Both the position numbers and the translations under genes were made by a program. Below the pieces are notes generated by a model. The model made no database searches. It was not told where the DNA came from and saw only the letters and a program-made list of their open reading frames with translations. From Octopus bimaculoides (taxonomy: Eukaryota): DNA of 41,182 nucleotides. Positions 1 through 41,182 of the stretch are shown here, piece by piece (position 1 is the stretch's first letter; each line of letters begins with the position of its first letter). The DNA is taken from assembly GCF_001194135.2 (NCBI RefSeq), contig NC_068986.1:14623492-14664673 (forward strand), in the 5' to 3' direction.

Positions 1-172
1 CCCCAATGCGTTCAATGGTCCCCAATGCGTTCAATGGTCCCCAAAAAGTTCAATGGTCCCTCACTGCGTTCAATGGTCTCCAAAATTTCAATGGTCCCTC
101 ACTGCGTTCAATGGTCCCCCACTGTGTTAAATGCTCTCTCACTGCGTTCAATGGTCCCCCACTGCGTTCAAT
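1..172. repeat. Minisatellite, ~19-20 bp unit (TGCGTTCAATGGTCCCC[C]AC-like), about 8-9 degenerate copies, truncated at the window start
   Basis: GTTCAATGGTCCC recurs about every 20 bp; the 6..284 and 25..210 ORFs merely translate it. Confidence 0.9.
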
Positions 173-1294
173 ATTATGTTTGTTGTCTTTGTATTACAAT
201 TTCTGTTTAGATAAAAAAAAAAATTTTTTTAAAAACTATTTTCAAAATTATAGTTGTATTGTATTTGCTTCAACTAAGATATAGCTAATCATTTAATTAC
301 AGCACTCTAAACATAGCTAAGTTACTGAAGCAGAGAATAAAATAAAATCATTGAAAAACATGAAAAAAAAGATATTAACAAATATAACATATGTGTAATG
401 CAAGAGAGAGAGAGAGAAAAAAAAATTAGAACAAAAATGGCTTACAATTCTACTTGTAATTTGTACGTGTTTTTATATCTTCGTTTCAAATTTAGTGATG
501 GCCTTCCTGCTAAATAAGTCGACATTATAATAATTATATATATTATCAACTAAAATACAATTTCAATAAAATTAAAGAGACACATAAATGATATATTTAT
601 TTGTCCGTCCAGTTTTGCTTTTTTTCTATTTTTCGAAGAACGACAAATAGTAATATACCCTCATGTCACGGTATTGTAATATGGCTGCGGTAACCTGATA
701 TTGTCGAATGTATTTTTAATCACGCAAGTTATACATACATCAAGAGCAGTTTGCTGCATGATATTCAATACCTCCTTTTCCCTAGAAAGCCCCAGAGAAA
801 TCTAAGCTAATCTATGCATATAATTCATTTTCTAACACCGTTCTTATCCTGAGGTCTTATGATTCCTGGAATTTGTTAAGTTGTAAACTATTTTAAATCT
901 TCCGGGAAATGACACTTGTCATGGGATATTTTAAAACGTTCTTTCCTTATGATTCGGTTTACAAGCTTTATAGCATTATTGTTATCACTTACCAGAAAAC
1001 ATTCTTTTTTGTTTTGTTTTTATTATGAAGCTTGCTTAATTTAATTTTGTTTTAAAGAACGTGTTTATTATGATTTTTTTCAGGATTCTAGGTTTAAACA
1101 CTTGCATTCATATATCACACATCCCACGAATGTTTTCTTTTCATTTCTCTATAAAAACACGTTTCCTCTGTTGTCCGTTTAATTTTCTTTTTTATCTTCC
1201 CTTTATTTGAATATCAATTTACATAAACTCAATGGAGTACAGAGAGGATTTCTGAAACCCTGATTCTTGCAACATAGTTTTCTTTTTCTGTTGT

Positions 1295-1538
1295 TTTTAC
1301 TTATTTTAGTCATTAGACTGCGGCCAGGCTGGAGCACCGCCTTGAAGATCTCTAAGACGGACGAATCGAACGAAGATCGTTTTTTAAAGCCTGGTAATTT
1401 TCTATTGTTTTTTTTTGCCGAACCGCGATATTACCTGGGCGTAAACAAACCATAATTAGTGTGCGAAAAACAAAAGACGCAACGACACCCACACCCACAC
1501 GCACGCGCATATATATGGATGTATGTATATATACATAC

Positions 1539-1588
<50 letters not shown>

Positions 1589-1750
1589 TATGATGGGATG
1601 CTTTCAGATTCCATCTATCAGCTCTACTCACAAGGCTTTGGTTGGCGTGAGGTTATAGAAGAGAACACTTGCCCAAGGTGCCAGGCAGTGGTACTGAATC
1701 CAGAACCATATTGTTGGGAAAGAAATTCCTTGCCACACAGCCATGCATGC
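1295..1750 (-). mobile_element. tRNA-derived SINE, family A, degenerate, with internal microsatellite
   Basis: Reverse complement matches the 9811-10220 copy: head GGCTGTGTGG...GGCACCTTGGGCAAGTG, internal (TA)n/(TACA)n, tail GGCGGTGCTCCAGCCTGGCCGCAG. Confidence 0.8.
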
Positions 1751-1879
1751 GGCTGTATATACCTCGCCTGCACCTAAATAACATTCCTGCGCTTTGGTTC
1801 CACTCCTGCCCCTATATGTCAAATTAGTTGAGAAAAATTTAGGAAAACTGCTGAGGTACTGTGTTGGAGTTGCTGTCTT

Positions 1880-2097
1880 ATCTATAATAGGGTAGACAGC
1901 TGACAAGTGTTGTTGGACAGAATGCTGAATGGTGAACCTTCCACATTTTGAATATGTGAGTTCAAATTCCACCGCACTCGACTTTGCCTTTCATCGATAA
2001 AATAAGTATCAGTGAAACACTGGCGTCAGTGTAATTTACTTTTTCCCTCCCCTAAAATTTCAGGCCTTGTGCCTTTAGTAGAAAGGTTTATTATTAT
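1880..2097 (+). mobile_element. SINE family B, degenerate, with (ATT)n tail
   Basis: GAGTTCAAATTCC..CGACTTTGCCTTTCATC..GATAAAATAAGTA..AAATTTCAGGCCTTGTGCC is shared with 38728-38925 and the minus-strand copies. Confidence 0.75.
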
Positions 2098-2186
2098 TAG
2101 CTCCACCTTAGCGAAGACGGAGGTATTGTTTTCAGTCGTGTTTGCTTATTTGTTTGTCCGTGGATAAGATATCTCAAGAACCGATG
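2098..2186 (+). mobile_element. Short interspersed repeat end, possibly DINE-1/HINE (Helentron-associated)-like
   Basis: CTCCACCTTAGCGAAGACGGAGGTATT subterminal hairpin followed by a TTTG-type run and GATATCTCAAGAACCG; family assignment is from memory only. Confidence 0.35.
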
Positions 2187-2189
2187 TTG

Positions 2190-2262
2190 CTTGATCTACA
2201 TCAGCATTTCGACTTCGAAGTATACACTGTCCCTGCAGAGGCTTCTGGTTCCATCGCACCTC
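2190..2262 (-). mobile_element. Tiny internal fragment of an R4/Dong-like non-LTR ORF
   Basis: Translates to EVRWNQKPLQGQCILRSRNADVDQAT, resembling the W..KPLHGQ...ADVD segment downstream of RT in R4-clade elements. Confidence 0.45.
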
Positions 2263-2335
2263 ATTACTATTATTATTATTATTATTACTATTATTATTAT
2301 TATTATTACTATTATTATTATAATCATTATTATTT
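2263..2335. repeat. (ATT/AAT)n microsatellite; 3' tail or target of the adjacent R4-like element
   Basis: Direct reading of the sequence. Confidence 0.95.
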
Positions 2336-2850
2336 CTTTTGATCGCAGGTTTTTTGCAACTCCTGAAGTTTTTCATGCGTAGCGGGCTTGCTACCTGCAG
2401 CCTACGATACCATGCTAACCGTTCGTTTCAACTATCCTGCTTATTCTGATCATGACAAGGCTAAAAACTTTTGTAACAGTTCTACTGGGGACTCCATCCC
2501 AATTTCCTTGATCTTCCTCTTGATGCCTCCTCAGACTGTCGATGCCTCCTCAGACTGTCGATGCCTCCTCAGACTGTCTGCAAGGACCCAACAATATTTG
2601 TCACTGTCTTCACCTTCTTCATTTTCCATAGCCGGGATCTTTCGAACGCAAGAGGGATATATTTATCTATTTTGTCGCCTTCCTTCTTGACTATTCGTGG
2701 GTCAATGGGTCTTGCAACATCAACTATATACCACATGTGGTGCATCTTGTCCACCACCACTAGGTCCATCTGTTGTGCACTTGATCTGTTTGGATAGGGA
2801 AATCCCAGAGGATTTTGCTAGTTTCCGACTCCGCCACTTACTGCAGTTTG
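2336..2850 (-). mobile_element. 3' end of an R4/Dong-clade non-LTR retrotransposon: restriction-like endonuclease (RLE) domain plus 3' UTR, decayed
   Basis: Minus strand reads KILWDFPIQTDQVHNRW then, after a frameshift, DLVVVDKMHHMWYIVDVARPIDPRIVKKEGDKIDKYIPLAFERSRLWKMKKV...VGSL, the PD-(D/E)xK RLE motif series; ends in (AAT)n. Confidence 0.8.
2522..2578. repeat. Perfect 19-bp triplication (GATGCCTCCTCAGACTGTC x3)
   Basis: Units at 2522, 2541 and 2560. Confidence 0.95.
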
Positions 2851-4338
2851 TGATTATACCCCGTCTGACCTCTCTCTAGACCCCACTTTTCGCTCAGTTT
2901 CCAATGTAAGGCAGCGAGCTGGTAGAGCCGTTCCTACACCGTACAAAATTCTTTGAGGTATTTTACCCGGCTTTAAGTACTTATTTAAAATTCCTCCGAT
3001 GTCCACTTTGACTTTCAACCTAAAATAAGCACCACATGAGCTCTTGGGTTTGAAATAATCAATTAGCCCCACCCATGAAAATTTCTGGCCCTTTCGCCAA
3101 ATATTGGAAAGAATTACTATGATTATAGCGAAGTTTCTACTATATACCTGTCATATAACCAGATTGCACCTGCTGCATATAATAAATAAGTTTTCGGATA
3201 TTGTTGTTGCTATTTACGGCTAGGCTGACTAGGCTATTGTGTGCAATGCGTCTAGTTTGAATAAAAAAACAACAACCAAGCTATGGTAATAACATAATAG
3301 ACATTCCATCGATTTTCTGGCTTTTTGTCTATTGCGGCATCTTCCCTGCCAATCTCGACCATAAACTATAGCTTAGAATATATTGCTAAAAACAATCTGC
3401 GCTAGTTATCATTTCCATTGTTCCATAATATCGAATTAATCTAAAGTCTCGAATAATTTCCTTCTATAAGCCGTAGACCTTTCGACAGTATAAGCCAATA
3501 AAGTGGTTAAGTTAATAACGGGGGGTACCATATGAATTCTCCAAACGATAATTTGATAAAGCGTACAATCGTTTCCACGGCACTTCGATATCTTGAAAGT
3601 AAAGTTGCATTATTGGATCGTTCTGTTAAAGTTGACTGTAAGTGGGCACTCAACAAGTATATTAAACAGTGTTGACAATGGGATTTGCCGACTATGCTGT
3701 AGCTTTAGGGAAATGTTTCGCACAGGAAATCTCGAAAGAATTACGACCATATCCTTACAGAAGTTTGAAACCATCACGACTTTCACATATAACATTGCTA
3801 CCTGCTTGATATATATGCAAAAAGAATATTGCAATTGCTTGTATACGCTTGGCATTATATTAAATAATACGTCAGCATTCGTACAATTAAGCTATAAAAG
3901 TTCTACTTCTAATGAGTGGCTATCAATAGTTAACTCATATAAATTAAGAAACTGCGGCTTCTACGTATTATATATAACAGTATTTGGATATAGAATAAAT
4001 GTTGATTTAGATTAATAATATCTTTGGATACGTGCATAAAACCAAATCAATTTAATTTAGAAATCTTGCAGGCTTTCATCTTCACAACTAAACCATTATT
4101 CTACAACTGCAATGCTGATTTACTTTTTATGCGTATACTCGATTATGTCACGCTGTGTTGCAGAATGTACAGTTAACTGTTCATGACTATCTTTGATGCT
4201 AAAAAAAAAAACATGCAGTATAATGAATGACTACCTACTATGTTTTTTGGGAATACAGTAAGCAACCACGATTATATGGAATGATGTCATATTTACTCAT
4301 ATAATATATCTTGTAATATTGTCTTATAGTAGAGCATT

Positions 4339-5042
4339 ATGTTTGGCACCAGCTTGGTGACCGATAAGCTGACCAAGACCACAAAAATTAAGATTTACCA
4401 GGCATGTGTACTTAGCACACTACTGTATGACAGTGAGACCTGGACACCATACACATGCCAAGAGCGTCGCGTAAATATCTTTCACCTGCGGTGCCTCCGG
4501 AAAATCCTTGGCATCAAATGGTAGTAACATGTCCCCAACAAAGATGTCCTCAAGCACGCAAGAATAACAAGCATGTTTTCACTCCTAACACAAAGATGTA
4601 TGAGATGGCTTTGACGTGTTAGTCGTATGGAAGATGGCAGAATCCCCAAGGACATACCCTACGGAGAGCTTGCTAAGGACACTAAGTATGTTGGAAGACC
4701 GTTCCTACGGTACAATGATGTCTGCAAAAAGGACATGAAGGCCTGCGACATCAATATTAGCAACTAGGAAGCGGTTGCCAGCAACCGTGGAGATTGGCGA
4801 CGCACAATAGAGAGAGAGAGAGAGAGAAGAAATGGAAAGACAAGAAAAAACGAAAACAAGAAACTATGACATTACAACCATCCGGGAAAAGTCTTCGCTA
4901 CATCTGCGTCGCCTGCAAGAGGGAGTGTTTGTGAAGGATAGGACTACACAGCTACTGCAGATGTAAATGAGATGAAATGTAAAAACCAGACTGGATTATT
5001 TTATGCGCAACTCCATTGTCTCCCGAGACAAAAAGATGCCAG
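4339..5042 (+). mobile_element. RTE-clade LINE, 5'-truncated: RT C-terminus plus 3' UTR, pseudogenised
   Basis: TKIKIYQACVLSTLLYDSETWT...FHLRCLRKILGIKW, then RW..VSRMEDGRIPKDIPYGELA..GRPFLRYNDVCKKDMKAC; 3' end CTCCATTGTCTCCCGAGACAAAAAGATGCC is typical of RTE; in-frame stops present. Confidence 0.9.
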
Positions 5043-5116
5043 CAATTGTCTTATAAATATGCAAAAATATGTGATATAGTTCTCAACATTGATAATATGG
5101 CGGACTCATTTACAAC

Positions 5117-5460
5117 AGGGTGGGACAATTTCGAACCACCATTAGTTTCTGCTCTATGATGTGTACGCCCTTAACTTAAACTTGACCGTCTAAGTTGGGA
5201 ACTTGTACACCAAGCATAACCCGGTATCAATGGCATATACAGGATTTAAATTACAACCCTTCCCTTTGAAGGGGATATTGGTCCTTCGCAGGCTTAACCT
5301 CCCACCAATTTCTGGAAAGTACTTACAACTGGTTGAAGTGGAACAACGTGAAATGAATTGTTTGTTCCGGAAGCCAAACACCGTCCGGTCCTGAAAGCGA
5401 TATGACGATCTTACGACCGAGACCGCGTCACTCTATTCTTTAGGCCACATGCTTTCGTTG
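5117..5460 (-). mobile_element. Highly decayed Tc1/mariner transposase C-terminal remnant with a CAGGGTG TIR-like end
   Basis: Left end CAGGGTGG, like 7423 and 9361; minus-strand FPEIGGRLSLRRTNIPF...NLNPVY weakly resembles FG.R.ISR...WP.RSPDLNP.D. Confidence 0.35.
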
Positions 5461-7422
5461 TAAATATACACACTTGTGATGTTTCCTTGTTTCAATCAGC
5501 CGAGGAAGCAGGAAATATTTTTTATACCAGTCTTGTTAGCTTGTATACATAGACTGTATATTTTCGGCGATAAATACAAAACAGACATACACGCACACCC
5601 ACGCACAAACACATAAACACAAACACACACACACACGCTCCCGCACACACATACAATACACATATATAATGCTTTACTGGAATTTCGCTGGTGTAAGCAT
5701 TCTCTGCATTGCTTACTTTTTGAAATGAACTGATGATCGTCCGCATTTTTGTTATGATCTGTAATAATCTGCTTAGTAATGTAAAGAATTCTAGTGATTA
5801 ACTTAGAGATTGCGAAGTGAGAGCAACTACGCATGCGCTTTCAAACAACAGTAGCAATTCCATTCCCAAATATATATATATAAAATCTAGAAAAAAAAAA
5901 GGACTGAAGTTATCAACACACGCACACACACACACACAAATGTGCACGTGCGTGCGCGCGCAAAAAGGAGTAAATAGATGCATAGTAAAATAGACTGACT
6001 GTTTGTTCATGGAACAACATTTTTCACCAGAAAGAAAAAGAAAGAAGAAAGTGAATTGGGGTCTTTTGCAACTACAATAGTATTACGTAACATTTACTGT
6101 AAGACTAGAAGCTCATATTCTGAAGAATAATTGAAATTAATCCAATTAACAACAAACACATGAACAAAACAGAAGACTGTTTTCTGTGTTCGAGGAAGCC
6201 AACAAAACTACGACTGCGACTGTGTTTGTAGACGTTTGTTAGAAGAAAAAAGAGAAAAAGCTGTTATTATTGAATACATTAAGAACCAATGAAAACAAAA
6301 TATACTTAGTACCACAAAATACACTAATAATGTATGAGAAAAATATATTGCCTGCTTTTCATAAATAACAAATAGATTAATTGAAAATGATGCTTATTTA
6401 AAGGAAAATGCGTAGTTTTAGAGTAGGTAAAATAAAAAAAAAATGAAAACATACAGTTGAATGCTACAAGTATACGAACAATGAAGATTAAAAAAAAAAA
6501 AAAAACGAATTTCAGGAGTAAACCAAGATTAGCATGTTTCAAATAGGAAGTGAAAATGGTGCTACAGTATAACGCAATATATAGGCTTAATTTATAACAG
6601 ACTTCAGTTGAGAAATTATATTTCACAACAAATTCTGTCATCTTCTAGACTAAACACAAATATCGCCCACTAAAGTTATATTCTAGAATAACACTATCAA
6701 ACACTGACCACTTCAGTTTGCTTAAAAAAGCCGTAGTACTAACAACTTGAATAACGCTGCATGGATACGTATAACCTGGGTGGACGTATAATGCAATTTA
6801 ACCAACAGGGTAGCACATCTTTGAATATGTATGCAGTAGAAACACGTGTCGGACTGAGCTTCACATGAATGTATTTTATATAGTTTTGTAATAAAAGATC
6901 TTTGAGGAAGAATAAGACTCCATTCTTATATACATTCTGTTTACTGTAATATATCTAAACAAGAGATTTCTGGACTTACCACTCGGATGAAATACCGTGT
7001 AATTGTTTACCTTAACAAGTTTCCCGTTGTTCCATATCATTCGATGTGGTTAACCAGAACATCGATTATATTTGAATACTTAAAAGTGTGCTGCCCATAT
7101 CCAAAGTTCCTATTCATTTATGTATGTATGTATGTATGTATGTATGTATGTATGTATGTATGTATGTATATATGTATGTATGTCTCTTCTATTTTCTAAT
7201 TTATTATAAATCTTCCACTGAGGAAAGAGACGGTTTCCAACATAGATACAATGCTCCATCGTTGGGCTGCAGTTAATACAGACAAATTCGCATGTGGAAC
7301 TTGAGAAAAGTCTTGCACAGTTTTACTGTTCCACTCACAGATTGCACTTGTAATGTACAAATTTGCCGGTCGATTTTTCTCTCTGAAAGTCCCGTATGTG
7401 TACACGAACGCACACACATGCA

Positions 7423-8170
7423 GGGTGCAGCGAACATATTGTCGTCTGAATTACGCTGACATCTTATTTTAACATATATATTTACCAAAATTGCATAAAA
7501 ATGTCTTGAAATACTAAATGGTAAATTTATTAAATAAAATCACCATTGGCTTCAACCACGGCTTTCGGATGACTTTGAAATCTCCTACAGCTCTTCTCGT
7601 CTCCTTGTTTAAGTTTGTGAATGCTGCCATAATTCTTGCCTTCAGTTCATCTTCGGTGTTACAAAGAATATTGCTGGTCTCTCGCTCAGCTGCGCTCTAC
7701 ACATAATAATCAAGGGGGTTCCAGTCTGGGGAGCTAGGTGGCCATATATTAGGGGTGATGTAGTTTCAGAAATTGTCTGACAGCCATAACAGGTTTCCTC
7801 TGCTTGTATGACATAGTGCAGAGTTCTGTTGCCAGACATAAAGTCTTCCAGCACACACCCTCTTAAACCAGGGCACTACTATCTCTTTCAGGCACTTGAT
7901 GTAGGTTTTCGTGTTGAGTATAAGGGTGTGTGTGAAGATGAATGGAGGCATAAAGTTTCCATCGCTAGTGATCACTCCAAATACCATGATGTTGACTGGA
8001 TGTTTAATTTTCATCACTCTAGGTACAACTTTTAGGGACTCAGATTGACACACAACACTCTGAAATGTTCGTATTGGAGCTTCCGATAGGCATACCAAGC
8101 AGTAAACAATGTCATTTCCAAATTTCTGGTAGAGTGAATTGCGTCATGCTGCGGTTCTCTCACAGACGGT
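7423..8170 (-). mobile_element. Tc1/mariner superfamily, DD37D (maT/mori-type) transposase pseudogene, 3' portion
   Basis: NIMVFGVITSDG...YVWQQNSALCHTS...WLSDNF*NYITPNIWPPSSPDWNPLDYYV*; 37 residues between the second and third catalytic positions (second D mutated to N); end CAGGGTGCAGCG at 7423. Confidence 0.85.
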
Positions 8171-8288
8171 GCCCAACTGACCCTACTATACTGTGTAGTC
8201 GACAAAATCCACCCCTAATAAATCTGTATGTGCGAACTTAAAAACAAAATATGGGAACAGTCTACGCATACCACCATCTGTGTGTGTG

Positions 8289-8337
<49 letters not shown>

Positions 8338-8597
8338 TTATATATACGTGTGTGTGTGTGTGTGTGTGAGTGTGTATATATATGAGAACCGCGTAATATA
8401 TGTATATATAAATGTGTGTGTATGCTATCGATCTCTTTATCTATCGATATATTTATCTATTATTTACCTGTCTATCTATCTATCTATCTATCTATTTATT
8501 TGTATATATANNNNNNNNNNNNNNNNNNNNNNNNNNNNNNNNNNNNNNNNNNNNNNNNNNNNNNNNNNNNNNNNNNNNNNNTATATATATATATATA

Positions 8598-8666
8598 TAA
8601 TATTTATCAAGAAATGTATAATCATAGAGGCTCAATATTCAGGAAAGAAAATGCGTATATATATAC

Positions 8667-8703
<37 letters not shown>

Positions 8704-9205
8704 TGAATAATACCATTTACATATATATGTGTCTGTGTGGATGTGCGTGTGTGTGTATGCATGTATGTATGTATATCCGTATATATTTATATATGCATAT
8801 TATAATATTTCTAACAAAAGGTTCAGATAAGAAATACCTCACAAAAATTCAAACACAAATGAATACGAGTTAGATTTGACGGCATTAACATCAAAAGTTA
8901 CTAAACTGGAATATAATATTTAAATTGATTGTGAAAAGGATTAAATAATTAATATCTTTAGAACTTTCTTTGGACTCTCAATGTCAATGAATAAAAACTG
9001 AAAAAAAATATGATGATTAAATAACAAAAATAATTTTAGTAGTCGAATTGTGCTATGATAGATTCAATTGAAATTGATACGGATATCACTGTTACTTTGA
9101 AATTGCAACATCAATAGGAATGTCCAGATAAATGCAGTATCTTAATATTTATCAACAAATTTATAATCATGGAGGCTCAATATTCAGGAAAGAAAATGCG
9201 TATAT
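8598..9205 (+). repeat. 63-bp direct repeat (8598-8660 and 9143-9205, 3 mismatches, 545-bp spacing); first copy embedded in (AT)n
   Basis: TAATATTTATCAA..TATAATCAT.GAGGCTCAATATTCAGGAAAGAAAATGCGTATAT occurs twice. Confidence 0.9.
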
Positions 9206-9360
9206 TCTCAAAATTCTCAGATAAGGATATCTACAACTCAAACAGAAAATGTCGGAAGCTATCTCAGAAGCAAATATTGAAAATAGTATAACAAATATCT
9301 CACTTCTTAATGAGATTCATAACGAAGCTCTTACAAAATAAAACCATTCTCTAACAAATA

Positions 9361-9720
9361 CAGGGTGTTCAAAAGTCACTCTGCAGGTAGTATTTAAAGG
9401 TTTTCAGGCGATTCTTATATACTGAATCTTTACTTGCTCCCCAGAAAAAGAAGTCTGGCGGTATTAAATCAGGTCATCTGGGTGCTCAAAGTCCCTTCGA
9501 AATAATCCTTTTAACCCGAAAAACTCTTGAAGTAGCGCCTGGTAATTCGCAGGATGAGAAGAATTCACTGCGGAGAAACGTTTTGAACACACTGTACAAA
9601 ACGACAAAATAAAAAAAACTATCTGAAAGTCAGAAAGCAACTCGGAGAAATATTCTCTGTTACAATAGCTCACAACGGTTCTTAGAAGGAAGCAAACATT
9701 TTGTCATCAAACTGAAAGCG
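9361..9720 (-). mobile_element. Tc1/mariner transposase pseudogene fragment with one TIR
   Basis: TA|CAGGGTGTTCAAAAGTCAC end; minus strand LLQEFFG..(frameshift)..IISKGL*APR*PDLIPPDFFFWG.SKDSVYKNR. Confidence 0.7.
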
Positions 9721-9725
9721 ATGTT

Positions 9726-9787
<62 letters not shown>

Positions 9788-9810
9788 TATATATACTGAA
9801 AAAATACATT

Positions 9811-10220
9811 GGCGCAGAAGTGGCTGTGTGGTAAGTAGCTTGCCTACCAACCACATAGTTCCGGGTTCAGTCCCACTGTGTGGCATCTTGGGTAAGTGTT
9901 TTCTACTATAGCCTCGGGAGAACCAAAGCCTTGTGAGTTGATTTGGTAGACGGAAACTGAAAGAAGCCCATCGTATATATATATATATATATGTATGTGT
10001 GCGTGTGTGTGTGTGTCCCAACATCGCTTGACAACCGATGCTGTTGTGTTTACGTCCTCGTAACTTAGCGGTTCGGCAAAAGAGGCCGATAGAATAAGTA
10101 CCAGGCTTACAGAGAATAAGTCCTAAGGTCGACTTTCTCGACTGAGGGCGGCGCTCCAGCATGGCCGCAGTAAGTCAAAATGACTAAAACAAGTAAAAGA
10201 AAAGAAAAGAAAAGAAAGAA
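9811..10220 (+). mobile_element. Full-length tRNA-derived SINE, family A (head, conserved body, internal microsatellite, 3' domain, (GAAAA)n tail)
   Basis: A-box-like TGGCTGTGTGGTAAG and B-box-like GGTTCAGTCCC; body GGCATCTTGGGTAAGTGTTTTCTACTATAGCC; (TA)n(TG)n at 9974-10016; tail GGCGGCGCTCCAGCATGGCCGCAG; multiple copies in the window. Confidence 0.9.
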
Positions 10221-10271
10221 AGGGAGACTGAACGTAGCGCCAGAGGCGAAGAATGTTGGTAAAGATATATA

Positions 10272-10488
10272 CAGGGTCGGCCAAAAGTCACCCGACATTA
10301 AATCAAGATTCCATAAATACTCAATATTCATTTTTTTTTTCATTTGGAAAAATGGTGTCGCTCAAGAAGGACTTTAGTTGGAACAATTTTCATAATGTTT
10401 TTATTAAATCCATTCATTTGTTAAACATAAATAAATCTTGGAATTAAATGGTTTTCATTTACTGTCAGGTGACTTTTAGCCAACCCTG
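10272..10488. mobile_element. Tc1/mariner-type MITE, 217 bp, 26-bp imperfect TIRs
   Basis: CAGGGTCGGCCAAAAGTCACCCGACA at 10272-10297 versus TGTCAGGTGACTTTTAGCCAACCCTG at 10463-10488; TA on the left flank only. Confidence 0.85.
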
Positions 10489-11840
10489 CTTATGGAGAGA
10501 TGTGTTTGACTACTTATATAACTTACTGGGACCTGATGCCAATGAAATGGGTGGTCTAGAAGGAAAGTAAAGCGGCGGAAATATCCCAAAAGAAATAATG
10601 AGTTTGTGATACAAAGGGAAGCGAAGAGAGCTGTGTCGTGTGCAGAGGTGGAGTGTATAAAACTGCACACTCTCATGTTGGCCAGAACACGCGTAAACAC
10701 CAACACTGTTTCGACGTCAACGAAAAGCATATTCAAAAGCGGTCGTTTCATTATGACTTTCTCGACAACGCAACCATACGCTTACCTGGAGTTGCACCTG
10801 CGCCTTTATGCAGATGTTTTAAACAAATTACAGGTCAGCAAATATGACAGGAATTTCAGGTAGCTGAGGACAAGAGGAAAGGTGACTGAGACGAGACTGA
10901 AAATTTGGAGTATACGGGTGGTGACATGTACCCGAATTAGTCATAGAATAATCGCTTTAACGCCATATTTATAGAAGCAGTTTAACTCAAAGAGTTGGAA
11001 AAAATATTCTTTCATTTTGTAAGATGAGAATGTTGAATCCTCAAACGAGAATATATCTTTATTCCAAGCTTTGCTTTTAAATCTTAATTGTTGTGCTATA
11101 TATTATATTAGGTTATAGATGTGTTAAATTTGCTTCAGATGTTGGATTATAAATCATATTTAACACTGTTTATTACTTGATGAATTAACAGATATGCATT
11201 TGAACGTTACAGTTTTCGCCAAAATAATAACGATTTTACGGTATTTGCCTCGGAGTTTTAATCCCATAATGCTACCGATCCTGCACCAGCTAATAGTTAA
11301 CTGAAATGTTAGAAATACCAGTTAATTTACCCGCCAATCACACCACAATCTTTCTAAAAGATCACTTGAGATAATGAAGTAAAACCTTCCGTGCTTGATG
11401 TGGTTGATTATTAGGGATTGATTCTATGAATATGAAATTATTTGTTGTAGAAATGAAACAAATGGAAATATAAGGGGTCCTTCATTTAAGGACAATCTGC
11501 AATTCCTAGTTTATAACTGAGATCTCTGATAAGGAATTTCAGTGATGAGATATCTTAAAGCGAAGAAGCTGTATCAGCAGATTCACAATAACTCACTCAT
11601 CCTAACAGATGCACTCTCAGAAAATAGCAACTAATAAACAGATAATTACAGCAATTTGTCATAAATGCATCATGAAGATACTGAAATGTTGAAGGTTGGT
11701 ATATAATAGCAGATATATCCGTTTTTATTGATTTAATTTCAGATCACAACCAAAACACACATGCACAAACAAATACACGCACACACTTACGAGCGCGCAC
11801 ACACACATACACAAACACACACATACGCACACATATATAT

Positions 11841-11898
<58 letters not shown>

Positions 11899-12989
11899 NN
11901 NNNNNNNNNNNNNNNNNNNNNNNNNNNNNNNNNNNNNNNNNNNNNNNNNNNNNNNNNNNNNNNNNNNNNNNNNNNNNNNNNNNNNNNNNNNNNNNNNNNN
12001 NNNNNNNNNNNNNNNNNNNNNNNNNNNNNNNNNNNNNNNNNNNNNNNNNNNNNNNNNNNNNNNNNNNNNNNNNNNNNNNNNNNNNNNNNNNNNNNNNNNN
12101 NNNNNNNNNNNNNNNNNNNNNNNNNNNNNNNNNNNNNNNNNNNNNNNNNNNNNNNNNNNNNNNNNNNNNNNNNNNNNNNNNNNNNNNNNNNNNNNNNNNN
12201 NNNNNNNNNNNNNNNNNNNNNNNNNNNNNNNNNNNNNNNNNNNNNNNNNNNNNNNNNNNNNNNNNNNNNNNNNNNNNNNNNNNNNNNNNNNNNNNNNNNN
12301 NNNNNNNNNNNNNNNNNNNNNNNNNNNNNNNNNNNNNNNNNNNNNNNNNNNNNNNNNNNNNNNNNNNNNNNNNNNNNNNNNNNNNNNNNNNNNNNNNNNN
12401 NNNNNNNNNNNNNNNNNNNNNNNNNNNNNNNNNNNNNNNNNNNNNNNNNNNNNNNNNNNNNNNNNNNNNNNNNNNNNNNNNNNNNNNNNNNNNNNNNNNN
12501 NNNNNNNNNNNNNNNNNNNNNNNNNNNNNNNNNNNNNNNNNNNNNNNNNNNNNNNNNNNNNNNNNNNNNNNNNNNNNNNNNNNNNNNNNNNNNNNNNNNN
12601 NNNNNNNNNNNNNNNNNNNNNNNNNNNNNNNNNNNNNNNNNNNNNNNNNNNNNNNNNNNNNNNNNNNGTATACACATGGATATCCTCCATGTTTTGATCA
12701 GATATTCAATGAGACTGATGTCATTAAAAATTACAGCTTCCCTTTTAGTTTTATTATCGACAGACTAAGTTTATATAGCTTAAAAAATGAATTTGCATAT
12801 TTTACTTAGATGTTTTCGTAGTTCATTACCGTATCTAATATACTCAATAAAGTTAAAACATACATCAGTGACGACTGTGAAAATTCTTTGATGTTTATCT
12901 TAAAGTTCTGATTATTGAAACTAATACAAATGAACAGTCAGAAAAAAAAAAGAAAGAAAGAAAGAAAATCCACATACAAGTACTTTGTG

Positions 12990-13065
12990 CAGGCGTGGAT
13001 GTACAGTTAGTAAGCTCGCTTTGCAACCATGTATTTTCAGGTTCAGATTCACCGCGCGACCCCTT
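12990..13065 (+). mobile_element. Isolated degenerate SINE tRNA-like head
   Basis: GCAGGCGTGG..GTAAG...CAACCATG...GGTTCAGATTC resembles the family A head. Confidence 0.5.
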
Positions 13066-13399
13066 GTTGAGAATCTATTTGTTTGAAAATAAGTGTTACT
13101 CGTTTACAGAACTTCAATTATATATTACTTTGTGTATTTCCTTGTAGGAAATGCTCTGGGAAGAAAAAAAGACAAGGGGCTGGTAATTTTATTATTTTCA
13201 TGGCATAAGGGGTCGATGTAATTTAAAAGCGTTCACCTTAATTATTTTTAATTGTTCTTCTACAAAGGAAAACTGTATGAGAATGAAAACAGGATAATGA
13301 GAGAAAAAGAGAAAATTCATTGAAGAGAGTAGAGGAAAATACCGCTTCTATACTCACAAAATAGGTGTTTTTCTTTTAGTTCAAGTTTCATTGATGAAG

Positions 13400-13856
13400 G
13401 CTACTGTCTTGTTGTGGCCACCTCAGATGATCTTCGCAAATTTCCCCCAACAGGTGGTTGGAAGCGACCTGTCTCTCCGTTTGGACGAAAATGGAGAAAA
13501 GGCTTCTGAGAAGTTTACCAAATTCCAGGGCCAGGTAGGTCAATGCAGAAACTAAGGCTGGCAAACAACTTACAAGAGACACAGAGTTAGCTTCCAGGGT
13601 CTTGTTTGGCTATCATTCCGCAAAGCTCTAACTGTGCTTGGAGTTATTAATGCAGCAAAGACGAGGGTCTTCAATTCCCATACTGAAGCTAGAGAAAAGT
13701 CCACTAGATGGCATTTGACAAAGAAGACACACCAGTGGATTGCTCTTGCTGGGATGCAAGTTGATACTTCATGAACTCCTGTTGGATCAAGTGGTTGAAC
13801 GCGTTTGATGTTGAAAGATCTGAAACCACCTGAGATCTAAAAAAAACATCATTAAT
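13400..13856 (+). mobile_element. 3' end of a Hero-like RLE non-LTR retrotransposon, decayed
   Basis: One frame reads QVVGSDLSLRLDENGEKASEKFTKFQGQVGQCRN*GWQTTYKRHRVSFQGLVWLSFRKALTVLGV...EAREKSTRWHLTKKTHQW, paralleling the Hero C-terminus (ERK..KY..L...C...GW...VG.RG......LG.....EAAE..SRW); assignment from recalled motifs. Confidence 0.55.
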
Positions 13857-14121
13857 GATGCATCCCACAGCTTTCTCGAGATGTATCTCAGAGCTTCGGT
13901 GAGATGAGATCCCAGAGATTCCGTGAGATGCATCCCAGGGTTTTCTTGGGATGTGTTCCAGAGCTTCCATGAGATGAAACCCAGAGCTTCCGATAGATGC
14001 ATCCCAGAGCTTTCGTGAGATGCATTCCAGAGGTTTCTTGAGAAGTGTCCCAGAGCTTCCGTGAGATGCGATGCCAGAGCTTCCGTGAGATTCATCCCAG
14101 AGTTTCCGAGACATACATCCC
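13857..14121. repeat. Minisatellite, ~23-24 bp unit (GATGCATCCCAGAGCTTCCGTGA), about 11 copies
   Basis: CCCAGAGCTTCC/GAGATG recurs periodically; explains the two repetitive minus-strand ORFs at 13704 and 13787. Confidence 0.9.
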
Positions 14122-14524
14122 TAAACTAAATAGATTCGAGCTGCCATTCTGGAGGTTATATATGATCGACTTTTGGAGATGAAACTGGTGGTATTTGTCA
14201 TCTTATAAATATTCAAGTTGTTCAGCGAAGAGCACTGGCTCCAGTTCACCTGATACAAATTCTTTCTATTGTAATATTTGCCACTTACACTTTGACTTTT
14301 ATGTCTGGCCCTTGAAACGCTTTTACTGCTACACTCACCGACAATTGTTTAACAAAATTGCCAACAGGGGTGAAATTTATGAAAAAAACAAGTGGGTTTA
14401 ACAGAACAGACCGATGAAATATACGCTTCGCAGACAGAGAAGTAAGAATGCTGATAACAACGGTGCTTCTAAGAAATGCTTCTTGCACAGGAAATCTTCT
14501 GAACATTTCAGTTTTAAATTTTGG

Positions 14525-14890
14525 TAAAGGGTTGGTGGCAATTCGATCAAGTCGACACTAGTGCTACATAGTTTATGGATCCCGAATCATGAACGGAAAA
14601 GTCTAGCTCGTTGGAATTTGAACTTAGAACGTATTGACGGACACAGTGCAGCTAATCATTTTGTCCTGCGTGTTAGCAATTCCGCCAACTCACCGCCTTA
14701 AACGTGTACAGATAATAGTTACAAAGCCGGTTTGAGGTAGGAGCTAAGTCGATTAAATCGACTCCAGTGCACAACTGGTACGCTGAAAGCATAAAAAGCT
14801 AAGTGGATCCCGGCGGAAGTTGAACTCACAACGTATTGACGGTCCGAATGCCGTTAAACATTTTGTCCGGCGAGCTAACGGTTCAAAACA
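14525..14890 (-). mobile_element. Two adjacent degenerate SINE family B copies (about 14525-14702 and 14745-14890)
   Basis: Reverse complement contains AAGGCGGTGAGTTGGCGGAATTGCTAAC..ACAAAATG..CGTTCTAAGTTCAAATTCC in the first copy and a similar decayed head in the second. Confidence 0.7.
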
Positions 14891-15609
14891 ATTCTCATGT
14901 CTTTCGAAACATAGCGAAAGTTTATGCTTGTGTAGCAATAACACAGTACGTCAAACTGGAAACATGAGCCGCTACACTGTGAGCTTTATTAACAAGACAA
15001 AGTATTAAAGACATTATATGAATGAAACACGGTGTATTTGTAGAGATAAGAAAGGAATAGACATTTACAATAAGTACGAACACGATAAGGAACAATATGG
15101 GGATTACAAATGCATGGTGGCAATGGAGATATATCGCTTAATACGTGATGTTATTGAAATTTATCAACAGCGAAGAATACAAGTGGATAATCTAGAAAGT
15201 CATTAAACAGAAGCTGTGTGTGGTTAGTATCATCCCAGCCATAAATATGTAGGGTTTTGAAGCATTTACTGTTGGAATAATAAAAGAGAAACAATATATT
15301 ACGGTTGTAGCTAAACAAAGAGAGAAAAAATATTAAAATAATCCTAATTCAAGCTTACCACTGGTATAAACGTTTGTGTTTCATAGTATATGCGAGGCAG
15401 TGGAAAGATGTTATGACGACAACATATAATGAAAGTTTCGAAATGGAAGAAGCAAAATGAATACAACCGCGAATTGAAGATTTTAGGTTTAATATGGATT
15501 CTGCGTGGTTTTTCTGGTAGTTCTTCCTACTTTCTTCTAAATTTCTATATCTAATTTTCTCTTTTTACGTTCTCCTATTTAATTCCATCCCCTCCCTTTC
15601 TCTACCAGT

Positions 15610-15740
15610 ATCTTCATCATCGTGGTCATTGTCGTTCTTACCAGCACCACCCCAATCACAAGCACCACAACCAACATCATCACCGTCACCACCACCACCA
15701 CCACTGCAATCTCAGCCACCTTCACAACTACCACTATCAT
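15610..15740. repeat. (CAC/CAT)n low-complexity tract
   Basis: Direct reading of the sequence. Confidence 0.85.
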
Positions 15741-15912
15741 CGCTTGACGGCCAATGCTGGTGTGTTTACCTCCCCGTAAATTAGAAGTTCGTCAAAAATG
15801 GGGACCAGAATAAGGACTAGGCTTACAAAGGATGAGTCCTGGGATCGACTAAAGACGGTGCCCCAGCACAGCGGCAGTCAAATGCCTGATTTAAGTAAAA
15901 TAATAAAAGAAT
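15741..15912 (+). mobile_element. SINE family A, 3' half
   Basis: CGCTTGAC..ATGCTGGTGTGTTTAC..AGAATAAG..CTAGGCTTACAAAG..GCGGCAGTCAAATG. Confidence 0.8.
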
Positions 15913-15919
15913 ATGTATA

Positions 15920-16092
15920 GACGCAGGAGTGGCTGTGTGTTAAGTAGCTTGCTTACCAACAACATTGTTCCGGGTTCAGTCCCACTGCATGGCACCTTGG
16001 CCAAGTACCTTCTACTATAGCCTCAGGCCGACCAAAGCCTTGGGAATGGATGTGGTTGACAGAAAGTGAAAGGAGCCCCTAGTACATATATG

Positions 16093-16154
<62 letters not shown>

Positions 16155-16175
16155 TTTTTATCCCCCCCCCAATAT
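15920..16175 (+). mobile_element. SINE family A, 5' half running into an assembly gap
   Basis: GACGCAGGAGTGGCTGTGTG..GGTTCAGTCCCACTGCATGGCACCTTGG..then (TA)n(TG)n and an N-run. Confidence 0.9.
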
Positions 16176-16405
16176 NNNNNNNNNNNNNNNNNNNNNNNNN
16201 NNNNNNNNNNNNNNNNNNNNNNNNNNNNNNNNNNNNNNNNNNNNNNNNNNNNNNNNNNNNNNNNNNNNNNNNNNNNNNNNNNNNNNNNNNNNNNNNNNNN
16301 NNNNNNNNNNNNNNNNNNNNNNNNNNNNNNNNNNNNNNNNNNNNNNNNNNNNNNNNNNNNNNNNNNNNNNNNNNNNNNNNNNNNNNNNNNNNNATATATA
16401 TATAT

Positions 16406-16436
<31 letters not shown>

Positions 16437-16599
16437 ATTGCAGTGATTGCAAATAAATGTCCAACTGTGCTCTGTGTTGTTCACTTATTGAAATATATAT
16501 ATATATATGTACACACACATAAACACACATACACACAGGCACACACACAGACACACCCTCACACACACATAAAGACGGAGAGAGAGTGGGGAGAGTGTA

Positions 16600-16830
16600 G
16601 TTCTCACGAACATGAGGTAGAGCGTTCGATTTCGGGACCAGGCTGTGCGTTGTGTTCTTCAGCAAGACACTTCATTTCAGCATTGCTCCCAAGATCTTTC
16701 AACCTTTGCCTTTAACATTAGTGGCGTGGAGTGGGGGAGACTGGTATGCATGGGTGACTCCTGGTCTTCCATAAACAACCTTGTCCGGACTCGTGTTCTA
16801 GGTGCAATCCCATGGTCATTTATGATGGAA
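16600..16830 (+). mobile_element. Third SINE type (family C) with a central GTGTTCTTCAGCAAGACACTT domain, degenerate
   Basis: tRNA-like head remnant (GTTCGATTTC) followed by TTGTGTTCTTCAGCAAGACACTTCATTTC, resembling conserved central SINE domains. Confidence 0.5.
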
Positions 16831-16885
16831 GAGCATCTGGTTTTATATATATACATATATACACATATATGTGTGTGTGTGTATA

Positions 16886-16920
<35 letters not shown>

Positions 16921-16922
<2 letters not shown>

Positions 16923-17143
16923 GATTTCGTAACGAGATAAAAAAAACCAAGGCTGTGTATAATACAGAGCATTTATAAATACAACTATCTTATGTAAACT
17001 AATTATTGCTTAACCATCCTCTCACCCCGTCTCCGATGAAGGGATATAATAAATATCCTCGAAACAGCTGGAAGACCATCTATTTATAAATGTTCTATAT
17101 TATACACAACCTTGGTTTTTTTTTTATCTCATTACGAAATCCT
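16921..17143 (+). mobile_element. Fold-back element with ~60-bp inverted arms enclosing a hammerhead motif; probable Penelope-like element (PLE) derivative
   Basis: 16921-16981 is the reverse complement of 17081-17143 with a few mismatches; preceded by (AT)n; hammerhead at 17029-17076 lies between the arms. Confidence 0.8.
17029..17076 (+). ncRNA. Minimal type I hammerhead ribozyme motif HHR1, probably inactivated
   Basis: GTCT-CCGATGA-AGGGATA[TAATAAA]TATCCTC-GAAA-C[AGCT]G-G-A-AGAC; stem I GUCU/AGAC; U16.1 changed to G and an A.C mismatch at the base of stem II. Confidence 0.7.
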
Positions 17144-17276
17144 TATATTCACACGCTGATATATGGCCTACGTTGGACCCCTTATTCACGTAATCACCGA
17201 ATACGGTCTACCCACAGCACTTACTCAGCATTACGTGAAACCTCTGGTTCTAATTAGCACCACTTTCGATCATAAC

Positions 17277-17316
<40 letters not shown>

Positions 17317-17508
17317 AAGGTTGAAGAAGGTATTGGACTTAACCAAACCCAGGATTACTTTGCACGGATTTCTACACGGATATTTACCACTGGAATGAAA
17401 CTACACTTCAAGTACTGTTCTCTCTTTTTTCAGCACATCACACTCTTTACCACTTCATACTAAAAATATCCGCCTATGGATATAATAATAGATTACTTTA
17501 TTTTTTCT

Positions 17509-17557
17509 GTCTCCGATGAAGGGAAGTACTGGATCTTCCCAGAAACAGCTGTAAGAC
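17509..17557 (+). ncRNA. Minimal type I hammerhead ribozyme motif HHR2, predicted cleavage after GUA (17553)
   Basis: GTCT-CCGATGA-A GGGAAG[TACTGGAT]CTTCCC A-GAAA-C[AGCT]G-TA-AGAC; stems I, II and III pair, palindromic loop III, U4C core, A.A mismatch at 10.1/11.1. Confidence 0.8.
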
Positions 17558-18895
17558 TTTATCCATAAAATTCTTCAACCTTACCTTTGCTCTCTTTACC
17601 TTTTTGTTTTTATATNNNNNNNNNNNNNNNNNNNNNNNNNNNNNNNNNNNNNNNNNNNNNNNNNNNNNNNNNNNNNNNNNNNNNNNNNNNNNNNNNNNNN
17701 NNNNNNNNNNNNNNNNNNNNNNNNNNNNNNNNNNNNNNNNNNNNNNNNNNNNNNNNNNATATATAGCTTCCAAATTAGTTTGGAACAATGAAAATACAAC
17801 ATGTATTTTGGTTGGAATTGTGGTTAATTTAGTCCAGAGCCCCTGTAAGTTATTTTATTGAAGCGATAATTGTAGTTTTGGGAACAGAAATATAGATTTA
17901 TTGCTTTCGACGGAGTGCTGAGAAAATCACCACATATTGGGAAAGAACTTTAAACAACTTACTAGCTTATAAATGTTTTGGTTTAGTTGCGTGGAGGGGT
18001 GGGTGAGTACTGCTGAGGCTGCGCGCATATTTTTTCATTGATATCAACGGATATTTTCAAACTGATGTGATGTGCATTTTTTTTATATAAATATCACACC
18101 ACACTTTTCATCAATTAATAGCCAAATCGTCAAATGTTTGGCGACAAATACAATATGATATATCGTATCATAATAAAATATAATATAATATAATATAATA
18201 TAATATAATATAATATGATATAATGTAATGTAATATATTTTATGTATGTATGTAAGTATGTATGTACTAAGAGGCCACCAGGAGATTGAGAGTGTGTATA
18301 TCGAATAACAAAATAACATTCTACTATACAGACATCTATTTTCTCTAAAGAACTCTTGTTGTCATGACATTCAAATAAAACCTCCAGTATCTTTGCCATA
18401 TTGAAGATGGTTTGTACACCACACACACACACACACATATAAACACGCACAAACATACGCATACAGAGATACATAAACACACATGCATATATACATGCAA
18501 ACATACATACATATCAATAAACATACAAACATTCATACGTACATTCGTCCATGCGCTCATATAAACGTCTTTACGTACGTAATTGATATAGCGAAAAGAG
18601 AGCTTTATTTATTGAGAAAATCCAATGAAAATACACACGGGAGAAAGGAAAACAAATCATTTTCATATTAAAGCGGCCCTTGTTCTTTTAGTGTGTATTT
18701 TCCATAAACGAACAACAGCAAGAATAAACGAAAATTATGAAAATAGTGAGTTTTTATCGAATATTCAATGGAGATAAAAAGAAAAACAACAGTATCGTAG
18801 CTCCACAAGTGGAAGCGATTGGAAGTAATAAAAGCCCTGCAATATGGCAATATTAGTTGTAAAGTAAAGTAGAAACAAGTTTAGAAAATGGATAT

Positions 18896-20005
18896 ATGAA
18901 AGGTGAGCAGATAAAATTAGCGAAATATCGGATTAAATGCCATACTGCATTTAGCTATTTATATTTTCCGTTTTGAATTCCCTCTGGTATACGAATTTAT
19001 TTTTCATCTATTTTCAGTTAAGAAGATATCAAATTTAGACGGCTATGTTAGTATTTCTGACGTGATATGAACAGGTTGTCTTTCTGCTGACCTTTTCAGT
19101 CTACCATCCGCCACTTGTTAAGATTTTACGACGTATGTCAAAAGCAAGATGTCATATATAATAGGAATGAAATAACTAAGATATTATATTAGAAGAATAA
19201 AAAGAATTTTCTTTGTTTCAGATTCATTATTTTCGTTTTTAACTCAGATGTTTGCAGTGGCATTAATTTATACAACGGTGAGTACAAAAATCAATTTGAA
19301 TTTATCGACGAAAGAATGTCATATTCATTAAAGCTGTTATAATATGTAACGCTAAACATATATTATTTTAATTTTATCTTCCTCAAGTCCTGGGCCTCAG
19401 AGTAACGGAGACCCGGATTCCATTGCGCTAAAGTGGCTATGATAAAAACATTCTTTATCAACAGAGTGCCGGTCCGGTGAAAGATTCAAGGCAAGCAGTT
19501 ATAACTGGAAGACAACTAGTCGATTACATCAAACGTAACGGGTACTTTATTTTATCAATCTTGACAGGATGAAATTTTAGTTTGACCCGTGTAAGATATG
19601 AACTCAGAACGTATAGAGACGGAAAGAATGTCGCTAAACATTTTGTACGACATGCTAACGATTCTGCTAGCTCACTGCTTCGTAGGAACTTCCGCAATTA
19701 CATAAAATGATTTAATAACAGGCTGAGAGCTATTAAATTACTAACTGCGAACAAGGCAAAGCAAATGCATAACACCGTGTACACTGGATTTATGCTAGGA
19801 AAATATCTACAATTTGATGACGTATACTTTGTCAAATATTTATTGTGTTTACACAGGAGACTGAAATAACATCGGTAATGACAAAGGTGGGTATTTTCAT
19901 TTATGTATCATCTAGATTCTCGCTGTGGATATTCGAGGTATATATGTGTACGAAGAGATTGCAACAAATGATTGAAAATGGATATTTTTTCAGTCAAAAA
20001 GAAGG
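18896..20005 (+). CDS. Candidate cluster of very short exons of an unknown gene (18896-18902, 19018-19046/50, 19100-19132, 19222/19248-19277, 19857-19886, 19994-20005)
   Basis: Polypyrimidine-CAG acceptors and GTGAGC, GTATGT, GTGAGT and GTGGGT donors bracket 12-56 nt segments that can be joined in frame, e.g. MKVYHPPLVKILRHSLFSFLTQMFAVALIYTTETEITSVMTKSKRR; no recognisable homology. Confidence 0.2.
19480..19685 (-). mobile_element. SINE family B
   Basis: Reverse complement: GCAGTGAGCTAGCAGAATCGTTAGCATG..ACAAAATGTTTAGCGAC..CGTTCTGAGTTCA..GATAAAATAAAGTACC. Confidence 0.8.
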
Positions 20006-20265
20006 GTGAATATCATTCATTCGATGTTGCCAAGAAAACGAAGATAGATTATATTATATGAGATGTTATAGCACGACTGTGATGGCGCTGCATTTTTGGC
20101 GTCACTGATTCGACACTAACTGGTTTGAAATCAGACATTTTATCACTTTTATTTCCTCCCTCCACCTCTCACTCTCTGTAAGTATATTTTACCTTCTGTG
20201 TATAAGGAGAGAGAAACGATTTATGATGATTTTTAATTAAGAACGTGTAATGTTCCTCGCACTCC

Positions 20266-20330
20266 CTCCTCTCGCACACACTCACCCTCCTCTCGCACAC
20301 ACTCACCCTCCTCTCGCACACACTCTCCCT
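20266..20330. repeat. 21-bp tandem repeat x3, followed by degenerate (TG)n to about 20545
   Basis: CTCCTCTCGCACACACTCACC units; gives the CERRVSV repeat in the minus-strand ORF. Confidence 0.85.
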
Positions 20331-21027
20331 CACGCGTTGTCTATCCGCATGTCTATATCTCTCCACGTGCATGTGTATGTGTGTGCTTGTGTGTGTATGT
20401 GTGTGTCTGTGGGTGTGTTTGTGCGTGCCGGTGTGTGTACGAGTATGCAACATGTGATAATGAGTACCTGTTTGTGTTTTTGTGAGTGTTTGTGTGTGTG
20501 TGTATGTATGTCTGTGTGTATGTGCGCGTGTGCATTTGTGTCCATCACCAGAACATGACTGGACATTCAGCAAAACCAGATAAATATCCAGTCATGTTTT
20601 CTACACAATAAAGAACATGAAAACCTGTGAAAACTACATGTGAACATGAAAACCACATGTGGATCTGCTGGAATCTCCGAACTGTAGAGTTTCAGACGTA
20701 GAATGGCTAGCATCTTCTCATAATTCCAAGTAAATGAAGGAGAAAAGAATTATGCAGTGTTCGGTTTAAAATCAGAAACTGAGTGTGAATACAAGAAATG
20801 AAATGTTAATGGCGAACAGATACGTACACATGTACTCACAAACACACATGTATATTCATAGGCACACGTAATCAGACATATTTGAATTCTGTCATGAATG
20901 CATATAAACGCAACTGAAATGACTTTGAATTAAGGTCGCCTGATGTGTATCATAACAAATGCATGCACACCACTGAAAGTCTATTTTATAACAAGAGAGA
21001 ATTTTCTCATAGACATGTTCTAAAAAC

Positions 21028-21067
<40 letters not shown>

Positions 21068-21989
21068 ANNNNNNNNNNNNNNNNNNNNNNNNNNNNNNNN
21101 NNNNNNNNNNNNNNNNNNNNNNNNNNNNNNNNNNNNNNNNNNNNNNNNNNNNNNNNNNNNNNNNNNNNNNNNNNNNNNNNNNNNNNNNNNNNNNNNNNNN
21201 NNNNNNNNNNNNNNNNNNNNNNNNNNNNNNNNNNNNNNNNNNNNNNNNNNNNNNNNNNNNNNNNNNNNNNNNNNNNNNNNNNNNNNNNNNNNNNNNNNNN
21301 NNNNNNNNNNNNNNNNNNNNNNNNNNNNNNNNNNNNNNNNNNNNNNNNNNNNNNNNNNNNNNNNNNNNNNNNNNNNNNNNNNNNNNNNNNNNNNNNNNNN
21401 NNNNNNNNNNNNNNNNNNNNNNNNNNNNNNNNNNNNNNNNNNNNNNNNNNNNNNNNNNNNNNNNNNNNNNNNNNNNNNNNNNNNNNNNNNNNNNNNNNNN
21501 NNNNNNNNNNNNNNNNNNNNNNNNNNNNNNNNNNNNNNNNNNNNNNNNNNNNNNNNNNNNNNNNNNNNNNNNNNNNNNNNNNNNNNNNNNNNNNNNNNNN
21601 NNNNNNNNNNNNNNNNNNNNNNNNNNNNNNNNNNNNNNNNNNNNNNNNNNNNNNNNNNNNNNNNNNNNNNNNNNNNNNNNNNNNNNNNNNNNNNNNNNNN
21701 NNNNNNNNNNNNNNNNNNNNNNNNNNNNNNNNNNNNNNNNNNNNNNNNNNNNNNNNNNNNNNNNNNNNNNNNNNNNNNNNNNNNNNNNNNNNNNNNNNNN
21801 NNNNNNNNNNNNNNNNNNNNNNNNNNNNNNNNNNNNNNNNNNNNNNNNNNNNNNNNNNNNNNTGCTCGGTAGCAAACCGATTATATAACTTCACGCTGAT
21901 CAGAATTAGCCGATATGGAACGTAACGTTTATATACATACATATACATATATATGTATGTATGTATATATGTATGTACGTATATGTGAG

Positions 21990-22085
21990 CCTCTGTCTGT
22001 GTTTATCCCCACCAGCGTGTGACTCCCTTGTTGGTATTTACGTTCTCGCAACTTAGCTGTTTGGTAAAACATATATTCGCATCGG
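21990..22085 (+). mobile_element. Degenerate SINE family A 3' fragment
   Basis: GTGTTTATCCCC..GGTATTTACGTTCTCGCAACTTAGCTGTTTGG resembles the family A post-microsatellite segment. Confidence 0.5.
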
Positions 22086-22415
22086 AGCAACGCTAACATC
22101 GTCAGCAAGATTTCCGTTACGCGCTGAATATATTATTTTAATTTTCAGTGTGTGTTGAAGTCCTAATTCCCTCTTAACAATTGACAAATGGGTATTGACC
22201 AGCCACAAGTAACTCGAAATGCATCTGTCGTTCCCTTTAGCCACCATGCTCCGATGTGTATCGTGTCGTTCAACACTACGCGTGTATGAAGGATTTTCTG
22301 CAGGTACAAACGACTATATTATGTCTTCTTTACACATTGTAAATGTATTTCCTATGATACACGTACGGCGATGTTAATTTAATTTTCCTTCATTTGTATT
22401 CACTGAGATGCTTAC

Positions 22416-22508
22416 AACGCAGCAAGCTTTCCGCTGTACAGGTCAGTTTCGTCCAATATTTCCTTCCATCCTCATGCGAATTTCCCGGGATGCACGATGC
22501 TGACATGC
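22416..22508 (-). CDS. Candidate 93-nt phase 1-1 internal exon (MSASCIPGNSHEDGRKYWTKLTCTAESLLR)
   Basis: Acceptor GTCTTTCTTCAG, donor GTAAGC, length divisible by 3, one open frame, raised GC; no recognised homologue. Confidence 0.25.
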
Positions 22509-23719
22509 CTGAAGAAAGACGCAATTCATCTGCCGTTCTCGTGAATCATTACTGCGATGTTGTTTGCTTCACTCTTATAGATATTGTTTCTTCAAAAATA
22601 ATGCTTGTGAACAAATTTATCTCACACAACAGCCAGAGCGTGATGAAAAGGGCGTATCCCTATATTAAACAGGGTACACAGATGGTGTAGCGCACTTTTA
22701 TGTGCGTGTATTTATGAGGGCGAGTACGCAATTTTTCCGACTCTGTGCAATTAAGGTTTTGTATGAGACTTCACAATCCGACTAGATGTTATTAGTATTA
22801 CGAACCAAACGACATCAGTTCTCAAACACGATTTACAGTTTTCAACTAAACAAGTTTCTCCAATCATTATGATCATCATGATCATCATCTTGTTGATGAC
22901 GATCGTCATCATTGCTCTCACGTTGTTGTCATAACTGTTGTACTCATTCGTCACTATTTATCTTTCAAACAATTTTTTTGTCTTTTCTATTGTATTTCCT
23001 TTCCATTTCATTTTGCTTATTTAAGTCTTGTCTCGTCTGAATTGTAATAAATAGAAAGGAAGAAAATAGACACAAGTTGTATAAATTTTCAATTAGTCCA
23101 GTGCGATTTTAGATTTATTTAGTTGTTTCTTTTATTTCCTCTTTGGTCGTCATTTGATTTATTTCGATATAGTTTGTGGTATTTGAAAGTACAACGATTG
23201 AGTAACAATGGTTTGCACTAAACAGTCGAAATGTTACCTTAACGTTTGTTAACTATTTATGGGTGTTGAAGGTTAGACAAGTGTCAGTTAGCCTATTCAT
23301 TTCAGCTGTATACACGGAAATAAAGTTTGTTTCTCGCTGTAAAATATCGAGATATTTGAATATCTTATGGCAATATATTTTTACATTGTTCATATTTATT
23401 TGAAGTTCAACACTAAACGCAAAAGTTTGTTTTAACTGTATGTAAATAAACAACACTCACATTAATTTATGCAATAGTTTGATAATTTGGGAACGGACTA
23501 GGAATTGTACAAGCCTAAACAATTAGCTGCTTCCTACTGAAATGTGCTATGCGGCCTCAGGATGAGCAGTGTCATGAGGTATTTAAGCACAAATGCCGCA
23601 ACACCACCAGCTAGTGTAATATTCGTAAACCATTCTCAAATAATACGTTTAATATTATGGACACTGAGCTCGTTGTCCTAATCAATCAGGTGTATGATTC
23701 TGAATATATGAGAACTGAC

Positions 23720-23800
23720 TGTTGTCTTTTTGATACATCTCCTCGGCAGCGTCTTGCTTCTTCTGCCCAATCTTTGTTGTGATGGCAGTCGATTGTATAT
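23720..23800 (-). CDS. Candidate 81-nt exon, phase-compatible with 22416-22508
   Basis: Acceptor TATTATTTCAG, donor GTCAGT; all three frames are open, so the reading frame is ambiguous. Confidence 0.2.
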
Positions 23801-25199
23801 CTGAAATAATAGGCTGATACTAATCAAATACATCGATGTTACAAGACCCGGCATTACCGGCAAAGCTGTCGACACACGCATTGATGTATTTGGGTAAATT
23901 GCATTGTGGAACACATTAAAATCATAGTGGAGTCGATTTTTTGTTTGGATAAAATAAACAGCAGTCAACTACGAAAGACGATTTCATAAAGCGATCAGAA
24001 ACTGCGGTCTTGTACTCTGTTAGCAAATGCTATGTAAGTTTAATAGTGATTGTATTTCTCTCCATTGCATTGTATCTGATTCAGAAATATATATTTTCTG
24101 TCCTGACAAATCGTAAGACATCCTTGGTGAATTCGTTGACAAGGACTAAGCGTTACTCATGCAGATTTTACGAAATAATAGAGAAGTTGTTTCCCATCGA
24201 GTCCATTTCTGTATTTTTTTTGGAGGGAGCGGGGTGAGGGTGGAAGAGTTCTTGTCAGTTACAGAAACGTCTGCTGGTCTTGCTTCGATTCGCAGGATAT
24301 GAACAGTCAAAACACACCGGAATATATTTTGTTTGATGTTTCAACAATTACTCCAACGAATAACCTTGTATGTTATCTTATGGGTACCAACAGAGTCGGT
24401 GTGAACATCGGTTATGATTTAACACGGAAAGTAAATTGTATAAAACATGACTACGAGGTATTTTGACCTACGATCCATCAATTCTTCTACTTCATCTCAT
24501 CATCTGTTTGCCCGTTCACAGAAAGTGCCGTGTATTACTGCTGATTCCCGTTGACGCATTTACAAGAAAAATCCATCATATAACACTTATTTATAGCGCA
24601 ATTCACTTCGTATGTATTATCAATTGTTCACCTTCTATGAATAAGTAATTGTTCCCCTTACATACGTTATAGACGTCTTATTGTCACTACATAATACTTT
24701 CTACCATTGTAGTAATGCAGAGAACTGTCAATAAAATTAATGAGGCATACTAGAATATATGTCCACTCGCAACACCAGAGCAGCAAGCGATGAAATTTAT
24801 GTTAATTCAACTTCGCATTCATTGCATGGACGTCCTCTAAACACCATAAGTAAAAACAAAACCCCACGAAAATGTTCCTATGTGTGCAATTTACCTTCAA
24901 AATGTAGCAATCGAATGCCCTCTAAAGTCACATCGTCTCAGGCAATTTCAAATTATATGTTCCTCTGTTCACTGTAAAAAGGAAAAGTGTTAGATAAAAA
25001 TGAGAAGACATTTTTTTTTATCAAGTATTCGACTTAACTTCTTAAGGTAGAGTGTTAGCTTCTTGTACCGACATCCGACAAATCGAGTCTATTCAAGGTG
25101 CGTTTCCATCCGGGAGTTTCTGGATAACAGTTACAAGAGTATCACCATCAAAGCTGTATGTATGTATGCATGTATGTATATATGAATACATATATATAT

Positions 25200-25231
<32 letters not shown>

Positions 25232-25281
25232 GTATATATATATGTGCATAGATATGTATATGTATATACATGTATATATAT

Positions 25282-25852
25282 ATAAAGTGAAGTATATTGC
25301 CACTTAAATGTGGCTGACCCCTAGGGGTGGATGTTACTGTTGCTTTTAGCCCCAGGAGGACATCTCCTCCAGCTGGTTTATCGACACACTTCTGTGTCCT
25401 GTTTGTTTTGCCAAGGGAATTTATCCCTCCCATCGAGATCTGTAGCACGAACGGACCCGGGTTTCAGGGTTATTTCCCTTCGTCGGCATCCGATAGCGAC
25501 CGATCTGCGATGACAGAGATACATTCTTGGCAATCTTATGTACCTTTTTCCAGTGAAATTCTTCACTGATATCGAGAAAGTGAAAACAAGCAAAGTTAAT
25601 TCTCTAAATTAGGTATTAACAGTAACTGCACGATAAAGTGAAGTATATTGCCACTTTAATGTGGCTGACCCCTAGTGGGGGTCAGCCACAGCCACAGAAG
25701 TGTGTCGATAAGCCAGCTGGAGGAGATGTCCTCCTGGGGCTAAAAGCAACAGTAACATCCACCCCTAGGGGTCAGCCACATTTAAGTGGCAATATACTTC
25801 ACTTTATCGTGCAGTTACTGTTAATACCTAATTTAGAGAATTAACATTGCTT
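25282..25852 (-). mobile_element. Hammerhead-containing small element: terminally redundant 351-nt monomer (minus strand) plus an inverted 160-nt junction-spanning copy (plus strand), between (AT)n tracts
   Basis: 43-bp direct repeat at 25282-25324 and 25633-25675 (1 mismatch); 25693-25806 is the reverse complement of 25283-25396; 25765-25852 is the reverse complement of 25588-25675; 13-bp fold-back at about 25660-25690. Confidence 0.85.
25448..25492 (-). ncRNA. Minimal type I hammerhead ribozyme motif HHR3, apparently intact; predicted cleavage after GUC (between 25454 and 25453)
   Basis: CGGATG-CCGACGA-AGGG[AAATAA]CCCT-GAAA-C[CCGG]G-TC-CGTTCG; 6-bp stem I including two G.U pairs, perfect 4-bp stem II, palindromic stem-loop III, U4C core. 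Confidence 0.85.
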
Positions 25853-26083
25853 ATATATATATATATATATATATATACAAGAAATGAGGGCAGGGAATCG
25901 TCAATTAATAATAGAATTAACAATTAACAATTTTGCCAAGTAGTTCAGTATGAAATAAACCTTTAGAATCAGTAGTTCTTTGACTGCTGCTGTTTCTGAA
26001 TTTTCAGTATGTTGGAGAAGCAACTCAATTGCTAATCCCTTATATTTATGATATATATATATATGTTTGTGTGTGTATGTATT

Positions 26084-26123
<40 letters not shown>

Positions 26124-27424
26124 TATACACTATATGTATATATGTATGTATTTATATGTGTGTTTGCAAGTCTGAGTGTGAGAAAGAAAGAGAGTGAGTG
26201 AGAGAAACAGAGAAAGAGAGTGGAATTGATGTGTGTGATTCCCTTATATTCTTACGTGAAGAGCAGCGACCAGTAATTCACATAAATCGCAAATACCCGA
26301 ACGAGAAAGATGGAGCAAATAGACAAATCGAGTCCAAAACAGATACCGACTATAAAATCGACTATAATACTTTTACTCTGTTACCATACAATTTAAATAT
26401 TAAAGTATAAAAATAAAAACAAAAGTTTCGGGCGTAGTGAGCCATGTATGTGACAATATTAACAAACATGCAATCCATATTATCATTTAATCACCGATTT
26501 CTTACCGAATCACTATCAGAATATCTGTTTGACATGACAGGACACTCGCTTACTAAGTTGAATGATAAATGCGTACAGACGTAAACCAGTCCAACTGTAA
26601 AGATTGTATGTAGATGAAAGAATAATCAAGCTGCAGAAAGAAGATAAATAGATAGCTAGTGGAAAATAACATATCCTTTGAGACAGGCATATATACAAGG
26701 ACAAAACTAACAAAGATTTATTCTTTTTTTTTTTTTGGTTTTGTTTCGTTACTGTTGAAGAGAACGTCTATTCAGCCTTCTGCATTCAGAATGGAGATTT
26801 CAGTCTCTGAAGACAAGTAACAGCGTAGAATTAGAATCATCAGTTACGGGATTGTTGTATACATTCTAACCGAAAAATTGACCAGGAAGCCACATGGGTT
26901 GATTGTAAACTCTTTATTCAGATATTTTTCTTTGATTTTATATTTATTTCATTCATCGTATGTGCGTGTGTGTGTGTGTGTGTATGTGTGTGTGTGTGTG
27001 TGTGTCTGTATGTGTGCATGTGTGTATGCGTGTATTTATATATATACATATNNNNNNNNNNNNNNNNNNNNNNNNNNNNNNNNNNNNNNNNNNNNNNNNN
27101 NNNNNNNNNNNNNNNNNNNNNNNNNNNNNNNNNNNNNNNNNNNNNNNNNNNNNNNNNNNNNNNNNNNNNNNNNNNNNNNNNNNNNNNNNNNNNNNNNNNN
27201 NNNNNNNNNNNNNNNNNNNNNNNNNNNNNNNNNNNNNNNNNNNNNNNNNNNNNNNNNNNNNNNNNNNNNNNNNNNNNNNNNNNNNNNNNNNNNNNNNNNN
27301 NNNNNNNNNNNNNNNNNNNNNNNNNNNNNNNNNNNNNNNNNNNNNNNNNNNNNNNNNNNNNNNNNNNNNNNNNNNNNNNNNNNNNNNNNNNNNNNNNNNN
27401 NNNNNNNNNNNNNNNNNNNNNNNN

Positions 27425-27472
<48 letters not shown>

Positions 27473-28029
27473 CGTGTGTGCGTGTGTGTGTATAATCACT
27501 GTTTTCTTTATCTCAAGCCTTCTTCTTATTTCTGTTTTTTGTTTCTTTTTTTCGTTTGGTTTTTAGGTCTCAAACCTATCAAATCAAATTTCAATGTACG
27601 TATCATGCTGCAACATATGCCAATGAAGGTATTCTGATGTATTGTGCGCTATTGTATTATAATACTCTTCTCTATCTTGTTTTACAGTACATGAGATGAT
27701 AATAACTTTCGTATTTCACCGACACAAAAATAACCTGAACGAAAGATGCAAAAATAGAAAGACATGGACACTGGAATATATAAGTATATGCAAATGGAGA
27801 TGTAATATATAGGTATTAGATATACGGAGAAGAATGCATTATTATACAGATCTACTCTGCAATCATAGTAGCAGAGGAGAATGCTAAGATTCAAGAACAT
27901 TCATTCATATTATACGTAGATATTATACATAGATATGTTCCATAATATAGTCTAAATATGCTAATCACTCATATAACATACACACACACACACATGCACT
28001 CAGCCACACATATACAGACACAAACACAA

Positions 28030-28067
<38 letters not shown>

Positions 28068-28554
28068 GTACATACATAAATATAATACGTACACAGAATC
28101 CCACATAGAGACAAACATGCACACATACAGATGAGTTTACAAAATTGGTGGCTGTCATATATAATTTAAAGAACAGCTATGATAAGATTCAATATCGGAT
28201 AAGCTATGAACGAATATGTTTGATAAAATATTTAACTAAATGAATATAAGATGTAATAGGATATACATTTTGAAAGAAAAATAGCATTAGGTAAATGTAT
28301 CTTGATTTTTTTTTTCTTTTTAATTCATATACTCTTATATGATACAATATGCAATTTTGAAAATTGTATTATATATGAACTAATAATGCAACGTATATGA
28401 TGTGATAGAATATGGTCTAATGCAATGTTATACTTTTAAAGATATGATATGTGTACCGGCTCAGACAAAGCAATATCGTTAACAAGTTCGCTTCGCAATC
28501 AGATAGAACAGTGTTTTATCAAACTGCACGTCACTGAGGATAAAGCACTTTATA

Positions 28555-29109
28555 CGAGGGTGAGTCAAAAAGTAATGCCATTTTGTTTAGGACATGTATA
28601 ATTACCACACAGGAACATGTATCATACATCAAAGTGAAGTCGGTCCTCTGTGGATCACATCTCTACTTCTCAACATAGTTACTGTTTCTCTCAATAGCAA
28701 TGTTGCACCTTCAAATGAGAGCATGTATCCCTGCCTCGTAAAATTCTGTTGACTGTTCTTTGAGCCACTTCTTCACTACAGTTTTCACTTCCTCGTCACT
28801 GGAATAATGTCTGCCTCTCAAACCCTCTTTCGTGACAAAGAAGAGATGATAGTCTGAAGGGGCTAAACCTGATGAGTGTGGATGTAGTGAAGAAGTGGCT
28901 CAAAGAACAGTCAACAGAATTTTACGAGGAAGGGATATATGCTCTCATTTGAAGGTGCAACATTGCTATTGAGAGAAACGGTGACTATGTTAAGAAGTAG
29001 AGATGTGATCCACAGAGGACCAGCTTCATTTTGATGTGTGATACATGTTGCTGTGTTAGTAATTATACTTATCCTAAACAAAATGGCATTACTTTTTCAC
29101 TCACCCTCG
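28555..29109. mobile_element. Palindromic non-autonomous mariner derivative (DD34D-type motif), TA target duplication
   Basis: TA|CGAGGGTGAGTCAAAAAG...CTTTTTCACTCACCCTCG|TA; arms 28555-28780 and 28883-29109 are reverse complements; minus strand PHSSGLAPSDYHLF...DEEVKTVVKKWLKEQSTEFYEAGIHALI*RCNIAIERNSNYVEK*. Confidence 0.92.
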
Positions 29110-29198
29110 TATATGAATCTCGGCTAGACCAGCGACGTGTGAGTATAATTTGCTAGACGAAAGCTGTACAAAAGGTCGACGGGTTGTATGCTCACACA

Positions 29199-29253
<55 letters not shown>

Positions 29254-30171
29254 AANNNNNNNNNNCACACACACACACACACACACGAAAACGGAGATGA
29301 TTACTGCTGTGTAATTGTAGCAATCCAACGACTGGTTGTAATGAGCGGAAGTACAGGTATTTTTATATGTATCAATGAATATGTATCGTAAATTATCTGG
29401 GAAATGGGAAGAAATTCATATCGGTTTTTCAGCGTCTGGTACCTCAGATTCATCTGGAATTAACAATGGACTCGATACTCTCCACCATCTAGAAAAAACC
29501 CCTCAGAGAACATCGTTGTATAAGGTATTACAATATTCTTTGAGAAGATGTTTGTAATGAAATATTTTATACACTTTCTGTGCTAGTGTATGTTAATTAG
29601 AAGATAGTTACTACTTTCCTCCAGTTTTCCACATATTTTGCAATTGCTATGTGACTGATTTATATTAATCATTGTCGTTGCTATGTTCATTCTAATGATG
29701 TGTTTGTGAACAGCTCTAATCAGCGATTCGACTTCGGATTACAGTTCTCCATTTCGCAGCAACTTGCCGATATTTTACTTCCAACAGCGTCAGTTTCTTT
29801 ACAATTTTGTGTTCTCTTCTTTCTATTCTTGAAATTTCTCACTGTTTCGGTGACAACGTTGATATTTCTAACTGCAAATAATATTCTTTCGTCTCTGTCT
29901 CTCTTCAACATAATTTTCCAAACTCTGCACTAATCGCGTATTCAAAAATCTGCCACCTTTGTCACTTCGGAAGCGCAAACCCTGCCAGTATAAAATGCAG
30001 GAAAGGCTGCGTGGTTAAGAAGCCTTTCGGACCAATCATTGCCTTTCGAATGAATTTTCTACAAAGGAACTATGTGGAAGCCTGTCGTATATGTGCATAC
30101 ATGTGGTGGTGGGTTGGTGCGTGTGTATGTGTGTATATATATGTGTGTATATATATGTGTGTTCATATGTG

Positions 30172-30209
<38 letters not shown>

Positions 30210-30533
30210 TATATAGTAACAGAAGCGTCGGCAGCAATAGCAGTAGCTTCCATCTTCTGTGAAAATAGTCCCATAAGATACATTTGAATATGCGTTGGAG
30301 TCTTCACGAAAGAGGGTGAACGCATACTTTGTCGGGACTAGCGATAATAATACCATATCATGTACGTAAACACATATCTGTGTATGCTCTATTTGTGTGC
30401 TTGTATATCAAATTTGATAATATTGAGACATGTCAGTGTCCATACAAATATATTTCTAGATCTACTTGAAGAGAGAGAATGTGTGTGCTGTTATATGTCC
30501 ATAAGTATGGGCTTATATATGTTTCCTTTTGTT

Positions 30534-30576
<43 letters not shown>

Positions 30577-31369
30577 TAATAGTATAATTTTGTCTATGTA
30601 TCTAACACATTTCCTTAGCTGCCACATTTAAAACATTTGTATCTCCGTATCTTTGCCTTTTTTTTTTGTTTCTGGAGATGACTTAATCTGGTTAGGGTGG
30701 GTTGATTCAGAATGGTTTTCCGGGCGATCTAAAGTTACACACTTTGTTTTGACTGGCTAAAATAACAGACCGTAATGACTCCAAAATATATAACAATACG
30801 CAAGTATTGTATGACTGAAATAAAATACGACATTTAACTATTTTCTTTCATCTATTTCATTTCATTCCAGTAGAGTTCTCTATTAATGATGACCATATCC
30901 CCTTTAGGTTAACTGAAGAATGTAAAAAGTAAAACAGAAATAGAATACAAACAAACACAACATCTAATGAATGGTCAATTATGTGAATCTAAATCTGAAT
31001 AGATTTTGAAGTCATCATGCACACAAACAAAAAGAACTTGGAAATTAATCTAGCAATTTTGTAACAGTATACTATAAGTGATTTCTACACAGACAAGAGC
31101 GGTAGTTACTTTAGACAATCTATTTAGTGTTTTCTTTTAGTGAGTGTTCAATTATAATCGATGTAACTTTAACATTAAATATCTTTGGCGCTGATAAATA
31201 CAACATTAAACACTATTTCTTCTGATTTGGCATCAAGCCTATTATTCTGTTGTCCAATGAATAAATTCGTGTTATTTAAATGCAATAATATTAGAGGACC
31301 TAATCTGTAGCCTTTGTGTTGTGGTATGAATACAAATAACAACGTAAATAAGTCGAAAGCAGAAATTAG

Positions 31370-31530
31370 ATGGCCAATATGACATTGTTTCTAATTTAGG
31401 CAATAGGCCAGCCATTCTTGAGGGAAACGGGTTAGGCAATTACATCGACTCTTGTGTTAAACTGAGACTCTATAATTTCAACTTTGATCGGATGAAAGAC
31501 AAGGATGACATCGACGGTCATTGGCCTCTA
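31370..31530 (-). mobile_element. Degenerate SINE family B fragment
   Basis: GGCAATAGGCCAGC..TTACATCGAC..GGATGAAAGACAAGG..CGAC is the reverse complement of the family B body. Confidence 0.5.
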
Positions 31531-31984
31531 AATTGCCAGAACAAATACTACAAGGCGTTTTAAAGGATACTCTAATAATTCTGGAAATCCTCTACCTTTT
31601 CCACACGATGTATTATTAAAGGCCTAATATATACCTTTTGTAATCTGAGGGAGTATAAATATGAGTCGATACACAAATGAGATAGACGGTAGGATGTTTT
31701 TTTTAGGTATTAAGACATCAACCTTTTATGTATTTTACTTTCAACTCTAGAGGGATGAAAGAGAAAGGTCATCTCGATGATAAATCACCTGAGAAAATAA
31801 ACAACCGGAACAAAGCCATATTCATCACCATGTCCTCCAATCCCCGGAATAACTAACAAAAGTATATTTTGATCGATGGTCTTATAAATTTTATTAACGG
31901 AATAAGCCGTGCTAAAGACTCTGGCAGCTCGCATTTATTTTATAACTAACTTATAGATACCGTATAAAACAACATAAATGTAGG

Positions 31985-32183
31985 TTTCAAAATTTGGCAC
32001 AAGGCCCGCAGTCTTGTGGATGGACTAATTTGATTACAGGAACAGCAGTATTCAATTGGTACTTATTTTATCCAACCCGAAAGGGATGAATGTCAAACCT
32101 GACCTCGGCGGCATTCGAACTCAGAACATAAAGACAAACAAAATGACGCTAAGCATTTCCCCAGAGTGGTACCGACTCTGCCA
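31985..32183 (-). mobile_element. SINE family B
   Basis: GGCACAAGGCC..TTGGTACTTATTTTATC..CCCGAAAGGGATGAA..GACCTCGGCGG..TTCGAACTCAGAAC..GCTAAGCATTT..CTCTGCCAGC..GTCGCCTT. Confidence 0.8.
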
Positions 32184-32587
32184 GCCTGTCGCCTTAAAAT
32201 ACCATGCATATATTAAACAAACACAGGATGCAATCAGTATACTATCACAAAACTATCGCTTGTAGTAGGAAAATAAGAGGAGCAAGTGAATAAGCGAAAT
32301 AGTATAAGAATTGTTAGGATTACAACAGGACTCACACAAATAATAATATAAAAACTTCTACGCAACGAAAGGTGCATAAAGACAAAACTCCCGGTGCAGC
32401 TTTGCTAGGATTGGCTGAAATCGGTGGATTATCGTTCAGTTCGGCGATGGTAAAAGAGCAACCAATGTAAGCAAGTTTAAGTTCGACATTGACATCAGTC
32501 GGGGAAAACATGCAATCAGTTCAACATAAACACACACATGCATACATACACACCTATACACACATTAACACAAACTTACTAGCTCAT

Positions 32588-32660
32588 GTAACGGGCGTGG
32601 CCTAATGGTTGAGGTCTTCAGCTTACGATTGTAAGATCGTGAATTCAATTCCCGTTGTGT
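32588..32660 (+). mobile_element. Isolated tRNA-like SINE head
   Basis: GGCGTGGCCTAATGGTTGAGG (A-box-like) and GAATTCAATTCCC (B-box-like); no complete cloverleaf. Confidence 0.45.
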
Positions 32661-32832
32661 CTAGTTTACTTTTCCGTACAGTTAAGATCAACTACAACAA
32701 TACCCCATCAAATGAGAGATAGCTCTATAGAGCTACTAATAGTTACGTTGGTGTGAAGAGAGATGACTTTATACCAAGAAATTATTCATAGCTCGTGTAT
32801 TTATACTATGTCCATTAAATGGTATATATGTA

Positions 32833-32882
<50 letters not shown>

Positions 32883-33693
32883 CTGTCTGTCTATCTATAT
32901 GTATGTCTATGTGTGTATNNNNNNNNNNNNNNNNNNNNNNNNNNNNNNNNNNNNNNNNNNNNNNNNNNNNNNNNNNNNNNNNNNNNNNNNNNNNNNNNNN
33001 NNNNNNNNNNNNNNNNNNNNNNNNNNNNNNNNNNNNNNNNNNNNNNNNNNNNNNNNNNNNNNNNNNNNNNNNNNNNNNNNNNNNNNNNNNNNNNNNNNNN
33101 NNNNNNNNNNNNNNNNNNNNNNNNNNNNNNNNNNNNNNNNNNNNNNNNNNNNNNNNNNNNNNNNNNNNNNNNNNNNNNNNNNNNNNNNNNNNNNNNNNNN
33201 NNNNNNNNNNNNNNNNNNNNNNNNNNNNNNNNNNNNNNNNNNNNNNNNNNNNNNNNNNNNNNNNNNNNNNNNNNNNNNNNNNNNNNNNNNNNNNNNNNNN
33301 NNNNNNNNNNNNNNNNNNNNNNNNNNNNNNNNNNNNNNNNNNNNNNNNNNNNNNNNNNNNNNNNNNNNNNNNNNNNNNNNNNNNNNNNNNNNNNNNNNNN
33401 NNNNNNNNNNNNNNNNNNNNNNNNNNNNNNNNNNNNNNNNNNNNNNNNNNNNNNNNNNNNNNNNNNNNNNNNNNNNNNNNNNNNNNNNNNNNNNNNNNNN
33501 NNNNNNNNNNNNNNNNNNNNNNNNNNNNNNNNNNNNNNNNNNNNNNNNNNNNNNNNNNNNNNNNNNNNNNNNNNNNNNNNNNNNNNNNNNNNNNNNNNNN
33601 NNNNNNNNNNNNNNNNNNNNNNNNNNNNNNNNNNNNNNNNNNNNNNNNNNNNNNNNNNNNNNNNNNNNNNNNNNNNNNNNNNNNNNNNNNNNN

Positions 33694-33853
33694 TGTGTTT
33701 ATGTTCCCGTAACTTAGCGGTTCGGCAAAAGAGACCGATAGAATAAGTACTAGGCATCCAAAGAATAAGACCTGGGGTCGATTTGCTCGACTAAAGGCGG
33801 TGCTCCAGCATGGCCGCAGTCAAATGACTGAAACAAGTAAAAAAGTAAAAGAA
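33694..33853 (+). mobile_element. SINE family A, 3' half emerging from an assembly gap
   Basis: Near-consensus GTAACTTAGCGGTTCGGCAAAAGAGACCGATAGAATAAGTACTAGGC...GGCGGTGCTCCAGCATGGCCGCAGTCAAATGACTGAAACAAGTAAAA. Confidence 0.92.
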
Positions 33854-33874
33854 TAATCCACACGACTTCGGTTA

Positions 33875-33936
33875 ATCACAGACGCGTTTCGAACTTAAAG
33901 TAAATTATTGTTACCTATTATTCTTCTCAATGTGAT
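33875..33936 (-). ncRNA. Minimal type I hammerhead ribozyme motif HHR4 with the U3-A8 compensatory core; predicted cleavage after GUC (33881)
   Basis: ATCACA-TTGAGAA-GAAT[25-nt loop]GTTC-GAAA-[CGCG]-TC-TGTGAT; perfect 6-bp stem I, G10.1-C11.1 pair, palindromic loop III. Confidence 0.7.
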
Positions 33937-34352
33937 ACTCCGAGTTATAAATATGCAAGTGTTAGGATTGAATATGTATGCGATCAAGCGTCATCGCATA
34001 ACTGATATTCAACCGCGCTCCCCCAAATTATGAAGCCGAATGTGATAAATATTTATCCTTTATACCCACGTGTGTGTTAAGACGTATCCGCAGAAAAACT
34101 GCAGTTTCGATCATGGAGTAAATTATAATTTTAATAATAACATAGGGTAAAATTAATTAATTAATATATCAATAATTTTACCAAGTAGTGAGTACAGTAA
34201 AATAAAACTTTTTATGGGAATAATACAAAATATTCTACAATTATAATAATTTTTTTTTTAATTATCTCGGAGATTTTTATATGAGTTGAAAAGACGTTAG
34301 CGTCTATTTATAATTCCGTGCGTGAGGTGGCGAGGAACTTATCTGACCCCTG

Positions 34353-34399
<47 letters not shown>

Positions 34400-34674
34400 C
34401 CTGTCGTTTGTATTTCTCCGGGTTTTCGTATATATTCGATTACTTTCTTCCAAAGAATCTAGTGCTCTTTGCTTAGATTTTCATGGGGCCGACAATATTG
34501 GAGCAGTCTCGAGTGTAAACGGCCGAAATTGCAACGATTATCTGGTACTCGACTGACGAAAGAATGTTCCGAATAACACGTGATTGTTTTTTCCTGTCCT
34601 GTTTTGTATCATCTAACTGTCCGGATGTCTTGTTGTCACCTGTTATGTTCTTGTTCCATTTTTTTGCTTTCTTC

Positions 34675-34720
<46 letters not shown>

Positions 34721-34807
34721 NNNNNNNNNNNNNNNNNNNNNNNNNNNNNNNNNNNNNNNNNNNNNNNNNNNNNNNNNNNNNNNNNNNNNNNNNNNNNNNN
34801 NNNNNNN

Positions 34808-34880
<73 letters not shown>

Positions 34881-35395
34881 ATAGCGTGTGTGTAAGACAG
34901 TACGTGTGTCATATATCTGAGTGTGTAGAATGACTCACATAGATATGATCAGAGTTAATTGATATTCAGTGGCCCAGACAAATATGTTGTTCGTGTCTAA
35001 GTGACCTTCGTTATTTATATATTAAAATATTTCACATGTAGTGAGACACGTCATGTCTAGACGAAATGTATCTCTTATTCTCGAAGACATTAGACAAGAT
35101 AACAAAGTGGATTACGCAAATTATATGTTTTAGAAGACATATATCATTATAGTCTTGTTATTAAATACCGATTCTCGCCAAATCCTATTTCATTTCTTTT
35201 TCTGCTTCATTTATGTCATAATTCTTAGCAAATATTACTGTTCAAATATGTCTACCATTTGCAACTTAAAACAGAAAAGAGTAAAAATATATTACGCGAA
35301 ACAATATGCATGAAACGTTTCTTAAGAGCGGCGCTTTTATATGTGTGTATATCTTAGGAAGCTGGGTCTGGGCACATGCAAGCTAAGTATGCGCA

Positions 35396-35433
<38 letters not shown>

Positions 35434-35654
35434 ATGACACATATATATACATGTATGTATGTATGTATGTATGTATGTATGTATGTNNNNNNNNNNTATG
35501 TATGTATGTATGTATGTATGTATGTGTGCATGCATGTAAGTATACTTGTACACACATACACACATACACACACACACACAGACACACACACACACACAGA
35601 GACACACACACACACATACACACACACACACACACACACATATATATGTTGTCT

Positions 35655-36260
35655 CACCTAGCATTGGAGGGATAGATCTGCATACAGTTGACTTTGTATG
35701 TGATTTTAAATGAGTGACGTACCCAGTTTTAGAGAGCAGTAAACGACCACACACACTAGAAATGCAGCTCACTATGTTCTTAGTGATATTCATTCTGTGG
35801 CCTTATCGAAGCTTGTGTTTCAGATATTTATGATCAAGACGTCTCTCTTCAAACGTTCTGCAGCCTTCCTTCATTTACCCCGCTTTAATGCAAGCATTTC
35901 CCAGTTCTGATCTTCAAGCGGAATATCTGTAAGGTTGTTGTTTGTTCAATCTTTATACCTTTTTCTTTGTGCTGAGAGCGTTTCCCATTGTGCAATTACC
36001 GTAAAATAGTTGTATTGAGAGTCTTTTCTCATTCATGCGCACAACATGGCCTACCCAACTCATTTGCGAGGATATGGTAGCAATGTCAATGGCCGTGCAG
36101 CCAGCATCTAAAAGGATTTGTGTGTCAGATATTTTCTGCAGCCGTTTGATGCTTAGGATTCATCTTAAACCCTTTTGGTAAAAGTGGTCATGCAAATTAA
36201 GACAATATGTTCAGTGTGCAAAACGATCTGCAAATCAATACGTGGTCTTAAGGATGACAT
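35655..36260 (-). mobile_element. RTE-clade LINE 3' part, heavily decayed
   Basis: Minus strand HFYQKGLR*ILSIK...QMSWVGHVVRMNEKRLSIQLFYG... followed by a C-terminal Cys/His region (CGR..LSKTGYVTHLKSH). Confidence 0.75.
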
Positions 36261-36420
36261 CCAACAAGTTGACTTAATACATCGAAAAGAGGGAACATCT
36301 TTTATCTGTATGTTTGACGCAGACCGTAAAAATCTAATTTTGGATTAAGAGTCAAAATGATTCATTCGCCGCAAAAGCACTATCTTATTAATCCGACAAC
36401 GGAGACAAAGCTCCTAACCG

Positions 36421-36680
36421 TCGTAGATATAACCATTTCCGTGATTTCGAATTTTGATGCAGAGAATATTAATTGTCTTCAGTGACTTCTACAGCACCAG
36501 GAGTTAAGCTCAACACGCCTCGTTAACTTATAAGAAAAACCGTTGAAAACATGTACTGATTTTAAAAACGGTAGGAGTGAAAAGTATAAATAATGTGGGT
36601 GGCTTATTAGCAATCGAATAACCAGAATTAAGATACTCTCCATCAAAATTCGGAATCCGGTGATATGGCTATATCTGCGA
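36421..36680. mobile_element. Old MITE-like inverted-repeat element with ~55-bp diverged arms
   Basis: 36421-36474 versus 36626-36680: shared core CATCAAAATTCG.AATC..ATGG.TATATCT in reverse complement; no clear TSD. Confidence 0.55.
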
Positions 36681-37789
36681 TCGTAGGGAGATTTGTCGAT
36701 AAATTTCACTTGAGCACACTAAAAGTCGATTTAATAGATTTACTTCCTTACCCGAAGTGGCTCGTCTTGTTCCAAAACTTCAAACCATCATTATCATCAT
36801 ATCATTGTTGATCCCCGCCTTCTCCTTGATCACGATCGTTGATGTTATGCAATAATAGCAATTTTGTAATATATATAATCTTATTTCACTATAATTTATT
36901 ACAAATTCCATTACCATTTCATGCAAATATTATGTAACGTCGCTCTATGCCAAAGAACAACTGATTTACACGCAACGCGTTTTTATTTCCATTATTTATT
37001 TCATATTCATACATGTGAGATATACGAACAGACTAAATTTATAATGCAATATATAATGCTACATAAATCAGTTTATATTCGCTGTTTCAATTAGAAACAT
37101 GTTTAGACAATTCTGCAAGGTGTATTGTATAAATCACTTTGTATATATGTTGCAAGATGCCAGTGCTCCAGCATGGCTAGTAACTATATAATATATATTA
37201 TGGCTTCTTTAAGAATTTCGGTTTAGAACTGCTAATCTTGATTTAGACCCCACTGTAATGCACATCACACAAATGTCCCCTACAATAAAGTCGGTAAGGT
37301 CGGAAGACTATCAAGACGAAGAACGTGATAAATGTTTGCAAATATTTCTCTGTAATGCAGCATAAAATTTAATTCAAATATGTAAGGGGATGTCAATGAA
37401 CGATAACATAGGAAAGATACTGTATTATGTTATGCAGTTAGTTTATTGAAAGTAAAATATTTCGGGAGAATGTTCCCCTTTTCAAGTAGAAGGAAAAATA
37501 ATCAAAATGTACATAGAAATGAACTGTTATAGGTATGATATTCTAGAGTGTCGTGACAAAGACACAGAGACAACAGCAGCTATCACGTCAAAACTTAAGC
37601 AGTAATAGCCGTACTGGGGATGTGAATTTGAAAGTTAATGACAGTGCATAAAGGCTGTCAGTTTGCATGCAACACCGTATGTAATACCTTGCGTCATAAA
37701 TTGACGGGCATGTATGTCCTCTTTTTAAATTCAGTAAGTCGCCTTTGCTACGCATACTTCCTGTGCCAATAATTCAAAGTACCCAGTCA

Positions 37790-38690
37790 TGAATTGGGTT
37801 CTATGGTAAACTTTTGGGAATCTAGCATGGAAATCCTTTTCTTCCCAATCACATAACCTTTCTCCTTTTTATGATTTTCAACTTTATTTGGCGTTTTGGT
37901 CTCCCCGTGTCCTACTGTGACACTAGCAGCTCTTAAACTTTCTTCCCAATTACCTACGTGGGAGATTATGTCTACTCCAGAAAACTCCATGCAGTCTTCT
38001 ACTGATATTAACCCTCTTCCACATTCCTTTATAATCTTGCAACTCCAGCCTTAATTGAGGTCCTCCATTCATATTGATTCCTTCCTATGTCTTTATCTAG
38101 ATTCACTAATTCAGATTTTGACTAATGTACAAAAGATGCTGAATATATAAGTAATGGTACTGCTCATGTATTTACAACCCTCACTAGATTTGAACCATTT
38201 AACTTTGACTTCACTAGCTTCCTCATCTTTCCGGTTTACTCCCCAGTTTTCATTTTAAGTCTATAGTCAGTACTCTGTCAGATTCTAACATTCGTAGATG
38301 CTTATGATTCTTTCCTTTTTCCAGTGATTTAATGTCTGGCCATCTGGTTTTTGGATACCTTCATTGCTGACTATCGGTCACTTGTTTATGGTTAATATTG
38401 CACACCTATCTATGCTAATTTTCATACCTGTATCTTTGCTGAACAGACTTACAGCTTGCATTAAGGAATCTCGCCCTTTTTTTATTCTTGCTAAAAAGCT
38501 TCAGATCATCCATGTACAGCTAATGGTTAATGTTTGCTTAACTATTTCTGAAATGGTACCCTGGGAACAGATCTACTTACCATGTATTCGTGCTAAAGCT
38601 AATTCTCTTAAATTGTCTGCAATACTGAATATGCTCAAACATTCACTTATTTATGAGTGCGGAATCATCTCATAGACTTTCTTATAATCT
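37790..38690 (-). mobile_element. R4/Dong-clade reverse transcriptase fragment, pseudogenised
   Basis: Minus strand FSKDTGMKISIDRCAILTI...KMRKLVKSKLNGSNLVRVVNT*AVPLLIYSA...KECGRGLISVEDCME; abuts (ATT)n at about 38695-38728. Confidence 0.75.
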
Positions 38691-38727
38691 ATCCTATTAT
38701 TATTATCAGTATTATTGTTATCATTAT

Positions 38728-38925
38728 TAAGGCGGCGAGCCGGAAAGGATGCTTAGGCTCATTTAGTCCGTCTTTACGTTCTGAGTTTAAATTACGCCGA
38801 GGTTCACTTTGTCTTTCATCCTTTCATGGACGAAACATTAAGTACCAGTTCAGTACTGGGGTCGATGTAATCGTCCTTAACCACTCCTCCCAAATTTCAG
38901 GTCTTATGCCTATAGTAGAAAAGAT
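38728..38925 (+). mobile_element. SINE family B with a deletion in the head, flanked by (ATT)n
   Basis: AAGGCGGCGAGC..ATGCTTAG..GTCCGTCTTTACGTTCTGAGTT..TAAGTACCAGTT..ACTGGGGTCGATGTAATCG. Confidence 0.85.
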
Positions 38926-40359
38926 TATTGTCATTAGTATTGTTGTTGTTACCATTATAAGCAGAAATCTTTGCCATATTTATTCTACTTCGTCATGCAT
39001 TGAGTTCAAATCCTATGAGATAAATTTGCAGATTGTCATCGTTCCGGAGACAATGAAATGAAAATCCTACAAATAAAAATAGCTGTTCCTTTCTGTCTGC
39101 GTACGCATGGACGAAATAATGACTATTAACCATTCGTCACTAGACGCGGAGTCTTTTAACTTGTCCAAACTTTATTTGAGTCAAATATTGGATTGTAATT
39201 CTCACCGGGCCGTCCTCTACGACTGATAAACCCTGCAACAGAGACAGAAAAATACATGTCTTAGTTGTAAAAATTTCGTCTACAAGAATATAATAAATAG
39301 CAGAGAAGCAACCGGTATAGAAGAGTTATAGTCAAACAAGATGTCCGACCTCTGGTGAAAAACAATATAATTTTCTATTTTGTACCTCGTCATACGATAA
39401 GGAAAAAAAAAATAATACTAAAAAACATGCATATAAATATATAGTAAACCAAAAAAATATCCGTTGCTGATATTTCGTCTCTATGTTTTATGTCAATGCT
39501 CACAGAACAAACATACAGAGAGTTTTCACAGTTGCTAATCCTATTTCTGTTTCTTTACAAATAAAGCTCATACAAGAATTGAGAGATCGGCGACGTAGGC
39601 AGTTCCAAGTGTTAAACAAATGACAAATAAGATTGCGGTGTTTTTTGTTGGTTTTGTTTTTTGCTTTTATTATCTTCCTTTTACTGGATGTGTTGTACGA
39701 TTTTATTTTCATTGTTTTTCATTTGACAGTAGAGGGTCAGGCGCGGAGTGTGGCTCTCTTATTTCTCTTTGGCATCAGTTAATAATAAATTAAACTGCCT
39801 CGTGTTTCCCTTCCTGCAAAATAAATGAATGTATATATATATATATATNNNNNNNNNNNNNNNNNNNNNNNNNNNNNNNNNNNNNNNNNNNNNNNNNNNN
39901 NNNNNNNNNNNNNNNNNNNNNNNNNNNNNNNNNNNNNNNNNNNNNNNNNNNNNNNNNNNNNNNNNNNNNNNNNNNNNNNNNNNNNNNNNNNNNNATATAT
40001 ATAACATGTGAACCCCTATGTATCTGTATTTATGTAAGTAGCGTTAGTGTGTGTGAATGTCAAATGAGAAAAGCGAGTTAAAGCAACAAAACGAAGGTTG
40101 CCGATAACAAGAAGCAAGAAGTGCTTATAAAATTTGTTTTTAGAATAATTAACACTGTTTTGCGACAAGGACAAGGTAACTTGAAGCGAAAGCGAAAGTA
40201 GAATCAAGAAAAACAATGAAATGGAAGAATATGAGGTGGAACAAAATGGAAGAGAGGGTGGAAACGGGTGGAAAAGGGTGGAAAAGGGAATGAGGTGGCG
40301 GAGAAAAGGAACGAAAGACGTGAAAAGAATACGAAGGTGAAACAGAAGCTGAAGGAAAA

Positions 40360-40800
40360 AACAACAGGAGAAATGAAGAGTAAGAAGAGGAAGAAGTCGC
40401 AAAAGAAGAGGAAGAAGAAGAAAAAGAAGAAGAAGAAGAGGTGGAGGAAGTAGAAACATGAAGGAGAGGAAGAAGAAGGAAGAGAAGAAGAGTAAGAAAA
40501 GGAGTAGAAAAGGAAGAAGCAGAAGAAAAGAAGGAGAAGATGAAGAAGAAGAAGAAGAAGAAGAAGAAGAAGAAGAAGAAGAAGAAGAAGAAGAAGAAGA
40601 AGAAGAAGAAGAAGACGACGAATTTGAAGATGATGAAGGTGACGGTGGTGGTATTGGTGCTGATGGAGTAGTAATGGCGATAGTGGTGGCGGTGTTAGTG
40701 GTAGTGTTTTGGTGGTGTTGCTGACGATGATGGGATGATGGTCGTGATGACAACCGATGATGATAATAATGATAATGATGATGATGACGACGACGATAAT
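40360..40800. repeat. Compound trinucleotide tract (GAA)n-(GGT)n-(GAT)n
   Basis: Direct reading; source of the poly-E, poly-K and poly-S pseudo-ORFs. Confidence 0.95.
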
Positions 40801-40904
40801 GATATTGGAATATCAGATTGTAAAAATAACACAGCGATTTGAAGGATGAAAGTGTACAAAGTTAGAAAAGATAACGTAAAAATTATGATGCAAAGAGACA
40901 GCCA

Positions 40905-41145
40905 GACTCAGGGAGAGAGAGTGAGAGAGAGGGAGAGGGAGAGAGAGAGAGAGTTAATCAGTAGGTAGATAGACAACATAGATAGGTAGATAGACATGTT
41001 GAGGGATAGATAGCTTGATACATAGAGGGAGAAAGAGAGAGAAGGAGAGAAATAGAAAGGTAGATATATAGATAGATAGATTGATAGATAGATAGACAGA
41101 AAGACAGACAGACAGACAGATAGACAGACATATGGATAAATAGAC

Positions 41146-41182
<37 letters not shown>
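40905..41182. repeat. (GA)n, (GATA)n and (GACA)n microsatellites
   Basis: Direct reading of the sequence. Confidence 0.95.

What the first reader, a model, noticed from the sequence alone, without database searches (positions are those of the whole stretch)
25282..25852. Retrozyme-like locus: 351-nt terminally redundant hammerhead monomer plus an inverted copy that reads through the monomer junction
Seen: on the minus strand the element starts and ends with the same 43 nt (351-nt period) and carries one apparently intact minimal hammerhead (25448-25492). On the plus strand, 25693-25852 is a contiguous 160-nt piece running from the monomer 3' end across the junction into the monomer 5' start. 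The switch point has a 13-bp fold-back at the element's own CCCCTAGGGG palindrome and CCACA microhomology. There is no coding capacity and both flanks are (AT)n. Established: metazoan non-LTR retrozymes are monomers of a few hundred nt with minimal type I hammerheads, form circular RNAs and are thought to be mobilised by Penelope-like elements. Inference: this is a genomic fossil of reverse transcription on a circular or multimeric RNA with template switching. I do not know of a description of this family in cephalopods.
Basis: partly seen in the sequence, partly recalled or inferred. Interest (0 to 1): 0.88.

Follow-up and report, generated by a model that had tools for sequence, protein, structure and literature searches.

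The report
Hammerhead-bearing Penelope-type retroelement insertion, octopus
This is one dead copy of a small non-coding "retrozyme"-type mobile element, probably from an octopus genome, carrying a hammerhead self-cleaving RNA motif with one core base changed and inserted into a (TA)n microsatellite in the tandem-plus-inverted layout typical of Penelope-like retrotransposon integration; it is a new member of a known kind, not a new mechanism.

Summary
The repeat geometry is real. A 351-nt unit (25282-25632) is followed by 49 nt of a second unit. After a 13-bp fold-back comes a 160-nt inverted piece (25693-25852) that crosses the unit junction. (TA)n lies on both flanks and nothing in the unit codes for protein.

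The hammerhead at 25492-25448 (minus strand) has the canonical metazoan type I layout and is unlikely by chance (about 0.007-0.03 comparable sites per simulated window). It is not intact. Core position 4 is C instead of the conserved U, and Rfam reports no hammerhead even at E<=10. It is the only hammerhead in the locus, so the locus cannot release a unit-length RNA.

Partial tandem, inverted 5'-truncated copy next to the upstream unit, a short extension at one end and a microsatellite target together match the published signature of Penelope-like element (PLE) integration. A circular RNA template is therefore allowed but not required. One diverged second copy exists as a 54-aa Octopus bimaculoides "protein". 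No further DNA copies could be reached.

Best reading: a dead-on-arrival insertion of a PLE-dependent, non-LTR-retrozyme-type element, made by twin-primed reverse transcription of a longer-than-unit RNA. Moderate to low interest.

The parts
25173..25281 (.). Left flank: degenerate (TA)n/(TG)n microsatellite, the presumed target
   Evidence: TRF period 2, 74% matches; sequence
25282..25632 (-). Full 351-nt unit. The sense strand (the one carrying the hammerhead) is the minus strand: unit position s1 = 25632 and s351 = 25282. 44% GC, non-coding.
   Evidence: Period-351 direct repeat. Circular MFE -111.7 kcal/mol against -82.8 +/- 5.2 for shuffles, z = -5.5, 0 of 200 shuffles as stable. No Pfam family above its cut-off.
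25448..25492 (-). Type I hammerhead motif. Helix I is 25492-25487 / 25453-25448 (6 bp, two of them G-U). Core: C3 25486, C4 25485 (canonical U), G5 A6 C7 G8 A9 25484-25480. Helix II is AGGG/CCCU with loop AAAUAA. G12 A13 A14 are 25465-25463. Helix III is A-U and C-G with loop CCGG (the palindrome ACCCGGGU). Predicted cleavage is after C17, between 25454 and 25453.
   Evidence: Direct reading. It is the only descriptor hit in the window at <=1 core mismatch, and there is none with a perfect core. Chance 0.007-0.033 per window. No Rfam hit. The monomeric HHR fold is -5.6 against an MFE of -15.5 kcal/mol; the intermolecular ACCCGGGU duplex is -16.3.
25633..25677 (-). Partial upstream unit (about s307-s351), joined head-to-tail to the full unit at the junction CACTTTAT|CGTGCAG. 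It ends in the element's CCCCTAGGGG palindrome.
   Evidence: Direct repeat D3, 46/49 identical; three-way comparison
25660..25692 (.). Switch point: perfect 13-bp fold-back (25660-25672 / 25678-25690, loop TAGTG), then the GC filler / GCCACA duplication (25685-25696)
   Evidence: D7 and sequence; TRF CAGCCA x2.5 at 25683-25697
25693..25807 (+). Inverted 5'-truncated copy, unit positions s237-s351, 114/115 identical to the main copy. Its one difference matches the second family member P0001.
   Evidence: I1; difference list; tblastn of P0001, AYRHT against VYRHT
25808..25852 (+). 45-nt continuation of the inverted copy across the same junction into s1-s45 (a 'tail' at one end only), 44/45 identical to the main copy
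   Evidence: I2. Compare the 30-40-bp one-sided tail of PLE insertions (PMC8557442).
25853..25877 (.). Right flank: perfect (TA)n
   Evidence: TRF 25852-25877, 13 copies, 100%

Best explanation
The locus is a single, dead-on-arrival insertion of a short non-coding retroelement of the metazoan non-LTR retrozyme type. It is a hammerhead-bearing unit of 351 nt, mobilised in trans by the reverse transcriptase and GIY-YIG endonuclease of a Penelope-like element, and it sits in a (TA)n microsatellite of what is probably an octopus genome.

Proposed steps (all inferred; none shown here):
1. The endonuclease nicks both strands of the (TA)n target.
2. The 3'-OH of the plus strand primes an antisense cDNA that starts at unit position 351. 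This cDNA runs through one full unit, crosses the unit junction and stops about 45 nt into the next unit, at the CCCCTAGGGG palindrome (25282 to about 25677).
3. The 3'-OH of the minus strand primes a second antisense cDNA at unit position 45. This one also crosses the junction, and it stops at position 237 (25852 back to 25693).
4. The first cDNA snaps back on its own palindrome for 13 nt, pairs by CACA microhomology with the end of the second cDNA, and is extended on it. This gives the head-to-head inverted structure, in the manner of 'twin priming'.

Both cDNAs carry the identical, precise junction, so the RNA template already contained it. It was either a multimeric read-through transcript of a tandem source array or a circularised unit; the data cannot tell which.

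This copy's hammerhead has C at core position 4 and is the only hammerhead in the locus. The locus itself should therefore neither self-cleave efficiently nor release a unit-length or circular RNA.

In an intact source array the ribozyme would work as a dimer. Two neighbouring units would pair through the palindrome ACCCGGGU to build a stable helix III and cut after GUC. The 351-nt product would then be ligated by the tRNA ligase RtcB, as shown for mussel and axolotl retrozymes.
For: - Geometry and identities.
- Hammerhead layout (helix I 6 bp, helix II 4 bp, helix III 2 bp plus palindromic tetraloop) equals the 'canonical metazoan type I' description in PMC4209133 and the 'invertebrate' helix III in PMC7229834.
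- The motif is the only site in the window and is rare by chance.
- Unit size of 351 nt and 44% GC lie within the published retrozyme range of 150-450 bp and below the <45-50% GC limit; the mussel and axolotl constructs are 353 nt.
- Fold z = -5.5.
- No ORF or Pfam family above its cut-off in the unit or its flanks, and no tRNA.
- PLE insertion hallmarks from PMC8557442: partial tandem, inverted 5'-truncated copy adjacent to the upstream repeat, a one-sided 30-40-bp tail, (TA)n target preference, head-to-tail insertions of non-autonomous elements, and PLEs present in Octopus spp.
- 30 Penelope families among the 31 putatively active Penelope-like TE families tabulated for O. vulgaris.
- Retrozymes are related to PLE pLTRs, and monomer derivatives are common.
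- A second diverged family member in Octopus bimaculoides, UniProt A0A0L8IHK6, 47/55 aa over two frames.
- The hammerhead site (s179/s180) is contiguous in the main copy and neither insertion end lies at it, so the template was not a linear self-cleaved monomer.
Against: - Only one locus and one protein-level relative could be examined. Copy number, end variability and the family consensus are unknown.
- The hammerhead fails the full-core test (C4) and gets no Rfam score.
- No PLE reverse transcriptase or GIY-YIG ORF is in the window, and similarity of the unit to an octopus PLE pLTR could not be tested.
- The one-sided extension is 45 nt, a little longer than the published 30-40 bp.
- No target-site duplication can be read in (TA)n.
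- The window is a short-read draft with 11 gaps, and no independent assembly of the locus was found.
- MFE folding does not itself predict the hammerhead or the dimer.
- A fold-back with microhomology is also the signature of DNA-replication template switching.
Confidence: 0.6

Rival explanations
1. The template was specifically a covalently closed 351-nt circular RNA, made by hammerhead cleavage plus ligation and copied by rolling reverse transcription.
For: Both cDNAs cross the same precise junction. Neither end of the insertion lies at the hammerhead cleavage site, and that site is contiguous in the main copy. Retrozyme RNAs of this size are circular in mussel, coral and axolotl (PMC7229834). 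The unit folds very stably.
Against: A multimeric linear transcript of a tandem array explains the same facts. Non-autonomous PLE-dependent elements give head-to-tail insertions without any ribozyme (PMC8557442). No RNA data were available.
Confidence: 0.25
2. The unit is simply the pseudo-LTR (pLTR) of an autonomous Penelope-like element. The locus is then an extremely 5'-truncated ordinary PLE insertion, and no separate non-autonomous family exists.
For: PLE pLTRs carry hammerheads, most PLE insertions are 5'-truncated down to a single terminal repeat, and retrozymes and pLTRs are sequence relatives.
Against: The two junctions in the locus join unit end directly to unit start with no ORF between them. 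The hammerhead is of the canonical type I kind found in retrozymes, not the minimal PLE kind with helix II of 7-8 bp and no helix III. No reverse transcriptase or endonuclease remnant lies in the flanks.
Confidence: 0.15
3. The inverted piece arose later at the DNA level. A fold-back or replication template switch at the palindrome, or an inversion within a short tandem array, produced it, and reverse transcription was not involved.
For: A 13-bp fold-back exactly at a palindrome, a 6-nt duplication and 4-nt microhomology are classic marks of replicative template switching.
Against: The stretch s237-351 followed by s1-45 is not contiguous anywhere in the present locus. At its two private positions the inverted copy differs from the main copy, and one of them agrees with the unlinked copy P0001. 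The layout equals the usual PLE insertion form.
Confidence: 0.12
4. Assembly artefact: two different genomic copies of the repeat, or a fold-back chimeric read, were joined in a short-read draft.
For: The window has 11 N gaps. PLE tandem/inverted structures are known to trouble short-read assemblies. No independent record of the locus was found.
Against: The switch region contains unique sequence that is not templated by either arm (TAGTGGGGG, GC filler). The element's own palindrome is only 12 nt, too short to mislead an assembler. The locus lies inside one gap-free contig, 21863-27051.
Confidence: 0.07
5. The hammerhead-like motif is a chance resemblance inside an unrelated repeat.
For: One core mismatch; no Rfam score; MFE folding does not give the hammerhead.
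Against: Expected 0.007-0.033 such sites per window. The motif sits in a unit with retrozyme size, composition and PLE-type insertion layout. The motif region is conserved at the amino-acid level in the second copy ([13 protein letters not shown]).
Confidence: 0.03

Closest known systems
Metazoan non-LTR retrozymes (Cervera and de la Pena 2020, PMC7229834), for example the roughly 353-nt units of Mytilus galloprovincialis and Ambystoma mexicanum
   Same: Unit length (351 nt), GC below 45%, no ORF, and a type I hammerhead with helix I of 6 bp, helix II of 4 bp with an A-rich loop, and a 2-bp helix III with a palindromic tetraloop that should act as a dimer. It also has a very stable predicted fold and a head-to-tail junction.
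   Different: Here there are only 1.14 direct units and one hammerhead. Core position 4 is C. An inverted partial copy is attached. No RNA evidence exists. The host is a cephalopod, not covered by those studies.
Penelope-like element insertions and their non-autonomous derivatives (Craig et al. 2021, PMC8557442; Li et al. 2026 preprint, 10.64898/2026.07.22.740005)
   Same: Partial tandem (pLTR-like), an inverted 5'-truncated copy abutting the upstream repeat, a short one-sided tail, insertion into (TA)n, and a hammerhead in the repeat.
   Different: No RT/GIY-YIG ORF. The repeat unit is the whole element. The tail is 45 nt rather than 30-40 nt. The hammerhead is canonical type I, not the minimal PLE variant.
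L1 'twin priming' inversions (Ostertag and Kazazian 2001; cited from my own knowledge)
   Same: Two cDNAs primed from the two target strands and joined head-to-head with microhomology, which gives an inverted 5' part.
   Different: A different retrotransposon class and enzyme. Here the template is multimeric or circular, so both cDNAs overlap in sequence content, and a palindrome snap-back precedes the join.
Schistosoma Sm-alpha and newt satellite 2 hammerhead repeats (cited from my own knowledge and from PMC4209133)
   Same: SINE- or satellite-like repeats of about 330 nt with a type I hammerhead whose weak helix III favours dimeric cleavage.
   Different: No sequence similarity was tested. 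Those occur as long arrays or many dispersed copies with an intact CUGAUGA box.

Membership tests
Hammerhead ribozyme, type I | Complete conserved core: C3 U4 G5 A6 N7 G8 A9, G12 A13 A14, A15.1-U16.1, H17 | tested here: not met
   All positions are canonical except position 4, which is C (25485). Mutations in the CUGA U-turn give low activity (PMC9901934).
Hammerhead ribozyme, type I | Three helices around the core with an open helix I. For the metazoan form: helix I about 6 bp, helix II 4 bp, helix III 1-2 bp with a 2-4-nt palindromic loop. | tested here: met
   6 bp, 4 bp, and 2 bp plus a CCGG loop. The criterion comes from PMC4209133.
Hammerhead ribozyme, type I | Scores with the Rfam covariance models (Hammerhead_1 and related) | tested here: not met
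   No hit at the gathering score nor at E<=10 on 900 nt and on 91 nt
Hammerhead ribozyme, type I | Self-cleavage after H17 | not testable with these tools
   Needs in vitro transcription of monomer and dimer constructs
Metazoan non-LTR retrozyme | Tandem repeats (two or more units of 150-450 bp), each with a type I hammerhead | tested here: not met
   This locus has 1.14 direct units plus 0.45 inverted, and one hammerhead. It fits the 'monomer derivative' class of Li et al. 2026. Arrays elsewhere in the genome could not be searched.
Metazoan non-LTR retrozyme | Non-coding, low GC (below 45-50%), no LTR/PBS/PPT | tested here: met
   44% GC; stops in all frames and no Pfam family above its cut-off
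Metazoan non-LTR retrozyme | Multicopy family in the host genome | tested here: inconclusive
   One further diverged copy was seen, only as the O. bimaculoides protein A0A0L8IHK6. There is none in the window, and the genome is not searchable here.
Metazoan non-LTR retrozyme | Expressed as unit-length linear and circular RNA | not testable with these tools
   No RNA data
Penelope-like-element-type insertion | Partial head-to-tail tandem, plus an inverted 5'-truncated copy next to the upstream repeat | tested here: met
   definition from PMC8557442
Penelope-like-element-type insertion | One-sided 30-40-bp tail | tested here: inconclusive
   A 45-nt extension (s1-45) sits at the outer end of the inverted copy only. 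The length is slightly outside the published range, and the nature of published tails was not compared at sequence level.
Penelope-like-element-type insertion | Microsatellite, especially (TA)n, target | tested here: met
   TRF; PMC8557442
Penelope-like-element-type insertion | RT plus GIY-YIG ORF (autonomous element), or sequence similarity to the end of an autonomous PLE (non-autonomous element) | tested here: not met
   No such ORF or motif lies in the flanks or the window. Similarity to octopus PLE termini is not testable here.

The most novel reading that the evidence does not exclude
The locus preserves, at base resolution, how a PLE enzyme integrates a hammerhead circRNA: internal priming on a closed 351-nt circle from both target strands, more than one turn of rolling reverse transcription, palindrome snap-back and a microhomology join. 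In addition, C4 may be the functional consensus of an octopus hammerhead family, which would make it a natural active U4C core variant.
Probability: 0.08. Interest if true: 0.7.

Novelty: new member of a known kind. Interest (0 to 1): 0.3.

Why it matters
Non-LTR retrozymes are thought to spread through circular RNAs using PLE enzymes, but the integration step has not been worked out. A locus with both ends, both junctions and the switch point readable gives a concrete model, twin priming on a longer-than-unit template, which a genome-wide survey of this family in octopus could test.

It would also add cephalopods to the hosts of this element class. On its own, one degenerate copy changes nothing fundamental, because every structural feature has a published precedent.

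Tried and rejected
- Rfam at the gathering score and at E<=10 gave no ribozyme. The miRNA-like hits are microsatellite or inverted-repeat hairpins.
- blastn of the element against the window found no other copy.
- Translated-frame searches to harvest other copies from protein databases: the 83-aa frame gave one Octopus bimaculoides hit. The six-frame concatenated query failed, with 8000 word candidates and none scoring. The junction-spanning 72-aa frame gave nothing. The exhaustive representative search gave the same protein plus three unrelated repetitive proteins.
- DNA for that protein is not on record. Three ORFs of the locus, including one across the fold-back, are not on record in any other assembly.
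- Exact-pattern scans of metagenome, viral and prokaryotic genome collections gave one chance match, L001, with no hammerhead box.
- tRNA-derived SINE: rejected, no tRNA.
- MITE or foldback DNA transposon: rejected, because the inverted repeats are not terminal and the two ends differ (s351 against s45).
- Coding element: rejected.
- MFE folding of the hammerhead or of a dimeric transcript does not reproduce the active fold. This is expected for ribozymes with a weak helix III and tells nothing either way.

Full report
**Observation**

- A direct repeat of period 351 links 25282-25330 to 25633-25681.
- Two inverted pairs, 25282-25396 / 25693-25807 (115 nt, 99%) and 25588-25681 / 25759-25852 (94 nt, 96%), show what 25693-25852 is. 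It is one contiguous reverse-complement copy of the last 115 nt of the unit followed by its first 45 nt, 158/160 identical.

I number the unit on the strand that carries the hammerhead, which is the minus strand: s1 = 25632 and s351 = 25282.
- The main copy runs from about s307 to s351 and then through s1-s351 (25677 down to 25282).
- The inverted copy is s237-s351 followed by s1-s45 (25693 up to 25852).

Between the two copies lie three features:
- a perfect 13-bp fold-back, 25660-25672 / 25678-25690, with loop TAGTG, centred on the element's own ACCCCTAGGGGT palindrome;
- a GCCACA GCCACA duplication;
- resumption of homology at CACAGAAG (25693), so the secure microhomology is CACA.

The flanks are (TA)n-type microsatellites: 25173-25284 (degenerate) and 25852-25877 (perfect (TA)13). 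All six frames of the unit carry stops, the longest open stretch is 83 aa, and no Pfam family passes its cut-off in the unit or its flanks. There is no tRNA-like part and no second copy in the window.

**The hammerhead**

On the minus strand, 25492-25448 reads CGGAUG-CCGACGA-AGGG-AAAUAA-CCCU-GAAA-C-CCGG-G-UC|CGUUCG.
- This gives helix I of 6 bp, helix II of 4 bp with an A-rich hexaloop, G12 A13 A14, and a helix III of two pairs closed by the palindromic tetraloop CCGG. The cleavage triplet is GUC, with the predicted cut between 25454 and 25453.
- This is the 'canonical metazoan type I' architecture: helix I 6 bp, helix II 4 bp, helix III 1-2 bp with a 2-4-nt palindromic loop (PMC4209133). It also matches the two-pair-plus-tetraloop helix III described for invertebrate retrozymes (PMC7229834).
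- It differs from the minimal PLE variant, which has helix II of 7-8 bp and no helix III.
- My descriptor scan finds this as the only site on either strand of the window with at most one core mismatch, and finds no site with a perfect core.
- In 150 simulated windows, such sites occur 0.033 times per window, and 0.007 times with helices as good as these. The motif is therefore not a chance resemblance.

The hammerhead is nevertheless not intact.
- Core position 4 is C (25485) where U is conserved. This U belongs to the CUGA uridine turn. In comprehensive single and double mutagenesis, all changes in that turn except the C3:G8 swap gave low activity (PMC9901934).
- Rfam reports no hammerhead at the gathering score, or at E<=10 on 900 nt or on 91 nt.
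- As a monomer, the hammerhead fold (-5.6 kcal/mol) loses to an alternative fold (-15.5). An intermolecular ACCCGGGU x ACCCGGGU helix III is worth -16.3 kcal/mol. This fits the known dimeric mode of such ribozymes, but MFE folding of a dimeric transcript does not predict it.
- It is the only hammerhead in the locus. Neither the 49-nt partial unit nor the inverted piece includes s141-s185. The locus therefore cannot excise a unit-length RNA.

**The unit as a whole**

The unit is 351 nt with 44% GC. Folded as a circle it reaches -111.7 kcal/mol, against -82.8 +/- 5.2 for dinucleotide shuffles (z = -5.5, 0 of 200 shuffles as stable). Size, composition, lack of coding capacity and compact folding all match published non-LTR retrozymes: 150-450 bp, GC below 45-50%, with mussel and axolotl constructs of 353 nt (PMC7229834).

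**Relatives and host**

- A translated frame of the unit hits one database protein, UniProt A0A0L8IHK6, a 54-aa 'uncharacterized protein' of Octopus bimaculoides.
- That protein maps to 25331-25497 in two frames separated by a 5-nt indel, 47/55 aa identical, and includes the hammerhead region ([13 protein letters not shown]). It is therefore another, diverged copy of the family, and the window is probably from this octopus or a close relative.
- At the single position where the main and inverted copies differ within s237-s351, the inverted copy agrees with this unlinked copy.
- The protein cannot reveal the base at hammerhead position 4, because both alternatives encode Ser.
- Every other route to more copies failed. 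The collections on hand hold no cephalopod DNA.

**Comparison with known insertion architectures**

Craig et al. 2021 (PMC8557442) describe the standard form of Penelope-like element insertions:
- a copy preceded by a partial tandem copy (the pseudo-LTR);
- often an inverted 5'-truncated copy directly adjacent at the 5' end;
- a 30-40-bp 'tail' at only one end;
- a strong bias for microsatellite targets, (TA)n for Naiads, which occur in Octopus spp.;
- for non-autonomous relatives, multicopy head-to-tail insertions.

The locus reproduces each of these. The partial unit lies upstream, the inverted 5'-truncated copy abuts it, a 45-nt extension sits at the outer end of the inverted copy only, and (TA)n lies on both sides.

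Further context from the literature:
- A table of putatively active TE families in O. vulgaris lists 31 Penelope-like families, 30 of them Penelope (PMC13282606).
- The giant squid genome paper already lists 235 Hammerhead_1 loci (PMC6962438).
- I found no dedicated description of this element class in cephalopods in the library.

**Mechanism (inferred)**

- The plus strand of 25282-25677 and the minus strand of 25852-25693 are both antisense to the hammerhead strand. Each also starts at a (TA)n flank.
- The simplest reading is that two cDNAs were primed from the two nicked target strands ('twin priming'). One started at s351 and the other at s45.
- Both run through the identical, precise junction CACTTTAT|CGTGCAG. 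The junction therefore most likely pre-existed in the template, which was a multimeric transcript of a tandem array or a ligated circle. Two independent end-to-end jumps are a less likely source.
- The hammerhead cleavage site (s179/s180) is contiguous in the main copy and is not an insertion end. This excludes a linear self-cleaved monomer as the template.
- The join is explained by snap-back of the first cDNA on its palindrome (13 nt), followed by CACA pairing with the 3' end of the second cDNA and extension on it.
- Nothing here separates a circular from a multimeric template.

**Rivals**

- The strong circRNA version remains possible (0.25) but is not required.
- A plain 5'-truncated PLE pseudo-LTR (0.15) is disfavoured by the direct end-to-start junctions without an ORF and by the canonical rather than minimal hammerhead.
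- DNA-level fold-back or template switching (0.12) fits the switch-point marks. However, s237-351 followed by s1-45 is not contiguous anywhere in the locus, and the inverted copy has its own variants.
- Misassembly (0.07) cannot be excluded in a gapped short-read draft. The switch region does contain unique, untemplated sequence and lies within one gap-free contig.
- A chance motif is very unlikely (0.03).

**Verdict**

This is a retrozyme-type, PLE-dependent element copy, and the template was longer than one unit. The striking tandem/inverted architecture is the ordinary, published footprint of PLE integration, and this copy is a dead monomer derivative. I rate it a new member of a known kind, of modest interest. 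Its value is as a well-resolved example that motivates a genome-wide survey of the family in octopus.

Noticed in passing
window 38000-38700, minus strand: Stop-riddled remnant of a non-LTR (LINE-like) reverse transcriptase, with the motif LYMDDLKLFSK. By eye it is not a Penelope-type RT. It lies 13 kb from the locus.
   Followed up: partly
window 7766-8098, minus strand: A 110-aa ORF that by eye resembles the C-terminal part of a Tc1/mariner DDE transposase (WQQNSALCHTSR). Pfam gave no hit at E<=0.01.
   Followed up: partly
window 25282-25852: A read-through transcript of the locus would fold into a near-perfect double-stranded RNA stem of about 115 bp (MFE -342 kcal/mol, z = -29). This is also the cause of the spurious Rfam 'MIR904' hit. 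Such a stem is a plausible ADAR-editing or small-RNA substrate in a cephalopod.
   Followed up: no
window 40000-41000: The plus strand is strongly purine-rich (GC skew 0.63, AT skew 0.44), with GAA/GGA-type repeats. The opposite strand gives a long Ser/Leu low-complexity ORF (40016-40753).
   Followed up: no
whole window (gaps at 8511, 11899, 16176, 17616, 21069, 27052, 29256, 32919, 34721, 35487, 39849): Eleven N gaps (3396 N in total), many of those I looked at flanked by (AT)n/(GT)n-type microsatellite. The window is a short-read draft of a microsatellite-rich eukaryotic genome.
   Followed up: no
L001 630-650 (JGI metagenome contig Ga0182021_10960850): The exact 21-nt match to the helix II / GAAAC part of the motif is a chance hit. 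No CUGANGA box lies upstream and the context is unrelated.
   Followed up: yes
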